From a virus (Duplodnaviria; Caudoviricetes): DNA of 64,000 nt. Under the pieces are notes generated by a model. The model did not search any database. It was given only the letters and a program-made list of their open reading frames with translations, and was not told the origin of the DNA. Every line of letters begins with the position of its first letter. Position 1 is the first letter of the stretch. Shown piece after piece: positions 1 through 64,000 of the stretch. The DNA is taken from positions 96,001 to 160,000 of the IMG/VR virus record IMGVR_UViG_3300009671_000009. One strand, written 5' to 3'. Made by a program: the position numbers and the translations under genes.

Positions 1-1
1 C

Positions 2-1771
2 ACCGATTGCAGCGATGCTGATCGCAAGGCAATCCTTGCTTCAATTCTCGGTTTGGATACCTGGGAGAGAGTCGCCAAGATAGCATCTGACAAGGTTAAA
101 ATGCTTAACCTAGATAAGGCTAAACACGAACGGGATGTAGAATACTATCAGCAATTAGCAGGAACTCATGACGATCTTATTAATGAAGTTGCATGGAACA
201 ATCGCGAACTAAGAAATCTCGAAGACCAACTGAAACAAGTAAGAGAAGCGCTTGAAGTTGCAAAAGCTGATCTCAACCGAAATGTAGACCTTGATAAAGA
301 GTATGTTGATCTTATCGATAGGCATAATGAGATACAAAATGAAAACGTATTCAAGTCTGAGACTTACAACAAAAAAGTCACGGAACAAATGTTAGCTATC
401 TCTGGCGTCTGCGACAAAATTAGAGAACAGGAAAACAAAATTTCTGAACTAAGTGAATTCATCAAGAGTAACGATCAGGCAGTGCTTGATTGTGCTGAAT
501 ATGAACATTCACTTCAGGTGATAGAAAATATAAAGCCTCAAGTTGATGAATATCACGAGGCCGAGAATCAAATTAAATTTCTTACTCAACAGCTAGAATA
601 CCTAAGTAAAGAACTTGAGGAAAAAACTAACAACGCAGAACTAATCAGAAGTGTACCTTGTGCAGAGGAAGCTAAACGTTCATGCCCTCTGATGCAGAAT
701 GCATGGGAGTGTTTCAACAAAATAGAGCCGCTTCTGAAGGAGCGTTCTGATACCAAGAAAAAGCATGAAGCATTAACAGAGAAACTTTCAGTTCTAAAGC
801 CTATGCTGGATGATTACGTAGAACATGAATCTAAAGTAAAGCAACTTAGCTATGCTGTTGATGCAATCGATAAAGGAAATGCTGCCTTAGACAACAAAAG
901 AAACGCATGTACTTTACTAACAGAGTACCAAAAACTTCTCGAGGAAAAATCACAAGCCCTTGACGAAGCAACAACAGAACGTGAAGAGTATAATGCACAG
1001 TATCAACTTAAGATTCAACGCATCAAGGATAGACTAGAAGAAATTCAGGCGATAATGACTCCGCAGACGACCCAAGAAGATCAAATAAGTCTACTCACTG
1101 AAGAACAACAAACCCTTGAGGTACAAATAGAAAACAAAAGATACACAGCTGGAGCTCTTCGAAATCAATTAACTGCTGCCGAGAACGCCAAAGAATCTCT
1201 AAGCATTTCATTCGGAGAATTAGTTTCTACTAATAATAAGATTGAACTGTATAAGATCATTGAAAAATCTGCGGGCAAAAAAAGAGGAGTTCCATCGCTT
1301 ATTGTCGAAAATGCAATTCCAGAGATTGAAGCGTTAGCCAATAACTTGTTGGCCCGTGTATCAAATGAGAGATTTTCTGTTAGGTTTGAAACTCAAATGG
1401 AATCAAAAACTACAAAGAATGTCCAAGACGTATTGAAGATAATCGTTATGGATGACGGAGAGGCAAGAGCCTTTCAAACCTATTCTGGGGCACAAAGATT
1501 TATCTTAGATTTTGCAATACGTGTTGCAATTAGTAAATTTTTAGCTCACAGATCTGGAACAGAAATAAAAATCCTCATAATCGATGAAGGATTATCGACT
1601 CTAGATGATATTAACTTCCCTAAAGTAATTGAAGTTATTAACGAAATAGCTCAAGATTTCGATAAAGTGCTAATAGTAACTCACATCAACAAGCTGAAAT
1701 CTCTTCTACCTCAGAAAATAATTTTCTCGTCCGTAGGAAAATGGACTAGAGTAACAGTTCAAGGAGAATAA
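2..1771 (+). CDS. sbcC: SbcC/Rad50-like SMC ATPase (5'-truncated by window edge)
   Basis: Frame is open from base 2. Long coiled coil with central PCx7CP, ABC signature YSGAQ, Walker B LIIDEG and H-loop VTH at the C-terminus. Confidence 0.88.
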   Translation, partial: TDCSDADRKAILASILGLDTWERVAKIASDKVKMLNLDKAKHERDVEYYQQLAGTHDDLINEVAWNNRELRNLEDQLKQVREALEVAKADLNRNVDLDKEYVDLIDRHNEIQNENVFKSETYNKKVTEQMLAISGVCDKIREQENKISELSEFIKSNDQAVLDCAEYEHSLQVIENIKPQVDEYHEAENQIKFLTQQLEYLSKELEEKTNNAELIRSVPCAEEAKRSCPLMQNAWECFNKIEPLLKERSDTKKKHEALTEKLSVLKPMLDDYVEHESKVKQLSYAVDAIDKGNAALDNKRNACTLLTEYQKLLEEKSQALDEATTEREEYNAQYQLKIQRIKDRLEEIQAIMTPQTTQEDQISLLTEEQQTLEVQIENKRYTAGALRNQLTAAENAKESLSISFGELVSTNNKIELYKIIEKSAGKKRGVPSLIVENAIPEIEALANNLLARVSNERFSVRFETQMESKTTKNVQDVLKIIVMDDGEARAFQTYSGAQRFILDFAIRVAISKFLAHRSGTEIKILIIDEGLSTLDDINFPKVIEVINEIAQDFDKVLIVTHINKLKSLLPQKIIFSSVGKWTRVTVQGE

Positions 1772-2137
1772 ATGAAAAAGATAATTATCGGCAAATGCCA
1801 ACTACAAAACACAGATGCTCAAGCGGTAGAAGTTCCAAAGGGATCTAAAATACTTTCAGTTGTTGGAGAAGTTGAACAGATCGGCGGCGGACTTGAATTG
1901 GTTAACGGTCAAAAAGCTGCCCGCATGAGCTTGGTGGCATTCATTGCCTTTGATCCAGACGAAGAAGAAATGGAAACTCTTGTTATCTACACGCTAGGAT
2001 TAGGCGTAGGTCTTGAACTCCCAGACACAGCAGAGTATGCTTGTAACTGCTCCATCATGGGAGGGAAGCTTGTATTCCACTTCTTCACAGATAAACTAAG
2101 AGAGGAAGATCTATTAGATGAAAGTTCAGTATCCTGA
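1772..2137 (+). CDS. hypothetical phage protein
   Basis: 121-aa ORF with GGAG RBS, abutting the sbcC stop. Confidence 0.7.
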   Translation: MKKIIIGKCQLQNTDAQAVEVPKGSKILSVVGEVEQIGGGLELVNGQKAARMSLVAFIAFDPDEEEMETLVIYTLGLGVGLELPDTAEYACNCSIMGGKLVFHFFTDKLREEDLLDESSVS

Positions 2138-2563
2138 TTACCACGGGGTACAAAGAACCTTCGAAACTAATGCTCCGATTCTGTTGGTAGATTTTCGACG
2201 GGACATGTACAGACGGAAATCACTTTGATGACTTTTCGCTGTACACTCCCGAAGCACTAAACTGTAAAGAGGTACCTCAACGATTAGAATTATCAATGTG
2301 TACCTTAATACTTTGGACTTGCCGTACTAGCCCACTTCTACAACAAGCTATCAAGTGGCTTGGTCATCGTAAGATTCCGTTTCATTTTGTCAATAAAGAG
2401 GTGCCATGGTCTGAATACCCCAACGAATTTAGAGGGCTATTATATTGACGACCGCAACATAGGCGAATTCCCAGGCTGGCTAGAAGTAGAGCGCCTAGTT
2501 TACTTGCACCCGTATTTTGAAAGCATCACGAGGAGGAACGTGCTTGAAAGTAGAGCTAATTAG
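2118..2563 (+). pseudogene. frameshifted HAD-superfamily (DxDGT) phosphatase-like gene
   Basis: ATG at 2118 reads MKVQ...ILLVDF. A +1 shift at the TTTT run (2192-2195) restores FDGTCT...LILWTCR...FHFVN. A second shift near 2430 gives YYIDDRNIGEFPGW. The three frames together form the HAD motifs. Confidence 0.7.
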
Positions 2564-3233
2564 ATACACAGTTAAACCAGAAGAAGCGATGGCAATAGCG
2601 GCGAGTACATGCTATCGCTCAGTTCCAAAAGATAAGGTAGTAGAACATTGTATTCTTTCTGGACATGAAGCTATTTCTGAGTTTGGGGATTTTCATTTCT
2701 TGGTTAGCGGCGTTAGCCGCGCATTGACGCATCAGCTAGTGCGACATAGGTTGGCTTCATTTGCTCAGGAATCCCAAAGATATGTAAGCATGGATGAATT
2801 TAATTATGTTGTACCACCATCTGTTCAGAAAGATAATGAGTCGTATGTTAAATTCAAAATGATGATGGACGAAATTCTTAGTTGTTATACAGACTTGCAG
2901 AACAGAGGAATTCCAAATGAAGACGCAAGATTTGTACTTCCGAATGCATGCACTTCGAAAATCAATGTCAAAATGAATTTTAGAGAGATCATGCATGCCT
3001 GTGCAGAACGCGAATGTAGTAGAGCCCAATGGGAAATCCGAGCTCTATTCAAAGAGATTCACAGGCAGGTAGCAGAAGTATCTCCATTCCTTGGAAAGTA
3101 CTTAGGGCCAAAATGTTTTCGCCTTGGATATTGTCCAGAATTACGTGAGTCTTGTGGCCTGAGACCGAGGAAGACAGACCTCTTCGGTGCTTACGAATGG
3201 TGGGTACGACAAGATAAACCTTCACTTAACTAA
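2544..3233 (+). CDS. thyX: FAD-dependent thymidylate synthase ThyX
   Basis: ThyX motif RHRLASFAQESQRY, plus EDARFVLPNA and AQWEIR. TTG start at 2544 after AGGAGG. Confidence 0.95.
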   Translation: MKVELIRYTVKPEEAMAIAASTCYRSVPKDKVVEHCILSGHEAISEFGDFHFLVSGVSRALTHQLVRHRLASFAQESQRYVSMDEFNYVVPPSVQKDNESYVKFKMMMDEILSCYTDLQNRGIPNEDARFVLPNACTSKINVKMNFREIMHACAERECSRAQWEIRALFKEIHRQVAEVSPFLGKYLGPKCFRLGYCPELRESCGLRPRKTDLFGAYEWWVRQDKPSLN

Positions 3234-3255
3234 TAAACGAAAAGGAGGAATTAAA

Positions 3256-4023
3256 ATGAAATCTATCGAATCACTATACACTAACGTTCCATGGTCTAAA
3301 GGGAAAGTAATTCTCATGGCCTATGCAGGATCGATAGCTTATGGAACTAACACACCAACATCTGACATTGATCTGAGAGGTATTTTAATTCCTCCACAAG
3401 ATTTTTATTACGGATTGGACAGTTTCGAAAGCTATCATTCACCTGAAGGGGATCGAACAGAAGACGACGTTGTTGTATATTCGATAAAGAAGTATGCAAA
3501 TCTCGCGCTTCAAAACAATCCTAATGTTCTTGAAATGTTATTCACTAATCCGAAACATTACACAATTTTAAATCGTTTCGGCAGAGAGCTATGCCGTGCC
3601 AGATATAATTTTTTATCAAAGAAAACTTTCAATACATTTAGTGGTTACGCCTTGGCTCAGCTCCATCGAATGACACAAAACGAAGGAAAGCCTACCCATG
3701 GGCAAGGCAACCCTGAACGTCAAAAGATCCGTGAACAATTTGGCTACGATACCAAAGCGGCAATGCATTTGGTTCGACTCATGCGCATGGGCCTTGAGAT
3801 TCTCAGAGATGGAAATCTAATAGTTCATCGGCCTGACGCAGAAGAGTTACTAGACATCAAGAGAGGGAAATATACTCTTCAAGAAATAGTAGAAGAACAC
3901 GATAGACTCTATGAGCAAATGAAGTATTGGAAAGAAGCTTCCGACCTACCTGAAAAGCCAAATAGAGACAAAGTCAATTCGTTCATAATTGAATTAACCA
4001 AGGAGTTCCTAGGAGGTAAGTAA
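3256..4023 (+). CDS. Pol-beta-superfamily nucleotidyltransferase (RlaP/YcgL-like phage family)
   Basis: GSIAYGTNTPTSDIDLRG (GS...DxD), NNPNVLEMLF, GYDTKAAMHLVRL and SDLPEKP. ATG at 3256 after AGGAGG. Confidence 0.88.
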   Translation: MKSIESLYTNVPWSKGKVILMAYAGSIAYGTNTPTSDIDLRGILIPPQDFYYGLDSFESYHSPEGDRTEDDVVVYSIKKYANLALQNNPNVLEMLFTNPKHYTILNRFGRELCRARYNFLSKKTFNTFSGYALAQLHRMTQNEGKPTHGQGNPERQKIREQFGYDTKAAMHLVRLMRMGLEILRDGNLIVHRPDAEELLDIKRGKYTLQEIVEEHDRLYEQMKYWKEASDLPEKPNRDKVNSFIIELTKEFLGGK

Positions 4024-4478
4024 TGGGCAAGTGTCAGTATCATCCATGTCATGATCTGGAAAACATAGACTGTCGCCTGTGTTACTGTCCCTTTTATGAC
4101 TATTGCCAGAAGCTACCTACGCATGAGAGACGCCCACGCGGGGTAGCTGGCTACTGGCTAGACCGATCAAGCTTAGGACTTGAACCTGTCTGGGCTTGTG
4201 AGTTATGCGAAATACCACATATAAGAGATGTAGCTGAATACTATGAAAAGAATAAATCCAGCTACAGCATGGAAGATCTTTTCAATGACTGTATGGACAT
4301 TTACAGTGAAGCCATGTATAGAATTCGTAATGTTGTATTTAGGATAGTAATCAAAACAAAGGGCGGCTGGATGTTCTTAAGGCCGCGGCATAGATCTCAC
4401 GGGTCTGCTACTGCACACCTTAAAGAGATCAGCGCAATACATCCAGAGGCATATATCGAAGAAGTTCCTTATGATTAA
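4023..4478 (+). CDS. cysteine-rich small-domain (zinc-finger-like) protein
   Basis: CQYHPCH...CRLCYCPFY...CELCEIPH pattern. TAATG-coupled to the upstream gene. Confidence 0.7.
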   Translation: MGKCQYHPCHDLENIDCRLCYCPFYDYCQKLPTHERRPRGVAGYWLDRSSLGLEPVWACELCEIPHIRDVAEYYEKNKSSYSMEDLFNDCMDIYSEAMYRIRNVVFRIVIKTKGGWMFLRPRHRSHGSATAHLKEISAIHPEAYIEEVPYD

Positions 4479-4522
4479 TCTGTCTTTATATTTTATATAA
4501 TTCTCCGAAAGGGTGATTTACT

Positions 4523-5623
4523 TTGATTAAGACCGCCAAAGGCGACCGTGTTTTCATTGACATAGAAAATCATTTCATTGAGCGTTTCAATCCGCTCACA
4601 GGATTTTATGTCCGTAGTGGAGTTATCGCAAATAAACAGGACACGGGCGTTGATCCGTTTATGAGATGTGCTCCTGGATTATTAGATATAGGGATAATGG
4701 GTCATTGTACTCATGCCCATTTATGTACAGTCGGATGTTATCAGGGTGGAACAGGTAACTGCAAACCCAACATGACACTAGATAACTACAGAAAGATCAT
4801 TGATCAATCTAAAGAATTCTTGTTCCAAGTAGCTCTGGGTGGTCACGGAGACCCGAACAAGCATGAGAACTTTGGGGAGATCCTTGAATATACTCGTAGC
4901 AACGAAATCGTCCCTAACTACACTACAAGTGGATTTAACTTAACAGACGAAGAAGTTGCACTAACTAAACGTTTTTGCGGAGCTACAGCAGTTTCATGGT
5001 ATCGTCGAGATTACACGTTAGATGCCATTCGTCGATTCCTCGAAGCAGGATGCAAGACGAATATCCACTATGTTCTGGGAAATGACAGTATCGATGAAGC
5101 CATTGAAAGATTAGAGCAAGGTACTTTCCCTGAAGGAATCAATGCTGTCATTTTCCTTTTACATAAGCCTGTAGGCTGTGGAAGACAAGAAAGTGTTCTA
5201 CAACCTGGCGACCCAAAAGTTAAAAAGTTTTTTGAAATCGTAGATACATGCAATTTCAAACACAAGATAGGCTTTGACTCTTGTACTGTCCCAGGATTAA
5301 TTAACAACACCGAACGAATAAATCAGGATAGTTTCGATACCTGCGAGGGCGGCAGACATTCTGCTTACATTACTCCAGACATGATGATGCTTCCGTGTTC
5401 GTTCGACAATCAGAGTTATGCCTGGGCTGTCAGCTTAGATAGTTACACAGTGCAAGAAGCATGGAAAAGCTCAGAGTTCGACAACTTTCGTAGTCATTTC
5501 CGCAATGCATGTTCTGGCTGCAAAGACAGACAGCTATGTATGTCAGGCTGTCCAATCGTTCCCCAAATAGTATTATGTAATAGAGAAGAGCGAACTGAAA
5601 GATGCGCAAAGTTTGTGGTATAG
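4523..5623 (+). CDS. radical SAM enzyme with C-terminal SPASM domain
   Basis: C62-x5-C68-x3-C72-Y cluster motif, GGHGDP (GGE-like) and NYTTSG. SPASM: CEGG...LPCSF and CSGCx5Cx3CP. Confidence 0.9.
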   Translation: MIKTAKGDRVFIDIENHFIERFNPLTGFYVRSGVIANKQDTGVDPFMRCAPGLLDIGIMGHCTHAHLCTVGCYQGGTGNCKPNMTLDNYRKIIDQSKEFLFQVALGGHGDPNKHENFGEILEYTRSNEIVPNYTTSGFNLTDEEVALTKRFCGATAVSWYRRDYTLDAIRRFLEAGCKTNIHYVLGNDSIDEAIERLEQGTFPEGINAVIFLLHKPVGCGRQESVLQPGDPKVKKFFEIVDTCNFKHKIGFDSCTVPGLINNTERINQDSFDTCEGGRHSAYITPDMMMLPCSFDNQSYAWAVSLDSYTVQEAWKSSEFDNFRSHFRNACSGCKDRQLCMSGCPIVPQIVLCNREERTERCAKFVV

Positions 5624-5634
5624 GATACAAAATT

Positions 5635-5698
5635 ATAGAGTCTAAGGCACACAATCTTAGACTCTATGCCGTATGGTACAAACAGATGCCCATCTGTT
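5635..5698 (+). other. two intergenic stem-loops between the radical SAM gene and the motif array
   Basis: Perfect 12-bp stem ATAGAGTCTAAG/CTTAGACTCTAT (5635-5667) and AACAGATG/CATCTGTT (5681-5698). Confidence 0.6.
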
Positions 5699-5744
5699 AG
5701 TGGATGGAAATTCAAATATTGCAATCGAGAGGAGAGGATCGCAT

Positions 5745-5993
5745 ATGAAAGTACGCTCTGATTTCGTAACAAACTCATCTAGCTCTAGCTTTGTGATAGC
5801 CAAATATCTGTTGAGTGAATATCAACTTGATCAATTAGTTGAATATTCTTGCTCTGACAAGAACACTGATGGCTGGAGAATTACACAAGACGACAATTAC
5901 GTCGATGGATTCACTATGATGGATAACGATGCCATTAATGAATTCTTTGATAAAATTGGCATTAAGCCAGAACACGTGAGGTGGGGCGAATGA
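5745..5993 (+). CDS. DFVTNSSSSS-motif protein 1 (82 aa)
   Basis: ATG at 5745 after GAGGAGAGG. Starts MKVRSDFVTNSSSSSFVI. Confidence 0.85.
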   Translation: MKVRSDFVTNSSSSSFVIAKYLLSEYQLDQLVEYSCSDKNTDGWRITQDDNYVDGFTMMDNDAINEFFDKIGIKPEHVRWGE

Positions 5994-6379
5994 AAATACG
6001 ATGTGATTTTGTGACAAACTCTAGCAGTTCTAGCTTTATTATAGCAGTTGATCCTGCAAAGTTTGGAACTACCAAAGATGAATTCGTCAGATGCGTTACT
6101 TTATATGCATCAGTATTTGGGATTAAGCCAGTTATTATAGCCGATAAGGAAAAAGTAGACAATCTCTTTTTACAAGACTGGGGTTGTAAAGATCAGTCAC
6201 TTGAAGAAGTCATTGAAGAAAACGGTCTTGCTGACAGATACAACAATTTTGTTGATGCTATCAATAAAGACATGGTTCTGATAGAACAAGAGATCGAACA
6301 AGGAGATTGCGACAGACCATGGATTCTAGAGAAGGCAGAAAAAGAAGGTCTTCTTAAAGTTCTTGATGGAGAATACTAA
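5990..6379 (+). CDS. DFVTNSSSSS-motif protein 2 (129 aa)
   Basis: ATGA overlap with the previous gene. Starts MKIRCDFVTNSSSSSFII. Confidence 0.85.
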   Translation: MKIRCDFVTNSSSSSFIIAVDPAKFGTTKDEFVRCVTLYASVFGIKPVIIADKEKVDNLFLQDWGCKDQSLEEVIEENGLADRYNNFVDAINKDMVLIEQEIEQGDCDRPWILEKAEKEGLLKVLDGEY

Positions 6380-6711
6380 TGAAAACGAGACTCGATTTTG
6401 TTACTAATTCTAGTAGCTCTAGTTTTATTGTAGCGACTAAGCTCAAAGTACCTTCTGATGAGTCAAAGAAACTCATTAAAGAGGTAGCCTATGCAATGGG
6501 AGCACACGAAATAGCACTGGAACTGGCCGACCTAGAAGAATTTTTTGAAGAAATTTGTGGTTCAAAAGATCGCTGGGGGCTGTACGAAAAGAGAGCTTAT
6601 GAAGAAGCTATAGCGTTAATTTCCCAGGGGAATATCATTTATACCACAAGCATTTCAAGTGACGATCCGACGTATACTCTTCGTGGTCAGGTGCTATACT
6701 GTTATTGTTAA
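6379..6711 (+). CDS. DFVTNSSSSS-motif protein 3 (110 aa)
   Basis: TAATG overlap. Starts MKTRLDFVTNSSSSSFIV. Confidence 0.85.
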   Translation: MKTRLDFVTNSSSSSFIVATKLKVPSDESKKLIKEVAYAMGAHEIALELADLEEFFEEICGSKDRWGLYEKRAYEEAIALISQGNIIYTTSISSDDPTYTLRGQVLYCYC

Positions 6712-6720
6712 GGAGGAAAA

Positions 6721-7053
6721 ATGAAAGTAAGGATTGATTTTGTAACGAATTCTAGCAGCTCTAGTTTTATTATTCTAGGAATGTATGCTAGCGACTGGAA
6801 AGAATTAGGGTTGCCTCTTGAGGAAGAGTCAGATTATGACAGTCCACAAGTAAGCGATGAATTCTTCGAGACAGTTTATGACGGAGATAGTGATACTTAC
6901 TCTATCTCGATCAGTAATCTGGTTAGACAAATGCACAGTCACAGTATTAATGATCTCAAACAAATGTATGTAGATAAAGTTAAAGAACTATACGGTAAGG
7001 AAATTTCTACCAAAGATGTAAGCTTTGACTTTGGAGGATGGTACAATGGCTAA
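6721..7053 (+). CDS. DFVTNSSSSS-motif protein 4 (110 aa)
   Basis: AGGAGG RBS. Starts MKVRIDFVTNSSSSSFII. Confidence 0.85.
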   Translation: MKVRIDFVTNSSSSSFIILGMYASDWKELGLPLEEESDYDSPQVSDEFFETVYDGDSDTYSISISNLVRQMHSHSINDLKQMYVDKVKELYGKEISTKDVSFDFGGWYNG

Positions 7054-7387
7054 GATTAGAACGGACTTTGTCACTAATAGCTCAAGTTCTAGTTTTGTAA
7101 TTGCACTTCGCGAAGATGTAACTGTAGATGACATCAGGGAACTTTTCAACATAGAAGATATCAAAAAGTTCCTTGAGGATTATTACGATGAAGAAAATTA
7201 TACACCAGAAGAAGTTTTAGATGATATTGTGTCTATGCTTATGAGAGATGCCAAACATGGTATTCATCTGGGAAATTGGAAAGTATCTGCCTCAGAATTT
7301 TCCAATGAAGGGGAACCTCATATATCGTATTTCTATGAGAGTGGATATATCGATACTGATAAAATTAAGGTGCGTGGTTTCTATTGA
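7046..7387 (+). CDS. DFVTNSSSSS-motif protein 5 (113 aa)
   Basis: ATG at 7046 after GGAGG. Starts MAKIRTDFVTNSSSSSFVI. Confidence 0.85.
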   Translation: MAKIRTDFVTNSSSSSFVIALREDVTVDDIRELFNIEDIKKFLEDYYDEENYTPEEVLDDIVSMLMRDAKHGIHLGNWKVSASEFSNEGEPHISYFYESGYIDTDKIKVRGFY

Positions 7388-7947
7388 AATACCGTTTAGA
7401 TTTCGTAACAAATTCAAGTTCATCAAGTTATACTTGCGACATCTGTGGACATACCGATTCTGGATGGGACATTAGTGTTTCGGAGTGCAGCATGTTTGAA
7501 TGCGAAGAAGGGCATATACTATGTACCAGACATGCGAAACCCGTTGAGACAGAAAGCCTTCGTGCCTTTCTTACAGAGGAAATAACGAACTCAAAATCCC
7601 AAAGTGAAGCCAGACTAATCTCACCACCAGAAGAAAAACCTTCTTGGTTCAGCGAAAAGAATGAAAGAAGAGATCTAGCTGAGTATATAAAATTGCTAGA
7701 AGAGCTTCCAGCTATGGACAAAAATGACATGATGGAAATAGCACGAGATTGCTATAGCTGGGATTGTGAACGTCCAAGTGCATTTTGTCCACTGTGCCAG
7801 TTAGAGGCTATCTCGTCCGACGATGTGCTTCTATATCTCGCAAAGAAGCACAATGTTTCCAAGGCATCTGTTTTGGCAGAAGTCAAAGAGATGTTCGGCT
7901 CTTACGCTGATTTCAAGAGGTATTTGAGAAATGAAGACAAGAAGTGA
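7384..7947 (+). CDS. DFVTNSSSSS-motif protein 6 with Cys/His metal-binding motifs (187 aa)
   Basis: TTG start overlapping the previous TGA. Starts MKYRLDFVTNSSSSSYTCDIC and has CEEGHILCTRH and CPLC. Confidence 0.85.
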   Translation: MKYRLDFVTNSSSSSYTCDICGHTDSGWDISVSECSMFECEEGHILCTRHAKPVETESLRAFLTEEITNSKSQSEARLISPPEEKPSWFSEKNERRDLAEYIKLLEELPAMDKNDMMEIARDCYSWDCERPSAFCPLCQLEAISSDDVLLYLAKKHNVSKASVLAEVKEMFGSYADFKRYLRNEDKK

Positions 7948-8236
7948 CTTCGTCACCAATTCTAGCTCGTCAAGTTTCATTATTGCCACCAAAGGAAATC
8001 TAACAGAGGCAGAATTTATGGATCGCTTCGGCGTCCCTAAGGAAGAATACGGGTGTACACAAGAAGAAATTGAACAATATTGGGGCAAAATTCTTGATCT
8101 TTTAGATAAAGGATTTATTGTCTCTGAGGGAGACGCTTGGAGTGATGGCGGCGAAATCGAGGCAATGATCTGCAATGCGCCACATCGTATAATCGAAAAA
8201 GACGATTTATATATCGAATTCGGTGGCGGATATTAA
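7931..8236 (+). CDS. DFVTNSSSSS-motif protein 7 (101 aa)
   Basis: Starts MKTRSDFVTNSSSSSFII. Overlaps the previous gene. Confidence 0.85.
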   Translation: MKTRSDFVTNSSSSSFIIATKGNLTEAEFMDRFGVPKEEYGCTQEEIEQYWGKILDLLDKGFIVSEGDAWSDGGEIEAMICNAPHRIIEKDDLYIEFGGGY

Positions 8237-8237
8237 T

Positions 8238-8259
8238 AGGCTGGGGGCAACTCCAGCCT
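8238..8259 (+). terminator. GC-rich GNRA-capped hairpin closing the motif array (terminator or stabiliser)
   Basis: AGGCTGGGG-GCAA-CTCCAGCCT directly after the stop. The U-tract is weak. Confidence 0.5.
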
Positions 8260-8290
8260 TGCTCATTAAACTATAAAGGAGATGTTATAA

Positions 8291-8818
8291 GTGGGTTTAG
8301 ATATGTATCTGTACAAGACTAAGAAAATAAAAGACATGACAAGCCAAGAGTATGAAACAGTTGATGATTTTGTATCCAAGCAAAAACTAACTAGCGACAC
8401 GGATATTGACCTTGAGAAAGAATTGAATATCGCAGGAGCTAACGAGCTTAAGCAATGTATTGATACTAGAGGACAATACATTAGCTGGCAATCTATTTTT
8501 GAAGAAGTTGGATACTGGAGAAAATCAAATCAAATCCATAATTGGTTTGTTGATAATGTCCAAGGTGGCGAAGATGAATGCAGACCGCACCTAGTTTCTA
8601 TTGATGACTTAAAGAAGCTGCGGGATCTTTGCAATCAGGTATTACAAGATCCTTCAAAAGCACCAGAGCTTTTGCCGACATTATCTGGCTTCTTCTTTGG
8701 TGGCACAGAATACGACGAATGGTATTTTAATGATCTCAAAGAAACTATCAATATTATTGACAAAGCACTTGGATCAGTAAGCGAAGAAGATACTTTTGTA
8801 TACCGATCATCCTGGTAA
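8291..8818 (+). CDS. conserved hypothetical phage protein
   Basis: MGLDMYL...YWRKSNQIHNWF...LLPTLSGFFFG...YRSSW, a pattern recalled from phage hypothetical proteins. AAGGAG RBS. Confidence 0.75.
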   Translation: MGLDMYLYKTKKIKDMTSQEYETVDDFVSKQKLTSDTDIDLEKELNIAGANELKQCIDTRGQYISWQSIFEEVGYWRKSNQIHNWFVDNVQGGEDECRPHLVSIDDLKKLRDLCNQVLQDPSKAPELLPTLSGFFFGGTEYDEWYFNDLKETINIIDKALGSVSEEDTFVYRSSW

Positions 8819-8833
8819 GAAAGGCTAACAACA

Positions 8834-9022
8834 ATGGCAAAATTTAGAGTTCCAATTTGGTGGTATGAATTACACAGCTATGATTTCATCATCGAAGCTA
8901 ACGACAAACGCGACGCACAAGAAAGAGCCATGCGTAAATTCCAATCGGGAGATTTCGATCCGAAGAGAACCTTCAGCGATTATGGCGAATACGGCATAGA
9001 CGAAATTACGGAGGTCAAATAG
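8834..9022 (+). CDS. hypothetical protein
   Basis: 62-aa ORF in operon orientation. Confidence 0.6.
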   Translation: MAKFRVPIWWYELHSYDFIIEANDKRDAQERAMRKFQSGDFDPKRTFSDYGEYGIDEITEVK

Positions 9023-9258
9023 TGAAATACGAAGATCTTTCTGAATCACAAAAGGATTTTTGTGCAGAGTTAACTGCGGATTTTGAAGATGAGTTCTATA
9101 TTAATATAGACCGCGCATTATCTTCTGGTGCATTATCAGAAGAGGATATGAAAGAGCTATCTTTCATACAAGCAATTTTTATCATTACTGCAAGATCTTT
9201 CAACACGAGATCTCCGCGAGTGAATTCGATTGTTGACAACTTGCGTAACTTTATCTGA
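9022..9258 (+). CDS. hypothetical protein
   Basis: GTG start coupled to the upstream TAG. GGAGG RBS. Confidence 0.6.
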   Translation: MKYEDLSESQKDFCAELTADFEDEFYINIDRALSSGALSEEDMKELSFIQAIFIITARSFNTRSPRVNSIVDNLRNFI

Positions 9259-9271
9259 AAGGAGATCCCAA

Positions 9272-9403
9272 ATGATCTGTCCAAATTGCAATGCCGACAT
9301 CAATGACTATGAAGTCTACTGTCCTGTATGTGACATCGATCTAACCGAAGTCAATTTCTTTGACGGCGATACTGAGTTGGTTGAGCAAATAGCAGAGGTG
9401 TAA
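9272..9403 (+). CDS. small zinc-ribbon protein (43 aa, not in ORF track)
   Basis: AAGGAG RBS. MICPNCNADINDYEVYCPVCDIDL... (CxxC-x10-CxxC) with an acidic tail. Confidence 0.65.
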   Translation: MICPNCNADINDYEVYCPVCDIDLTEVNFFDGDTELVEQIAEV

Positions 9404-9439
9404 GCCTCTGCCCGCAATTATATATAGAGGTGATTTATA

Positions 9440-10030
9440 ATGGGTTTAAGAGAAGACATCTTAAGTTGCAGAGCTTGCAGTCTATGGGATACATACAAAC
9501 AAAATGTTCCCTTTGAAGGGAACACGGAAGCAGAACTAATGTTTATCGGCAGAGATCCAGGCGATGTGGAAGTTAAGCTCCTTAGACCTTTTGTTGGCCC
9601 AGCAGGGCAAGTATTTCGTCAAGACATACTTGCATCGGTTGGAATACCAGAAAACCAGGTTTATATTTCCAACATAGTATGCTGCCGACCCAGAGGTAAC
9701 GTTGCCACTAGTAGAGATCTGTCATGGCCTTGTGCCGATAGGCATGTCAGAAGAGCCATTGGGGAAATACAACCGAAAGCAATTGTGACACTTGGTAAAG
9801 AAGCAACAGAATATGCACTCGGGTATATAATCCCGTCCATGGGAGGAACTAGAGGTAAGTTGTTGTATTTCAAAGGAACTAAAATACCTGTAATTCCCAC
9901 ATGGCATCCATCATATATACTAAGGCTCCAAAGTATTAACCCAACTGAGGCAGAGCTTCGTAGGACGCAGTCGATAAATGATATACTTACTGCTTTACAG
10001 TATTGCGAAAAGTTACGTAGTATGGTATAA
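9440..10030 (+). CDS. family-4 (Fe-S) uracil-DNA glycosylase-like protein
   Basis: CRAC, IGRDPG, PFVGPAG, NIVCCRP, PCA and WHPSY motifs. Confidence 0.85.
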   Translation: MGLREDILSCRACSLWDTYKQNVPFEGNTEAELMFIGRDPGDVEVKLLRPFVGPAGQVFRQDILASVGIPENQVYISNIVCCRPRGNVATSRDLSWPCADRHVRRAIGEIQPKAIVTLGKEATEYALGYIIPSMGGTRGKLLYFKGTKIPVIPTWHPSYILRLQSINPTEAELRRTQSINDILTALQYCEKLRSMV

Positions 10031-10031
10031 T
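10003..10031 (+). promoter_or_regulatory. SigA/sigma70-type promoter upstream of dam
   Basis: TTGCGA-17 bp-TATAAT with extended -10 (TGn). Confidence 0.7.
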
Positions 10032-10053
10032 ATAGCTATGATGGGAGGGAAAC

Positions 10054-10875
10054 ATGAAACCGTTTTTAAAATGGGCTGGAGGAAAATATAGATTAGTAGA
10101 CCTAATAGTAAAATCTTTAGGTCAAGGAAACCGCCTAATAGAACCTTTCGCTGGCAGCTGTGCTGTTTCATTAAATACTAATTATAACTCATATTGGATT
10201 AATGATGTTAATAATGACTTAATATCTTTGTATTCAATAATTGTGGGAGATGATTCTGGGTTTAATTCTTTGATTAAATGTATCGAACGATGGTTTAATA
10301 ATGGAAATAATCCAGCTACATATTATCAGGCCAGAAATCAATTCAATCAGGAGAAAAATCTTATTGATAAAGCGGCCTTATTTATATATTTAAATAGACA
10401 TTGTTTTAATGGACTGTGTCGTTACAATCTTAAAGGTCAATTTAATGTGCCATTTGGAAAATACAAAACGATTCATTATCCTGTAGAGGAGCTACAAACA
10501 TTCCGTTCTAAGTTACAAAACGCAAAGTTTACCTGTTGTGACTTTAGAGATGTAATGTCTAACGCCGATAAGGGTGATGTGATATATTGTGACCCGCCAT
10601 ATGTTCCTATTAGCAAGACATCAAATTTCACTGCCTATGCACCTGGGATATTTGGCCCTGCAGACCAACGGGACTTAGTTACTTTAGCCGAAGAAGTAAG
10701 TGGACGAGGAATTACGGTTGTCATATCTAATCATTATAATGAAGCAACTAAAGAGCTGTATAAAAATTCAGAAATGATTGTTTTCCCAGTCAACAGATCA
10801 ATTAGTTGTAACGCCAATAACAGACAAGCGGTCGAAGAAATTTTGGCTGTTTATAAACAGGAGGCCAAGACATGA
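10054..10875 (+). CDS. dam: Dam-family (D12 class) N6-adenine DNA methyltransferase
   Basis: LKWAGGK, IEPFAG, FNGLCRYN-GQFNVPFG and DPPY. Confidence 0.92.
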   Translation: MKPFLKWAGGKYRLVDLIVKSLGQGNRLIEPFAGSCAVSLNTNYNSYWINDVNNDLISLYSIIVGDDSGFNSLIKCIERWFNNGNNPATYYQARNQFNQEKNLIDKAALFIYLNRHCFNGLCRYNLKGQFNVPFGKYKTIHYPVEELQTFRSKLQNAKFTCCDFRDVMSNADKGDVIYCDPPYVPISKTSNFTAYAPGIFGPADQRDLVTLAEEVSGRGITVVISNHYNEATKELYKNSEMIVFPVNRSISCNANNRQAVEEILAVYKQEAKT

Positions 10876-11351
10876 ATCAAGGACGAACAGCCAATATGCA
10901 AGGTGCCAATCTAGAAGGAATTGTAATTGACACTATGTGTCGTAAAGGCCTTGCTTTAGTTAATTATGTCGATTGGATTAAACGTCCACAAAAGTATGGC
11001 GAAGAACTTCTTTTAAAGAACGTTCCATATACGTCTATATATGGGCATGAAGGCCGTACGGAATTTAAAATTAAATCTTGCCGATATGGCGAATATAGAA
11101 TTGAATGCAAATGGCAACAAGTCGCTGGAAGCGTAGATGAAAAATTCCCGTATGTTTATTTAAATTGTGTAGAAAGTCTACCAGAAAAAAATATAATTAT
11201 CTTAGTGGATGGTGGTGGAGCCAAAGATGGTGCCGTTCGTTGGCTAAAGAGCGCAGCTGCTAACAAATTATTTATCAAGGATATTGATAAAAATATAAAA
11301 GTAATGGATCTACGTGATTTTATTGTATGGGCAAATACAAATTTTAGGTAG
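10872..11351 (+). CDS. PD-(D/E)xK nuclease, putative restriction partner of Dam
   Basis: ATGA-coupled to dam. TEF...IECKWQQVAGSVDEKFPY. Confidence 0.65.
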   Translation: MNQGRTANMQGANLEGIVIDTMCRKGLALVNYVDWIKRPQKYGEELLLKNVPYTSIYGHEGRTEFKIKSCRYGEYRIECKWQQVAGSVDEKFPYVYLNCVESLPEKNIIILVDGGGAKDGAVRWLKSAAANKLFIKDIDKNIKVMDLRDFIVWANTNFR

Positions 11352-11365
11352 GAGAGAATACACTG

Positions 11366-11710
11366 TTGACTAATAAAAACATTATCATCAGAAAGACTCC
11401 GTTTGTAGCTGACTACGATCTTAGCGACGATGTCATTGCTTTTATACAAGCCTGGTCAGCCATGATAGACTGGAACAAATATAAAGCAATTATCTTTGTT
11501 GATGTTGCAAACATTTTCTTCTTGTTGTTTAGTATCAAAAATGATGCGCTGGAAAATTGCTACGTCGCAAAGCTGATAGAAGATCTATGGTACATGGAAC
11601 TTGATCGGGTAAAAACATGGGATCGTATTAATAACCTAATATCGATTCTTGAAACGAAAAACGAAATAACACTAGGAGGTTTCTTTAATGGCATACCAGG
11701 AAACTCATAA
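11366..11710 (+). CDS. hypothetical protein
   Basis: 114-aa ORF with GGAGAG RBS. Confidence 0.55.
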   Translation: MTNKNIIIRKTPFVADYDLSDDVIAFIQAWSAMIDWNKYKAIIFVDVANIFFLLFSIKNDALENCYVAKLIEDLWYMELDRVKTWDRINNLISILETKNEITLGGFFNGIPGNS

Positions 11711-12098
11711 AAAAGTAGAGTTCCGCATTAAGCCTTGGGTAATCCGTTTGGCTCAATGGGTCTTAATTGGTGCTCTCTTTGTGGGGCCTGTTGTTACACT
11801 GTTACTTTCTGTTAAAGATAAGGCAACAATACGCAAAGAATTTGCGGTAGAGATTGGAGAATATCAACTCACAATCAAAGATAACAAAAGGGAAATCGCT
11901 CAGCTAAAATCCCAAATCGCTGAGCTTGACAAAGAAAAGATTGAAATCTCCACAGAGCTTAAGGTGAAAGACAAGTTGGTACAGCAATTATTAAACAAGA
12001 TTTCGGAATTAGAAAGATCTCGTAAAGTGATTAATGTGCCTGATGGCTCTGTGTTAAAAATAGAAAGTCAAAAAGTGGAAGGGCATGATCAGCAATAG
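11688..12098 (+). CDS. single-TM, coiled-coil membrane protein
   Basis: Hydrophobic segment WVLIGALFVGPVVTLLL followed by heptads. AGGAGG RBS. Confidence 0.65.
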   Translation: MAYQETHKKVEFRIKPWVIRLAQWVLIGALFVGPVVTLLLSVKDKATIRKEFAVEIGEYQLTIKDNKREIAQLKSQIAELDKEKIEISTELKVKDKLVQQLLNKISELERSRKVINVPDGSVLKIESQKVEGHDQQ

Positions 12099-12133
12099 AT
12101 CATGCCTTAGCCCACATTCTAAAGGAGACAACG

Positions 12134-12748
12134 ATGAGTAAAGAAAACGAATTAGTTTTATGTTTGGACGGAGTACCTCCCTTTGTAGGCGTGGTAGAAG
12201 ACTATAAGTTTGAAGCCGATCCAAAATACATGTCTTTTCAAAGACGTGGCGACTGTGAAACCGACGAGACCAAACGTCAGATTATTCCCTACATAATAGT
12301 ATTAGACGAGGATGAGGGTAACAAGCTTACGGTACTCACCTACAAACGTGGACGTCAAGGCAACGAAGAGAGGCTTCATGATCTATATACCTTCGGAGTA
12401 GGAGGACACATCAATACTGGAGATGTAGTCTTTAATGGAAGTGACACAGTTATGAACGCTGTGTTTCGGGAAATCGAAGAAGAAATAGGTCTGAATTCTG
12501 AAGACTTTAGCTTTATAAGTCACATAGGATGGGTTGCATTAGACTCAACTCCAGTAGATAAAGTGCATCTTGGAAAGATTTATATTGCAGTTATCGAAAA
12601 GGGATCTATACCCAAAATCAAACCCGAAGCAGGGGCTTTTGAAGAAACGAAGTTCATGGGTCTAGAAGAGCTGGGAGCGCTAAACCTGGAAGGTTGGTCA
12701 CGAGCCATTCTTCCAGAAATAAAAAAATTGATAACATCCAAGATATAA
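12134..12748 (+). CDS. NUDIX-family hydrolase (predicted phosphoesterase type)
   Basis: KRQIIPY, EERLHDLYTFGVGGHIN, Nudix box REIEEEIG, and VHLG. Confidence 0.85.
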   Translation: MSKENELVLCLDGVPPFVGVVEDYKFEADPKYMSFQRRGDCETDETKRQIIPYIIVLDEDEGNKLTVLTYKRGRQGNEERLHDLYTFGVGGHINTGDVVFNGSDTVMNAVFREIEEEIGLNSEDFSFISHIGWVALDSTPVDKVHLGKIYIAVIEKGSIPKIKPEAGAFEETKFMGLEELGALNLEGWSRAILPEIKKLITSKI

Positions 12749-12911
12749 AAATGTACGGTGGGCACCGATGCAGGGAAGACGTGGCTATGATACAGTCGGT
12801 GTAAGCGCCGATGGCAAACAATCCTCAACCGTCTAAGTCCTGCACTGTTTGATATCTATGGAGGAGACTTCAGGGATGAAATAATCCGAAGACTTGAAAG
12901 GATGATGCAAT

Positions 12912-13121
12912 GTGAGTGAAGCGCTAAACAAAGTAGATGATTATGCAAGATCTGTTCTCAGAGAATTGTTAGATCAGTGCACTCCTGCACAGCAGGACTT
13001 GTTTAGAAGGCTATACATATCAATGCCAGAGACAATGCCTCCAGATAAACTAAGATGGGCGATTATACAATGTGAAAACACTGTCAAGTCGAACAAACTG
13101 AAGACAGAGGAGAAACAATGA
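12912..13121 (+). CDS. hypothetical protein
   Basis: 69-aa ORF, ATGA-coupled to the next gene. Confidence 0.55.
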   Translation: MSEALNKVDDYARSVLRELLDQCTPAQQDLFRRLYISMPETMPPDKLRWAIIQCENTVKSNKLKTEEKQ

Positions 13122-13462
13122 AACAAATCACAACCTTTGAAGGATATTACGACGAGGAAGCTGGCTGGGAATTTGATATGCCAATCATAATGGTTCTTCC
13201 CACTTTTAGATGGGGAGAAGGCGGGAACTCTGGACACGTAGATAGTATGGTTGAAGACTATCTAATCGACTGGGGATGCGATGGTCAGCAACCAGAAGAC
13301 GAGTCATGTGATGATTTCGAAATGTCTATAATTAAAGAAGAGTTCGAAGCAGCCAAGGAAGGAAAACCAAAGAGTCCTGGTCAGTCTTACTGGAAGCGTG
13401 TCATCGAATGGGATCCAGACGATGAAGATTGTAATTGGAAAACTCTAGAATCAATAGGATGA
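13118..13462 (+). CDS. acidic hypothetical protein
   Basis: GAGGAG RBS. D/E-rich, 114 aa. Confidence 0.65.
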   Translation: MKQITTFEGYYDEEAGWEFDMPIIMVLPTFRWGEGGNSGHVDSMVEDYLIDWGCDGQQPEDESCDDFEMSIIKEEFEAAKEGKPKSPGQSYWKRVIEWDPDDEDCNWKTLESIG

Positions 13463-13504
13463 GGTATTAGTGAACAACGAGACAAGGTTGCATCCGAAAA
13501 GAAC

Positions 13505-13669
13505 ATGAAGAAAGTAGCGCAGCTTGACTTAAACAATAATGTTATTGCAATATATAACAGTATTAAGGATGCAGCAAAATCAATAGGGTGTAATCAGTGC
13601 GGCATCTCTGCCTGCATCACTGGTAGACAAAAAATGTCACATGGATACTTATGGAAAGAGGCAAAGTAG
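13505..13669 (+). pseudogene. stand-alone NUMOD1-type DNA-binding domain, homing endonuclease remnant (54 aa, not in ORF track)
   Basis: KKVAQLDLNNNVIAIYNSIKDAAKSIG...GISACITGRQKMSHGYLWK matches the C-terminal module of HNH/GIY-YIG homing endonucleases. No nuclease domain upstream. Confidence 0.7.
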
Positions 13670-13671
13670 TA

Positions 13672-14343
13672 ATGAATTTGGGAGTAATTGGCAAACTGGG
13701 AAGTGGCAAGACCACGGCTGCAAATTTTATAATTGACAACTACGGTTACATAAGATTGAGTCTTGCAACGCCCATTAAAGAGATTATGAAAGAGTACCTA
13801 GATATCAAAGACAAAACAGATCCAAGATATCGTAAGGTGGCTCAAACAATTGGAACAGATTGGTTTCGATCAATCGACGATAAAGTATGGGTTAAACACC
13901 TGATGAAGAGAGCTGGGCGACTCAAGAACAAAAGCGTTGTATGTGATGATGTTCGATTCTTGAATGAAGCAGAAACACTCTTAGGCAATCGATGGGTTTT
14001 AATTTACTTAGATTGTCCGCTTGAGATTCGCAAAGCAAGATGTATTGATCGCGATGGCACCTTTGATGATGCTACGGTCAATCACCCTTCTGAGACAGGC
14101 GTTGACGATATAATGAAACAATTTGGAAATGATCCGTTCCTGATTACGGTTGATGCTAGCGGTACTGTTGAGAATACCAACAACGGTCTTAGAGCAGCAC
14201 TAGCAAAACTAGGCATCCGTCCATTGCCAGATTGGTTCATTAAACTTAAGAAAGGAGATTTGAAAAATTGGCTATCGAAGACTGGGGGGCAAAAGCTGCA
14301 CTCTATGAAAACAAAGTTAAGGCAATTCGTATCCTCCCTATGA
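13672..14343 (+). CDS. deoxynucleoside monophosphate kinase
   Basis: P-loop GKLGSGKT, LATPIK, RKVAQTIGTDWFR and DDVRFLNEA. Confidence 0.85.
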   Translation: MNLGVIGKLGSGKTTAANFIIDNYGYIRLSLATPIKEIMKEYLDIKDKTDPRYRKVAQTIGTDWFRSIDDKVWVKHLMKRAGRLKNKSVVCDDVRFLNEAETLLGNRWVLIYLDCPLEIRKARCIDRDGTFDDATVNHPSETGVDDIMKQFGNDPFLITVDASGTVENTNNGLRAALAKLGIRPLPDWFIKLKKGDLKNWLSKTGGQKLHSMKTKLRQFVSSL

Positions 14344-14714
14344 TGGATGGTCAGGAAATTCGTGAAGTAGTTGCATCCATGGATGAAGTACTTAACGAGG
14401 CTTTCTTTGACCTCAGTGAAGTCCAGGCTGATTACGAAGAACTTAATTCCATCCTTCAAACCAGAATCGCAGAATTGTTTCTGCAAGGAAAAGATACTCC
14501 TGATCCAGGAGCGCGGGGTGGCGGCGGAATGAGTGACGAGAAAGCAAAAGCTTTCTCGAGAGCACAAGCTGCCGAAGAAGGATTAGTTGCAATGAAGCTT
14601 GAAGCTGAACGTAAATTAACTTTCATGGAGAACGTAATCAATCTCATGAAAGAGAAACGTGCCCTCTTAACTGTGAGCTATGGAACTGTAAAAATTGAAT
14701 CTCAATTGAGCTAA
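14268..14714 (+). CDS. helical/coiled-coil hypothetical protein
   Basis: 148-aa ORF with AAGGAG before the TTG start. Confidence 0.6.
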   Translation: MAIEDWGAKAALYENKVKAIRILPMMDGQEIREVVASMDEVLNEAFFDLSEVQADYEELNSILQTRIAELFLQGKDTPDPGARGGGGMSDEKAKAFSRAQAAEEGLVAMKLEAERKLTFMENVINLMKEKRALLTVSYGTVKIESQLS

Positions 14715-14734
14715 AAGTTATAGGAGAGAGCAAC

Positions 14735-15007
14735 ATGATCGTTTCTAAACATGCGATAAGACGACTCAAAGATCATGCGCTGGTGCCAAAGACCATGGAT
14801 GGTCACAAGGCCCGCGAATTCATCAAGAAAAGAATCAACAGATATACTAGAAATATCTATGTAAATAAAAAAACTCTAGCCAGAGTACATATTACAGATA
14901 AATTTACAGCAATCATGTACGGTTCTAGAGTAGTAACAATCTATCCTAACGATCAGATTGATAAGGAGCGAATGTTAGAGAATGGACAACTGCGACAAGT
15001 ACTGTAG
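14735..15007 (+). CDS. basic hypothetical protein
   Basis: AGGAGAG RBS. IVSKHAIRR...VVTIYP. Confidence 0.6.
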   Translation: MIVSKHAIRRLKDHALVPKTMDGHKAREFIKKRINRYTRNIYVNKKTLARVHITDKFTAIMYGSRVVTIYPNDQIDKERMLENGQLRQVL

Positions 15008-15467
15008 TTGTCGCAACAGCGGCAAAGCATGCAGTCGATGTAGAATGTATGCACTATACAGACCTAAGCGTGATGCCAAGGTTAAGAGTAAGTCTAAGAA
15101 AGAAGGTATGTCTTTCCAAACAAAAGTCCAACAGAGACACATGGATGTTACTGGAGAACTAGGAAGGCAGACACCTAACTCTGGAGCTATTTGGTCTGAT
15201 CCTGGAGATTATGTTACTGAAAAAGATCTGGTTGAGTGCAAAGAAAGAAAACTTAATGCCAGAGGTGAGAAGAGCTTCACTATTACCCAAACTATCTTGG
15301 AAAAGATAGACGAAGAGGCAGGCAGCTCCAAGAACGGCATAGTCGCTTTTGGCTTCAAAGGAGACGACGAAGTTTATTGCATTGCAAAGTACGACCTTTG
15401 GTTAGCCCTAGTACAACAAATAAAACTACTACAAAGCGAGCTTGATAAATATGAACGACCTGAATAA
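14982..15467 (+). CDS. Hjc-like PD-(D/E)xK nuclease / putative Holliday junction resolvase
   Basis: GRQTPNSGA-x4-PGD...LVECK...SFTI...LEKI, with an N-terminal Cys cluster. Confidence 0.6.
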   Translation: MDNCDKYCSCRNSGKACSRCRMYALYRPKRDAKVKSKSKKEGMSFQTKVQQRHMDVTGELGRQTPNSGAIWSDPGDYVTEKDLVECKERKLNARGEKSFTITQTILEKIDEEAGSSKNGIVAFGFKGDDEVYCIAKYDLWLALVQQIKLLQSELDKYERPE

Positions 15468-15831
15468 AATGCAGGGTGGACGAGACCTTGACATAATGGT
15501 GGCCGAAACTTTATTCGGATCTAAACCTGATCCACGACACGGGTGGTATGGTTGGCAACCTAGGCCTTGTGCCGAAGCCGATGACTGGCAAGAAATAGAT
15601 CGTTTGCCTAAATACTCGACGGACATAGGTTTGGCAATCTTGGTATTAAATCGAATTAAGCAGATTGCAGATAGTGTGTCGATTGAAAGTACCAAGTACG
15701 GAAACTGGAAAGTCACAATTTCCAGAGTCCACGGAAGTTCAGACAGTAGCGTTCAACAACACGATGCTTTTCTCCCCGCGGCAATATGCAAAGCAGCAAT
15801 CATATTTTATATTAATTATGGAGGGAAATAA
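15451..15831 (+). CDS. phage ABA-sandwich-domain-like protein
   Basis: GRDLDIMVAE...PKYSTDIGLA...PAAICKAA pattern. Confidence 0.65.
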   Translation: MNDLNKMQGGRDLDIMVAETLFGSKPDPRHGWYGWQPRPCAEADDWQEIDRLPKYSTDIGLAILVLNRIKQIADSVSIESTKYGNWKVTISRVHGSSDSSVQQHDAFLPAAICKAAIIFYINYGGK

Positions 15832-16142
15832 TGCCATTACTTGAGGAAACGTTTATTAGATGTCTGAGCTGTGGTCACCCGTATTTCGTCGAAGCCCACG
15901 AACTTCTTTTACGCAAAGAACCTGTGAGATACTCTGATGATTACAACAGGGCAGAACTAGTTGTAGAAAATAGAAAGCTTATCTACAAGTGTTCTAAGTG
16001 CGGCGAAGTTCTTAACCGTGACGCAGCAGCAAAGAAGGCTGAGGCTGCAAGGAATAGTTTTGCGCCACCAAAGGTGGTACGCTATCCACAACCTGATAGT
16101 TCTTCTGGAGATCCAGACGCTGGTAAAACTACAACATCATAA
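15831..16142 (+). CDS. zinc-ribbon hypothetical protein
   Basis: CLSCG...CSKCG. TAATG coupling. Confidence 0.6.
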   Translation: MPLLEETFIRCLSCGHPYFVEAHELLLRKEPVRYSDDYNRAELVVENRKLIYKCSKCGEVLNRDAAAKKAEAARNSFAPPKVVRYPQPDSSSGDPDAGKTTTS

Positions 16143-16146
16143 CGAA

Positions 16147-16167
16147 AGGGGCTGATAATCAGCCCCT
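16147..16167. terminator. palindromic hairpin
   Basis: AGGGGCTGA-TAA-TCAGCCCCT in an intergenic gap. Confidence 0.5.
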
Positions 16168-16198
16168 AAATAAACATAAGAGGTGCAACTAGCAATTT

Positions 16199-16627
16199 AT
16201 GTATGAACAAAAAAGAGAACTGTTTAAAAAGGATTTCGATGATGAACTAAGAAAAGCACTGGGCAAGCCGAAAGAAAAGAGACCTGGTCAGCCTGTATCT
16301 CCAGTAGATCAGGACACTGAAAAGGAAAAGTTTGCAGTACAAATGGGAATACATGAGATAGAATCAATATCTCAGGCTATTCAAGAGTTTACAGATAAGG
16401 CAAAGGATTGTATAGTAGCTAGCCAGATTCTCAATGAACTTAGCCAGTTTGAAGAGGGTCTTGAATATACAAGACGTGTGCTCTGCTGGGACTTTAACCC
16501 TTTAACGCTTATAGCGAAAGAAGGGCCTAACTCTTACCGCAATCTGCTGTATTTTAGAAAGCAACTGATAACAGATCTGCTTAATAAATATGATAGGGGG
16601 TACTTCACTGAAGAAGATTCCAACTGA
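16199..16627 (+). CDS. hypothetical protein
   Basis: 142-aa ORF with GAGGTG RBS. Confidence 0.6.
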   Translation: MYEQKRELFKKDFDDELRKALGKPKEKRPGQPVSPVDQDTEKEKFAVQMGIHEIESISQAIQEFTDKAKDCIVASQILNELSQFEEGLEYTRRVLCWDFNPLTLIAKEGPNSYRNLLYFRKQLITDLLNKYDRGYFTEEDSN

Positions 16628-16820
16628 AGAAAAGGTAAGTTTAATACTCGACAAGTTCCCTGCTGCGGCAGACGATGATCGTCTTCTGATTTTGTTACTG
16701 TGGAAGATCTATGATGGCCTTGAAATACCTACCGAATTAATTAAAGAAATCTTGCTACATGGTACAATGCCTGAAAGTATCACAAGAGCAAAGCGCAAAT
16801 GCAAAAGTAAGACTCGATAG
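16590..16820 (+). CDS. small hypothetical protein
   Basis: DDDRLLILLLW...PESITRAKRK. Confidence 0.55.
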   Translation: MIGGTSLKKIPTEEKVSLILDKFPAAADDDRLLILLLWKIYDGLEIPTELIKEILLHGTMPESITRAKRKCKSKTR

Positions 16821-17066
16821 TTGAGTCAATTTCGGAGGGATATGTATTAAAGTCTTAAGACCTGTACTCAATAATTTTGTAGTTGATATAGCCCTTTTTA
16901 CTAGGGAGCCTCATGGAAAACGATAGCGATAGATGTGCCAAGAAAACTTCTGAACTAGTCAGGATGCTGGCAAATACTCAAGCTTGTAAAAAGCCTAGGA
17001 TCTATGAGACTCCAATTATAATGTGGTATGCAACTAAAAGGAATTTACACAGAAAATAAATTCAGA

Positions 17067-17096
17067 TTGCATATTATGTATCACCTTGGTTATACT
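17067..17096 (+). promoter_or_regulatory. SigA-type promoter
   Basis: TTGCAT-18 bp-TATACT upstream of AGGAGG and ATG 17117. Confidence 0.55.
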
Positions 17097-17116
17097 ATAT
17101 CCAGGAGGAATGTAAT

Positions 17117-17707
17117 ATGCCTGGAAGACGATTCACAGAAGAAGAACGGAAAACAATACTGGAAGGTTGGTTTGATCCCAAGAACAGAAAAGAGATATGC
17201 CAAAAGCTACAACGTACAGAAGGTACTTGTGCGTTTGAATACTACAGGATGCTTAGAAAGCGTGGGATATCTCCCGCTGAATACAAGAAAAGTCTGCTTG
17301 ATCAAAGTGTAATTCAGAGAGTCCAAGAGAATTCCAAAGCCGATAACAAAGATTTTCTTGTGTTGCAACTGGAGAATCTTATAACTCTTATAAAACAAAA
17401 AGAACCTGTTAATATACAGGTTCTTTTACAGGAGAACTTAGTCCTGAAGAGCAAAGTTGCGAGCTTAGAAACAAAGCTCAATGAAGTGCAGTCTACGCTT
17501 AAAAGCGAAAGAGAGGCATATCAGAAAACCTACAAGGAACTCGACTACTGGCTCAATCAATACTTTAACTTGACTAGCATCGAGAAACTGGCTAGCCTTA
17601 AAGATTTCCTTCCTAGGGTCAAAACAGTTGTCGATAAATACGGCACCGTGGTGGGCCTAGTAAAAGAAGGAGATCTTCATCCGATGCTCAAGGTATCAAC
17701 TAGCTGA
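17117..17707 (+). CDS. RsfA/Myb-like transcriptional regulator with coiled coil
   Basis: FTEEE...EICQKLQRTEGTCAFEYY resembles the RsfA-family RTxxACxFRW helix-turn-helix. C-terminal coiled coil. Confidence 0.55.
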   Translation: MPGRRFTEEERKTILEGWFDPKNRKEICQKLQRTEGTCAFEYYRMLRKRGISPAEYKKSLLDQSVIQRVQENSKADNKDFLVLQLENLITLIKQKEPVNIQVLLQENLVLKSKVASLETKLNEVQSTLKSEREAYQKTYKELDYWLNQYFNLTSIEKLASLKDFLPRVKTVVDKYGTVVGLVKEGDLHPMLKVSTS

Positions 17708-18406
17708 CCAGCACGTATCATGGTAATCGCACCACTTACATTCATAGCTGCTCTTGATGTATTCACGTCGAGGCAGCTCTTTTTTTGTAACGCAATCGTT
17801 CACCATGACAACCTTTTCGAGGAGACGTTTTCCAAACTCGGGATCATAATCAACCAGGAACTCTAAAATTTCCTGGTTATTTTTATTCTCGATAAATATT
17901 AATCCATAAGGTATCTTGAGGAGTTCCATGTATAACTGAATCTGAGCATAGTAATCAGGATTAGGTTCATTGCTCTTGACCATCTGGGCAAACTTCTTGT
18001 CATTAGCACTTTTTAGCTCAACAATGGCAACATCATCCACGCCAGGTATAATGTCTTTAGTCGTAATGATAGAATCCAATCTCCCAGATATTCTAAGCTC
18101 AGGAACCTTAATAGGAAACTCATTTGCTACAAGTATCCCCATTTCTTCAAACCATGTCTGATACCTTTCATGCATTGAATTGCCGTTCTCCATTATCCGT
18201 ATAAGTTTCGGCTCTTTTGGAGGTTTTGGATATCCAAGCATATCATACACTATGTAACGTGAACATTTGTTGGCACTAGAGGGATAGAATCTTGGGCCTT
18301 CCAGCTCTGTCTTCTTCGCTCTTTCGACGTTAGATTTAGCATCCTTGTCTAATAAGTGGCTTGCAATTTTAGCAGCTAATAGTTTTTGTGAAATTATCAT
18401 AATCAA
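17696..18406 (-). CDS. Cas4/AddB-like Fe-S PD-(D/E)xK exonuclease
   Basis: PSSANKC, GNSMH, GRLD...VELKS, QIQLYM and C-terminal CKWCx5C. Confidence 0.8.
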   Translation of the reverse strand: MIMIISQKLLAAKIASHLLDKDAKSNVERAKKTELEGPRFYPSSANKCSRYIVYDMLGYPKPPKEPKLIRIMENGNSMHERYQTWFEEMGILVANEFPIKVPELRISGRLDSIITTKDIIPGVDDVAIVELKSANDKKFAQMVKSNEPNPDYYAQIQLYMELLKIPYGLIFIENKNNQEILEFLVDYDPEFGKRLLEKVVMVNDCVTKKELPRREYIKSSYECKWCDYHDTCWSAS

Positions 18407-18528
18407 TATCTTCTCCTTATAGATATTATTATATGCGTTTCATTGTTAGTCAACGAATAAATTTCATAGAAAAGAATAGAATAAATATGGGCACTATCCC
18501 CTTTGTCCAAGACAAAGGTGCCCAATAG

Positions 18529-18558
18529 AAAAGCCAGGGTCGGGTCACCCTGGCTTTT
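18529..18558 (-). terminator. intrinsic terminator ending the glycan operon (possibly bidirectional)
   Basis: AAAAGCCAGGGT-6 nt-ACCCTGGCTTTT, overlapping the GT2 stop. A second hairpin lies at 18488-18524. Confidence 0.65.
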
Positions 18559-19273
18559 TAAATGTAGCTAACTGAGCTAAGTTCATAATGTGATCACAAC
18601 ATACAGACGTGTTTGCCCATATGGTAAATCTCTTAGCTTTAGCGTCTTCGCAGAATGTTATGTCTTCACCTTGACGATGGTATCCATACCTTACTCCAGC
18701 TTCTAATACTCTCCTAGATATGAGATAAACTGCCCCCGTAACATCGCACTTAAATAGAGAGTTCTTTGGAAAATCAAAATAATGTCTTATAGTACCAGCT
18801 TTGTTCTTCATGAGTATATTAGGATATCTTTTGGAAGCATCATTCCATATTTGTGCTGCAACAATATCTTTATCTGATTTCAAAAGTTCATTAAGAGTCT
18901 CAGGTTGAACCAATATATCAGAGTCAACACTAAACAGGTAATCTGCTCGTGAACGCAACGCGGTGTCTAAGAACTTGTTCCTAACAATCGATAGCGTATG
19001 ATAGATTTTTTCTCGAACGTAATGAGTACGCTCATCTGGGATTTGTCCTTGGTTACAGTGCACAACAATTGTTGAGCTGTATTCTTCTCCATATTCTGCA
19101 AGCCATTTATTAATGATGCTTTCTGAAGCATCTCTTGAATCGTTAATCACGAAACAAAGAATGATCTTTTTTTTATCATAGTTAAGATTATAGATGTGTT
19201 CCAGATAAGTTGGTAGTATCCATGCCCTATCTCTGACGGGTGCCCCCACCATAACTGTAGGTGTCTTATCCAT
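18545..19273 (-). CDS. GT-A fold glycosyltransferase (family 2-like)
   Basis: VGAPVRD, NDSRD, DxD motif VDSD and GEDITFC. Confidence 0.8.
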   Translation of the reverse strand: MDKTPTVMVGAPVRDRAWILPTYLEHIYNLNYDKKKIILCFVINDSRDASESIINKWLAEYGEEYSSTIVVHCNQGQIPDERTHYVREKIYHTLSIVRNKFLDTALRSRADYLFSVDSDILVQPETLNELLKSDKDIVAAQIWNDASKRYPNILMKNKAGTIRHYFDFPKNSLFKCDVTGAVYLISRRVLEAGVRYGYHRQGEDITFCEDAKAKRFTIWANTSVCCDHIMNLAQLATFKKPG

Positions 19274-19275
19274 AT

Positions 19276-20382
19276 TTAAGCAGCTCCACTTTTAAGATAT
19301 TCTAGCACAAAATCTATAATTTTCTCGCTAGCATGTCCATCCCCATAGGGACTTACTGCCTTAGCCATTTGTTCATACTGAAATGTATTAGTAAGCAAAC
19401 GGGCTGCCGTTAGGCCAAAGGCCATAGGGTGGCACAATCTCGCAACCCCTGCTTTAATTCCCTCTGTTCTCTCTGTGCTTTCGCGTATAACAATAACAGG
19501 TTTTCCAAGCGAAGGAGCCTCTTCTTGTATTCCTCCAGAGTCAGTAATAACTAACTTACATCGCGCCATTACATGGGTTAATTGTCGATAATTCATAGGA
19601 GTAGTGAGCATTATCTTAGAGTGATTGGATAATTTCCTATATACCATCTCTTTTACGTTTGGATTCGGATGTACAGGGAAAACAATATAACACCCAGTAC
19701 TTCTAACTAAATCTAATATCTCATTACATATCTGTTCTATATACTTGAAGTTTTCGCGCCTGTGCGCCGTAACTAAAACAATGTCGCCCTTTACGCCGTC
19801 AACAGGACAGACTTCTGAGTCAGATGAAGTATTGACAACATCAAGAAATGCATCTATACCGGTATTGCCAGTAACAACAATAGTTTTTTCGGGAATTCCT
19901 TCTTTGATAAGGTTGTCGCGCGACTCTATTGTTGGAGCAAAATGATGCATTGCTAATGGGGATATCATTCTCCTGTGAGCTTCCTCTGGGAAAGGATCAT
20001 AACGATACGTCCTAAGACCGGCTTCAACATGTCCAATCGGAATGTTTCTATAAAATCCAGCCAATGCTCCGAAAAATGCTGAAGAAGTATCTCCCTGTAC
20101 CAAAATATAGTCAGGTTTTTCTGTCACGATAACGTCATCTAATCTAGTAATAAGTCGTCTCCCAAGCATAGCAAGGCTTTGGCCATGCATCGTACCTAAT
20201 ACATCAAGGTCGTAATCTGGTTTGATATGGAATACATCAAGAGCAGACTTAAGCATTTCTGATGAATGTTGCCCAGTGGATACTGTGACCACGCCAATCT
20301 TGCGTTTCTTTAGTTCTTTAATAATAGGCGCCATTTTTATTGCCTCTGGCCTTGTGCCAAATACTGCCATTATTCTTTTCAT
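19276..20382 (-). CDS. wecB: UDP-N-acetylglucosamine 2-epimerase (non-hydrolysing, WecB/MnaA)
   Basis: FGTRPEAIKMAP, TGQH, VQGDT, HVEAGLRT, TDSGGIQEEAP and PYGDG. Confidence 0.95.
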   Translation of the reverse strand: MKRIMAVFGTRPEAIKMAPIIKELKKRKIGVVTVSTGQHSSEMLKSALDVFHIKPDYDLDVLGTMHGQSLAMLGRRLITRLDDVIVTEKPDYILVQGDTSSAFFGALAGFYRNIPIGHVEAGLRTYRYDPFPEEAHRRMISPLAMHHFAPTIESRDNLIKEGIPEKTIVVTGNTGIDAFLDVVNTSSDSEVCPVDGVKGDIVLVTAHRRENFKYIEQICNEILDLVRSTGCYIVFPVHPNPNVKEMVYRKLSNHSKIMLTTPMNYRQLTHVMARCKLVITDSGGIQEEAPSLGKPVIVIRESTERTEGIKAGVARLCHPMAFGLTAARLLTNTFQYEQMAKAVSPYGDGHASEKIIDFVLEYLKSGAA

Positions 20383-20392
20383 TATATGTTAC

Positions 20393-20485
20393 CTACTTGT
20401 TTAAGAAGTTCTGCAGTTCTCTCGCCAGACCTTCCTCAATCTCTCCGTACAGTCCGCCAATACGGACAAAGTTAATAGACTTCAT
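20393..20485 (-). pseudogene. 30-aa ORF resembling the N-terminus of the neighbouring TagF-like proteins
   Basis: GGAGG RBS. MKSINFVRIGGLYGEIEEGLARELQNFLNK compared with KKINLLAVGGPYEKII and MKPINFV. Confidence 0.45.
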
Positions 20486-20487
20486 GC

Positions 20488-21390
20488 TTAAATGCTTCCT
20501 CCCGCTAGTTTTAGTAGCATGCTGGCACTTTCTTTTCCAGATTTACCTCGTAATTTTTGTGGGAAAATATCTTCTATGAAATCTTGTGTTGTCTTATCTA
20601 TGCCTTTCTTGTATGCCAACCTAACAAGTTCACATAGATCCTTCATGTTTGTTGCATGGTAACCGATTTTATTTTTATATATATAATCTTCGAAAGAATT
20701 GTTATAAGTTTTCTGTATGTAGTCTTTAACAAGCCAATCTGGAAAAACAACAGGCTTGCCTAAAGACCATGCTTCATAAATGATGCTACTACAATCGCTA
20801 ATTACAACATCTGCATTTGCTAATCCTTGTAGCGTAACTACACCTTTAGCGTTAGCTGGATGCAAAGATGTTATGGTTTTAAACTCTTTAGGCATATTTC
20901 CAAGTAGTTGCATAAAGTTAGGATAAGCTGATGCACCTTTCCTGCTAGTCCATCCTGGTAAGTTATGTGTGGGTGCATATAACACAACAGGCTTATCGCT
21001 GCTTTCCTTAACAATCTCTCCTTGAAAAATAGGGTCTAGTTTTGTATATCCAACAACTAGAATTTTGCTTTTATTTAACCCTTGGCGGATCATTTTGTTT
21101 ACCCACGATGGTCCTGAAACACAAACGTAGTCAAATACTTTTACTTTACTAGCGTTTCTCCAATTCTTATCTGCTATCCCATGAGAAATAAAAACATTTG
21201 TACCCGTCACATTGATCTTCTTGAAATAATTTATGGGGTCTAAAAAGAAATGCACATTAATTGCATTCTTCATGCAATCGTTCGTTTCATAAAACTCAGG
21301 CAGGTATTTTTCGATAGGATCAATTAAGCTTCTAACTACACCTAGGTAGAATGCGCCTGTGTTCTTCATAACGAAATTAATAGGCTTCAT
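20488..21390 (-). CDS. TagB/TagF-like CDP-alditol phosphotransferase
   Basis: SHGIADK, GYTKLD, VLYAPTH, LHP and ADVVISDCSSIIYE. Confidence 0.75.
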   Translation of the reverse strand: MKPINFVMKNTGAFYLGVVRSLIDPIEKYLPEFYETNDCMKNAINVHFFLDPINYFKKINVTGTNVFISHGIADKNWRNASKVKVFDYVCVSGPSWVNKMIRQGLNKSKILVVGYTKLDPIFQGEIVKESSDKPVVLYAPTHNLPGWTSRKGASAYPNFMQLLGNMPKEFKTITSLHPANAKGVVTLQGLANADVVISDCSSIIYEAWSLGKPVVFPDWLVKDYIQKTYNNSFEDYIYKNKIGYHATNMKDLCELVRLAYKKGIDKTTQDFIEDIFPQKLRGKSGKESASMLLKLAGGSI

Positions 21391-21394
21391 CTGG

Positions 21395-22021
21395 CTATAC
21401 ACCTCTTACTCTGATGTTTTGACCATCAATCAAATCACCGTTGTCAACTAGAAAGGAAACTATATCTGCTACATCTTCAGGTTGCATGATACTTGTTTGA
21501 TCTTCATCTGGAGCGAGCTTCTTCCTAAGTGCAGTAGCACACCTTCCAGGAGAAAGACAATATACTTTGATACCATAAGGACTTAGTTCCTCTGACATTG
21601 TTGCAGAAAAATTAATCACGGCTGCCTTGGCTGCAGCATACGCACTCCAACCAGGTTGCGCCCTCATTCCTGCGGTAGAAGCAATATTGATAATCTTACC
21701 TCCGACGTTCTTAGCATGTTTGACAAATTCACGCGTGCAAAAGAACGTACCGCTTAGATTGGTATTAATGGTTTGATACCATTCCTCGTCTGTTATTTCA
21801 AGCAACCCTTTTGGCTCTACGAATCCTGCACAATTAACAAGCACCGACGGAATTCCGTGAAACTTGACTATCTCGCTGAATAAGAAACTTACATCCCAAG
21901 GACTGGTTACATCAAACCCAGCTGATCTTGATAAGTTCCACACTTGATGTGTCTCTGACAATTTTTTAGATATAGCAAGACCTATGCCGCTACTGCCTCC
22001 TGTTACAACCGCTATCTCCAT
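21395..22021 (-). CDS. short-chain dehydrogenase/reductase (putative pentulose-5-P reductase)
   Basis: TGGSSGIG, NCAG, NIAS and YxxxK (YAAAK). Confidence 0.9.
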   Translation of the reverse strand: MEIAVVTGGSSGIGLAISKKLSETHQVWNLSRSAGFDVTSPWDVSFLFSEIVKFHGIPSVLVNCAGFVEPKGLLEITDEEWYQTINTNLSGTFFCTREFVKHAKNVGGKIINIASTAGMRAQPGWSAYAAAKAAVINFSATMSEELSPYGIKVYCLSPGRCATALRKKLAPDEDQTSIMQPEDVADIVSFLVDNGDLIDGQNIRVRGV

Positions 22022-22649
22022 AAAGAATCGCCTCCGCTAATCTGAAGTCCAATGGTGTTGTTATTTTAATGTTATGCTCTAGTCCTTTTATAACTGCAGG
22101 TGAAATCCCGAATACATCTTTGAGTAAACTTGAATCATCAGTATAAGTCTTGTCAGCTAAAAAGTGTGCTCCAGACAATATTCTTCTGTCGAACACTTGT
22201 GGAAGTTGTACATTAAATACTGTATCCCGCGAAGGGAACAGTTCCGACGATGTATCATACAATGTAAAGTTCAAACTTTCAATTGGAATTACTGCTGTGT
22301 CGTCTATCGACAATAGTTCGCGCACATGTTCCTTTGTTATAAAAGGTCTAACAGCTTCGTGAATTATGACTCGGTCTGTTTGGCAATAAACAAGAGCATT
22401 CTTAACAGATTCTTGTCTGGTGTCTCCGCCTTCGATAACGACTGCCTTTGATATTTTATATTGATCAATATATGTCTGTACTCTATTGTCCCTAGACGCA
22501 ACAATAATCCGCGATATCTCTTCCATAGACTCAAACAATTCTAATGGATAAACCACAATAGGTTTGCCGCCCAACAGGTAAAACTGTTTTGGATATGATA
22601 GCCCCGATCTCAAGCCTAATCCTGCAGCAAGTAAAATAACATCAAACAT
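21990..22649 (-). CDS. IspD/TarI-family cytidylyltransferase
   Basis: LLAAGLGLRSG..PKQF, GGDTRQESV, IHEAVRPF, VQLPQVF and NIKITTPLD. Confidence 0.9.
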   Translation of the reverse strand: MFDVILLAAGLGLRSGLSYPKQFYLLGGKPIVVYPLELFESMEEISRIIVASRDNRVQTYIDQYKISKAVVIEGGDTRQESVKNALVYCQTDRVIIHEAVRPFITKEHVRELLSIDDTAVIPIESLNFTLYDTSSELFPSRDTVFNVQLPQVFDRRILSGAHFLADKTYTDDSSLLKDVFGISPAVIKGLEHNIKITTPLDFRLAEAILYGDSGCNRRQ

Positions 22650-23514
22650 TTGCTATACTCCTTAGAAGTGAAGCAGTCTCTGCTCCAGATTTGCCTCTCA
22701 AAGAAGAAGGTAATATACCTTCCATGAACTTGGTAACAGCAGGAGAAAGAGAATTTCTTAAGCCGTACGTTATCATTCTCATTAGTTCGCTTTCGTTGTT
22801 GGCATGCAGGCCGAGCCTGCCATTGAATACTTGAGATTCAAGGCTGGATCCTCTGACCAAACTGGGCCTTAATAGCCATGAAGGGAATACTACTTGTTTA
22901 CCTAAAGCCCATGCTTCATATAATGTACTTCCAGAGTCCGCCACAACAACGTCGGCATTTACTAACTTTTGCAAGGTCGGTTCATGATTATCGCTGTTAG
23001 CTGGATGCAGGGAAGTAAGAACCTCATACCCCTTCTTGGTGAGCATCTCAAAAAATCTAGCAAGGTGAGGATAACTAGACATTTTAGGATTGGAATTGTG
23101 GGTAGGTGCCCACAGTATTCTTTTTTTGGCCGAGGGTGTTTTAACAATCTTACTTTGAAATATAGGATCAAGCTTTGCATATCCGTTAACTAGAATTTTG
23201 TTTCTAGGGATGCCGTCTTTCAGCATTTTATCTACCCATGTTGGCCCAGACACACAAACATAGTCAAATCTTGATACGCTGCGTCCATCTCTATATCTCT
23301 TATCTGCTATACCGTGAGACATAAAAACCATAGTTCCAGTTTCTCTATACAACCAATTTTCTACAAAGAAAGTAACATTGATTGCATCAGGCTCAGGAAC
23401 AGTAGTCACGGTCGCTTCTGGCAAATGTTCTAAGATTGGATTAATCATGCTTTTGATTATCTTTTCATACGGCCCACCGACAGCAAGCAAGTTTATTTTT
23501 TTCACAGTGCTCAC
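22642..23514 (-). CDS. TagB/TagF-like CDP-alditol phosphotransferase (paralogue of 20488-21390)
   Basis: SHGIADK, GYAKLDP, ILWAPTH and ADVVVADSGSTLYE. Confidence 0.75.
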   Translation of the reverse strand: MSTVKKINLLAVGGPYEKIIKSMINPILEHLPEATVTTVPEPDAINVTFFVENWLYRETGTMVFMSHGIADKRYRDGRSVSRFDYVCVSGPTWVDKMLKDGIPRNKILVNGYAKLDPIFQSKIVKTPSAKKRILWAPTHNSNPKMSSYPHLARFFEMLTKKGYEVLTSLHPANSDNHEPTLQKLVNADVVVADSGSTLYEAWALGKQVVFPSWLLRPSLVRGSSLESQVFNGRLGLHANNESELMRMITYGLRNSLSPAVTKFMEGILPSSLRGKSGAETASLLRSIANV

Positions 23515-23517
23515 TCC

Positions 23518-24165
23518 TCATAGTCCACTTTGCTTCACTAGGTTTGTCACCGTAGTATGCATGTAGTTGTTTGTTTGACTTACAACAACATTGCCCACTC
23601 TCTTTTCAGGCGATAAGACAGCTAAAGCAAGACCCCCTACGTATGTATTTCTAAAGAGATCTCCAGTTACAAAGTCTGTTTCAATTTTATGTACATGTGG
23701 ATTGCCATTCCAGTCGGCATCCACAAAGGCTTGCCTGGTTTCTGGATACCACGAATCATGTCCCATAATTATCATGTCATGGTTTACATGTAACTTAAGC
23801 AGGTTATTAATATCTGCCAATACTGTTTTATAAGAATGATCTCCATCAACCATTGCGAAATCAACACATACACCGTTGGTATTTAACTCGGATACCAAAG
23901 CTGGCAATGTCTCTTTGGAATCGCCTTCAATCCATTTAGCATTTGGATATAAAGACTTGTCAAGGTTTGAATGGTTTATATCTAAAGAATACACTGTATC
24001 AAAATTTCGGCATAAAACTCTAAGGAACCCACCCTTGTAGCTTCCAATTTCTATTGCTACTTTCTTCCTGGGAATCTTGTTAAATAAATAGAAGATTGTC
24101 ATCCTCTCAGCAAAGCTCATCTGCCATAATATATCTTGCGTAAAGATCTCATTTATATCTATCAT
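23518..24165 (-). CDS. class I SAM-dependent methyltransferase
   Basis: IEIGSYKGG, EGDSKE, VDGDHSY and GHD. ATG at 24165 coupled to the upstream TGA. Confidence 0.8.
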   Translation of the reverse strand: MIDINEIFTQDILWQMSFAERMTIFYLFNKIPRKKVAIEIGSYKGGFLRVLCRNFDTVYSLDINHSNLDKSLYPNAKWIEGDSKETLPALVSELNTNGVCVDFAMVDGDHSYKTVLADINNLLKLHVNHDMIIMGHDSWYPETRQAFVDADWNGNPHVHKIETDFVTGDLFRNTYVGGLALAVLSPEKRVGNVVVSQTNNYMHTTVTNLVKQSGL

Positions 24166-24812
24166 TGAACCCTTATCCTTTCCTGAATCCGTGTACCTGG
24201 AAGCCAACTTCCAGCAAACATATGATAAGTGTAAGCTTCTGGAGTCACTATAGGTTGTAGCTTGGCATGGTTAAAACTGCAAAAGGTACTTACTGGAAAT
24301 ATGACAACTCCGTCCTGCAAGTAAATTCTACCGTTCTCTTTTTTAATCATTAAAGGCCAAGAAAGGTCTGTGATCAGTTTGGTATTTGGCGATACACGAT
24401 GCGGATCAAAATCGGTACTATCATAGTAGTCAAGCATTGTCTTTACCCATGGGTGCCCAAGTTCGCTACCCATGGTGGCGGTAACCCAAAGCTTTTCTGT
24501 CTCACATCCAGTAAATGCCCGAAGCGATAAAAACCCATCTAAGGGTTTAACCACTTCTACGTCAGAGTCTAGATAGATTCCTCCTTCGTTGTACAGCGCC
24601 CACATTCTTAGATAATCAGTTACAAATGCAAACTTCTTGGCATCGTATGCTTTTTTAGCATATGGATGAGCACTAAGATCAAAGTTCTTTTCGTTCCACT
24701 CTTTAAATACATACCCGCGGAGGTGTCTTGACCAGCTACTTATGCATCTCTGTATCAATGGAGACTTTGGAGCTGAACCGAACCAGCAAGTATGAACGAT
24801 TTTAGGAATCAT
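24162..24812 (-). CDS. DXD sugar-binding glycosyltransferase (GT32/Och1-like)
   Basis: MIPKIVHTCWFG, FVTDYLR, GGIYLDSDVE and HMFAGSW. Confidence 0.9.
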   Translation of the reverse strand: MIPKIVHTCWFGSAPKSPLIQRCISSWSRHLRGYVFKEWNEKNFDLSAHPYAKKAYDAKKFAFVTDYLRMWALYNEGGIYLDSDVEVVKPLDGFLSLRAFTGCETEKLWVTATMGSELGHPWVKTMLDYYDSTDFDPHRVSPNTKLITDLSWPLMIKKENGRIYLQDGVVIFPVSTFCSFNHAKLQPIVTPEAYTYHMFAGSWLPGTRIQERIRVQ

Positions 24813-25600
24813 CTGACCACTCTCCTATATTCATCAGCCCATTTGTTCCAGATCTGATAGAAGGGAGCTTTAGTGCTACCAGTCCACGGTTTAGTTTCTT
24901 TAGATCCAGCAAAGTGCATTATCTTTATATCCTCTGGCTTGATACCAAGTCCTGTAGATAAAGATACGTTATATGCAAGGTCTACTGTCTTTACCCTGCC
25001 TTTGCATGTCATGTTTATGACGTCCTGATCATGACAGCCATAAAGCTTGGCATTTATTTCTTTTAGCCATGTGTCACATAAGCTGAGATTTCTTATCTCT
25101 TTCCAGTTAAAAAGCATTACGCCTGCGTTGAGGTATGGATCTTTTTCTGTAAGACCTATGTTGTATAACATATATTTGTATTGTGGTAAATATATTCCAC
25201 TATCAATTACTCCTGCAATCAAGTTATCTTCAAGATCCATATTAAAGAAATCGGACAGATTCCCATTGACTATTGCATCCGCATCGATATAAAGAATTCT
25301 ATCGTCTGTAATTATCTTGGGTAGTACTAGTCGATATAGGGTATATTTTGTAAACCGCCCGTCAACATTAACGGTACTTGGAACAAACTCATTATACAGT
25401 TTTTCTACATTTAAGTATATATACTCATAGCCTTCACCGAAGGTTTTTTGAACTTTGGAAAATTCATTCAAAGTAGATTCACTGAGGAGATCAGAAACCA
25501 AGTACACCTTGACAGGCGCAGGATTGTTTTTGAATATCGCGTATAACTCAACTGCTACTGCTTTTGCCCAGTCTTCGCTAAACACCAATACAATGTTCAT
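24809..25600 (-). CDS. glycosyltransferase family 8
   Basis: YRLVLP, LYIDAD, YLNAGVML, HDQDVIN and HFAG...KPW. Confidence 0.9.
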   Translation of the reverse strand: MNIVLVFSEDWAKAVAVELYAIFKNNPAPVKVYLVSDLLSESTLNEFSKVQKTFGEGYEYIYLNVEKLYNEFVPSTVNVDGRFTKYTLYRLVLPKIITDDRILYIDADAIVNGNLSDFFNMDLEDNLIAGVIDSGIYLPQYKYMLYNIGLTEKDPYLNAGVMLFNWKEIRNLSLCDTWLKEINAKLYGCHDQDVINMTCKGRVKTVDLAYNVSLSTGLGIKPEDIKIMHFAGSKETKPWTGSTKAPFYQIWNKWADEYRRVVR

Positions 25601-25602
25601 TA

Positions 25603-26004
25603 TTATTTCTCCTTGCTGCGTAGTGTATCTTTTCTGCCTGACTTAACAATCCTCATTTTTATGTACTCAACAGAAAGCTCTTTGGTGTAATCGATACATA
25701 TAAGAGTAATACCAAGCTTCTTACAGAGTTCTTTTTTGAGACGGTCACAAGTCTTCAGATATTCAAATTGTTTTTTGTTTTTGAAGAAAAACTTGGAGTA
25801 CCTGCTATGTTGTTTGCCCTGATGCTCAAAGGCAATCTTGAGATCTGGATAGTAAATGTCTAATTGGAGGGGCTGTTTCTTGGGGCTGACAAGAAAAGAA
25901 TAGTAACCATTTCTAATATAATATTCTCCAGGATAGATTTTCTCTAAGATTTTGAATAGTCTACCTTCTCTGACGGGTTTAACTCTTTTGCTCATTGGCT
26001 TCAC
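25603..26004 (-). CDS. Vsr/DUF559-like restriction-fold endonuclease
   Basis: LQLDIYYPDLKIAFEHQGKQH...DRLKKELC...ITLICI. Confidence 0.7.
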   Translation of the reverse strand: MKPMSKRVKPVREGRLFKILEKIYPGEYYIRNGYYSFLVSPKKQPLQLDIYYPDLKIAFEHQGKQHSRYSKFFFKNKKQFEYLKTCDRLKKELCKKLGITLICIDYTKELSVEYIKMRIVKSGRKDTLRSKEK

Positions 26005-26782
26005 TCAACAATCCAAGCTGCCTTGCTTTAATCATTACCTTCTCTACAGCAGCTCGTCGTTTCAGCCATATCGAATTTCTATGAAAGCCTAGCTTGTTAG
26101 CAATTTCTGTTTCGGTCATGTTGTCAAGATAATATAGTTTAAGTATTAACCTTTCGAGAGGAAGAAGATCTTCAAACGGATCGCCACAAGTGAGCCCATA
26201 AATCCAACTATTGCTGAGTTCTTCTGTGTTGTTAGACGCTAATTTTTCATCAAGATTAACTACGTTACATGATGATTTTGCTACCGTCTTAAATAGTTCA
26301 TCATCAAAATCTCCGATGACTGCAGTGCTTATAGGGTTTTGTAATACTTTCTTAACAAGTCTTGATACTTCGTAAGGAAACGAAGCCGCAATATATGCGC
26401 AAAATCCTTTGTCTACTTTGTACTTATGTACAGACTTTAGAAATATAACAATAAAGTCATGATATAGATCTTCTTCAAATATTTGATTATGTGCACTGTT
26501 AATTATGTATAATGCCTTATATGCAACTTCTCTGGTTTTCTTTGATTGGAAATGTCTTTTGAGACCCGCTCTGACTTTTTGGTCAGCAATGAACAAACTT
26601 ATAAAATGACGGGATTCATAGTCACTGAAATCAAGCACTCCCTTTTTGATGATCTTGATGTATTTGTTGAACAACGGAGCAAACATTTCTATGAGCTGGT
26701 TGCCTGCTTCTTCACATTCTCCGCCCTGATATCGCTTCACTAGGTTTTCAATTTGTTCATAGCGCTCTTCTGAAAAGATCAT
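25979..26782 (-). CDS. sigma-70-family RNA polymerase sigma factor
   Basis: Region-2-like EDLYHD...FCAYI. Region-4 HTH ERLILKLYYLDNMTETEIANKLG. Confidence 0.75.
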   Translation of the reverse strand: MIFSEERYEQIENLVKRYQGGECEEAGNQLIEMFAPLFNKYIKIIKKGVLDFSDYESRHFISLFIADQKVRAGLKRHFQSKKTREVAYKALYIINSAHNQIFEEDLYHDFIVIFLKSVHKYKVDKGFCAYIAASFPYEVSRLVKKVLQNPISTAVIGDFDDELFKTVAKSSCNVVNLDEKLASNNTEELSNSWIYGLTCGDPFEDLLPLERLILKLYYLDNMTETEIANKLGFHRNSIWLKRRAAVEKVMIKARQLGLLSEANEQKS

Positions 26783-27078
26783 GACTCGTCATCCTCTTCG
26801 TCGTCTTCGTCGATAAACTCTTCATCATCTTCCAGTAACTGTAAACCCTCAAGTAAACCTTCGATATCCAACTCTTCATCGTCGTCACAAATCTCGTCTT
26901 CTACAACAAACCCAAGATTCTTTTCTCTAAATCTATTTCTGTCGTTTTCTGTATTGCTCACATAGACCGAATATAAGGTGCCCACTACTTTTTCAAGGAG
27001 TTGTTCATCTACTAGCCTCTTTAGGTCTTCGACGCTATCTACCCTGAAACCTACGTTATGAATATGGAACTCAATCAT
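26779..27078 (-). CDS. highly acidic small protein
   Basis: C-terminal half dominated by D/E. ATGA coupling on both sides. Confidence 0.65.
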   Translation of the reverse strand: MIEFHIHNVGFRVDSVEDLKRLVDEQLLEKVVGTLYSVYVSNTENDRNRFREKNLGFVVEDEICDDDEELDIEGLLEGLQLLEDDEEFIDEDDEEDDES

Positions 27079-27569
27079 GATGCTTCCTCCTCTTGAAAGA
27101 AGAAGGCTAAGCCTATAGATATTGCATCCGACACATCTTCTGGAAGATCGCCCTCCAGATTGAGTCTTTCTTTTATGGCTGCTTTAACTTCTGACTTAGA
27201 TGCGTTGCCCTTTTTTGCTTTCTTCTTTGCCGTCTTATTGTTGATAACAATTAGTTCCTTTTTCCTCTGTTCGGCAAGAAGCATAATAACGCCCCGTGCC
27301 CAAGACAAAGCCTTGATTGTATTTACATTAGATCCCAAAAACTGATCCTCAACTGCAACAGCATCAACTTCATTTGCCTCCATAATATCTATTAGCGCAT
27401 CGTATAGATCCTTGAGGCGACGCGATGTTGGTCTTGAAGCAGGAGAATGGATAAGGCCACGCGACAAAACTTTAAGATCGCGTGTTACTACTGCGAAACC
27501 TGTGTTTACGGTTGCTGCATCTAGCGCAAGTATAGTGTTTATGATTTTAGGCAATCTCTTCTTCGGCAT
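27075..27569 (-). CDS. ruvC: RuvC-like Holliday junction resolvase
   Basis: LALDAATVNTGFA, AVEDQF, GNASKSEV and DVSDAISIG. Confidence 0.85.
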   Translation of the reverse strand: MPKKRLPKIINTILALDAATVNTGFAVVTRDLKVLSRGLIHSPASRPTSRRLKDLYDALIDIMEANEVDAVAVEDQFLGSNVNTIKALSWARGVIMLLAEQRKKELIVINNKTAKKKAKKGNASKSEVKAAIKERLNLEGDLPEDVSDAISIGLAFFFQEEEAS

Positions 27570-28122
27570 TGTAAGTCCATCCTTTGTACGATTTGTATTT
27601 GCCAGAAATAAGCCGATACAGACAGCCTCTGTCTATTTTGTTTTCTCTACAAAACCTAGCAATGTTTGTAATTACAATAGGATCGCCACTAGGATCTCGA
27701 AATCCGTGATAACTACTCCAGTGCGTAGCCTTACCTTTATGAGATTCCGACAATCTTTGTTTAGTTAGCTCAGAGAGTGGCGGATATTTCCTGCCCTTCG
27801 GACTTGGTGGTTTTGCAGCTACAGGATTAATGTTATAACCTCGGGTTAGATTACAACAATCTAGCATATCGATCCACCACTGCTCTCTCGTCAAAAGTAC
27901 GCTCTCATTACATACAACTTCAAGTATACTGAATACAAACGCAGCTGGATTTTTGTTCCAGCTACGTTGTAAATGTAGAGAATGGTGCTTTCCAGTATTT
28001 AGATCAGACCGATGATTTTTCCACCGATGCCTGATGTCTGAAGCACTTCCAATATAAACTTTGCCGTTAAGAGTATTTTCAATACAATATATTCCTGATA
28101 CCTTACTCTTCTTCCTTGTCAT
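27547..28122 (-). mobile_element. free-standing GIY-YIG homing endonuclease
   Basis: SGIYCIEN..NGKVYIGSA..RW..H, REQWW, GYNI and a NUMOD3-like LSELTKQRLSESHKGK. Confidence 0.88.
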
Positions 28123-28216
28123 CTTTGCCGTCTCCAGGTGTTTCTTCTTGAACTTCTGGTTTGTTGTTATCTTCTACAACCTGAAACTCAGCGCCGATGT
28201 CTTCGATAATTTTCAT
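28103..28216 (-). CDS. 37-aa acidic ORF (not in ORF track)
   Basis: MKIIEDIGAEFQVVEDNNKPEVQEETPGDGKDDKEEE fills the gap between flanking genes. Confidence 0.4.
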   Translation of the reverse strand: MKIIEDIGAEFQVVEDNNKPEVQEETPGDGKDDKEEE

Positions 28217-28221
28217 TATCT

Positions 28222-28542
28222 TCATTTGGGTGCCTCCCCACTATTGTTTGTTGACTGGACTATGTGTTTCTGCATCAACATTTTGATGTACTCACTGACA
28301 TAAGTAAGCAATCCGTGAGCAGCTATAAGATCTCCTTGGAGATTAACCATTGGGCCATTGTTGGTAATGGCAGCTTCAATGATACAGATAGCATTAATTT
28401 GTTGTTCCGCTGGCACTTCTTCAACTTTCTCTGCTTCGATATCGATTACATCAGAATCAGAAGCTTCTTCTTTTTGTTTTAATAAAGCGCCTCTTAGTGC
28501 ATCAAGTTCTTCTAGGGTTTTGTCGATTGATTTTTTCTCCAT
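28222..28542 (-). CDS. hypothetical protein
   Basis: AAGGAG RBS before ATG 28542. Confidence 0.6.
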   Translation of the reverse strand: MEKKSIDKTLEELDALRGALLKQKEEASDSDVIDIEAEKVEEVPAEQQINAICIIEAAITNNGPMVNLQGDLIAAHGLLTYVSEYIKMLMQKHIVQSTNNSGEAPK

Positions 28543-28552
28543 TGTCTTCTCC

Positions 28553-29296
28553 TTATTTCCATACAGTACAATAATTTTTGTAATAACATGAGTTACAAAG
28601 GTAACTCTCTTTTGGATAAAACAGTCCACGGGAAATAGACTTTACAACCTGATCCACTGTAGTGGCCATTCTATCATAGTGCTCTGGCAATCTGTGAGTC
28701 ACGAAAATACGATTGCTTCTTAAGTAGTGAGCAGCAATTCTCTGCTCCTTTGCTCCGAACAATGTTCGGAAAGCATATGAGGTCAATGACAGGTTCAGGT
28801 CATAATCGACGTTCCATTGCGTAGGCAACTGGCTTCCTGTCTTGTAGTTGACAATTTCTATTACTCTTCGTGGCCCATCTTGTAACTCTCTAACTAATTC
28901 GATAATACCAGAAACTTCGTGGTCTCCGATATTAACTACAAACTCCTGTTCAATGGCAAGCGGCATTCCTGGGGCAGTGCAACTGGATTTATAGAAGTTA
29001 TCTACCATCGGTAATGCTTTGTGTCCTGCCTCTGCTCTATCGTTTTTTGGAGTGAGTATGTACTCCATAGGATCCATTTCACCATACCACAAGCTGTTCC
29101 ATTTTTTCTTAATGGAATCAAGATGAGGAATATCTTTATTCATAATCCGATAGTAGAAGTAGTAGATCAGTCGATGTATTTTGTCATTTAGCTCTTGGTT
29201 GACACCTGCATCTTCAGGAATACCATCAGTGTATTTGAACTGATAGTAGAGAGGACATTTGCGATAGCTGTGTATCTCCGCAACACTTATCTTCAC
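28553..29296 (-). CDS. RecB/AddB-type PD-(D/E)xK nuclease-like protein
   Basis: YRKCPL, IEQEF, SGIIE...VNYKTG and CNSCYYKNYC. The catalytic Asp positions look substituted. Confidence 0.7.
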   Translation of the reverse strand: MKISVAEIHSYRKCPLYYQFKYTDGIPEDAGVNQELNDKIHRLIYYFYYRIMNKDIPHLDSIKKKWNSLWYGEMDPMEYILTPKNDRAEAGHKALPMVDNFYKSSCTAPGMPLAIEQEFVVNIGDHEVSGIIELVRELQDGPRRVIEIVNYKTGSQLPTQWNVDYDLNLSLTSYAFRTLFGAKEQRIAAHYLRSNRIFVTHRLPEHYDRMATTVDQVVKSISRGLFYPKESYLCNSCYYKNYCTVWK

Positions 29297-29327
29297 TGTT
29301 TATTTCACCTATAAATATTATATGCTA

Positions 29328-29876
29328 TTACACTATTGCAATTGGATTAAAAACAATTATCCGTTTTTTGATAGTGTCATTGATAAATTCCTGATTGAAA
29401 TCGCCGTATGCATATTCTACTGCAGTGTTTCTAGGATGAATATTTGTATTTTGTCGATCTGTGTCGTAAGCCCAAACTAATAGCTGTGCGCTATGATGAC
29501 AAGCGTTATGTAGATCTGTATAATGACTATCGCTTGCAAAATTGAAATGTATATACCTTTGTTCAGGCGAAATACAGTCAAGGATGTTCTGGGTTCCCTG
29601 AATTACAGTAGATATTAAACGGTCTTTGTCATATGTATCGATACAGTTGATAATGTGGGTAGCGTCAGCTACTGCTAGCTCGACAAAGTAAATGTCTTCG
29701 ACGCTACCCAAGTAGAAGTTGAAGCGGGAATTGCTATGAAGATACCTAAGTTTTTCCATAGAGCCTGTAGACAGATTGTCTATAGCTGTGACGTGCGCAT
29801 CTGGGAATTCATCTAGTATGAACTTAGATACTTCGCTGCCAACATTGCCAGCTCCACCAAATATAGCTACCTTCAT
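29328..29876 (-). CDS. short/degenerate NAD-dependent epimerase-dehydratase-like protein
   Basis: GGAGNVG and IDNLSTG are present. No clear YxxxK. Only 182 aa. Confidence 0.6.
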   Translation of the reverse strand: MKVAIFGGAGNVGSEVSKFILDEFPDAHVTAIDNLSTGSMEKLRYLHSNSRFNFYLGSVEDIYFVELAVADATHIINCIDTYDKDRLISTVIQGTQNILDCISPEQRYIHFNFASDSHYTDLHNACHHSAQLLVWAYDTDRQNTNIHPRNTAVEYAYGDFNQEFINDTIKKRIIVFNPIAIV

Positions 29877-29889
29877 AGCTTACTCCTCC

Positions 29890-30225
29890 TTAGCCTTCTA
29901 CGGTCGCAATAATATCCTTTTCATGTAGCACAAGATACTTAGTGCCATCTATTGTGATATCAAAACCTGCATACCTTGGGAACACTACTGTTTTTCCTAC
30001 CGAGATCTCTGGGTTTACTGGCCGTTTAACGAATGTCCTGACAACATTATCGCCCTCAAGTTTATACCTTTCAGTATAGACACCGTCACCGACCCCTACT
30101 ACTTTACCAAAGATACCAGTTAATTGCTGCTTTTTTCTAAACTCTTCTGGAATATAGAATGATCCGATTTTTTCCTCTGCTTCTTGAACCTCAACAATAA
30201 CCTGCGCACCTTTAAGTTGAATCAT
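29890..30225 (-). CDS. groES: GroES-like co-chaperonin
   Basis: GKVVGVGDG, VGKTVVFPRYAG and YLVLHEKDIIA. Confidence 0.88.
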   Translation of the reverse strand: MIQLKGAQVIVEVQEAEEKIGSFYIPEEFRKKQQLTGIFGKVVGVGDGVYTERYKLEGDNVVRTFVKRPVNPEISVGKTVVFPRYAGFDITIDGTKYLVLHEKDIIATVEG

Positions 30226-30539
30226 TACTGTTTGCCCTCCACACGTTGTTTTCTCTCTAGTTCTTCTAGTGCTTTTCGTTGAGCCTCAGCACGTGCAGCT
30301 GCCTCTTTGCTAGCTTGCTCTGCAAGCTCAATATTCTTGGTTCTGCGACATCCAGTATGCTCGCGGCGTTCTCTGTCTCCAGGCATTGTATCGTCGTTAT
30401 TGGCAGTTGATAGATCAAGAATCTCTTTGCCGCAAATCTTACAATATACTGGAATGCTCTCTTGTTTCATGAACTGATCAATCATTATCCGTTCATGTTC
30501 TGTGTAGTTGGTTTTTGGGTTATTAAAATTTCGTGCCAT
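30225..30539 (-). CDS. hypothetical protein (CxxC...HxxC)
   Basis: 104-aa ORF in a coupled operon. Confidence 0.6.
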   Translation of the reverse strand: MARNFNNPKTNYTEHERIMIDQFMKQESIPVYCKICGKEILDLSTANNDDTMPGDRERREHTGCRRTKNIELAEQASKEAAARAEAQRKALEELERKQRVEGKQ

Positions 30540-30700
30540 TTGTTTAATTGCTCCTCACTTGGTCTTGTATAGTGCCACCAATAGTCATAGACATCGGTGA
30601 TATTGTTGCCATAGAACAGCTTAACCATATGCGCCTTCCATGGCGTAAGTCCATTATTTTTCTTGTGGATCTCTGGTTTGTCCTCTACTGGCGTTCTCAT
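30485..30700 (-). CDS. hypothetical protein
   Basis: 71-aa ORF overlapping both neighbours. Confidence 0.45.
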   Translation of the reverse strand: MRTPVEDKPEIHKKNNGLTPWKAHMVKLFYGNNITDVYDYWWHYTRPSEEQLNKWHEILITQKPTTQNMNG

Positions 30701-30932
30701 GGAAAAGCTCCTTTAGTTGTTGTTTAATATCGTCGGGAAGTTTCATTTCAAAGTTTTCACGACGGATCATTAAGGCAATGTCTGATTCTTTATGCGTGCA
30801 TTTATCTACGCTGTAGATACACCTTAGACAACGCTGATAACGATGAGGCGCAGCAGCACGACATTTGTTGCATAACGGACACTGCTCAAGCCATTCGCAC
30901 TCAAATTCAATTATCGGCATCGGCTTCAGCAC
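30654..30932 (-). CDS. Cys-rich hypothetical protein
   Basis: CPLCNKC...CLRC...CTH. Confidence 0.6.
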   Translation of the reverse strand: MLKPMPIIEFECEWLEQCPLCNKCRAAAPHRYQRCLRCIYSVDKCTHKESDIALMIRRENFEMKLPDDIKQQLKELFHENASRGQTRDPQEK

Positions 30933-31188
30933 TTTCTAATACTATTTCTTCATTGTTATTGAAATCTTCGGCTCTAACTAACTCTGCAGTAGCCTTGCTT
31001 CTTTCTTCCGCTTTACTATCGGCATATTTTACAAATCCATTGGCGATAAGCTTTGCTTTAATCCATGCGATTTTCCGCCGATTGTGACGTGACAATGCGG
31101 ACCTTTCGTGAGAAAACTCGTCTTCCATTAGCTCGCGAAATACTTGATGAGCCATAGCCCTCTTTGTTGCTCTACTTACTGTACTCAA
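30907..31188 (-). CDS. hypothetical protein
   Basis: AGGAGG RBS with TTG start. Confidence 0.6.
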   Translation of the reverse strand: MSTVSRATKRAMAHQVFRELMEDEFSHERSALSRHNRRKIAWIKAKLIANGFVKYADSKAEERSKATAELVRAEDFNNNEEIVLESAEADADN

Positions 31189-31220
31189 TATGTATCCTCC
31201 TACACCTTAATTAGTTGCTT

Positions 31221-32495
31221 TTACAACAATTGTGCTGCCAAACCTGAGAGTCTTGATCGCTCTGCTTTCTTTAGTGTTACATGAGCGAATTCTTTTTGGC
31301 CTTTAAACCTCTCAACTGTATAAACGAGACCATTGTTTTGACTGTCCAAGTACGGATGGTCAATTTGATGGGGATCACCAATTAATATAACTTTTGTTCC
31401 TTCCCCTGCTCTAGATATCAGAGTTTTAACTTCATTCGGAGTAAGATTTTGCACTTCATCTACTATAATAAATAATTGCGGCAAACTTCTTCCTCTGATG
31501 TAAGTTAACGATGAAAGCTCGACTTGCTTTTTCTCAATGAGTTCCTGCAGGGCATCTTCTGAGCCAAGCATATACTCGAAAGCGTCATAGGCGCTTCCCA
31601 TCCATGGAGCTAGCTTCTCGTCTAGTTCTCCAGGCAGTGCCCCCATGTCTTTGCCGATTGGCACGATAGATTTGTAGTAAATCACTTTGTTGTATACATT
31701 GTTGTCTACTGCTTGAGCACCGCCAGCTGCCAAAGCCAAAAGTGTCTTACCTGTTCCTGCGCTTCCTATTCCTGTAACCAACTGAATCTTTGGGTCAAGC
31801 AATGCTTCCATGAAGAAGATTTGCTCGAGATTTCTTGGGCTAACATCCCACGGTTTATAATCTGTATATTGCAATGCTATAAAGTTTCCATTGCAATATT
31901 TGGCAAGCGCAGTATGTTTTTTGTTACATTCATCCTTTAAGACTATGAATTCATTCTCATAGAACTCCTCATCTTCAAGACAAGGTAGTTTCTTATCTTG
32001 ATAGAAGAGGTCTACAGCCATGCCAGGTACAAGAACTTCTTTTACTCCTGAGTAGATATCTTCTACTTCTACTTCAATTCTGTCCTGGTCAAAAGCTTCT
32101 GAGGGGATCCCAAAAGCCCTAGCTTTAACTCTGCAGGCTCCATCATTACTGATGAGCTTAACATCTTCACCCTCGTACATCAGATGATAGCACACGGCAA
32201 TAATTTGGTTATCAACTTTATTACCATCTAATTTTAGTATATGCGCCGAATCAGGTGTGCGAGATTCAATTCTGACTCTAACTCCGCCTTTGAGTTTCAT
32301 TTCGCCAGACTCTTGGAGCTTGTCTATTGTCTTAATGGCTTTTCTTGCATTTCTACCAGCGTCATCTTGCCTCTTCTTTTGGTTATCTAATTCTTCAATA
32401 ACACAAATAGGAATAACAATATCACATCTCTTGAACGCGCTTAGCGCGTTGGGGCTGTGTAGAAAGACATTGGTGTCAAGAACGACAGTTGCCAC
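31221..32495 (-). CDS. phoH: PIN-PhoH (PhoH2/YlaK-like) protein
   Basis: PIN VLDTNVF...EELD, Walker A GSAGTGKT, YIRGRSL, DEVQN and GDPHQID. Confidence 0.92.
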   Translation of the reverse strand: MATVVLDTNVFLHSPNALSAFKRCDIVIPICVIEELDNQKKRQDDAGRNARKAIKTIDKLQESGEMKLKGGVRVRIESRTPDSAHILKLDGNKVDNQIIAVCYHLMYEGEDVKLISNDGACRVKARAFGIPSEAFDQDRIEVEVEDIYSGVKEVLVPGMAVDLFYQDKKLPCLEDEEFYENEFIVLKDECNKKHTALAKYCNGNFIALQYTDYKPWDVSPRNLEQIFFMEALLDPKIQLVTGIGSAGTGKTLLALAAGGAQAVDNNVYNKVIYYKSIVPIGKDMGALPGELDEKLAPWMGSAYDAFEYMLGSEDALQELIEKKQVELSSLTYIRGRSLPQLFIIVDEVQNLTPNEVKTLISRAGEGTKVILIGDPHQIDHPYLDSQNNGLVYTVERFKGQKEFAHVTLKKAERSRLSGLAAQLL

Positions 32496-32514
32496 ATATA
32501 TTCCCCCTGAGTAT

Positions 32515-34587
32515 TTAGTTTTGCATTTTTCCGTTGTAAAACTTAGCTCCTTCAGTACCTACTGGGTCGATATAAGAATATCCTGGATACATGTGATAGA
32601 ACATTCTTCCGTGATGCTCTCCAAGCTTATTCTTAGCTACGTGCACTTCTAGAACTGGTTGTTTCCCGTCTTTTCCTAGTATCTGGTGATATACGTCAGC
32701 TCGTTCCCCTTTCACTTGAACTTCGTTATAACACAGCATGACAGCAGAAGCATCATACTGTAATTCAATGGTATCCTTGAGATCGTCCAGTATCGGACGG
32801 CGGACGCCATTTAATTTCTTTAGTTCTCCAGTACAGAAGACTGGAACTAAATCTGTTTCACAAAACTCATCTAGCTTTTCGGATACTATCTGAAGATTAA
32901 GCTGAGGGTCTTTTGCTTTTTCTTCTGTTCTGACATCATAAAGATTATCTATAAATATTGCTAGTTGTTTTGGAGGCTCCCCAGTTTCTTGGGATATAGC
33001 CTCAAACTTAGCTTTGTGAGCCCTAGCAACTTGTATCATATATTCGGCACTATAGCCAAATTTTTTATCCAATAACTTAAATCGGTTAACGGTTCTCCTT
33101 AATGCTGTAAGTCCTTTGTCGCGCTTCTCCATTAGGATTGGATTATCTGCATACTTAGCTGGAATCTTTGCCACATTAATCGGTATGCGCTGGTCAATCG
33201 CCATAAGTCTGGGTAGAATCGCGACATCAGGATCGTCTATGGCAAAGTATATTACATACGCGTTCTCGTTGTTTTGAATAACATTCCAAGCGAGTTGTAA
33301 AGCAAGCATGGATTTGCCGATATTAGGTTGCCCAGCAAGAACATAAAGAGCTGGCTGTAGTCCATTAAAAGCTTCATCAAATTCCTTATCTCCAAAACTA
33401 AGACCTCCAAGTGCCCCACGACTCCAATTGTACTCTTCTACTTTATCAATGATTGCCATCATTTCTTGTTCATAATCGTAGCATTCACGACCAAGCAATA
33501 GTTTGGATGCACTTTGAATCTGTTCAATATTTTCTGGTGTTACAAGTTTAAGACACGGCGTAGCCGATTGCATCTGTTCTCTCCTTGCCAATTCACATTT
33601 AGTTGGTTCGCATGTTGCTAAATCTTTAATGGTCTGACAACCGTAACTATACTTGTTATCAAAAACCTGTTTGACTGTTCGTTCGATTTCATTCTCTGGA
33701 AGAGGATTTTCTAACACTTGCGCGTTCCAGTTTAGAATACTGTCCAATACCTCTTCGTAACTAAATCCTTTTTGTCTGTAATGACTTGCTAATACAATCG
33801 CCGTATCATTTCTTTTACCCTTGCCTGCCCCGTAGTATAGAATCCATTCGATGCAAGGAGGAGTAGATTCTAACCTAATTATCTTTCCGCTGCGCTCTCT
33901 AATTCTATTTTTAGAAGATTCATACTTTGTTATATAGTTTCTAAAAATGGATGCCGCTTGTTCAATCCTGATAGGGCTTTCTTTGGTTGTTAATTTTCTA
34001 TGACTTGTAGCAAGATCCAGAATGGCTTCATATTCAAGATTCTTTAACTCTTCATATGTCAGTGGAATCTTATAAAGACCAGTCTTCTGATGAACACTAT
34101 TAACAAGCCTGAATAATCTTACCTTGTCATATATTACTGTATCAAGGGTGTTATTGGCTAATGCTGCATTAACATCTGTGGCTATAAGTTTATAAATTTC
34201 GTTGAGATTTTCGGATGGCTCTGCTCCCAAACACTCCGCAGGGACAGTGATATGTACACCTTTATGTCCTGAGAAGTAAATGTTGGGAATATTGTAATCA
34301 ATTCCGAAAACTGTTTTGATATAACTTAATGCGGTTAAGGCGTCTTTCCTTACAGCTTCGAAATCATCTTCTTTGTCAAAATCGAAGTAAAGGTCAGAGT
34401 ATGCTTTACTATCTCTGATTTTTTCACTGTCGTATCGATATGCTGTTATGTATACGCCTGTATTGTTGTATCGCTTACGAAAGTCATCTACCTTATTAAT
34501 AGGAATAATTATGTTTCTTCGAAACAAATTATCGGGTAGATTGACTCCTGCTTCTACAAAATTAAATTCAGCTAGGTTCGCTGACAC
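32515..34587 (-). CDS. fused AEP-type primase, PriCT-like domain and DnaB-like helicase
   Basis: YFDFD, FSGHKGVH and RLFRL (AEP). GKRND...WN...PL..NE (PriCT). GQPNIGKS, IFIDNL, IELQYDA and AKNK (SF4 helicase). Confidence 0.85.
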   Translation of the reverse strand: MSANLAEFNFVEAGVNLPDNLFRRNIIIPINKVDDFRKRYNNTGVYITAYRYDSEKIRDSKAYSDLYFDFDKEDDFEAVRKDALTALSYIKTVFGIDYNIPNIYFSGHKGVHITVPAECLGAEPSENLNEIYKLIATDVNAALANNTLDTVIYDKVRLFRLVNSVHQKTGLYKIPLTYEELKNLEYEAILDLATSHRKLTTKESPIRIEQAASIFRNYITKYESSKNRIRERSGKIIRLESTPPCIEWILYYGAGKGKRNDTAIVLASHYRQKGFSYEEVLDSILNWNAQVLENPLPENEIERTVKQVFDNKYSYGCQTIKDLATCEPTKCELARREQMQSATPCLKLVTPENIEQIQSASKLLLGRECYDYEQEMMAIIDKVEEYNWSRGALGGLSFGDKEFDEAFNGLQPALYVLAGQPNIGKSMLALQLAWNVIQNNENAYVIYFAIDDPDVAILPRLMAIDQRIPINVAKIPAKYADNPILMEKRDKGLTALRRTVNRFKLLDKKFGYSAEYMIQVARAHKAKFEAISQETGEPPKQLAIFIDNLYDVRTEEKAKDPQLNLQIVSEKLDEFCETDLVPVFCTGELKKLNGVRRPILDDLKDTIELQYDASAVMLCYNEVQVKGERADVYHQILGKDGKQPVLEVHVAKNKLGEHHGRMFYHMYPGYSYIDPVGTEGAKFYNGKMQN

Positions 34588-35005
34588 CTCGTATGCCCTC
34601 CCCTTCCTCTCTAGCCTTCTTTGTTTCTAGCGTTTCCTGGCCATAGGGCAAATAACGTTGGATATCAAATGGTACACTGGGAGGCATTATGTTTTCAATC
34701 TGCATAAGATCTCTATGATAATCTATTGTGAATAGCACACTATCCAACCCATAACGATTAACCATATAAGAAAGAGCGTTGGTAAAACGTTTTACGTCAT
34801 CTGGGTGCGACATCTTAACGTTGAACGCTTCTTCGTAATACCTAAGAAGATCTTTATCTGTGAAGGATTCCCTAATGCTGATAGAGAACGATGGAGCTCT
34901 CAGCCAAACTACTGTTCCGTCATCTGCTATGTAAGACACAGGAGGCGGCGGAAGAATGCGCAGCGCATTGTGATAGTAAAATTTACCTCGTTCTATCAGT
35001 TCCAC
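34568..35005 (-). CDS. hypothetical protein
   Basis: 145-aa ORF coupled to the primase-helicase. Confidence 0.6.
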   Translation of the reverse strand: MELIERGKFYYHNALRILPPPPVSYIADDGTVVWLRAPSFSISIRESFTDKDLLRYYEEAFNVKMSHPDDVKRFTNALSYMVNRYGLDSVLFTIDYHRDLMQIENIMPPSVPFDIQRYLPYGQETLETKKAREEGEGIRGVSEPS

Positions 35006-35295
35006 TATTCAAGACCCGCCTCCGTTAACATCGTTTGAATGAATTCGTCTAGGCCTTCTTCACCGTATTCTTCTACAAGTTTAGTTCTTAGATATCGTGT
35101 AAATGCTTTGATATTATCTTGGGTTATTGACTTGTGACTTTTCCATACTCCATGTGACCATGCGTCTACATATGAGTCGCAATCGCTTGGGGTAAGCCCC
35201 GCCCACAGCCGCAACGCTTTTAGAGTTAGACCGTCTTTTCTATTCCATGCAGATTGGGCCAACACATTATGGGTTGCTGGGACATTTGCTTCCAT
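35005..35295 (-). CDS. hypothetical protein, possible HTH
   Basis: AAGGAGG RBS. LTLKALRLWAGLT resembles the first helices of an XRE domain. Confidence 0.55.
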   Translation of the reverse strand: MEANVPATHNVLAQSAWNRKDGLTLKALRLWAGLTPSDCDSYVDAWSHGVWKSHKSITQDNIKAFTRYLRTKLVEEYGEEGLDEFIQTMLTEAGLE

Positions 35296-35324
35296 TATAG
35301 AACCTCCTTGCCTCTGATGGGTAT

Positions 35325-35353
35325 ATTATACCATCCCAGAGACAAAAAGGCAA
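35325..35353 (-). promoter_or_regulatory. SigA-type promoter driving the replication operon
   Basis: Minus strand TTGCCT-17 bp-TATAAT with extended -10. Confidence 0.7.
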
Positions 35354-35379
35354 TACCCCTGTGCCCATTTTTTAAAAAA

Positions 35380-36141
35380 TTATGCATCAATTTGTGCATG
35401 GACTAAGCCGATATTGAAATCTTTTTCCAAATCGATATCTAGGCCGTGAACTCTGCCACTACCATTGGCAATACAAATCTTCCTCGATTTGACATCAGCC
35501 ACAAATTTTGGATTGGACGCTTCGGCACGTCTGACAGCGAGGATCTTCATCTTCTCTATCTCTAGTTGATTACAAGATATCCGTGGTTCGAGTTTGGATA
35601 GATCGTCGTTGTATCTATCAATAACTGAATGGTAAATGGTTCCACATTGCACACAGATATCGAAACATAAAGCAAAAGCCCTCTCTGACCAGAAATTAAA
35701 TTGCTTAAAATATCTTAGAGCATTATCAAAATAAGGTTTGCTTGCTTCCATTTGGTATTGTTGACATTCTGTTGTGCGACCGAGTTCTTTAAATTGAGTT
35801 TGCCACTCTTTTTTTAGAGATCTCTTAGATGTACCAACCGATATAGAATCAGCCCAAGCAATCTGACGAGCAGTAGATATTGGTCTTGAAATGTCTTTTA
35901 GTTCTTGGTAGTTATCACCAAATATGTCTTTCATGAGACTGTCGTGGCTAGTAAACATTTTTCGCAACATAGGTTGCAAAGTTCCACTCTTCATATTGAA
36001 CTGCAAAACTCCAAAGCTCATGCCCGCTCCGTCAAAGTTCCCAGTAACACCTGCAAAACATTCTGGAGGTAATTCACTGGTCTCGTAGGTTCCAGTCAAA
36101 GCTAAAACCCTGAGCTTAAGTTCTTGTTCTTTAATAGACAT
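35380..36141 (-). CDS. putative endolysin (lysozyme-like fold)
   Basis: TGTYET...GNFDGAGMSFGVLQFN...GTLQP and SERAFALCFDICVQCG. Lies next to holins. Confidence 0.65.
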   Translation of the reverse strand: MSIKEQELKLRVLALTGTYETSELPPECFAGVTGNFDGAGMSFGVLQFNMKSGTLQPMLRKMFTSHDSLMKDIFGDNYQELKDISRPISTARQIAWADSISVGTSKRSLKKEWQTQFKELGRTTECQQYQMEASKPYFDNALRYFKQFNFWSERAFALCFDICVQCGTIYHSVIDRYNDDLSKLEPRISCNQLEIEKMKILAVRRAEASNPKFVADVKSRKICIANGSGRVHGLDIDLEKDFNIGLVHAQIDA

Positions 36142-36160
36142 AGCCTATCCTCCTTTTAAT

Positions 36161-36188
36161 AAAAAGAGGGGAACATAAAGTTCCCCTC
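36161..36188 (-). terminator. intrinsic terminator upstream of the endolysin
   Basis: Minus strand GAGGGGAAC-TTTAT-GTTCCCCTC followed by TTTTT. Confidence 0.7.
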
Positions 36189-36193
36189 AAAGA

Positions 36194-36766
36194 TTATCTG
36201 ATTGCCAATGGGATTGAAGCATATACTCTAGTTTCAAATTCGCCAGACTTGAAACTAACTGTTTCTTCTATCCCAACGTGGATTCCTCGGTAGACATTGT
36301 ACGATATACCGAGACCTGCCTTATCCAGATAAATAACTCCGTCAATAGAAAACTTTTTGTACTGGAATATTTCGTATCCTATTCCGATATCTTCGACATC
36401 ACATACAAGTTTGAATTTATACTCAGGCTCCTTTACCACAACAGTTGTTGGTATTTCTACCGTAATTGTTCCATCATCGTTTGGTGTAACAGTAGCTGTT
36501 CCATCATTAGTAGTTGTTGTTCCGTCTGGTGAAGTAATATTAGTAGGGACAGTTGTGGGAGTAGTAATGTTAGGCGGAATTACAACCGTATGAACAATGG
36601 TTGTAGATGTGTCTCCTGGAGATACGGTATCTGGATCTGGATTAATAATAATTTGATGAGGCGGTGCATCATGACTTCCGCTAGGCGTTTTAGGTTGTAG
36701 CATGTGACCTGCAAATAAGAAACAGGTCACTAATGCTACAAGAAGAATCTTGGACTTTAGTGTCAC
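36194..36766 (-). CDS. membrane-anchored lysis accessory (spanin-like candidate)
   Basis: N-terminal hydrophobic segment, Thr/Pro-rich linker and amphipathic beta-strand C-terminus. Lies between holins and endolysin. Confidence 0.5.
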   Translation of the reverse strand: MTLKSKILLVALVTCFLFAGHMLQPKTPSGSHDAPPHQIIINPDPDTVSPGDTSTTIVHTVVIPPNITTPTTVPTNITSPDGTTTTNDGTATVTPNDDGTITVEIPTTVVVKEPEYKFKLVCDVEDIGIGYEIFQYKKFSIDGVIYLDKAGLGISYNVYRGIHVGIEETVSFKSGEFETRVYASIPLAIR

Positions 36767-36790
36767 TTGGATCAGTCCTTTTTTAAAACA

Positions 36791-36991
36791 TTACTGTTGA
36801 TCTGTTGGTTCAGTAGGCGCAGGAGGATTCAGTGCCAAGAAGCCTAAAAGCTTCTTAATGGTAGCTAGGATCTCGTTATCTTTAGTTGACGGTGTCAAGT
36901 TCACAAGAATGGAAGCAGCTGCAATAATATAAGCAATCGTATCAGTGATATCTTTCCAATGCTGAAGGATCCAATCTAATACAGTCATCAC
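36791..36991 (-). CDS. small holin-like membrane protein
   Basis: TM segment IAYIIAAASILVNL followed by TPSTKDNEIL. Confidence 0.55.
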   Translation of the reverse strand: MMTVLDWILQHWKDITDTIAYIIAAASILVNLTPSTKDNEILATIKKLLGFLALNPPAPTEPTDQQ

Positions 36992-37011
36992 CTTGTTCCC
37001 TCCTTTACTGA

Positions 37012-37626
37012 TTATTTTGTAGGCTTTTTAGGCCTACAAAAATTGGTCTTGAAAATTTTGTTTATTGTATTATAAAATAAATCCTGAACCCAGTCGCGTT
37101 CAATCTTAGCAACTAGCACTGGGTCTTCGTGGTTAATAAAACCTAGTTCTCTTACTTTGTTAACTGCGGCCTTGAATGTGCCAAGCGATATAAGCAATTC
37201 TAGCAACATGAAGACAATGAAGCTTGGGCATGGATGGATCTTAAGCAAGTAAGTTAACCCTGAATGGAGAACAGATCCTGCTAGCGCTCCCTCGTACACA
37301 TTCAGTGGCGACTGCGGTCTCAGATGGCTAAACATCGCGTATGCATACATTCCAAAGAATACTGTGGCAATATTGATTGCCATATGCATACTACATCCAG
37401 CAAGAAGACCCCATATGAGAGCAATTAAAAGTCCTGGGAGTGCACTCTTGTAGGTCGATATACCTGCAAATGACATTAGCAATGCCCATCCTACCAGACC
37501 ATCTAATGAATATTGCCCTATACTGATTGTGGTAAGATTGGTAAAAAACAATAGAGCTGTTGCTGCACATGTTGCTACTACAAATTCAAGACAACTAGTT
37601 TTTTCTCGGAGTAGATTATTTCCCAT
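37012..37626 (-). CDS. multi-pass membrane protein
   Basis: About 6 hydrophobic segments. Probable ATG at 37626. Confidence 0.6.
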   Translation of the reverse strand: MGNNLLREKTSCLEFVVATCAATALLFFTNLTTISIGQYSLDGLVGWALLMSFAGISTYKSALPGLLIALIWGLLAGCSMHMAINIATVFFGMYAYAMFSHLRPQSPLNVYEGALAGSVLHSGLTYLLKIHPCPSFIVFMLLELLISLGTFKAAVNKVRELGFINHEDPVLVAKIERDWVQDLFYNTINKIFKTNFCRPKKPTK

Positions 37627-38059
37627 CTTCGTTCGTTCCGCCCCTTTCCTCAGTATTTTTGAGTAGGGTGTCCTCAAGAACTTGCGCTTCTTCTTTGTAC
37701 CCAAGCGTTTTGAATTTACCCAAGAAAGAAGGGGCTTCTTTAACAAGCAATCCTAGGATTACTGCACCTCGTACTTGGTTATCGTTCAGGCCTCCTACCA
37801 TATCTCCAATGTGCCCTGCGGCAATTAATAAAGTGTATATTACAAATTTCTCGATAGTTTTTGCTATGAGGTATTTTCTTGAGAAATTTCCTGTCTTACA
37901 AGACAGCCATACTCCTAGACATGTGTCTATTAACAGACCTAAATAAAAATATTGTATCTGTTGATTAAGAGTACCTAGCAAGAAAACAAGACAGACAGTT
38001 ACAACATGTATTGCAGTTTGTAACATATTTCCGATGTCGATTTCAATCGGCGCTCTCAA
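37616..38059 (-). CDS. phage holin (holin_4-like)
   Basis: LLIDTCLG...FS...KFVIYTLLI...D...E..S...K...LG, with 3 TM segments. Confidence 0.75.
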   Translation of the reverse strand: MRAPIEIDIGNMLQTAIHVVTVCLVFLLGTLNQQIQYFYLGLLIDTCLGVWLSCKTGNFSRKYLIAKTIEKFVIYTLLIAAGHIGDMVGGLNDNQVRGAVILGLLVKEAPSFLGKFKTLGYKEEAQVLEDTLLKNTEERGGTNEDGK

Positions 38060-38078
38060 ATAACATCCCTGCTTTCTC

Positions 38079-39356
38079 TTATGTTGATTCGTACTCCATA
38101 ACTAGCCCACTAAGAAGAGGAGAAGTTTGACTTGACAATGACAGACCTATCTCGACATAAACTCTATGAACGCCTGCTGGCAGAGCCTCACCTAGGTTTG
38201 CTTCTCTGTCTATGCCCGCTAAGTTGTAATGAATTTTGTAGACTGAGAATAAATCGGAGCCACTAACACTTCCATTAGAGAAAACAGGATTGACACTTAG
38301 AATCGAAGTGAACATCTTGGTTGGATCTGGAATATCAAAGGCTACTCTGACTTTGGAAGGTTCTGTCTTAAAGGCCATGTAGTTTACATCAATGTTTCTG
38401 AAGCCATAGTAAAAATTTCTTGTCTCGTTCTCTAGGAACCAGTTGGGTTGTTTACAGTAAATACGGACGCCAACAACATCTCTTGTTGGAAAACAAAACT
38501 TGATCCTTCCAAGTTCGCTAATCGAAACAGGTTCGATTTCTCCACCGACTTCTTGGACAGGATACGATGGGAGCCTCTGCCAGTCGTTGACCGTTCTGTA
38601 CTGAATATCCAGTAGCGTCATAGACGATAATGGAGTTGGATCAATAGTCAGAATGTTAGCCCTCGTGTGATTAATGATGTTAATAGGCAATTCTAGCTCT
38701 ATGCAGAAATATATGTCTGTTATGCTTGAATCGTACTGCGACTTTCTGAGCCAGAATGAAGACTTATCTCCATCAAAAGCATTTAGTAGATCACTATCTC
38801 CGTCAGCTACTTTGATTAGTCCATCGCCTGGTTCTATTGTTGCTACGCTGATGTCTATAGGTTCTACTGATTCGTACACTTTTGCGCCGAATGTTTTCGG
38901 TATAAAATTCTGTTTGTTTAAATCTACCAAGTAGATCTTAGAAATCTCTTGAACATGAGGGATTTTTAAAAGCCCAAAGTCTGTGTCGTGCTCAAGATTA
39001 ATACCGTCTGTGGGGTCATCAAAAGTAGTACTGGATGCAAAAGATTTGTAAAGCACTTTGAAAGTTATGGGTGTTGTATGTTCCTCTACTGGAGTAGTGT
39101 GTATGTTTATACCCTGCTCGGCATAGATGAGTTCTATGTTGTCTATTAGACTCTGCAAGGAGTTAATCTTTTTTTGTAAACATACATTTTCAACAACAAG
39201 CATTTCCATATTTCTTGGGATCTTGATCCCATATTCTGTGGCGAAGTTGAACAGCTGAATTAGATCATAATAGCTGTCATCCATCCACTTATTGAAATCC
39301 TCACTTGAGGAAGGCCCTCTGAATTGGGCTTCTCTTTTTTCAGATATAGGTTGCAT
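38079..39356 (-). CDS. virion structural protein (baseplate/tail paralogue family)
   Basis: N-terminal RGPSSSEDFN...DL plus coiled coil, and a discoidin-like NAFDGDKSSFW. Confidence 0.6.
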   Translation of the reverse strand: MQPISEKREAQFRGPSSSEDFNKWMDDSYYDLIQLFNFATEYGIKIPRNMEMLVVENVCLQKKINSLQSLIDNIELIYAEQGINIHTTPVEEHTTPITFKVLYKSFASSTTFDDPTDGINLEHDTDFGLLKIPHVQEISKIYLVDLNKQNFIPKTFGAKVYESVEPIDISVATIEPGDGLIKVADGDSDLLNAFDGDKSSFWLRKSQYDSSITDIYFCIELELPINIINHTRANILTIDPTPLSSMTLLDIQYRTVNDWQRLPSYPVQEVGGEIEPVSISELGRIKFCFPTRDVVGVRIYCKQPNWFLENETRNFYYGFRNIDVNYMAFKTEPSKVRVAFDIPDPTKMFTSILSVNPVFSNGSVSGSDLFSVYKIHYNLAGIDREANLGEALPAGVHRVYVEIGLSLSSQTSPLLSGLVMEYEST

Positions 39357-39730
39357 TAACTAAGCCTCCTCAAAATATTAAGCGCTCTATCTTTTGCACT
39401 TTGATACTCATTATTTATTCTATGAATAGAAATGAAGTTATAAGAACCTTCATTGCCTCCAGGCGTAGTGGGAATTATAGGAGAATCGGTTTCTAAAACT
39501 ATGTTGCCATTTTCGTCGGCAGCAAATGGATGATACGAATTATCTGGATAAGGAAGATCGCTGTCTATGATCTTATCTAAATCTTGTTGTAATGCATCTG
39601 CTTGTTCGGTAAGAATTGCCGCCATCCTTGTAATTTCCACTAAAAACTGATTGGCATACAGATTAAACTTCTCTGAACTATGATCTCCGCGCCATACCAT
39701 TCTGGGCTTAATTATAATAGGTCTCTCCAT
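39356..39730 (-). CDS. virion structural protein (short paralogue)
   Basis: RGDHSSEKFN motif shared with neighbours. Confidence 0.55.
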   Translation of the reverse strand: MERPIIIKPRMVWRGDHSSEKFNLYANQFLVEITRMAAILTEQADALQQDLDKIIDSDLPYPDNSYHPFAADENGNIVLETDSPIIPTTPGGNEGSYNFISIHRINNEYQSAKDRALNILRRLS

Positions 39731-41842
39731 TTAGGTCACCCTTACCTTGTAATAGTTTAGCTTCGGAGTAAGACTTGGATCCGAACTTCTAGATAGCTCT
39801 GCTTTAAAACGAACAATATTAGAGTAGCCCTGATCTATTGTGAAGTTGTATGAGAATGAATACCTCGCACCTTGTGATTTTTGATACTCGCCAATTAAGA
39901 TTAGATTGTCAGGGGTAACTGTGTATTTCTCTGTATCCTTTTCATATACATTGTACAGATAATCAAATAATGGCACATAAGTCATAGGTTCTTGATCTAC
40001 TCTTACTATCTTACTAAGAGATAGTGGATATATTCCTAAGTTTAATGTGGTCTGACTATTGTCGGGCTTATAGGCAAGTATTGTAATCGTGTTCCATCCA
40101 TCTGTAAACGGCCAGTTAACTGTGATAGTTTTACTAGGAGTTAAGTAATGATCAGTTGTTATTGGCATTCCGTTTACTAGGATGTGTATATTTAGTTTAA
40201 AATCTTGCAGATTTGACGTCGCTCTTATAACAGAGGCAAGAGGCTTTCTGGCATTTTCCATAAAGATTGAAGTAGTAATCCTGTAGTTGTACTTAGATTC
40301 TGCACTGGAAAATACAATGGTATTATTGGCATCTGCGTATCTTGTAGTGATAACTCCCTTTTGCTTAGTGTTGGGATCAACTGGAAGATCAATCCAATCA
40401 GCTCCGCCAGGTATATGTTGTTCTTCGTCGCTAGGATCATTGATAAAAGACTCTATTCGGAACTGCTTAATCCCCTTATACAATGAAGGAGTATTACTTC
40501 CGTATATTATTTGAGTGCCTTGAGGAATGGCGGTTCCAGTTTCAAAATGGTAAAACTTTAAACCATTAAATGTTTCTTTGTCACCATCATAGTACTGAAC
40601 TGCATTTACAGCAAGCAGATTATCGATTGGATGAGTACTAGACATTGACTTTAAATCCACAATCTTAGGGAACACTCCTGTGTCTCTATCGATTGGAGTT
40701 ATAGGTTGCCAGTTAAGAGTTTCTCCTGAGCTCTTTTGAAGAGCAACATAGTAATTAATCTCAGTTCCTTGAGGAACATCATCTGTCACTTCTATACTTA
40801 GTTGATCAATCGACACAGGATTACCTTGGCGATCTTTAATTGTTAATTCTTTTGACACAAACTCAGCAACGTCTTCAAATCCTATCTTGAGTAAACTGAT
40901 ATTAGTAATACCAACATAATAAACGTAGTATTGTTCTCCATTTGGCCCAGACTCTGTTTCGTCGAATTTGGCTTTGGTAAGAACTATTTCTAATCCTTTA
41001 AACCATGCCCTAGAGAAATCGTATGCCATCGTTTCTTGAGCAAAAGAATTGCCGAGTTCTCTCCAGTTTAAGTTGTCCTCTGTATACCTAATAGTAAAAT
41101 GTGTCTTTTCTGTCACATGAGGATTGACAACAAGACGGGTTACTTCACTTCCATCAAGAACAATCCTAACAGAGTACTTGAATTCAATCTCTTTGTCTGT
41201 GACAACACGCAACACCCAGGCTGTATTTGTTGTGTCGTCTAGAATATTAGCCAAGGGTTGCATCTCTGTAATTGATATAACATTGTCAGCAACAAGAGGA
41301 TCCCCAGAGATTTCGCTCTGGCTAAGATCTATCTTGACATTGCCAGTTTTGGCATGTGGCAAACTGACGTGACCGAGCTTAAGATCAACCCAAGCAGTGG
41401 TTTGACCAGTGTCGATCTGATTTAGGTTGCGGAAGTTGTCATATACAGAATACAAATAACCATCTGCGTTTTCATTTAACAGAAGCAGTTCTTCGATCTT
41501 GTCTTCAAGCTCTCCAAGATTTCTTTCGAGTCTTCTTTTCTCTGTCTCAAAATAGTCAAAATCATTGATAATGCGTTCTACTTGCTCTGAATTTTCTTCA
41601 TAAAGAACAGTAATGTCTGTATCTAGTTCTTCAACTGTATCATTCCAATCTTGAGGAACAGATCGTCCTCGATATGGAGCAGGCCTAAACTTAGTAATTG
41701 GCTTACCAATCATGCTCCCATCAACTATAATTTCGGCCACCATTGTCATCAATTGATCTACTGTAAGGATAACGCCCTCTCGATATGCCTCTTCAAGAAT
41801 CTTATTTGTAATTGTCTCTATCTGCTTTTTAGGAATACTCAT
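39731..41842 (-). CDS. virion structural protein (paralogue family)
   Basis: Shared N-terminal motif, coiled coil and C-terminal TPKLNYYKV. Confidence 0.6.
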   Translation of the reverse strand: MSIPKKQIETITNKILEEAYREGVILTVDQLMTMVAEIIVDGSMIGKPITKFRPAPYRGRSVPQDWNDTVEELDTDITVLYEENSEQVERIINDFDYFETEKRRLERNLGELEDKIEELLLLNENADGYLYSVYDNFRNLNQIDTGQTTAWVDLKLGHVSLPHAKTGNVKIDLSQSEISGDPLVADNVISITEMQPLANILDDTTNTAWVLRVVTDKEIEFKYSVRIVLDGSEVTRLVVNPHVTEKTHFTIRYTEDNLNWRELGNSFAQETMAYDFSRAWFKGLEIVLTKAKFDETESGPNGEQYYVYYVGITNISLLKIGFEDVAEFVSKELTIKDRQGNPVSIDQLSIEVTDDVPQGTEINYYVALQKSSGETLNWQPITPIDRDTGVFPKIVDLKSMSSTHPIDNLLAVNAVQYYDGDKETFNGLKFYHFETGTAIPQGTQIIYGSNTPSLYKGIKQFRIESFINDPSDEEQHIPGGADWIDLPVDPNTKQKGVITTRYADANNTIVFSSAESKYNYRITTSIFMENARKPLASVIRATSNLQDFKLNIHILVNGMPITTDHYLTPSKTITVNWPFTDGWNTITILAYKPDNSQTTLNLGIYPLSLSKIVRVDQEPMTYVPLFDYLYNVYEKDTEKYTVTPDNLILIGEYQKSQGARYSFSYNFTIDQGYSNIVRFKAELSRSSDPSLTPKLNYYKVRVT

Positions 41843-43806
41843 TCTGTAGCGTCAACCTCCTTGGTAACAATTCTAATCTGATAATCATAAATGACAGGTG
41901 TCATAGTGTCAAGGCTTCGCGGTCTTGAGATCTCGGCCATTAGCTTGATGCTTGTTGGTATTTGATCGACCTTTATGAATGTTTTTCTAGCAACCTGATC
42001 TTCCATGTCAGTAGTAACAAAAGATATTACTTTAGATGGAAAGTTTGTCTCTCCATAAACTGGAGATCTTTCAAGTGGGGATATAGCAGTCCAGGTTGTG
42101 CCGTTATCATGTGACAAATAATATCGAATAAAAGTATTTTTCTTAGTCAGATTATCTTTAAAGAACTCATCAGGTATAAGCTCTGATACTGATAGACTTA
42201 CTTCTTTAACGCCTTTTTGTACCTGGAAATTCGTCGAGACAAATACGTTATTTTCTTCATAGGTATTCGTATTTATGTCAAGGTTTCTGCAACCAAAAAG
42301 CCATCTCCATGCTTTGTCGTCGCCTTCATACCCATCTATGCCGACTCTACTTTTTTGATTGACTATTTCTTTTTTGGTGCTCCATAGTCCGCCGAGAACA
42401 CTTCCTAGGGCTGCTCCTAAGATACCGCCACCCGCCCCAAGAATTGCTCCTAGCGTAGACTTATCTTTATAGCTTAATAGTCCTGTTTTATCGATCTGTC
42501 CTTCAACGCGCTCAACGTAATGTTTTTCTGATGAAGATTTTTTCCAGAGTCGTTTCTTGGTAGTTTTAATATCGTATTCAATCTCGAAGAAGATGTGTCC
42601 AATGGCAGGAAAGTAAGGCCGCTCAACTGTGAATTCAAAGCGAACATACTCGGCATCACGATCTGGAAATGTCCAAGTCCCATGTCCCTTGAATTTTTCT
42701 CGATCTTTAAAATCAACCCCAGGCATAGTTTCTGCGCCAATACGAGTACCGCGGTCTCCAGGATCAAGAACGGTTACGTAATCTCCAGCATTGTTTAAAG
42801 AAGTCTTGATGTCGTTAACTTTTATGTAGCATCTTGAATCGGGAAAATAAGGAAAGAAATCAATCCAGTTTATTTTACACTTTTCCTCTAGTTTTACAAT
42901 TATGTCTACATTCATATAGTCGCGGTTTTTATCTCCTTGGTACAAAGGAGATCCGTCTTGCCATTTCCATCCATATCCAAGCGTATCAGGATCAGCGCCA
43001 GGCTTTTTGAGATCTTCACGAACATTGATAAGTTGATGCTCATACCACGTTTGGGCTTTGCCGTCAAGCATTGTAGAAGGATCATCGTGGGGATCTTTGG
43101 AATACAAAAGCTCCCATTCTTCTTTTGGCCCGCTTGTAGTTCCACTCATGAAAGTACCTATTTCGATATTTTGCTGAGTGCCCTTCTTTTCCAAACATAG
43201 AAAATTACCAGGCATTGCCGCCTCTGGAGTAGATCTTACACTGATTACCTTGGCTGACTTACTTCTGTTTATCTGGCCATTAACCTTTAATGTTACAACG
43301 CCAGATCTGATATCTAGATTTGCAGGATTACCAATAAGATCTAGGTCTGCCTTATTAGCATCAATAAAACTGTCTTGGATTACATAGTTTCTACTTAGGG
43401 CATTCTTGGCTGTTACTACGTAGTCATTGACCTTTTCTCCAATATATTTTATCCGATTCCTAAGACGAATCCTTTCAGTCGTAGACCAGTTGAAATTCTG
43501 CACAAACGAATCCCCAAGCAGCTTTTGTTCATCGTCCATTAATCTTAAGTCGTTATACAGTTCAATAAAAGAATTGTTTATGTCAGCGGAACATGGAGGC
43601 GACCCGTCGTAGACATGCCTCTTTTTGAAAGTCGGTCTTCCAAGCGTAAGAAAAAAATTCTTAATCGAAGCGAGCCACTCTCGCATTATCGTTGCTTGAT
43701 CTTTAGTGACTGAATCTTCTAAAATTTTTTCTTGTGTTTTAGTGGCAAACTGTTGTGCTCTGATTGTTAGAAATTTACTAGGACTCCGTAATAAATCTTT
43801 ATTCAC
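41839..43806 (-). CDS. virion structural protein with glycine-zipper insert
   Basis: Shared family motifs. GAILGAGGGILGAALGSVLGG insert. Confidence 0.6.
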   Translation of the reverse strand: MNKDLLRSPSKFLTIRAQQFATKTQEKILEDSVTKDQATIMREWLASIKNFFLTLGRPTFKKRHVYDGSPPCSADINNSFIELYNDLRLMDDEQKLLGDSFVQNFNWSTTERIRLRNRIKYIGEKVNDYVVTAKNALSRNYVIQDSFIDANKADLDLIGNPANLDIRSGVVTLKVNGQINRSKSAKVISVRSTPEAAMPGNFLCLEKKGTQQNIEIGTFMSGTTSGPKEEWELLYSKDPHDDPSTMLDGKAQTWYEHQLINVREDLKKPGADPDTLGYGWKWQDGSPLYQGDKNRDYMNVDIIVKLEEKCKINWIDFFPYFPDSRCYIKVNDIKTSLNNAGDYVTVLDPGDRGTRIGAETMPGVDFKDREKFKGHGTWTFPDRDAEYVRFEFTVERPYFPAIGHIFFEIEYDIKTTKKRLWKKSSSEKHYVERVEGQIDKTGLLSYKDKSTLGAILGAGGGILGAALGSVLGGLWSTKKEIVNQKSRVGIDGYEGDDKAWRWLFGCRNLDINTNTYEENNVFVSTNFQVQKGVKEVSLSVSELIPDEFFKDNLTKKNTFIRYYLSHDNGTTWTAISPLERSPVYGETNFPSKVISFVTTDMEDQVARKTFIKVDQIPTSIKLMAEISRPRSLDTMTPVIYDYQIRIVTKEVDATE

Positions 43807-43818
43807 CTAAATTCCTCC

Positions 43819-46332
43819 TCACACAAGAACTTTAAACTTAAGACTATACCAGTCAACTTTTGGACTGTAAGTAGCTTCTGTTCGATATGTTCTACGCATA
43901 ATAATTTTAACTCTGACACCTGAAACAAGATACTCATATTCAACTTTAACAATTGCATTTCCATGACTGTCAGAATAATTGTCGATAGGCCCATCGTGCC
44001 TGAAAGTCTCTGGCAGATAAACTCTTTTGCCGATATGATAATACTCAAAAGTAGGAATAACGTCTGTTTTGATATAAGGATTCAATATGGGGATATCACT
44101 TGAAAAATAATCGGTAACGTTAAGGCATCTAGCAAGAGGCTTGTTCTCTATATCTGTACTAGGATCTCGATAGGACGCAATTGGAGAAGTAATAATTTTT
44201 GTTGAGCCTTCAATCCTGTGAATGCTAGAATTTAATTCATGCTCTGCTGGATTAAGCACTATCTTAATAGGGTTATAAGAATAGTCTTGGGTAAGCGAAC
44301 CATTTCCTGTTCTTGTAGCAAGTTTAGATCTGTTCACGTATGGATAATAGGTCAACTTGGCAGAACAGTTTTTATCGATTATGTTCTCACCTTCGCCGTT
44401 GAAGTATTCGGTAATAACCTTTGGAGGCCTTGATCCATCATCGGGCGGAGTAAAATCAATTTCGTGAACGCTGCCTGTGGATTCATCTGGAGTATAGTCT
44501 ATTGTGTATATAGATGAGGGATCCCAATAAGGAGGGTATATTTTAATCCGTTTGTTTCCTGTCATTAGTTCCCAGTAACCAGGGAGCAACGGAAACTCGT
44601 CTTTGTATACCTTTATATCTTTGCTATCATCTGCCATAAACCTTAAGTCTGCTTCGCCTATTGCTTTGTCTGGGAACAACAACATCTCATTGTTTACAGA
44701 CACTTGAGTTGTCGGCAATATAGGAGTCCATCCATCTGAGTCATTAGAACAGATATAATATTCAATACTTGTGCGTCGCAGATCTTCACCAGTAGTTATT
44801 AATGTTCCTGAAGAGTTATAGGCTTTTTTCTTAAGATTATTTCCACTAGCCAATGTAAAAGTCGGATGCCATTCTTCTACTTCAAGAGCAACTTTTTGAA
44901 TGTTGCCATTTACGCTATGAGGTTTGGATACATAAATTCCTGTCGAATTGTATTCTTGGCCTCTTACTTCGATCTCATATGCTCCAAGTACGTATTCGTA
45001 CTTTTCTACTTGAACACGCTTTGGTTTGGCCCTGGACGCTATTAGATCATAGAAATAGGAATCAGCTTTAAATTCTGCTTTCTTAACTTCTACCAAGTAT
45101 TGTTGCCATCGAATGTCAAATTCATCAACCTTATCTTGTGACAATGTAGGGTTTATCGTAATTGGATCTTCGTCAACCCAAACAGTACCTAGTGTTGTGC
45201 TTTTTTCGGCAGCCGCAATTTTGTTCCACATAGCTCTGTCGTTGCGTTGTTCTTGGGTCACGGTATAGTAGTTCTTATGAGCACTCGTCTGTCTGATTAT
45301 AACAAATAGAGACTTTGCTGTTACACCAGGGAAATCTATTGTGATTCCTTTGTCGGTAATAATTGGATTATCGGGATCATACGGAATTGGATATCCAGAA
45401 ATATAATCACTATCATCGACAGAATAGGCTACCGTGACTATCTCGATAGGGAATTCGCAGTAAGGTTTAAAACCGAAACTGCTGACAGTGGATGGTGTTG
45501 GGAATGTAATCTTTAGCTTGCATAGAGCGCCACCAGTGAGAGTAACACTATCATTGACAACCATAGGGACTTGTAAAACTCCGTCGGCTAAAATAACTTC
45601 TCCCCAGAATGTATCATGTCTTCCGTCTATGGCTCGATCTGGAATATACCTTGGGTCTTTATCAGAAAAGCCCTCACCTACTTGTTCGACTATAGAGATC
45701 TCAGCTAAGGTGGCTCCCGTACTGGTGTGGAGTCTGTCATAATTACTTGTTGTACCAAGCTTCAATGTGCCTTCGAGTTTATCAACGACACAATTAAATG
45801 AAGATGAAATAGGAGTTCCATCCCTGTCTACGAACAACGACCCAAATGTCTCACGGTCTGCTTCAAATAAGGATTCGTCAGCAAAGTTTTCTTTGCTGGC
45901 AGTTCCGTAGCCTTCTACGTTGTCTGCCAGCAAATTCATTGAGTCTATCCTTGCTTCTAGTCTCTTTATATCTTTTTCCAAATTGGCCACGATTGACTTG
46001 TTTAGTTGTTGATGATTAGTGATCAACGCATCAAGCAAATTGGATTCTTCGTATAAGGTTTTTAAGTCTTCGATAACTTCAGACATGGTTAAGTTATAAC
46101 TATCGGAGTTGGTTTGTCCGCCTTCCTCTTGAAGCCTTAGCTTCATTGTCATTCTGCCTTGACCAAGCTGAGCCATCATTTCACGAATTTGTTCTTCGAG
46201 TTGACCCTCGGCTGTTAGGTCTGTGCCTTGGGTTACGGGAACAGCCCCTACATTTAGAAAACCCTGAAGTCGCTCTTTCTGGGATTCTGGTAAAAGTGCC
46301 TCGTAGTTTTCGATATAGTTTTTCACGGACAC
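43819..46332 (-). CDS. virion structural protein (paralogue family)
   Basis: Shared motifs, AIDGRHDTFW and C-terminal SPKVDWYSL. Confidence 0.6.
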   Translation of the reverse strand: MSVKNYIENYEALLPESQKERLQGFLNVGAVPVTQGTDLTAEGQLEEQIREMMAQLGQGRMTMKLRLQEEGGQTNSDSYNLTMSEVIEDLKTLYEESNLLDALITNHQQLNKSIVANLEKDIKRLEARIDSMNLLADNVEGYGTASKENFADESLFEADRETFGSLFVDRDGTPISSSFNCVVDKLEGTLKLGTTSNYDRLHTSTGATLAEISIVEQVGEGFSDKDPRYIPDRAIDGRHDTFWGEVILADGVLQVPMVVNDSVTLTGGALCKLKITFPTPSTVSSFGFKPYCEFPIEIVTVAYSVDDSDYISGYPIPYDPDNPIITDKGITIDFPGVTAKSLFVIIRQTSAHKNYYTVTQEQRNDRAMWNKIAAAEKSTTLGTVWVDEDPITINPTLSQDKVDEFDIRWQQYLVEVKKAEFKADSYFYDLIASRAKPKRVQVEKYEYVLGAYEIEVRGQEYNSTGIYVSKPHSVNGNIQKVALEVEEWHPTFTLASGNNLKKKAYNSSGTLITTGEDLRRTSIEYYICSNDSDGWTPILPTTQVSVNNEMLLFPDKAIGEADLRFMADDSKDIKVYKDEFPLLPGYWELMTGNKRIKIYPPYWDPSSIYTIDYTPDESTGSVHEIDFTPPDDGSRPPKVITEYFNGEGENIIDKNCSAKLTYYPYVNRSKLATRTGNGSLTQDYSYNPIKIVLNPAEHELNSSIHRIEGSTKIITSPIASYRDPSTDIENKPLARCLNVTDYFSSDIPILNPYIKTDVIPTFEYYHIGKRVYLPETFRHDGPIDNYSDSHGNAIVKVEYEYLVSGVRVKIIMRRTYRTEATYSPKVDWYSLKFKVLV

Positions 46333-46368
46333 ACTTCCTTTTTGTTAACTACTTAATATTATATTCGT

Positions 46369-49300
46369 TTAAATGTTAAACACCGTATATATAATTTGCG
46401 AACCCTGAACAATATTCGCAGCAAACGAAATAGTTGTAGCGTCTATCTCTGAATAGCTAGAATTTGACATCAGCTTACCATCTAAGAATACTTGAAGATT
46501 ATTAGAACCAGGAACGTACACTAGCCCTCCAGGGATAACATGGTAAGTTCCACTCGTTATTTCTTCCATGACTGCTTCTTCATATCTACTTATTGAAATA
46601 ACATAAGGAGTGGTAGGAGTTGCAGACTCATACGGCGTGGCTGCTTGTTCAACTAGATCATTGACTGTTGATTGGATCTGACTCATGTCGTATTGAAGAT
46701 TTGAAACATCTACTGTAATGGTTGTAACATCTTGTTGTAAAGTATCGATATCACTTTCAGTAGAAGACATTCTTAACTGCAGGTCAAGTATGTTTGTCTG
46801 ATCGGTTCCGATATCTCCCTGAAGATCATCTATGTGACTTTCTATGGTACCCAAGTTCAAATGAACTGCTGTTGAATCCAATTGTAACTCAGCCACATCC
46901 GACTGCAGAACGCCGATATTGTACATTGAATTGTTTGCATCTAACCTGAGCAGTGGGATGTCTATTCCACAAACACTCACAGCTTGAATCGAAGATACTT
47001 CAAGAGATCCATAAATCCAGACGTTTTTGGCAAAATATGCATTGCCAGGTTCACTATCTAAAAACATTGGCGTTGAAGAGCTGGCAAATAGAATATGCCA
47101 GTCATTATAATTCCCGCCTACATATAAGTTCTTTGCCGCCAATCCTTTTGGAACCCTAATGGTTTCGATAATAGGTTCTAAAGGAGTCGTCGGTGTTGTA
47201 GGCGTGGTTGGAGTAGAATCTTCCTCTGGAGTAGTTGAATCTTCATCAGGTGTAGCTGATTCGTCTACAGGAGTTGTGGGCTCATAAGGAGTTGCAGGTT
47301 CGTAAGGAGTTGCAGGTTCGTAAGGAGTCACAGCAATTTCCTCTACACCATAAACGGCAAGGAAGTCGTCCCACATGTTAAGATCGATGCCTGGTGTGTT
47401 TAGCTTAAGATGCCCACTAATAGTGATGTCATCGGCCAACAAATCTCCAGTTACCTCAAGAGGCTGTATCCCGTAAGACATTTCCATCCATGGACTTTCA
47501 TGTAAATCTCTATCGACTGTCCTTATTCGGTACTTGTACCAGCTGGTCACGTATACTTGTAAATCTACAAGAACTTCAGCTTTGACAGTGGTTAACGGTT
47601 GCCAATTGGTGTAAGTAATATCGTCAAAAGATTCGGCTCTTTCTATTTCATAATATAGAAAATCTTTTTCTTGGGCTCTGTTCCATACACCAACAATCAT
47701 CCTTACCAAAGGAGTAACAACAAATGTGGCATTCGGAGACGGGATAGACTGATCTTTTGGAGTCGATATGGCTGTCTCTTGTTTTATGCTTTCGTTTCCT
47801 AACCTGTCAATAGCGCTAACAGATATAGAATATACCGTTCCAGTTCTTAGATTGGAAATTCTAAAAGACTTGACATTGTAATTAGGATCCTCTGGATCAA
47901 CAATTTCTGGGAAGTCAGGATTATAATCTGTGGTAAAAACACAAGGGAACCCTGCGTCCACTTCTACGTCTTTAATATAGATTCTAAAACATGCTGGGTC
48001 TGTATAAGGAGAATCATCTTCTTTTTCGGTTGGAATAGTCCAGCTGACTACGGCCTCTGCAGTATCATGGCCATGAGTCTGCTTCAGTTCGACAGAATGG
48101 ATTAGGTTCGTCGGAGACTTTGGCGCAGTGTTATTAAACTTAACCGCAGTAAGTGAGTTATCTTTTAACGCCGAAGGTTCAAGTCCAGTAGGAGTAATTA
48201 TATAACCAAGATCCGCACCATTCGAAAAAGTTCTAATCCCGCTACCGTCGATCACTACTTCATCAGAAATAGTTTCTTGTGCTCTAATCCCTGTTGAATT
48301 TATTACAACTTTCTTGCCTTCACTGAATCCAGTTGCGATGTCAATCTTTCCATTGGGGATATATAATCCGTCTTTGTCGATTCTTAAAGCAAGAGTGTCA
48401 GCGTGACCTCCGCCAAGAGCTAGCCTATCAGCATAGGTAGTAAGAACTCCGCCGCTTAAGATGAATAACGATCTATTAATCTCGCCCGCAGCGCCAGATG
48501 GATAACTATCCAATGTGTTCTCGGCAAAGATACTGCTAGAGTCTATTAGCCATCCACCCAGACTACCACTGGTTCCTGTAAGCGAGCCTACAAACTCACC
48601 CTCAAGATATACGTCTTTTGCAGCTAAGTATCCATCATTAGATAAATAGAGGCGATATGCTTCATCACTAACTGGCCCGAAGATACCCGATCCCAAACAT
48701 ATGCTGCCGTGTTTAAAACTGATTCCGCTAGAACTTATAACTGAATTGCCAGCTGTTATCTGTCTTAGTGACCCATTAAACTTTAAGTTGGGATCCCCAC
48801 CTATTGTCACTGTTCCAACAACGTTACCAGAGGTCATATTTATTTGGCCAGTAACAATAGCATTTGTACATTGAAGATTGCCATTGTTGAGATTGAATTT
48901 GCCCCCACCAAGAGACAAGTTCAGGATACTAAAACTAGGCCCCGTTGGAGTGAATGTAACTCCTGGCAAGACAAGCTGCCCTTGTCCAGACATTTCAACG
49001 ATACCAGTTATTGTACCGCTGGTGATGTTAACTTCTCCAGTAACACTTGCTTTCTTGGCATAAAGAAACCCATCTCTGTTTAAGCTCCATCCAGTTGTTG
49101 ATGATCCGAAACCGTTTACATATATACCATTAAGGCTGATCTGGGCCCCGCCTACGATACCTGCGTAAAGCTCGAAATCTCCAGAGCTTACTGTGACTTT
49201 ACCAGTTATATCAACATCTGTAGCTGTTAGCTTTCCTGTATAGTCTACAGAAAACTTTGTACCTATGTTGATAGTTCCTTGATTAAAACTAAATGATGAA

Positions 49301-49893
49301 CTTGTCAGCTCATTTGTACCAGCAACAATCTTTCCTAATGATCCGATTACAAGTTCTTTGGTTCCACCTTTAAGCACTATACCTGTTGACCCACCGACGT
49401 TTACATCCCCGAGGATGTTGCCACTTTCAACCGTAACTGTGCCAGTAAATTGGCTACCAGTTAAAGCGTTGACATTGCCCCTTACTGTCACATGGCCGTT
49501 ATTATCTACTAACAAATTAACATTGGTTCCATCAGTGCATAACAGCCCGTGCAATCCTGTGTTGTACTCGCCTAGTTTGATAATTTCTATATCATTGACT
49601 CCACGGATTTTAATTCCTCCACTTGAGCCAAATGTTAAAATTCCATCTATTGCGGCATTTCCTGCTACGCCAAAAGTTCCAGAAAGAGATATATCTCTGA
49701 TGGACGCGTCTGATGTTGAAATTAACTTAGACGCGTCCAACGAAGATATACTGCTATCTGAAAGTATTATCTTTCCTGTCCCTGAATCAATATCAATAGC
49801 AGATTCAATATTGTTGATAGCCGCATATATACTATTTATCTCTGTATGGATTAATGTATCTAGATAATTCTTTAGCTGAAAATTAGTAGCCAT
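46369..49893 (-). CDS. large tail fibre-like protein (Gly-rich beta repeats, FN3 domains, coiled coil)
   Basis: Gly-rich beta repeats, FN3-like PTNL...VSW...YSISVSAIDRLGNES, a Pro/Thr linker and heptads. Confidence 0.7.
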   Translation of the reverse strand: MATNFQLKNYLDTLIHTEINSIYAAINNIESAIDIDSGTGKIILSDSSISSLDASKLISTSDASIRDISLSGTFGVAGNAAIDGILTFGSSGGIKIRGVNDIEIIKLGEYNTGLHGLLCTDGTNVNLLVDNNGHVTVRGNVNALTGSQFTGTVTVESGNILGDVNVGGSTGIVLKGGTKELVIGSLGKIVAGTNELTSSSFSFNQGTINIGTKFSVDYTGKLTATDVDITGKVTVSSGDFELYAGIVGGAQISLNGIYVNGFGSSTTGWSLNRDGFLYAKKASVTGEVNITSGTITGIVEMSGQGQLVLPGVTFTPTGPSFSILNLSLGGGKFNLNNGNLQCTNAIVTGQINMTSGNVVGTVTIGGDPNLKFNGSLRQITAGNSVISSSGISFKHGSICLGSGIFGPVSDEAYRLYLSNDGYLAAKDVYLEGEFVGSLTGTSGSLGGWLIDSSSIFAENTLDSYPSGAAGEINRSLFILSGGVLTTYADRLALGGGHADTLALRIDKDGLYIPNGKIDIATGFSEGKKVVINSTGIRAQETISDEVVIDGSGIRTFSNGADLGYIITPTGLEPSALKDNSLTAVKFNNTAPKSPTNLIHSVELKQTHGHDTAEAVVSWTIPTEKEDDSPYTDPACFRIYIKDVEVDAGFPCVFTTDYNPDFPEIVDPEDPNYNVKSFRISNLRTGTVYSISVSAIDRLGNESIKQETAISTPKDQSIPSPNATFVVTPLVRMIVGVWNRAQEKDFLYYEIERAESFDDITYTNWQPLTTVKAEVLVDLQVYVTSWYKYRIRTVDRDLHESPWMEMSYGIQPLEVTGDLLADDITISGHLKLNTPGIDLNMWDDFLAVYGVEEIAVTPYEPATPYEPATPYEPTTPVDESATPDEDSTTPEEDSTPTTPTTPTTPLEPIIETIRVPKGLAAKNLYVGGNYNDWHILFASSSTPMFLDSEPGNAYFAKNVWIYGSLEVSSIQAVSVCGIDIPLLRLDANNSMYNIGVLQSDVAELQLDSTAVHLNLGTIESHIDDLQGDIGTDQTNILDLQLRMSSTESDIDTLQQDVTTITVDVSNLQYDMSQIQSTVNDLVEQAATPYESATPTTPYVISISRYEEAVMEEITSGTYHVIPGGLVYVPGSNNLQVFLDGKLMSNSSYSEIDATTISFAANIVQGSQIIYTVFNI
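47285..47328. repeat. 18-bp tandem repeat encoding TPYEPA
   Basis: TAAGGAGTTGCAGGTTCG x2 plus a partial third copy, inside the Pro/Thr-rich linker. Confidence 0.8.
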
Positions 49894-49911
49894 TCTGGTT
49901 CATTCATCTCC

Positions 49912-52900
49912 TTAAGCTAAGACACTTTTGCCTAGTCTGAAATTACCTAGAACAGATCCGTAAGGAATCTGGTAATCTGTTTCTACTACGGCTATCGTGT
50001 TATTGTTCGAGCCTTTGGTTTCGAACTTGTAATGATATGTTTCTCCAGGAGTTACATTTTGATGTTCGTAGACAGAATCTGTAACTGTTACAGTAAACTG
50101 CGAAGTTGTCGGAGAAGATATCGTGATATCTGTATGATCATAAACATCGCTGATAACGACAGAGGTTTCTGCAAACTCTGACCGCACGCCACACATATCT
50201 CTAGTTGCAACTGAATATTCATACTCAGTTCCTGATTGTAACGGAATACCCCATATGATTGTTACGTTATTTAATATTGGATCTCTTGTGAAAGAGTATT
50301 TTGGAACTCCGCCAGTGTTGGTGAAACCGTAAACATTGATAACATCGTTATCAATGAACTCTTTTTGGTCTGTAGTTTTAACAGTGGTGCCAAATTTTTT
50401 AACAATGTACGGCTCTTTAAAATCTATACCTATGTGCGGAAAGTCCATTTTAGTTACATACTGAGTTGTGTAGTATACACTGTCTAGATATAATATTCCT
50501 GTACCTTCTTTTTTATTGACACCAATTTTCATACCAGAGATCGTCTTGGCATTAATATTTCTTGTATCTATCACAACAGGAGTCCACAGTCCTGGCGTAG
50601 GAAGTTCCTCTATAAATAACCTTGATTCACTTCCGATTTCTCCATCTGGTTTCCTGTCTTTGCTCCAATAATGTGAATGTTCCCAACCATTATCGTAGAA
50701 AGAAAACCAAAAGCTGTCTGGAACATTGTCTTTGTCTAAGTATATCCATGCTACTATATAGCCTTCGGGCATTGTCGTTGTAGCTCCAGAAAATGATGGC
50801 TCAACAGTGCCATTGGTTGATGTTATTTTTATACTGGTATCTCCATGGTACCTGAAGTCGGAAACTTCCATCCCTTGTTGATCTATCCAAGAAGATCCGT
50901 CGGGTAAGTAGTCATTTAGCCATGCCACGTCAGGTGACGGAGCATATTTTTCTTGTTGGTCGCTTCCAACAGGTACGGGTTTAATTGTTATAGGATATCC
51001 ATCTATTAAAGGATTGTCCCATTGCAATTGTACTCCGTTTGTTGTGCGTGTAGCAGTAAGGTTCCTAGGCTTGAGATCCATCATAACTTTGTAATGTGGT
51101 CGTCTTTGATGCGGAGCTGTTCCCATTTTATAATATGCCTGACCAGGTAAGTCAGAGCGGTACACATTGTAATAAGCAGTGCCAGAAGTCGGAATCCAGT
51201 GGACTCTTCTAAAGCCTATGATGTATAGGTAATAGTCCATGTCTACCGAACAGTATGGATACGTACGAATACGGGCTGTCCCTCTTATGATGTGTTCATT
51301 AGCAGGAGGTATCCTAGCTCTGCCGTTTGTTCTAGCATGTCCAGTAATCGATGTTATTGGATACATATGTATCTTTGTAGCATCGACTTTTTTTGTAGAA
51401 GTTTGTGTTTTACCAGTCGTACTTTGTACGCTATAAAAATAGTTATTGTGTGCCCTAGGAATAAACCGCGATAACGCTGTAGACTTACACGGGAACGTAA
51501 TCTGACTATCAAGAGAACCTACCGCAATGGAAATATGGCCATCAGCAGATACAATATGGCAAAAATGCAATTGGCCGCCAGTATTTATTCCTATTGTTGT
51601 AGCGTGTCCACTAGCAGTTGCGACATGAGTCCACCAGTTATAAACATGAATATGGCCACCAGCAGTAAGTCTGTGCTTTCTGAATACAGAAGCTTTCTTT
51701 TTTATAAGTCTTGCTCGGCCTGTCGTAGACTTAATTCTATACTTGGTATTTGGAGCAACTGCTCTCCCAGTAGTAATAGAATATGCACTGGCACGAATAG
51801 AGATAAGCTGGTTTTGTACAATTGCAGTCTCGGCTTTATTGCTAGAAGTAGTTGCTTTACCGCTTAAAGAAGTTACTTCATGTTTAATATTTAATAGCGC
51901 TATAGACCTAGAATAATATCCCCATCCATAAGGGCCACCGCAAACTCCGATGTGAGAACGAGTTAAATTAGGATTTGATATACTTTGGTCTCCCATATTC
52001 CTAATGTCTGATGGGAGCTCGGCAAGATTCCAATCGTTTGCTGTTATTGCTCTAATAACGCAATACTGTCTTGTGCCCATACTGGGCGTAAAATCAAATA
52101 AACAGTTTACATACAGAGGAGATCCTGTTTGGTCATAATAGTCATCAGAAATTCGACCATTTGATTTAACAATACAGTTATATACTTTAAGTGTTCCATC
52201 GGCGCTGTCATTGTGATAATGCATCGATATACTTGTGGATGAAGATTTATTTTCAATCCAACAGTTGCGAACTCGTCCATACACCCATCTAAAAACAGCA
52301 TTGCTATAATTCGTACCTCTGTTTGGGTAGTAGTGGAAAGTGATATTTGAAACTATAGTTCCACTGTTATTTATTTGCATTAAGTTTGCATCACGTTCGC
52401 TAGAATCAGAACCGTAAAAACTTAATACTGTTTCATTGTCATAGCCCTCAATATACAACTTTTTCCCATAATCATATAAACCTACGACCGCAAGAGTACT
52501 TAACACGATTGGACTTAATCTATAGTTTCCAGGGAGTATTCTAATTCCGTGTCCACTAGATGCAGATTGAAGAGCCTTTGCGACAGTTTTATAAGGTTTC
52601 TCTGAAGTGCCATCTCCAGTGGAGTCATTACCTGCAGTACTTACATAGTTCCATGTAGTAGGATAATTTTGGTCATCTTTTCCGCGTTCTATGGTGCCAG
52701 GGAATATATGACCAGCTGCTTTAATATTGTATATAGCATTAAGATTAGCACTACCTGATGAAACAATTAAACCTTGTGCCTTGGTATAGCCAATTATCTG
52801 TGGCTCAGATACGGCAACAGAGGTTAATGCGTGTCCAGTAGCGGTAGCCCAATAAGGGATATGCGCATCTATTGGCGCACAATCAGTTGTTATGTGTCCA

Positions 52901-53667
52901 GAAGCTGTGGCAATAATCTTCGGTATTTCATAATAAGAGAGATCGGCTACACCACTAGTTGTAGCTCCACCAGAAGCTCCGAGAGAGACAACTCTTATTG
53001 GGTGTTCTTTTTTAAGTAGTTCACTCTTATAAAGGATGCCGTTGTCAAAAGCAAAGCTTCTTTCATAATAATGAGGAGAGCCAGAGGTGTATTTATGCAG
53101 TAGACCGTCTTTAAAAAACAGTTTCCCTGGAGGAGTAAAGACACTTATATACTTATAGGTCTCTGCATTTCCATATGTTACGCTTGCTCCTCTGGCAGAA
53201 CAGATATGCTTTGTTCCTTCGAAGGGATGACAGCTACCAGAAAGAGTTCCACTAACTACAAATACTCCTGAGCTTTGAGCAAGTACTATTTCTGGTCTGA
53301 CAGATCCGACTTTCTGCCAAAGGTATCCTTGCTTGACTGAAAAACCTGTGGTGATATTGCTCCAGGTTTTTTCTAAAATACCCCCACTGAACTTAAAACC
53401 TAGGCGCTGTATCCCTCTTAAATGAGGAACATATTCCAAAAAAACAGAAGCGTTCCCGCTAGCAACTATAGGTATTTTGTTGTGAACAATTGATACTTGA
53501 TTAGAAAACGCCAATCCTTGAGTTACACTGTTGGCGCTTGCGGTTATAGCAATATTGTTAGAACCAAGATGTTCGTGTTTCTGCCATAAATAACCTTGTT
53601 TGGTAGAAAACGAATCGATCCTAGTTGGCCAAACTTTTTCTAAATAACCCTTGTTAAATTTAAACAA
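49912..53667 (-). CDS. tail fibre/appendage protein with beta-helix domain
   Basis: Duplicated FKFxxGxLEKxW...KQGYLWQK, recurring A-x-G-H-x-T-T units and YVSTAGNDSTGDGTSEKPYKT at the beta-helix start. Confidence 0.65.
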   Translation of the reverse strand: MFKFNKGYLEKVWPTRIDSFSTKQGYLWQKHEHLGSNNIAITASANSVTQGLAFSNQVSIVHNKIPIVASGNASVFLEYVPHLRGIQRLGFKFSGGILEKTWSNITTGFSVKQGYLWQKVGSVRPEIVLAQSSGVFVVSGTLSGSCHPFEGTKHICSARGASVTYGNAETYKYISVFTPPGKLFFKDGLLHKYTSGSPHYYERSFAFDNGILYKSELLKKEHPIRVVSLGASGGATTSGVADLSYYEIPKIIATASGHITTDCAPIDAHIPYWATATGHALTSVAVSEPQIIGYTKAQGLIVSSGSANLNAIYNIKAAGHIFPGTIERGKDDQNYPTTWNYVSTAGNDSTGDGTSEKPYKTVAKALQSASSGHGIRILPGNYRLSPIVLSTLAVVGLYDYGKKLYIEGYDNETVLSFYGSDSSERDANLMQINNSGTIVSNITFHYYPNRGTNYSNAVFRWVYGRVRNCWIENKSSSTSISMHYHNDSADGTLKVYNCIVKSNGRISDDYYDQTGSPLYVNCLFDFTPSMGTRQYCVIRAITANDWNLAELPSDIRNMGDQSISNPNLTRSHIGVCGGPYGWGYYSRSIALLNIKHEVTSLSGKATTSSNKAETAIVQNQLISIRASAYSITTGRAVAPNTKYRIKSTTGRARLIKKKASVFRKHRLTAGGHIHVYNWWTHVATASGHATTIGINTGGQLHFCHIVSADGHISIAVGSLDSQITFPCKSTALSRFIPRAHNNYFYSVQSTTGKTQTSTKKVDATKIHMYPITSITGHARTNGRARIPPANEHIIRGTARIRTYPYCSVDMDYYLYIIGFRRVHWIPTSGTAYYNVYRSDLPGQAYYKMGTAPHQRRPHYKVMMDLKPRNLTATRTTNGVQLQWDNPLIDGYPITIKPVPVGSDQQEKYAPSPDVAWLNDYLPDGSSWIDQQGMEVSDFRYHGDTSIKITSTNGTVEPSFSGATTTMPEGYIVAWIYLDKDNVPDSFWFSFYDNGWEHSHYWSKDRKPDGEIGSESRLFIEELPTPGLWTPVVIDTRNINAKTISGMKIGVNKKEGTGILYLDSVYYTTQYVTKMDFPHIGIDFKEPYIVKKFGTTVKTTDQKEFIDNDVINVYGFTNTGGVPKYSFTRDPILNNVTIIWGIPLQSGTEYEYSVATRDMCGVRSEFAETSVVISDVYDHTDITISSPTTSQFTVTVTDSVYEHQNVTPGETYHYKFETKGSNNNTIAVVETDYQIPYGSVLGNFRLGKSVLA

Positions 53668-53678
53668 TGTAAGGCCCC

Positions 53679-55862
53679 CTATTGCGGGTCACTGAATATC
53701 GCATAGCTCCCGCTTACTGGATTGCGCGAAATAAGGCGAACTACCATCACACCAGATTTACTTGGAGTAAAAGTAACGGACAACTTCTGCCATATGTCTC
53801 TATCAGCAGTACAAGAATCTATTTGGTCTACTCCAAAGCCTTCAACTTTTAATTGAGGCTTTAAATCATTATCTATCTGTTCTCTAATTAAGGTGCCCCA
53901 AATTTCAAAGTTGTAGATATTTAGTACAGAACCAGATTGAACGCTAGATATAACAAGGCGATATTTTCTATATACTGTCTCATTAGAAAAAGTAAATGTT
54001 TTAGTTTGTCCACTAGTCCATACAACATTGCTTTGAGTGTCGAGAGTAACCCACTGGCTGCCATCCCACGCCTCAAGTACGAAATCTTTAGGAGAAAAAT
54101 TCTGAGCATTAGTAGGAATACTAAGAACATATTTATTCACTATTGCATCGCTTGGAAATTCATAGCTTATCCATTGTGGAAGTTCTCCAGAAGCACTCCA
54201 ATATGTTGTAGTTCCAGAAGAATCAAAAACTCTCCATGGTTCGTATCCAACTACGTTAGTGCTGCTATCGACTGTATACCCTGCAGGTTCGGCGTTTGAA
54301 GTCATACTGGCATTGAGTTTTATATTTTGGGTGTCTGGCTCAAACCACTTTACATAAACACTCTTTGTGATTTCTTGTCCTTCTTTTACTGGCAAGTCAA
54401 AAATAATCTGATTGTGCCCATTAATTTTTAGTGCTGGTTTATTTAAATAAAAATCATCATGCTCTAAACTATGGTCGGCAAGCTCCCATGGGCCTATATC
54501 TGCTGTGCTAGAATTTCTTGCGATGCCGTCAATATCTGTCATTGCTTCTGCAATAGCGCTAAGGTCATATCCCCAATCAGCCAATCCTGTTCTTAAGGTG
54601 TTTGTCAAATTAAGTTTTTGAATTGCAATAGGAGAAGTATTTATTATAGAAGCAGATGTTTGCCCACACATAGTTCCTGTCCAGCCAGTAGGAAGAGATG
54701 TTACATAACATTGACTTGCCAAGCAATTAGCAGCAGAACCTCCATTGGCAACAGAACTACATAACCAGGCCTCACTGTTATATACTTCACTATTGGAATA
54801 TCCAAGGCTACACATAAAGGCAAGACTATTATATGATTTACAGCTATAATAGCCGCTATTTGTGCTACCAATAGCAATACAGTTGAAAGCATTTACCTTG
54901 CCAAAACCCATATAGTTGCACATAGCTGTTGTATTGTATGCATCAATATTATAACATCCGATTGTTTCAGGATGTGATGCAAAAATTTTAACGTCTCTTG
55001 CAATTTGATTGCCAACATTTTCTCCATAAATCGCTACTGAAGTGAAATTAGAGCAAGCAATGTCTACGTTTCTAAGCTCGACGAAAGGTCTATTATACAT
55101 ATCAAAAATAGCACGAAATCTTTGTGCGTCTGATCTAGTTATAACAACATTACCAGGACTATCATTAACTAAATGTAAACAATCTTGATCCCCAGCGTAA
55201 ATAATACGATGCTGACTGTCTAGTCCTGGGTAAGCGATATTGCTTGTGGAATCATCTAAAGAATATGTCCCAGGCCCAATGAAAATCTGAGTGTCTGTGG
55301 TCGTATTAGCCTTGGCATTTTGCATAGCTTTGTCCAAAGTTGACCAGGGTGTTTCAGGAGTAACCCCGTCATTATTATCATTGCCATTCTGCTGACTTAC
55401 ATAGTAAGTCTCGAAGTTGCCAATGATATCTTCAGGCATTGGAATGACGTTCCTTGGTAATCCATATAATTGTACTTCCCACAAATACCTGCCGCTTGCT
55501 CCACTTGGAACCCGCACTCGAATCCAGCTACAAGAAACAATATCTATGTTCGCATATGCCCACGTGCGATTTGATACGACAGTGCCTACGTTTGTCCAAT
55601 TTGTACCATCTGTACTTACATCTAGATAGGCATTTACGGAATAATACGTACTTCCACTTCGCCCTGCACAAAAACATCCCCAACGATTAATATCGTATAA
55701 TTCGCCTAAATATAATATCACCCACGGAGCAGGCTCAGTAGTAGAATTAATGTAAGTACTTGTAGTTCCATCAAATACTCTCCATCCATTTGCATGGCTT
55801 GAAGACACAACGAATGGTGCAGGAGTAGTATTGCTGGTCATTCTAATGTTTAGCAAATCCAT
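53679..55862 (-). CDS. receptor-binding/depolymerase-like protein: discoidin (F5/8C) plus right-handed beta helix
   Basis: MTSNTTPAP..WRVFDG and YYVSQQNGNDNNDG..PWST. A second discoidin lies within the C-terminal domain. Confidence 0.7.
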   Translation of the reverse strand: MDLLNIRMTSNTTPAPFVVSSSHANGWRVFDGTTSTYINSTTEPAPWVILYLGELYDINRWGCFCAGRSGSTYYSVNAYLDVSTDGTNWTNVGTVVSNRTWAYANIDIVSCSWIRVRVPSGASGRYLWEVQLYGLPRNVIPMPEDIIGNFETYYVSQQNGNDNNDGVTPETPWSTLDKAMQNAKANTTTDTQIFIGPGTYSLDDSTSNIAYPGLDSQHRIIYAGDQDCLHLVNDSPGNVVITRSDAQRFRAIFDMYNRPFVELRNVDIACSNFTSVAIYGENVGNQIARDVKIFASHPETIGCYNIDAYNTTAMCNYMGFGKVNAFNCIAIGSTNSGYYSCKSYNSLAFMCSLGYSNSEVYNSEAWLCSSVANGGSAANCLASQCYVTSLPTGWTGTMCGQTSASIINTSPIAIQKLNLTNTLRTGLADWGYDLSAIAEAMTDIDGIARNSSTADIGPWELADHSLEHDDFYLNKPALKINGHNQIIFDLPVKEGQEITKSVYVKWFEPDTQNIKLNASMTSNAEPAGYTVDSSTNVVGYEPWRVFDSSGTTTYWSASGELPQWISYEFPSDAIVNKYVLSIPTNAQNFSPKDFVLEAWDGSQWVTLDTQSNVVWTSGQTKTFTFSNETVYRKYRLVISSVQSGSVLNIYNFEIWGTLIREQIDNDLKPQLKVEGFGVDQIDSCTADRDIWQKLSVTFTPSKSGVMVVRLISRNPVSGSYAIFSDPQ

Positions 55863-55873
55863 TGTAATTTCTC

Positions 55874-57592
55874 CTATAATATGTTGCTAAATAAGCAATA
55901 CGCATTTGGATTTGGATCACGAGCGGATAGTATCATTTCCATAACACCGTTAGCTGGCGATATAAAACTTACTGTCAATTGTTCCCACTCGTTACTTTCA
56001 CAACTGGCGGTTTTGATTAGTTCTATACCTAATCCTCTTATAATAACCTGCGGTTTTAAATCGTTTGCGGTATTAAAATGTTTGACTGTGATCTGTTTAA
56101 TGACAGTACTTTCTTCGTTAACCCTAAATGTAAAACTTAACTGCCCGCTTCTGTTTATTTGAACAGAAGGTGCTGATATATAGAAGTCATCATAATTTAA
56201 AGAATAATCGCAATTTTCTATTGGGCCTATGTCTGGTAAGCCGTTGCCAGTATTTCTTTCTAATCCAATAATATCTGTTGGGTTATTAATAACTGGGACT
56301 CCTTTATTTAAAAGCCCATTATTGACTAGTGTCTTTATTTCTGGCAAGAAATAGAAAGCACTTCCTGCTGAGTCTCCTGTATTGGCAGAACAACCGATAC
56401 TTTTTCTGTTGCTACCAGCAGTAGAAGTAAACCCGTTTTGACAATTTGAGGCTATGCAGTTATAACAAGAGCCAGAACTAAATCCAGTCATAGAGTATTG
56501 GGCTGCACAATTATATGAACTGCAACTACTGAATGCTATGTTATTAGCCATACTATAACAATGATAGCACGTTGCATATTGAAAACCTATTCTCCCAAAC
56601 ACAATGCAATTATAAGCTAAGTTTGTTGCTGCTGGAACACCTATTAGCCCACAATTGCCTGCATATACTTCACAATTTTTTATATATGGAGAGCCGATAA
56701 TTCCATTTAATCCTGCCCATATTTTACAATTTTCTAAGTAAGGGCCGACCACTCCTTCATATGGGCTATGTATTTCAATATTTTTCAAAATAACCGATCC
56801 ATAAGACACAAAAGTAATCCCTATCGGAGTTTGTTCATCTGCATTATATCCGCTTATTATAACAGCTCCTGGGCGTCCATCAGTAAAATAGAGACATTCC
56901 GAATCTCCATAGAATACAACTTTGTCATCTGGCAACTCCGAGCCAGTAAACGAAAGCGATTCTCTGTAAATACCTGGGGCTATATATACGAATACTGTAT
57001 CGTTTAATTTTGGTTTAACGGTTATGACAGCTTTATTTAATGTGGCCCATGCTGTGCTTGGAGTAAGACCATCATTGTTGTCATTTCCGTTTTGTTGATC
57101 AACATAATAAGATGTTGCTGTGCCGTATTCTGTAAATATGTCTGCATCTCTATACAGATAAAATTGTCTAATACTTACGTGAGCATTCCCAACTACAGAC
57201 ATGACATTTATTCTATAGTACAGATAGGGTTTTGTATTACTAACAGGGAATTGCTTTAATTCTCCTACAGCAGACCAACTTACATTTGATTGTGTATCTA
57301 TAACTTCCCAGTTTTGTCCATCTCTACTTCCTTCAAAGCTCCAGCTTGTTGGCGCATGAGAAAGACTGTCACACATGACAGTGTAACGGTCACATATTTC
57401 TGCTTTTCCTAAGTATATACCTAACCACGATTTTCCACCTTCATTAGCAGATTGCCAATAATCTCCTAGAATACCATCAAATACACGCCATGGTGCTCTG
57501 GCGACAACATAACTAGGATTAACAGAACTGTATACTACGAAATGTGGAACGGGCGCATCGTTTGCAACCATTATTGGATTTATCTGCGGCAT
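55874..57592 (-). CDS. receptor-binding/depolymerase-like protein (paralogue)
   Basis: One discoidin domain, YYVDQQNGNDNNDG beta helix and the shared C-terminal domain. Confidence 0.7.
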   Translation of the reverse strand: MPQINPIMVANDAPVPHFVVYSSVNPSYVVARAPWRVFDGILGDYWQSANEGGKSWLGIYLGKAEICDRYTVMCDSLSHAPTSWSFEGSRDGQNWEVIDTQSNVSWSAVGELKQFPVSNTKPYLYYRINVMSVVGNAHVSIRQFYLYRDADIFTEYGTATSYYVDQQNGNDNNDGLTPSTAWATLNKAVITVKPKLNDTVFVYIAPGIYRESLSFTGSELPDDKVVFYGDSECLYFTDGRPGAVIISGYNADEQTPIGITFVSYGSVILKNIEIHSPYEGVVGPYLENCKIWAGLNGIIGSPYIKNCEVYAGNCGLIGVPAATNLAYNCIVFGRIGFQYATCYHCYSMANNIAFSSCSSYNCAAQYSMTGFSSGSCYNCIASNCQNGFTSTAGSNRKSIGCSANTGDSAGSAFYFLPEIKTLVNNGLLNKGVPVINNPTDIIGLERNTGNGLPDIGPIENCDYSLNYDDFYISAPSVQINRSGQLSFTFRVNEESTVIKQITVKHFNTANDLKPQVIIRGLGIELIKTASCESNEWEQLTVSFISPANGVMEMILSARDPNPNAYCLFSNIL

Positions 57593-57605
57593 AGCAACTC
57601 TCCCC

Positions 57606-59834
57606 TTAGATTATATCTGAAAATAAAGAATACGAAGTAGCTTCTGTATCGTTCGTCGTAAGCACAAACTCCATAATACCTGTTTTGGTAGGAGTAAAAT
57701 AAACAGTAAGCTGTTCCCAAGTGTCACTTTCGGCAGTTGCAGTTGAAGAAAATTCCATGCCCAATCCTCTGCAAACCAATTGAGGCTTTTTGTCCACGGC
57801 AGTATTGATGTGCTTTACTCTTACTAGTTTTATAACGTCTCGGTTTGCTTCAACTGGAAACTTAAATACTATCTGGCCAACTCCTTGTAATTTTAACGCA
57901 GGGGGTTTTTCAAAATAATTTTCCCAATCAACAGAATAGTCAGGAGTTTCAAAAGGACCCAGATCAACAACACCATTTCCTCCAACTCGCTCATTACCCA
58001 CAATATCTTTTGGTAAGGCTAGTCTCATGGTTTCGCCGAAACTAAACTCTGCAATACACAGGTATGAATGTCCATTGTTTGCTGTAACGTTAATCCTAAA
58101 ATAACGATACCAGACAGGGCTAGACAAATAATATGTTTTTTCTTCGGCGTTGTCAAATGTTTGTTCTGTTTGCGTATCAATAACTTCCCAGTCAACGTTA
58201 TTATTGCTTCCTTCAAATGTCCAATCTCTAGGTGATGATGTAATGCCATCGGTGTGGTTTCTGCTAGCTAACCTGTAATAATCTACCCTGGTATTTCTGC
58301 CAGTATCATATGCTAACCAACCAGTAGTTGTTCCGTTGACTGTAGCCCAGCAATCAGTGTTATCAGTGTTAGTTTGATTAAATGCTTTCCAGCCTTCGTA
58401 GGTAGAATTATACACAGAGCTCCGCGAAACAACATAAGGAGCAGGAGCTGAGTTCGATGTCATTACTCTGGTTGCAGGGATAAAAGCTAGACCGCCGTCT
58501 GCAATGCCTTTCCTCATTAATATGTCTATATTGATGTCTAATAAAAGCGGTGCAATATTAGAAGTAGAGCTAGACTGGTACGACTTAATATTAAGATGTG
58601 TTCCTGTGTTGTATGCAGCTCCAGTAGTCCAAAACGTTGCACAATTGTTACTGTAGCCTCCATAGTAACCATAGACATTATACATAGAAATAGAGTTATA
58701 GCTCCATCCTCCGTAGTAGCCATAGTATCCGCCCATTGCTAGGCAGTTAAAACTTCTACTGCCGTGAAATACTCCAGCATTAGTATTGGCTCCACCCATT
58801 CCTGTGCAGTTGTAACATTCGCAGTATGAATATCCCATATACCCGCCTGCGAAACAATCATAGCAAATAAGATAACCAAATCCATTATATCCATTGGCTC
58901 TAACTCTTCTGCATATTTGTCCATTGCCGCCATACTGTACAGTTCCATAAAGTAAATATTGGTTATAGACTCCACCATCAACCCAAACATCCCAAAGCTC
59001 CACGTATGCACCAAACCATTTTATTAACGGAGTTGCAGCTGTGTTTGGTACTTCATTAACATCGCAACCAGTTATCCTTACAATTCCAGGATGGTCGTTT
59101 GTTAAATATAAACAATTAGGGTCTCCAGCAAATATAATTCTGTGCTCACTATCAGTTCCACCATTAACAAATGAGACATATTCTCTATATGTTCCTGGGC
59201 CTATATAAACATAAGTATCTCCGTCTAATGTGCTCAAGACCTCATTGGCTGCTTTAGAAATTGTAGCCCATGCTGTTGTAGGGCTTAGCCCGTCGTTGTT
59301 GTCGTCTCCATTCTGTTGACTTACATAATAAATACTATCTCCAGGGATTGCCTGCCAAAGGCTAAATTCGTCAAGTCCAGTGTTTGCTACCCCGCCCTGG
59401 TTTGCAGTTATATATATCCTATAATATCTGTAAGCCGTTTCGTTGGGGATTGAAAAAACTTTTGGTTCGTTACCATGACTCCATACAACTGTTTGTGTGT
59501 CAAGTACATCCCATGAAATATTATCATGACTTCCCTCGAATGTCCATGTTTTTGGACTTTGAGCAAGACCTGTAGATGCTTCCCAAACGCTACTTCGAGC
59601 AACTACTTTATAAGCGTTAACCAGCTGTGGCGTTGACAAATCAACAGACAACCAACTAGGAGTTGCTTGATTAGAAATAGTTGCCCATCTAGAATTAGCA
59701 TCAACCCCGTCAATTGCATAGTTAAACGCGCACCATGCTTCATGGTCTGCTGCATAGGCAGAACTACGCGCCACAACGTATGGTTCTGGAGTTGTGTTAC
59801 TTGTCATTATAGGGCTTATTCTTTTGTAACGCAT
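57606..59834 (-). CDS. receptor-binding/depolymerase-like protein (paralogue)
   Basis: Two discoidin domains flanking the beta helix. Shared C-terminal domain. Confidence 0.7.
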   Translation of the reverse strand: MRYKRISPIMTSNTTPEPYVVARSSAYAADHEAWCAFNYAIDGVDANSRWATISNQATPSWLSVDLSTPQLVNAYKVVARSSVWEASTGLAQSPKTWTFEGSHDNISWDVLDTQTVVWSHGNEPKVFSIPNETAYRYYRIYITANQGGVANTGLDEFSLWQAIPGDSIYYVSQQNGDDNNDGLSPTTAWATISKAANEVLSTLDGDTYVYIGPGTYREYVSFVNGGTDSEHRIIFAGDPNCLYLTNDHPGIVRITGCDVNEVPNTAATPLIKWFGAYVELWDVWVDGGVYNQYLLYGTVQYGGNGQICRRVRANGYNGFGYLICYDCFAGGYMGYSYCECYNCTGMGGANTNAGVFHGSRSFNCLAMGGYYGYYGGWSYNSISMYNVYGYYGGYSNNCATFWTTGAAYNTGTHLNIKSYQSSSTSNIAPLLLDINIDILMRKGIADGGLAFIPATRVMTSNSAPAPYVVSRSSVYNSTYEGWKAFNQTNTDNTDCWATVNGTTTGWLAYDTGRNTRVDYYRLASRNHTDGITSSPRDWTFEGSNNNVDWEVIDTQTEQTFDNAEEKTYYLSSPVWYRYFRINVTANNGHSYLCIAEFSFGETMRLALPKDIVGNERVGGNGVVDLGPFETPDYSVDWENYFEKPPALKLQGVGQIVFKFPVEANRDVIKLVRVKHINTAVDKKPQLVCRGLGMEFSSTATAESDTWEQLTVYFTPTKTGIMEFVLTTNDTEATSYSLFSDII

Positions 59835-59852
59835 AGTTCTTCCCCCAATCTA

Positions 59853-60305
59853 TTAGTCAATCGAGAATGCAAGACCATCAGCATAGAATACTAACATATC
59901 TCCAGAAGCAGGTGTTTTTGATGCATCTAAAGACATATAAGCAAGAATGTTCCCTGAACCGTTTTGAGCATCAGTAATGAAACAATAAGTGATTGCAGTG
60001 CCTTCTCCAGCAGCCCATGGGCCAAACTGAATATCCGCAGCATTCTTGACAACAGCATATCCAGTTACATCTTCAACGGGTTCTGTAAAGGTAAAGTGCT
60101 GTCTGTGGTAGTTTGCGTCTGTAACTTCAGTAACCTGTGTCGTTAAAATATTGGTCTCTGTAATAGTTCCTTTTGCAAGACCTATGTAAAGACCAGATGC
60201 TCCGTCTGGAGCAGATGTTGGCGATCCGCCAGGTGCGGCCATTCCCTTTCTAAATAAGATATTCATTGCAAGTTTCTCGCCATAGTTTGTTAAACTTCCA
60301 GCCAT
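59853..60305 (-). CDS. phage tail-associated protein
   Basis: LTNYGE...Y.RQ..TF...N...I.F...GNILAY pattern, typical of small tail-fibre-associated proteins. Confidence 0.6.
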   Translation of the reverse strand: MAGSLTNYGEKLAMNILFRKGMAAPGGSPTSAPDGASGLYIGLAKGTITETNILTTQVTEVTDANYHRQHFTFTEPVEDVTGYAVVKNAADIQFGPWAAGEGTAITYCFITDAQNGSGNILAYMSLDASKTPASGDMLVFYADGLAFSID

Positions 60306-60308
60306 TGA

Positions 60309-60473
60309 TTAATTCCTCCTATTTTTAAATGCATCGCTAAAATTAGTTAGTGGTAATTTAAGATGAGCCTCAATATTATTAATAGCTTTGACTACAAGGT
60401 CTTCAAAGCTTTCCGAAGCCGCATCTAGAATAAACTTATTACCAACTTTAATTGCTTTTTTCTTGATACTCAT
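60309..60473 (-). CDS. small hypothetical protein
   Basis: ATGA-coupled start at 60473. Confidence 0.5.
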   Translation of the reverse strand: MSIKKKAIKVGNKFILDAASESFEDLVVKAINNIEAHLKLPLTNFSDAFKNRRN

Positions 60474-60919
60474 TTTGCAATAACCGCCTTTGGACAACAA
60501 TGGACATTATCATCTTCTACAGTTATTATATGCAATCCTTTTATTTTGGTGGCAAAAATTAATTGTCCTTTGTTGTTTTGGTCAATATCAGTAATGATTT
60601 CCGCTCCATCGATGTCTACAACTACTGTTTTAATCCTCTCTTCTGGTTGCAAACCAAATAAGGTGACCGTCACTAAAACCTCACTGTTTCCATCGGCAAA
60701 GACTTCATTTTTATCAATGTCAATGACCGCAGAAACTTTAGAGACAACTCTTTTCTTAAAAAGACGGAGAAGGGTTGGAGCCTCGTCTGGTGGCACGACG
60801 AGGCTACTTTTTTTGATTTCCAACCCTGGATATTGACTTTCAATTTCAGAAAGTGTATGAGTATTACCATCAAAAGCCTTAATTATTTTGTTGTCTTGAA
60901 CCACAACATACATAGACAT
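60470..60919 (-). CDS. Ig-like domain virion protein
   Basis: DKNEVFADGNSEVLVTVTL resembles invasin/Big Ig domains. AAGGAG RBS. Confidence 0.55.
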   Translation of the reverse strand: MSMYVVVQDNKIIKAFDGNTHTLSEIESQYPGLEIKKSSLVVPPDEAPTLLRLFKKRVVSKVSAVIDIDKNEVFADGNSEVLVTVTLFGLQPEERIKTVVVDIDGAEIITDIDQNNKGQLIFATKIKGLHIITVEDDNVHCCPKAVIAK

Positions 60920-60931
60920 GTTAACTTCTCC

Positions 60932-63900
60932 TTAGCCATCGATAACAAGATAATTTACTTGAGGGTGTATCCCAGAGGGATTTACTTCAAGGTCTGCATA
61001 ATAAAGAACTCCACGATGATACATCCGGCAGTCTTTCTGGTTTGTTGTAACATAGATATCGAATCTCATTTTTCCGGGAGGATGAACGTCACTCCAGAAC
61101 CAGGCAGTACTAGTACTGCTATAATAAGTACTTTTATACCATTCATTTACCAATATGTCATTCCAATATATCCTTACATAGAAACGAACATAGTGGTGCC
61201 CTCGGTGACGTCCGTGCCATTCACAATAAACTCCAAGCTGCGTAGCTGTATCATATATCGTCGATCCAGATGAATGCTGGCCTGCCAAAATGTCAACATT
61301 CATTCTTTTCGAAGTCCAACTAATAGCGCTTTCTGTTTGTGAGGTAGAATATATTGGATATGTAACATAAGGAGTAAATTTGAAGTTGTTCTGGGCATCT
61401 CTTCCTGTAACTACATGAAACTTAGCATATTGATGACAATCACGATAAGCGCTTTCTGCATGATAAGTTTGGAAAAGCGCAGGAACAATAATAACTTTAG
61501 GGTTAGCCAACGCCCCAAGGGTTACTGTAGTACCTGAATAAACAGGGCCTCCTACGACGACATTCTTGGCGTAGTTAGAAATATGCGCACCAGTCGTAGA
61601 GTTATGAACCTCAAGACCGCTTGCTGTTAATACAGAACAGGTTCCATTCGCAGGATGGTTGATTCTAATCTCTTGATCTGAAATAGATACAGTACCACCG
61701 CCATCGGTATTGGTTAACTTAAATCCTGCACCGTTGACCAAAATCCCCTGAGTCATCAAGCCTGCACCAGGTTTACCCTCGGTATTGCCGATATTTACTA
61801 TTTCTTTACCAGATGAGTTTTTAACAGTTATTCTGTCATTGGTAATCTGCAAGGCGGCATTTTCTGCAGATGACGAAAGATTAAAAGCTCCATCGTTAAT
61901 CGTAAGGCCATTAGTATCAAGTCTTACTTTTTCTGTTAGCCCATGCGATACTGTTATCGAATTAGGATTGATCTTAAGGCTGCCGTCTTCAGATACGATG
62001 TTTAAGAATCCACCATGCACACTCAGTCCGTTTTCATCCAGTGTTACGTATTTGTTAACATCGGTTGAAGATGCTACTTTAATGCCGTATGTGTCATTGA
62101 TAACAACGCTTTTGCTTGGAAGATTTAATCCGAACCCGTTTTCGTTTAAAGCAAATATCTGATGAAATCCCTTGGTAAGACTAAGACCGAGTCCGTCCAG
62201 AACAAGACCGTATTCTTCACCTGAACCTAAAACTGTTTGCATTGAAAACTTACCATTGGTTACTTTGATCCCTGTATCATCTATTACTACATTACTATCA
62301 CAAGAATCAATTTCGTTTGAGTGATTTACAAAACCGTGAGGTACGTCTCCGATGCTTAGCATAATGTCAGTGATAAATGCGTATGTCCCATCTTGTATTG
62401 CTGTAAATCTAACAACAGGAGGAATATCATGCTCCTGCATTACAGGAAGCCTTAGCAGAACATATTTGTAAGCTGAGTAACCATATTGTTGGTTGATACC
62501 TGGATCGTATACAGTTGCTACAATAGTATTATCATCAGGAGTAGTTGCAGGTGTAGCTCCAGTCGGTCGCTCTATAGTTATATTTAATGCTCCACTTATT
62601 AAGTAAACCCAGCAAGTAAAGATATACTTATTGCCAACAGCAACGTCATCTACAGTTTGGTAGAAATCGTCTCCAGTGTCTCCATTAAATTGAAACGCTG
62701 TTCTACCAGAAACCCCTGCTTTAAGCTCTGGACTTGAACCAGGGATTATAACATCAAGACCCGTTGTGATTTGTGCCGTTCCTTCCCAAGGAATAGTATT
62801 GAGTTTTCCTCCTCTACCGTTCCTGATTAGGTTAGATCCACCAAGACCTATTCGAAGTCCTGTTGCTACAATTTGGCCATTTTCCATATAAATGTTGCCG
62901 TCTGGGCCTGTAATACTTAGAGATCCATCGAAGACATGAATGCCTAGCTTGTTTATTTCGACTTTCAGGATATTGTTGTCTCTTACTTCAATTCTAGGTC
63001 TGATATCCCCAGAAGTTCCATCAATCGTAAGAACCCCTGTTGTGATTGCATTGGCATGTATTCCATATTTGCCAGAGATAGCAACTGTCGGCTGAACTCC
63101 TGGGAGCATACCCTCTGGATAAAACGAAATACTTCCTCCGTCGCTATCAGGGTTCATGGTTCCAATGATCTTGATGCCGCCATCTTCTAGAATCTTAATC
63201 CCTTCATGATCCATCTTGACAAACGTTAACGGCGTAGCATCATTTGACTTAATAGAAATACCTGCAGTACCGCTGACTGTTATCCCTTCGGCCCCAATGT
63301 GTACGTCTCCACAGTTAATGTTTCCATTTCTAATATGTAGTCCTGGAGAAACGCTGTCGTGGCCTTTTGTTAGCTCAAAGCTAGAGTCGGCAAATGTTCC
63401 TAGGATTCCGTTTTCGTCTATAATAACACTGCTATCGAGCGAAGCAGATCTGATCTTGAAACTTCCGCTGATGAGCATTTTTACTCCCTCACCAGGAATA
63501 TCAGTGCCAGACATTTGAATTATTTTTTCGCCGATCTCGTTGAGAATACTGATTCCTGAGCCGTCGATACTTACTTTGTTTCCAAGCTGACCTTCGGGAG
63601 CAGTTGAAATATCAAAACCCCCGCCGTATAAAAATAGTTTATTATTCGGAATGTCTAAGTTGAAAAATCTAGAGCTATCCGCTCTATATGCACTCAAGCC
63701 GTTTTGGTTTAAAACAAGGCCTTGGTTGATGGAACTCTCGGCAGCAGTTTTAATTTCAAACTCTCCACCGTATAGCGAAAACTTGCCTGTTGCTGAGTCT
63801 ATTCTTACTGTCTTGGTGATATCGTTTTTGTATCCAGTAAGACCATCGCTGTTAATGATGAGCTTTCCAGTATTAGGAGCCAAAGGAAGAAGACTAAGTT

Positions 63901-64000
63901 CTCCGTTCCAGATCCTTACTTGCCCGTCGCTTCCAATGTCTAATGTCTGACTGCTGTTGTTATAAGCCTTGATGCCGTGCTCGTCAATCTCAACTCTCGC
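60932..64000 (-). CDS. large tail fibre/central spike-like protein (5'-truncated by window edge)
   Basis: Frame is open to base 64000. Many (I/L)DxxGI beta-solenoid repeats and a carbohydrate-binding-like module. Confidence 0.7.
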   Translation of the reverse strand, partial: ARVEIDEHGIKAYNNSSQTLDIGSDGQVRIWNGELSLLPLAPNTGKLIINSDGLTGYKNDITKTVRIDSATGKFSLYGGEFEIKTAAESSINQGLVLNQNGLSAYRADSSRFFNLDIPNNKLFLYGGGFDISTAPEGQLGNKVSIDGSGISILNEIGEKIIQMSGTDIPGEGVKMLISGSFKIRSASLDSSVIIDENGILGTFADSSFELTKGHDSVSPGLHIRNGNINCGDVHIGAEGITVSGTAGISIKSNDATPLTFVKMDHEGIKILEDGGIKIIGTMNPDSDGGSISFYPEGMLPGVQPTVAISGKYGIHANAITTGVLTIDGTSGDIRPRIEVRDNNILKVEINKLGIHVFDGSLSITGPDGNIYMENGQIVATGLRIGLGGSNLIRNGRGGKLNTIPWEGTAQITTGLDVIIPGSSPELKAGVSGRTAFQFNGDTGDDFYQTVDDVAVGNKYIFTCWVYLISGALNITIERPTGATPATTPDDNTIVATVYDPGINQQYGYSAYKYVLLRLPVMQEHDIPPVVRFTAIQDGTYAFITDIMLSIGDVPHGFVNHSNEIDSCDSNVVIDDTGIKVTNGKFSMQTVLGSGEEYGLVLDGLGLSLTKGFHQIFALNENGFGLNLPSKSVVINDTYGIKVASSTDVNKYVTLDENGLSVHGGFLNIVSEDGSLKINPNSITVSHGLTEKVRLDTNGLTINDGAFNLSSSAENAALQITNDRITVKNSSGKEIVNIGNTEGKPGAGLMTQGILVNGAGFKLTNTDGGGTVSISDQEIRINHPANGTCSVLTASGLEVHNSTTGAHISNYAKNVVVGGPVYSGTTVTLGALANPKVIIVPALFQTYHAESAYRDCHQYAKFHVVTGRDAQNNFKFTPYVTYPIYSTSQTESAISWTSKRMNVDILAGQHSSGSTIYDTATQLGVYCEWHGRHRGHHYVRFYVRIYWNDILVNEWYKSTYYSSTSTAWFWSDVHPPGKMRFDIYVTTNQKDCRMYHRGVLYYADLEVNPSGIHPQVNYLVIDG

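Follow-up and report, generated by a model that had tools for sequence, protein, structure and literature searches.

A radical SAM/SPASM gene with an array of N-terminally tagged partner proteins: a probable unrecognised protein-modification system of phages and bacteria

Background

The anSMEs (AtsB, anSMEcpe) are radical SAM (rSAM) enzymes of the SPASM type which act on whole proteins at a short conserved Ser/Cys motif; no leader is cleaved off and no export takes place. The RiPP SPASM maturases (SuiB-SuiA for streptide, SkfB, CteB and triceptide synthases, ChlB among them) are systems in which one enzyme serves several co-encoded substrates through a conserved N-terminal recognition sequence, and mycofactocin (MftA/MftC) and PQQ (PqqA/PqqE) likewise involve a SPASM enzyme acting on a co-encoded ribosomal product. 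The internal proteins of phage T4 are encoded in tandem, polymorphic and small, and have only a short N-terminal sequence in common. Triceptide substrates carry an aromatic-X-X motif (PMC11499958), which 3-CyFE radical SAM enzymes cross-link into a three-residue cyclophane. The anti-phage HXS system uses two rSAM enzymes, HxsB and HxsC, to mature its effector HxsA, a protein with His-Xaa-Ser repeats (PMC13128918).

Here we examine a locus from a 224-kb phage (positions 4523-8259 of the window, a 64,000-nt stretch of its DNA) in which an rSAM/SPASM gene is followed by seven genes whose products share an N-terminal tag. On balance we favour a tag-directed protein-maturation system in which one enzyme serves many protein substrates, probably a hitherto unrecognised route to the chemical modification of whole proteins; no published description of such an enzyme and tag system was found in the literature. 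Were this reading true, seven unrelated phage proteins would all receive an identical chemical feature from one enzyme.

Results and discussion

Organisation of the locus

An initial annotation had proposed an enzyme gene with seven consecutive tag genes, and an ORF check recovered all eight on the plus strand (4523-8236) with coordinates and shared N-terminus unchanged. The first (4523-5623) encodes a 366-aa rSAM/SPASM enzyme and putative tag-directed maturase, recognised by Pfam SPASM, phrog_7293 and AF2/Foldseek. Between it and the first tag gene lie two stem-loops (5634-5698), the first at 5634-5668 with a stem of 14 bp and the second at 5681-5698 with one of 7 bp; a strong ribosome-binding site, GAGAGGAGAGGA, comes next on their 3′ side, and the block ends in a terminator-like stem-loop at 8238-8259 with a 9-bp stem and a weak U tract. 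Folding gave −24.9 kcal/mol (z −4.1) for the upstream hairpins and −16.8 kcal/mol (z −3.3) for the downstream one, so the hairpins said to bound the block are both real. Contigs from the RNA libraries of four studies span 3000-8207 and none spans 8208-9500, a weak hint of a terminator at 8238-8259.

Neighbouring tag genes overlap or are separated by at most 9 nt. In order they encode tag protein 1 (5745-5993; 82 aa, body family 2), tag protein 2 (5990-6379; 129 aa, body family 0, C-terminus ...DGEY), tag protein 3 (6379-6711; 110 aa, a singleton body within our sample), tag protein 4 (6721-7053; 110 aa, body family 12), tag protein 5 (7046-7387; 113 aa, body family 3, with an AF2 model), tag protein 6 (7384-7947; 187 aa, body family 4, with a TTG start and nine Cys including a CDICG... 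motif) and tag protein 7 (7931-8236; 101 aa, also a singleton body within the sample, C-terminus ...GGGY). Body family 0 is the family of the partner in the single-copy bacterial cassette, and tag protein 6 is conserved as the final array member in other phages. The variable parts are thus protein-sized (82-187 aa products) and no protease or transporter gene adjoins the array, both as originally described.

A constant tag on divergent bodies

All seven proteins begin with the 16-amino-acid consensus M-K-x-R-x-D-F-V-T-N-S5-(F/Y), in which alignment showed M1, K2, R4, D6, F7, V8, T9, N10 and S11-S15 to be invariant. The seven copies have a mean nucleotide identity of 66 % and interchange TCN with AGY codons for Ser and CGN with AGR codons for Arg at identical positions, which indicates selection on the protein and not a DNA repeat. 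Chance is excluded by the 7,867 protein clusters, from a library of 1.84 billion, that begin with the same 16 residues. Asn falls precisely at residue 10 in 142 of the 147 top cluster representatives, and over 99 % of tags have F, Y or H at position 7; the tag stands at the very N-terminus, and its register is fixed.

All seven proteins lack a hydrophobic segment and are acidic, with pI values of 4.3-4.9 and net charges from −5 to −12. Their bodies align at 25-44 % identity at best and belong to seven different sequence families, bearing out the divergent acidic bodies noted initially. Across 371 tag proteins the bodies form at least 50 BLAST components, and among the 13 body families with five or more members hhalign scored high for one pair (93 %) and marginally (36 %) for one other. 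Judged by sequence, the bodies are unrelated and the tag is portable.

In the AF2 model of tag protein 5 (7046-7387) residues 1-8 are disordered, a coil follows at 9-13, and strand 1 of a predicted beta-alpha-beta-beta-alpha-beta domain runs from 14 to 22. Of the tag, only the segment SSSF(V/I)(I/V)A enters the strand, and its first 8-13 residues project as a free tail. Structure comparison gave no known match for this small fold. The tag is therefore not merely a strand of a known fold, a concern raised at the outset; its conservation could be partly structural, since its second half is a strand of the body.

Strand 1 and the last strand form one sheet in the model, and the C-termini of the tag proteins show a strong preference for Y, G and H (56 % of the 371), with endings, some containing Cys, that include SHH, HMG, GGY and YCD, and many that read G-x-Y or ...L-x-Y. 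Both features, and the many oxygen ligands offered by Thr-Asn-Ser5 and the preceding Asp, would suit a metal-, phosphate- or nucleotide-binding loop intrinsic to the proteins and built from the tag and conserved C-terminal residues; the enzyme would then provide or repair a cofactor and leave the polypeptide unmodified. We consider this very unlikely, as the predicted disorder of residues 1-8 puts them outside any pocket, bodies unrelated in sequence are not expected to form the same pocket, and no known binding fold was matched. The C-terminal bias hints at a second functional site, of which the maturase model makes no use.

The enzyme belongs to a peptide- and protein-modifying structural class

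Pfam SPASM (PF13186) matched the enzyme at 24.7 bits against a cut-off of 21.5 (3e-5) and phrog_7293 at 4e-25; Pfam Radical_SAM (PF04055) gave no match at E ≤ 1, probably because of inserted residues in the cluster loop. The three-Cys motif of radical SAM enzymes is present as the variant C62-x5-C68-x3-C72-Y, while most of the clade has Cx7Cx6C-Y and a sister clade has the canonical Cx3Cx2C-Y in the same alignment columns. There is also a GGE-type SAM-binding motif, GGxGDP (invariant A-L-G-G-x-G), and a Cys-rich C-terminal region of the Cx2Cx5Cx3C type whose eight conserved Cys (C254, C274, C292, C330, C333, C339, C343 and C352) are enough for two auxiliary clusters, as befits a SPASM protein.

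The AF2 model (pLDDT 93.4) alternates strands and helices in the partial TIM-barrel of a radical SAM core. Its best Foldseek matches were SuiB (E 6e-13), anSMEcpe (3e-10), PqqE, SkfB, CteB, ChlB (1.5e-8) and TigE, every one a maturase of peptides or proteins, spanning E 6e-13 to 2e-8 at about 14 % identity. The model matched 150 PDB entries at E ≤ 1e-3 and at least 500 at E ≤ 10, and among the matches listed at E ≤ 7e-6 every PDB entry was a radical SAM enzyme. Sequence and model together identify a SPASM-type radical SAM enzyme of the structural class that modifies peptides or proteins.

NCBIfam matches to SPASM maturases were weak, TIGR04085 falling just short of its cut-off (26.3 against 27) and the mycofactocin and PQQ models far below theirs (TIGR03962, MftC, 26 against 265 bits; PqqE 24 against 381 bits). 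The proposed system resembles anSME in directing a SPASM rSAM enzyme at a short Ser-containing motif of whole proteins with no leader removal or export, but here many unrelated small proteins carry the motif at their very N-terminus, and the cluster motif of the enzyme has inserted residues. An enzyme of the AtsB/ChuR type was rejected, as no sulfatase was found in the window or related loci, the (C/S)xPxR motif is absent and no anSME model was among the NCBIfam matches. As with RiPP maturases, a conserved N-terminal recognition sequence runs across the co-encoded proteins; here, however, about 16 residues are conserved and the variable part is a folded domain (80-790 aa) rather than a short core. 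With no RRE domain, protease or transporter matched in the tag system, and with products of up to 789 aa elsewhere, the short precursor and peptidase or exporter of a classical RiPP cluster are both lacking.

Mycofactocin and PQQ raise a different possibility, in which tag proteins are consumed scaffolds and the enzyme converts the N-terminal peptide into a small molecule or cofactor in the style of PqqA/PqqE or MftA/MftC; the peptide would afterwards be set free, the body being no more than a carrier or chaperone. Both maturases are among the weak NCBIfam matches and PqqE among the best structural ones, the tag is a free tail, and the many G-x-Y or ...L-x-Y ends recall the MftA C-terminus. 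We regard it as improbable nonetheless: neither a peptidase nor another tailoring enzyme is conserved alongside the pair, seven different conserved bodies would be pointless as carriers of one identical peptide, and the MftC and PqqE scores are far too low. The tag proteins also differ from these precursors in being folded and in being conserved at the N-terminus instead of in a C-terminal core, and no MftB/PqqD-like partner accompanies them. Mycofactocin membership was rejected on the TIGR03962 score, the lack of an MftB-like gene and C-termini that are varied rather than GVY.

Enzyme and tag co-occur

The pair is found at thousands of phage and bacterial loci, among them that of the cultured coliphage RB16, and every long contig found via a tag protein has the enzyme gene immediately upstream of the array. 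When loci were seeded with the tag, the enzyme gene lay within 10 kb at 72 of the 80 bacterial loci and at 58 of the 77 viral ones, and three of the viral loci lacking it there (L052, L053 and L058) carry it elsewhere on the same contig. Among 301 Lachnospiraceae genomes the tag occurs in five and the enzyme in seven, adjoining the tag in 5/5 (Fisher p = 1e-9), and a sixth genome (G244) encodes a 789-aa variant-tag protein beside the enzyme. Searches of 50,697 cultured-phage records gave an enzyme relative in 171 and an RB16p111-type tag protein in 175, with near-identical counts by genus. Enzyme-seeded viral loci had, after inspection, no tag gene within 8 kb in 11 of 31 cases, all of the short clade; the four checkable records among these are fragments, 4-17 % complete, so such loci are uninformative rather than contrary. 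Tag and enzyme are almost never apart, and the suspicion that tag proteins might exist independently of this rSAM family was dispelled by the bacterial, viral, Lachnospiraceae and cultured-phage surveys alike. The tag also covaries with enzyme clade, residue 4 being R with full-SPASM enzymes (291/295) and K with short canonical ones (29/30).

These observations bear on whether the tag is a sorting signal used without radical chemistry, for capsid targeting as in the T4 internal proteins, secretion or injection, with the enzyme adjacent through synteny. The likeness to T4 is real, since in both cases a large phage encodes in tandem a diverse set of small proteins with nothing but a short N-terminal sequence in common, and the arrays lie in variable regions. 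However, the tag also occurs in two-gene cassettes of bacterial chromosomes with no virion genes around them, tracks the rSAM enzyme by clade at residue 4 and across whole genomes even where the two genes are 20-25 kb apart, and is hydrophilic with no linked exporter. No prohead-protease site or virion link was seen for the tag proteins, and we hold a pure sorting role to be exceedingly improbable.

A proposed maturation mechanism

In the maturase model the enzyme (4523-5623) would recognise the free tail M-K-x-R-x-D-(F/Y/H)-V-T-N-S-S-S of co-encoded proteins and alter by radical chemistry a residue within the tail or where strand 1 begins, while the variable acidic body would remain folded outside the active site and give each protein its specificity. 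A single enzyme could thereby place an identical feature on all tag proteins of a genome: the window phage has seven, other phages have a median of three, and the bacterial cassette has a single one. The bacterial gene order is tag then enzyme, about 40 nt apart, as in precursor-maturase pairs. We infer that the tag proteins are substrates, with the modified site at about residues 7-13. Candidate chemistries are oxidation of Ser at C-beta in the manner of anSME (−2 Da each), an aromatic-to-C-beta cyclophane across (F/Y/H)7-V8-(T/S)9 (−2 Da), an ether cross-link, epimerisation and cleavage. The triplet fits the aromatic-X-X motif of triceptides, and ChlB is a structural match to the enzyme, though not the best. 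No single one of these chemistries accounts for the invariance of all five Ser. The Ser run may be the modified site or may act in recognition alone. The original interpretation is partly supported: its central idea, one rSAM/SPASM enzyme serving an N-terminal Asn-Ser5-tagged family, came through the co-occurrence and known-fold comparisons.

Tag proteins might instead be adaptors or regulators which dock via the tag and steer the enzyme to nucleic acids, nucleotides or host proteins, the body picking the target. A constant tag with diverse bodies follows the logic of interchangeable specificity subunits, the phage locus sits amid genes of DNA and RNA metabolism (ThyX, the RlaP nucleotidyltransferase, UDG and Dam), and one long member of the family has a BRCT domain. 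We give this a small but appreciable chance: the nearest structural relatives all modify the peptide or protein that they bind, the tight tag-then-enzyme order is that of precursor and maturase, and an invariant 16-residue peptide with five Ser would be an unusual choice for docking through structural contact alone.

Genomic context and possible role

Most tag-family members are phage-encoded, in arrays of diverse tagged proteins within early or DNA-metabolism regions. The label of a phage system proved too narrow, the one-tag cassette being common in anaerobic bacteria, where it adjoins restriction-modification systems, CRISPR-Cas and an integrative conjugative element (ICE). From these positions a role for the proposed maturase and its substrates in conflict between phage or mobile element and host seems most likely, and the genomic context is equally compatible with defence, counter-defence or some other role. 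HXS offers a precedent, with an rSAM-modified whole-protein effector, Ser-containing motifs and a part in phage-bacterium conflict, but the tag system has no HxS repeats, second rSAM enzyme, HxsD, signal peptide or peptidoglycan-binding domain. Membership of HXS was rejected because of the single rSAM enzyme, the missing repeats and the lack of any Hxs match in NCBIfam or PADLOC. PADLOC-DB 2.0 models gave no credible match to the enzyme or tag proteins; the lone match, of PDLC03405 (type II restriction enzyme) to one bacterial tag protein (locus L157), was marginal and covered about 40 residues (E 0.004, 14.7 bits).

A radical SAM/SPASM gene is followed by seven genes for tagged proteins

The window spans positions 96001-160000 of the complete 224,466-bp phage genome, which has direct terminal repeats, and encodes a 366-aa radical SAM/SPASM enzyme on the plus strand (4523-5623) followed, after a spacer of 121 nt, by seven genes in the same orientation (5745-5993, 5990-6379, 6379-6711, 6721-7053, 7046-7387, 7384-7947 and 7931-8236). 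Neighbouring tag genes overlap by 1-17 nt or are separated by a 9-nt gap, and most have a recognisable ribosome-binding site. All seven products start with M-K-x-R-x-D-F-V-T-N-S-S-S-S-S-(F/Y), the non-x positions being invariant, while outside this 16-residue tag they align at best at 25-44% identity. The initial annotation had described this enzyme gene with seven tagged ORFs, and we could verify both the coordinates and the invariant tag positions. The hairpins it had placed at the borders of the block are also real (5634-5668 and 5681-5698, z -4.1; 8238-8259, z -3.3), and no protease or transporter was found near the block in the window, as it had stated.

Serine codons of the TCN and AGY families and arginine codons of the CGN and AGR families alternate at the same tag positions and the mean nucleotide identity of the tag is 66%, so that its conservation lies at the protein level and does not reflect a DNA repeat or recent duplication. 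All seven products are acidic, with pI values of 4.3-4.9 and net charges of -5 to -12, and no membrane-like segment was found in any of them. Pfam and NCBIfam searches of the seven gave chance-level matches only, and megablast of the block against cultured phages returned no match. Contigs from the RNA libraries of four bioreactor studies include identical pieces of 3000-8207 and none from 8208-9500; these runs were selected via this stretch and contigs are no proof of transcription or of an RNA end, and their coverage agrees weakly with expression of the block and an end near the 8238-8259 hairpin.

The enzyme belongs to the structural class of peptide- and protein-modifying SPASM proteins

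Pfam identified only a SPASM domain in the enzyme, scoring above cut-off, and PHROGs placed it in phrog_7293 (function unknown), while NCBIfam yielded weak partial matches to the tungsten-cofactor maturase, MftC, PqqE and NirJ, all far under the family cut-offs. Alignment of relatives from 25 loci resolved two clades. In the window's clade the SPASM domain is complete and the cluster motif contains inserted residues, reading Cx5Cx3C in the window and Cx7Cx6C in most members; in the sister clade the C-terminus is truncated and twitch-like, and the canonical Cx3Cx2C-Tyr occupies the corresponding alignment columns. Conserved features of the enzyme are a GGxGDP motif and eight cysteines in the C-terminal part. 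Its AlphaFold model (pLDDT 93.4) has SuiB, anSMEcpe, PqqE, SkfB, CteB, ChlB and TigE as top Foldseek matches (E 6e-13 to 2e-8, ~14% identity), all SPASM enzymes acting on peptides or proteins. On the basis of the conserved motifs, the confident model and the structural matches, the enzyme is a genuine radical SAM/SPASM protein of the peptide/protein-modifying structural class that lies outside all named families.

Conserved and important phage genes are the usual homing targets of selfish elements. The enzyme gene of a related phage (locus L001, 7312-9663; 783-aa product) holds an intein with a LAGLIDADG endonuclease, and in a further locus (L005) a 324-aa homing-endonuclease-like gene (8262-9236) is situated between the enzyme gene and the tag array.

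A portable tag on unrelated protein bodies

At E <= 1e-3, a profile of the seven proteins retrieved 7,867 clusters (50% identity) from a library of 1.84 billion representatives. The tag is held in a fixed N-terminal register, with asparagine exactly at residue 10 in 142 of the 147 best matches, and tag position 7 is almost exclusively F, Y or H. The 371 distinct tag proteins encoded in all fetched loci have a median length of 131 aa and 96% of them are acidic. With the tag removed, their bodies fall into at least 50 BLAST components, and profile-profile comparison of the 13 body families with at least five members linked only one pair (93%) and, marginally, one other (36%). The seven window proteins represent seven different body families. 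As the bodies split in this way, the array consists not of recent paralogues but of distinct, individually conserved proteins that have a portable tag in common.

Searching with the 7046-7387 protein gave 42 full-length metagenomic relatives at 30-43% identity, all without a name, and the AlphaFold model built from that alignment has a pLDDT of 88.6. In this model residues 1-8 are disordered, residues 9-13 form coil and S14-R22 make up strand 1 of a small beta-alpha-beta-beta-alpha-beta domain, from which the tag is predicted to be a free N-terminal tail (K-x-R-x-D-F-V-T-N-S-S) passing into strand 1 (S-S-S-F-V-I-A). Foldseek with the tag-protein model gave no match at E <= 1e-3, exhaustive structural alignment (VIA-align wide) yielded nothing convincing (weak ACT-, ClpS- and NikR-like rows, best Z 3.7), a sequence profile against the PDB had no match and ESM Atlas returned viral hypothetical clusters only; such blank sequence and fold searches do not prove a new fold. 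The possibility raised in the initial annotation that the motif is simply a strand of a known fold is thus not borne out, since its first residues are a free tail in the model and no fold matched convincingly. An intrinsic ligand-binding loop, as another explanation of the conserved tag, is argued against by the predicted disorder of the tail and by the unrelated bodies to which it is joined.

The C-termini of the 371 proteins are also biased, ending in Tyr (22%), Gly (20%) or His (14%), together 56%, against a Lys/Leu/Ile-rich background in neighbouring ORFs where Gly accounts for 5.7% and Tyr and His each for less. This bias may mark a second functional site near strand 1. The endings are family-specific (LSY/LDY, SHH, HMG, RDG, GGY and YCD), those of the window proteins including DGEY, VRGFY, GGGY and GGWYNG. 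A C-terminal GxY as a general glycyl-radical-like or MftA-like site was considered and dropped because the endings differ between body families. Two long proteins were observed in the fetched loci. A 668-aa tag protein (L182, 1301-3304) contains a BRCT domain (7e-9), and a 789-aa variant-tag protein (...FVTNSSSSNS; L203, 853-3216, minus strand), in which no Pfam domain was found, adjoins the enzyme gene in a Lachnospiraceae genome.

Tag and enzyme travel together

The initial annotation had made its reading depend on the motif not occurring independently of this enzyme family. By every test run tag and enzyme travel together, being coupled in contigs, fetched loci, Lachnospiraceae genomes and cultured phages. 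All contigs reached via tag proteins and having enough flank carry the enzyme gene immediately 5′ of the array. Of 31 viral loci reached via the enzyme, at least 20 carry tag genes no more than 8 kb away (19 by a strict pattern and L025 by inspection); those without a tag gene belong to the short canonical clade and say nothing about absence, their records being only 4-17% complete where this could be checked. Starting from the tag, the enzyme lies within 10 kb in 58/77 viral and 72/80 bacterial loci, and in three of the viral loci lacking it within this distance (L052, L053 and L058) it is ~25 kb off on the same contig. The median number of tag genes is three in phage loci, located 3′ of the enzyme gene, and one in bacterial loci, located 5′ of the enzyme gene with ~40 nt between the two.

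Even sampling of 301 Lachnospiraceae species genomes identified the tag in 5 and the enzyme in 7, the two genes adjoining in 5/5 tag genomes (Fisher p = 1e-9). The first of the two enzyme-only genomes encodes a 789-aa variant-tag protein (MKKRLGFVTNSSSSNS) directly beside the enzyme, and the second contains a gene fragment only. In the tags that accompany the full-SPASM clade, residue 4 is Arg (291/295), and in those accompanying the short clade it is Lys (29/30), counts that are phylogenetically non-independent and compatible with co-evolution. A sorting signal like the T4 capsid-targeting sequence could be imagined for such an N-terminal tag, against which stand this covariation, the genome-level coupling of tag and enzyme and the existence of bacterial cassettes.

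Among 50,697 cultured-phage records, a distant enzyme relative (26-28% identity) is present in 171 and a tag protein of the RB16p111 type in 175. The genus counts of the two sets are near-identical, both genes occurring in ~170 cultured phages of Klebsiella, Enterobacter, Cronobacter, Citrobacter and Escherichia. In Escherichia phage RB16 (HM134276.1) the enzyme relative RB16p156 (90403-91557), with cluster motif Cx7Cx2C, and one tag protein, RB16p111 (70488-71000), which starts with MKIRSGFVSNSSSSSF and ends in SKSHH, are encoded 20 kb apart. A degenerate DNA pattern of the tag performed no better than control in RB16 and the tag gene was identified by inspecting candidate genes; it lies two genes from RB16p109, which encodes a vWA-domain protein. 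Public annotations of members of the pair read 'hypothetical protein' or 'putative radical SAM protein'.

Proposed modification of the tag

An enzyme-substrate relation between the radical SAM enzyme and the tag is the best-supported interpretation. The enzyme class, its coupling to the tag, the N-terminal register of the tag, the covariation and the unrelated bodies are results of the analysis; the substrate role of the tag and the atom attacked are inferences. The invariant free N-terminal tail would enter the lateral opening of the SPASM enzyme, where 5′-deoxyadenosyl-radical chemistry would alter at least one residue of the tail or of the first turn of strand 1, the folded body remaining outside. 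It is possible, alternatively, that the tag proteins are adaptors steering the enzyme to other targets. Consumption of the tail for a small cofactor, as in PQQ or mycofactocin, is unlikely as a peptidase is not co-conserved and seven conserved bodies would be redundant.

For an enzyme acting on the tag, candidate chemistries are oxidation of Ser C-beta to formylglycine as by anSME (-2 Da each), an aromatic-to-C-beta cyclophane on (F/Y/H)7-V8-(T/S)9 (-2 Da), a Ser/Thr ether cross-link (-2 Da), epimerisation (0 Da) and cleavage. None of these accounts for the invariance of all five serines. The (F/Y/H)7-V8-(T/S)9 segment fits the aromatic-X-X substrate rule of triceptide synthases (PMC11499958).

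In the full-text literature, including searches with the tag string, for radical SAM enzymes in phage anti-defence or defence islands and for RB16/RB43/KP15, we found neither the tag nor the pair described. A match to 'grasp-with-SPASM' in a P. gingivalis ICE is unrelated. Radical SAM/SPASM enzymes mature peptides and a few dedicated proteins, e.g. sulfatases, QhpC and HxsA, and a maturase with co-encoded substrates is a known kind into which the tag-enzyme system fits. New are the portable 16-residue N-terminal tag across many unrelated folded proteins, the use of one enzyme for up to ten putative substrates per genome, the mainly phage-borne distribution and the variable length of the cluster-binding loop. 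One enzyme family appears to serve ~7,900 clusters (50% identity) of unrelated folded proteins via a portable, nearly invariant tag. If confirmed, this would represent a new post-translational modification with a 16-residue recognition tag reusable as a protein-engineering handle, and would provide an assignment for small acidic proteins that large phages encode in their thousands as hypothetical proteins, among them Klebsiella phages that are therapeutic candidates and the classical coliphages RB16 and RB43.

Genomic context and possible role in conflict

Bacterial cassettes, consisting of one tag gene and the enzyme gene, are found mostly in strict anaerobes (Lachnospiraceae, Erysipelotrichaceae, Selenomonadaceae, Oscillospiraceae, Desulfovibrionaceae and others). 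A Butyrivibrio cassette neighbours type II restriction-modification genes, PIN and Schlafen-like helicase genes, a PIF1 helicase and an ICE coupling protein, and further cassettes lie beside a type I-E CRISPR-Cas operon (Lachnospiraceae NK4A144), TnpB and an S24 repressor (Clostridium) and a type I/IIG restriction-modification system with PIN genes (a MAG). The arrays of diverse tagged proteins in phages and these defence-type neighbours lead us to favour a role in conflict between phages or mobile elements and their hosts; defence, counter-defence and host takeover cannot be told apart from the sequence. Given the restriction-modification, CRISPR-Cas and ICE neighbourhood, the system, if confirmed, would probably add a new layer to phage-host and mobile-element conflict. 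Radical SAM enzymes of the HXS system mature the effector HxsA (PMC13128918), so that whole proteins modified in this way do act in phage-host-type conflicts, although none of the defining parts of HXS is present in the tag-enzyme system.

We tentatively propose, as a possibility we consider rather doubtful, that the enzyme puts a reactive or cross-linked group (a formylglycine-type aldehyde or a cyclophane) on the portable tag as a common warhead or handle, the unrelated acidic bodies aiming it at different targets, with phage arrays directed against host functions and the single copies of bacteria and ICEs serving in immunity or counter-immunity. If true, phage-host conflict would include a new class of proteins armed post-translationally, with a new protein-derived functional group.

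A survey of 102 neighbouring ORFs from 17 non-redundant bacterial loci (L118-L188) found AAA-ATPase_like/PDDEXK_9 (9 proteins) and HTH_3 (6) to be the commonest families. AAA-ATPase_like (PF09820) and PDDEXK_9 (PF08011) are combined in single neighbour proteins, and the association may reflect a common variable region and not a common function. PADLOC gave no credible model for the enzyme or tag proteins, its match of one bacterial tag protein (L157) to a restriction enzyme being marginal (E 0.004). Two loci at first taken for a short peptide with the enzyme (L177, ~10000-11180; L178, ~9990-11230) were rejected as such and are decayed bacterial cassettes, as is G055:C4:124430-125494. The decayed copies include a tag gene cut to 26 codons and overlapping the enzyme gene (Schaedlerella arabinosiphila), a rearranged fusion and an enzyme gene with two in-frame stops. 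Such decay indicates that bacteria can dispense with the cassette and that it is disappearing from some lineages.

In the window phage the block is set among early-type DNA and RNA metabolism genes, with genes for an SbcC-like protein, DUF7352, ThyX, an RlaP nucleotidyltransferase and a PF04071 Cys-rich protein on its 5′ side and unknowns, a family-4-like UDG, a Dam methylase and a PD-(D/E)XK protein on its 3′ side. The RlaP-family gene (3253-4020; Pfam 2.9e-25) lies just 5′ of the block, and RlaP relatives occur near tag or enzyme genes in several viral lineages, adjoining them in locus L013 and at 1-4 kb in L023, L024 and the L051-L065 group. RlaP was never seen beside bacterial cassettes in the fetched loci and was therefore left out as a part of the system; its proximity could be large-phage synteny or a looser functional link. 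The PF04071 'zf-like' protein (4023-4478; 151 aa, 1.4e-9), directly 5′ of the enzyme gene and ATGA-coupled to the RlaP gene, was rejected as a member because it is absent near the system in every other fetched locus. Further downstream, 3′ of the UDG-superfamily gene (9440-10027), genes for a Dam-type (D12 class) methyltransferase and a PDDEXK_11 nuclease-superfamily protein are coupled (10054-11348), and the two may constitute a phage-borne modification/nuclease pair. For the region 3000-9500, contig pieces identical to the phage are present in metatranscriptomes from four studies of bioreactors as well as in DNA sampled from sludge, wastewater, landfill, manure and digesters, from which the phage or its close relatives appear to be widespread in engineered anaerobic and wastewater systems.
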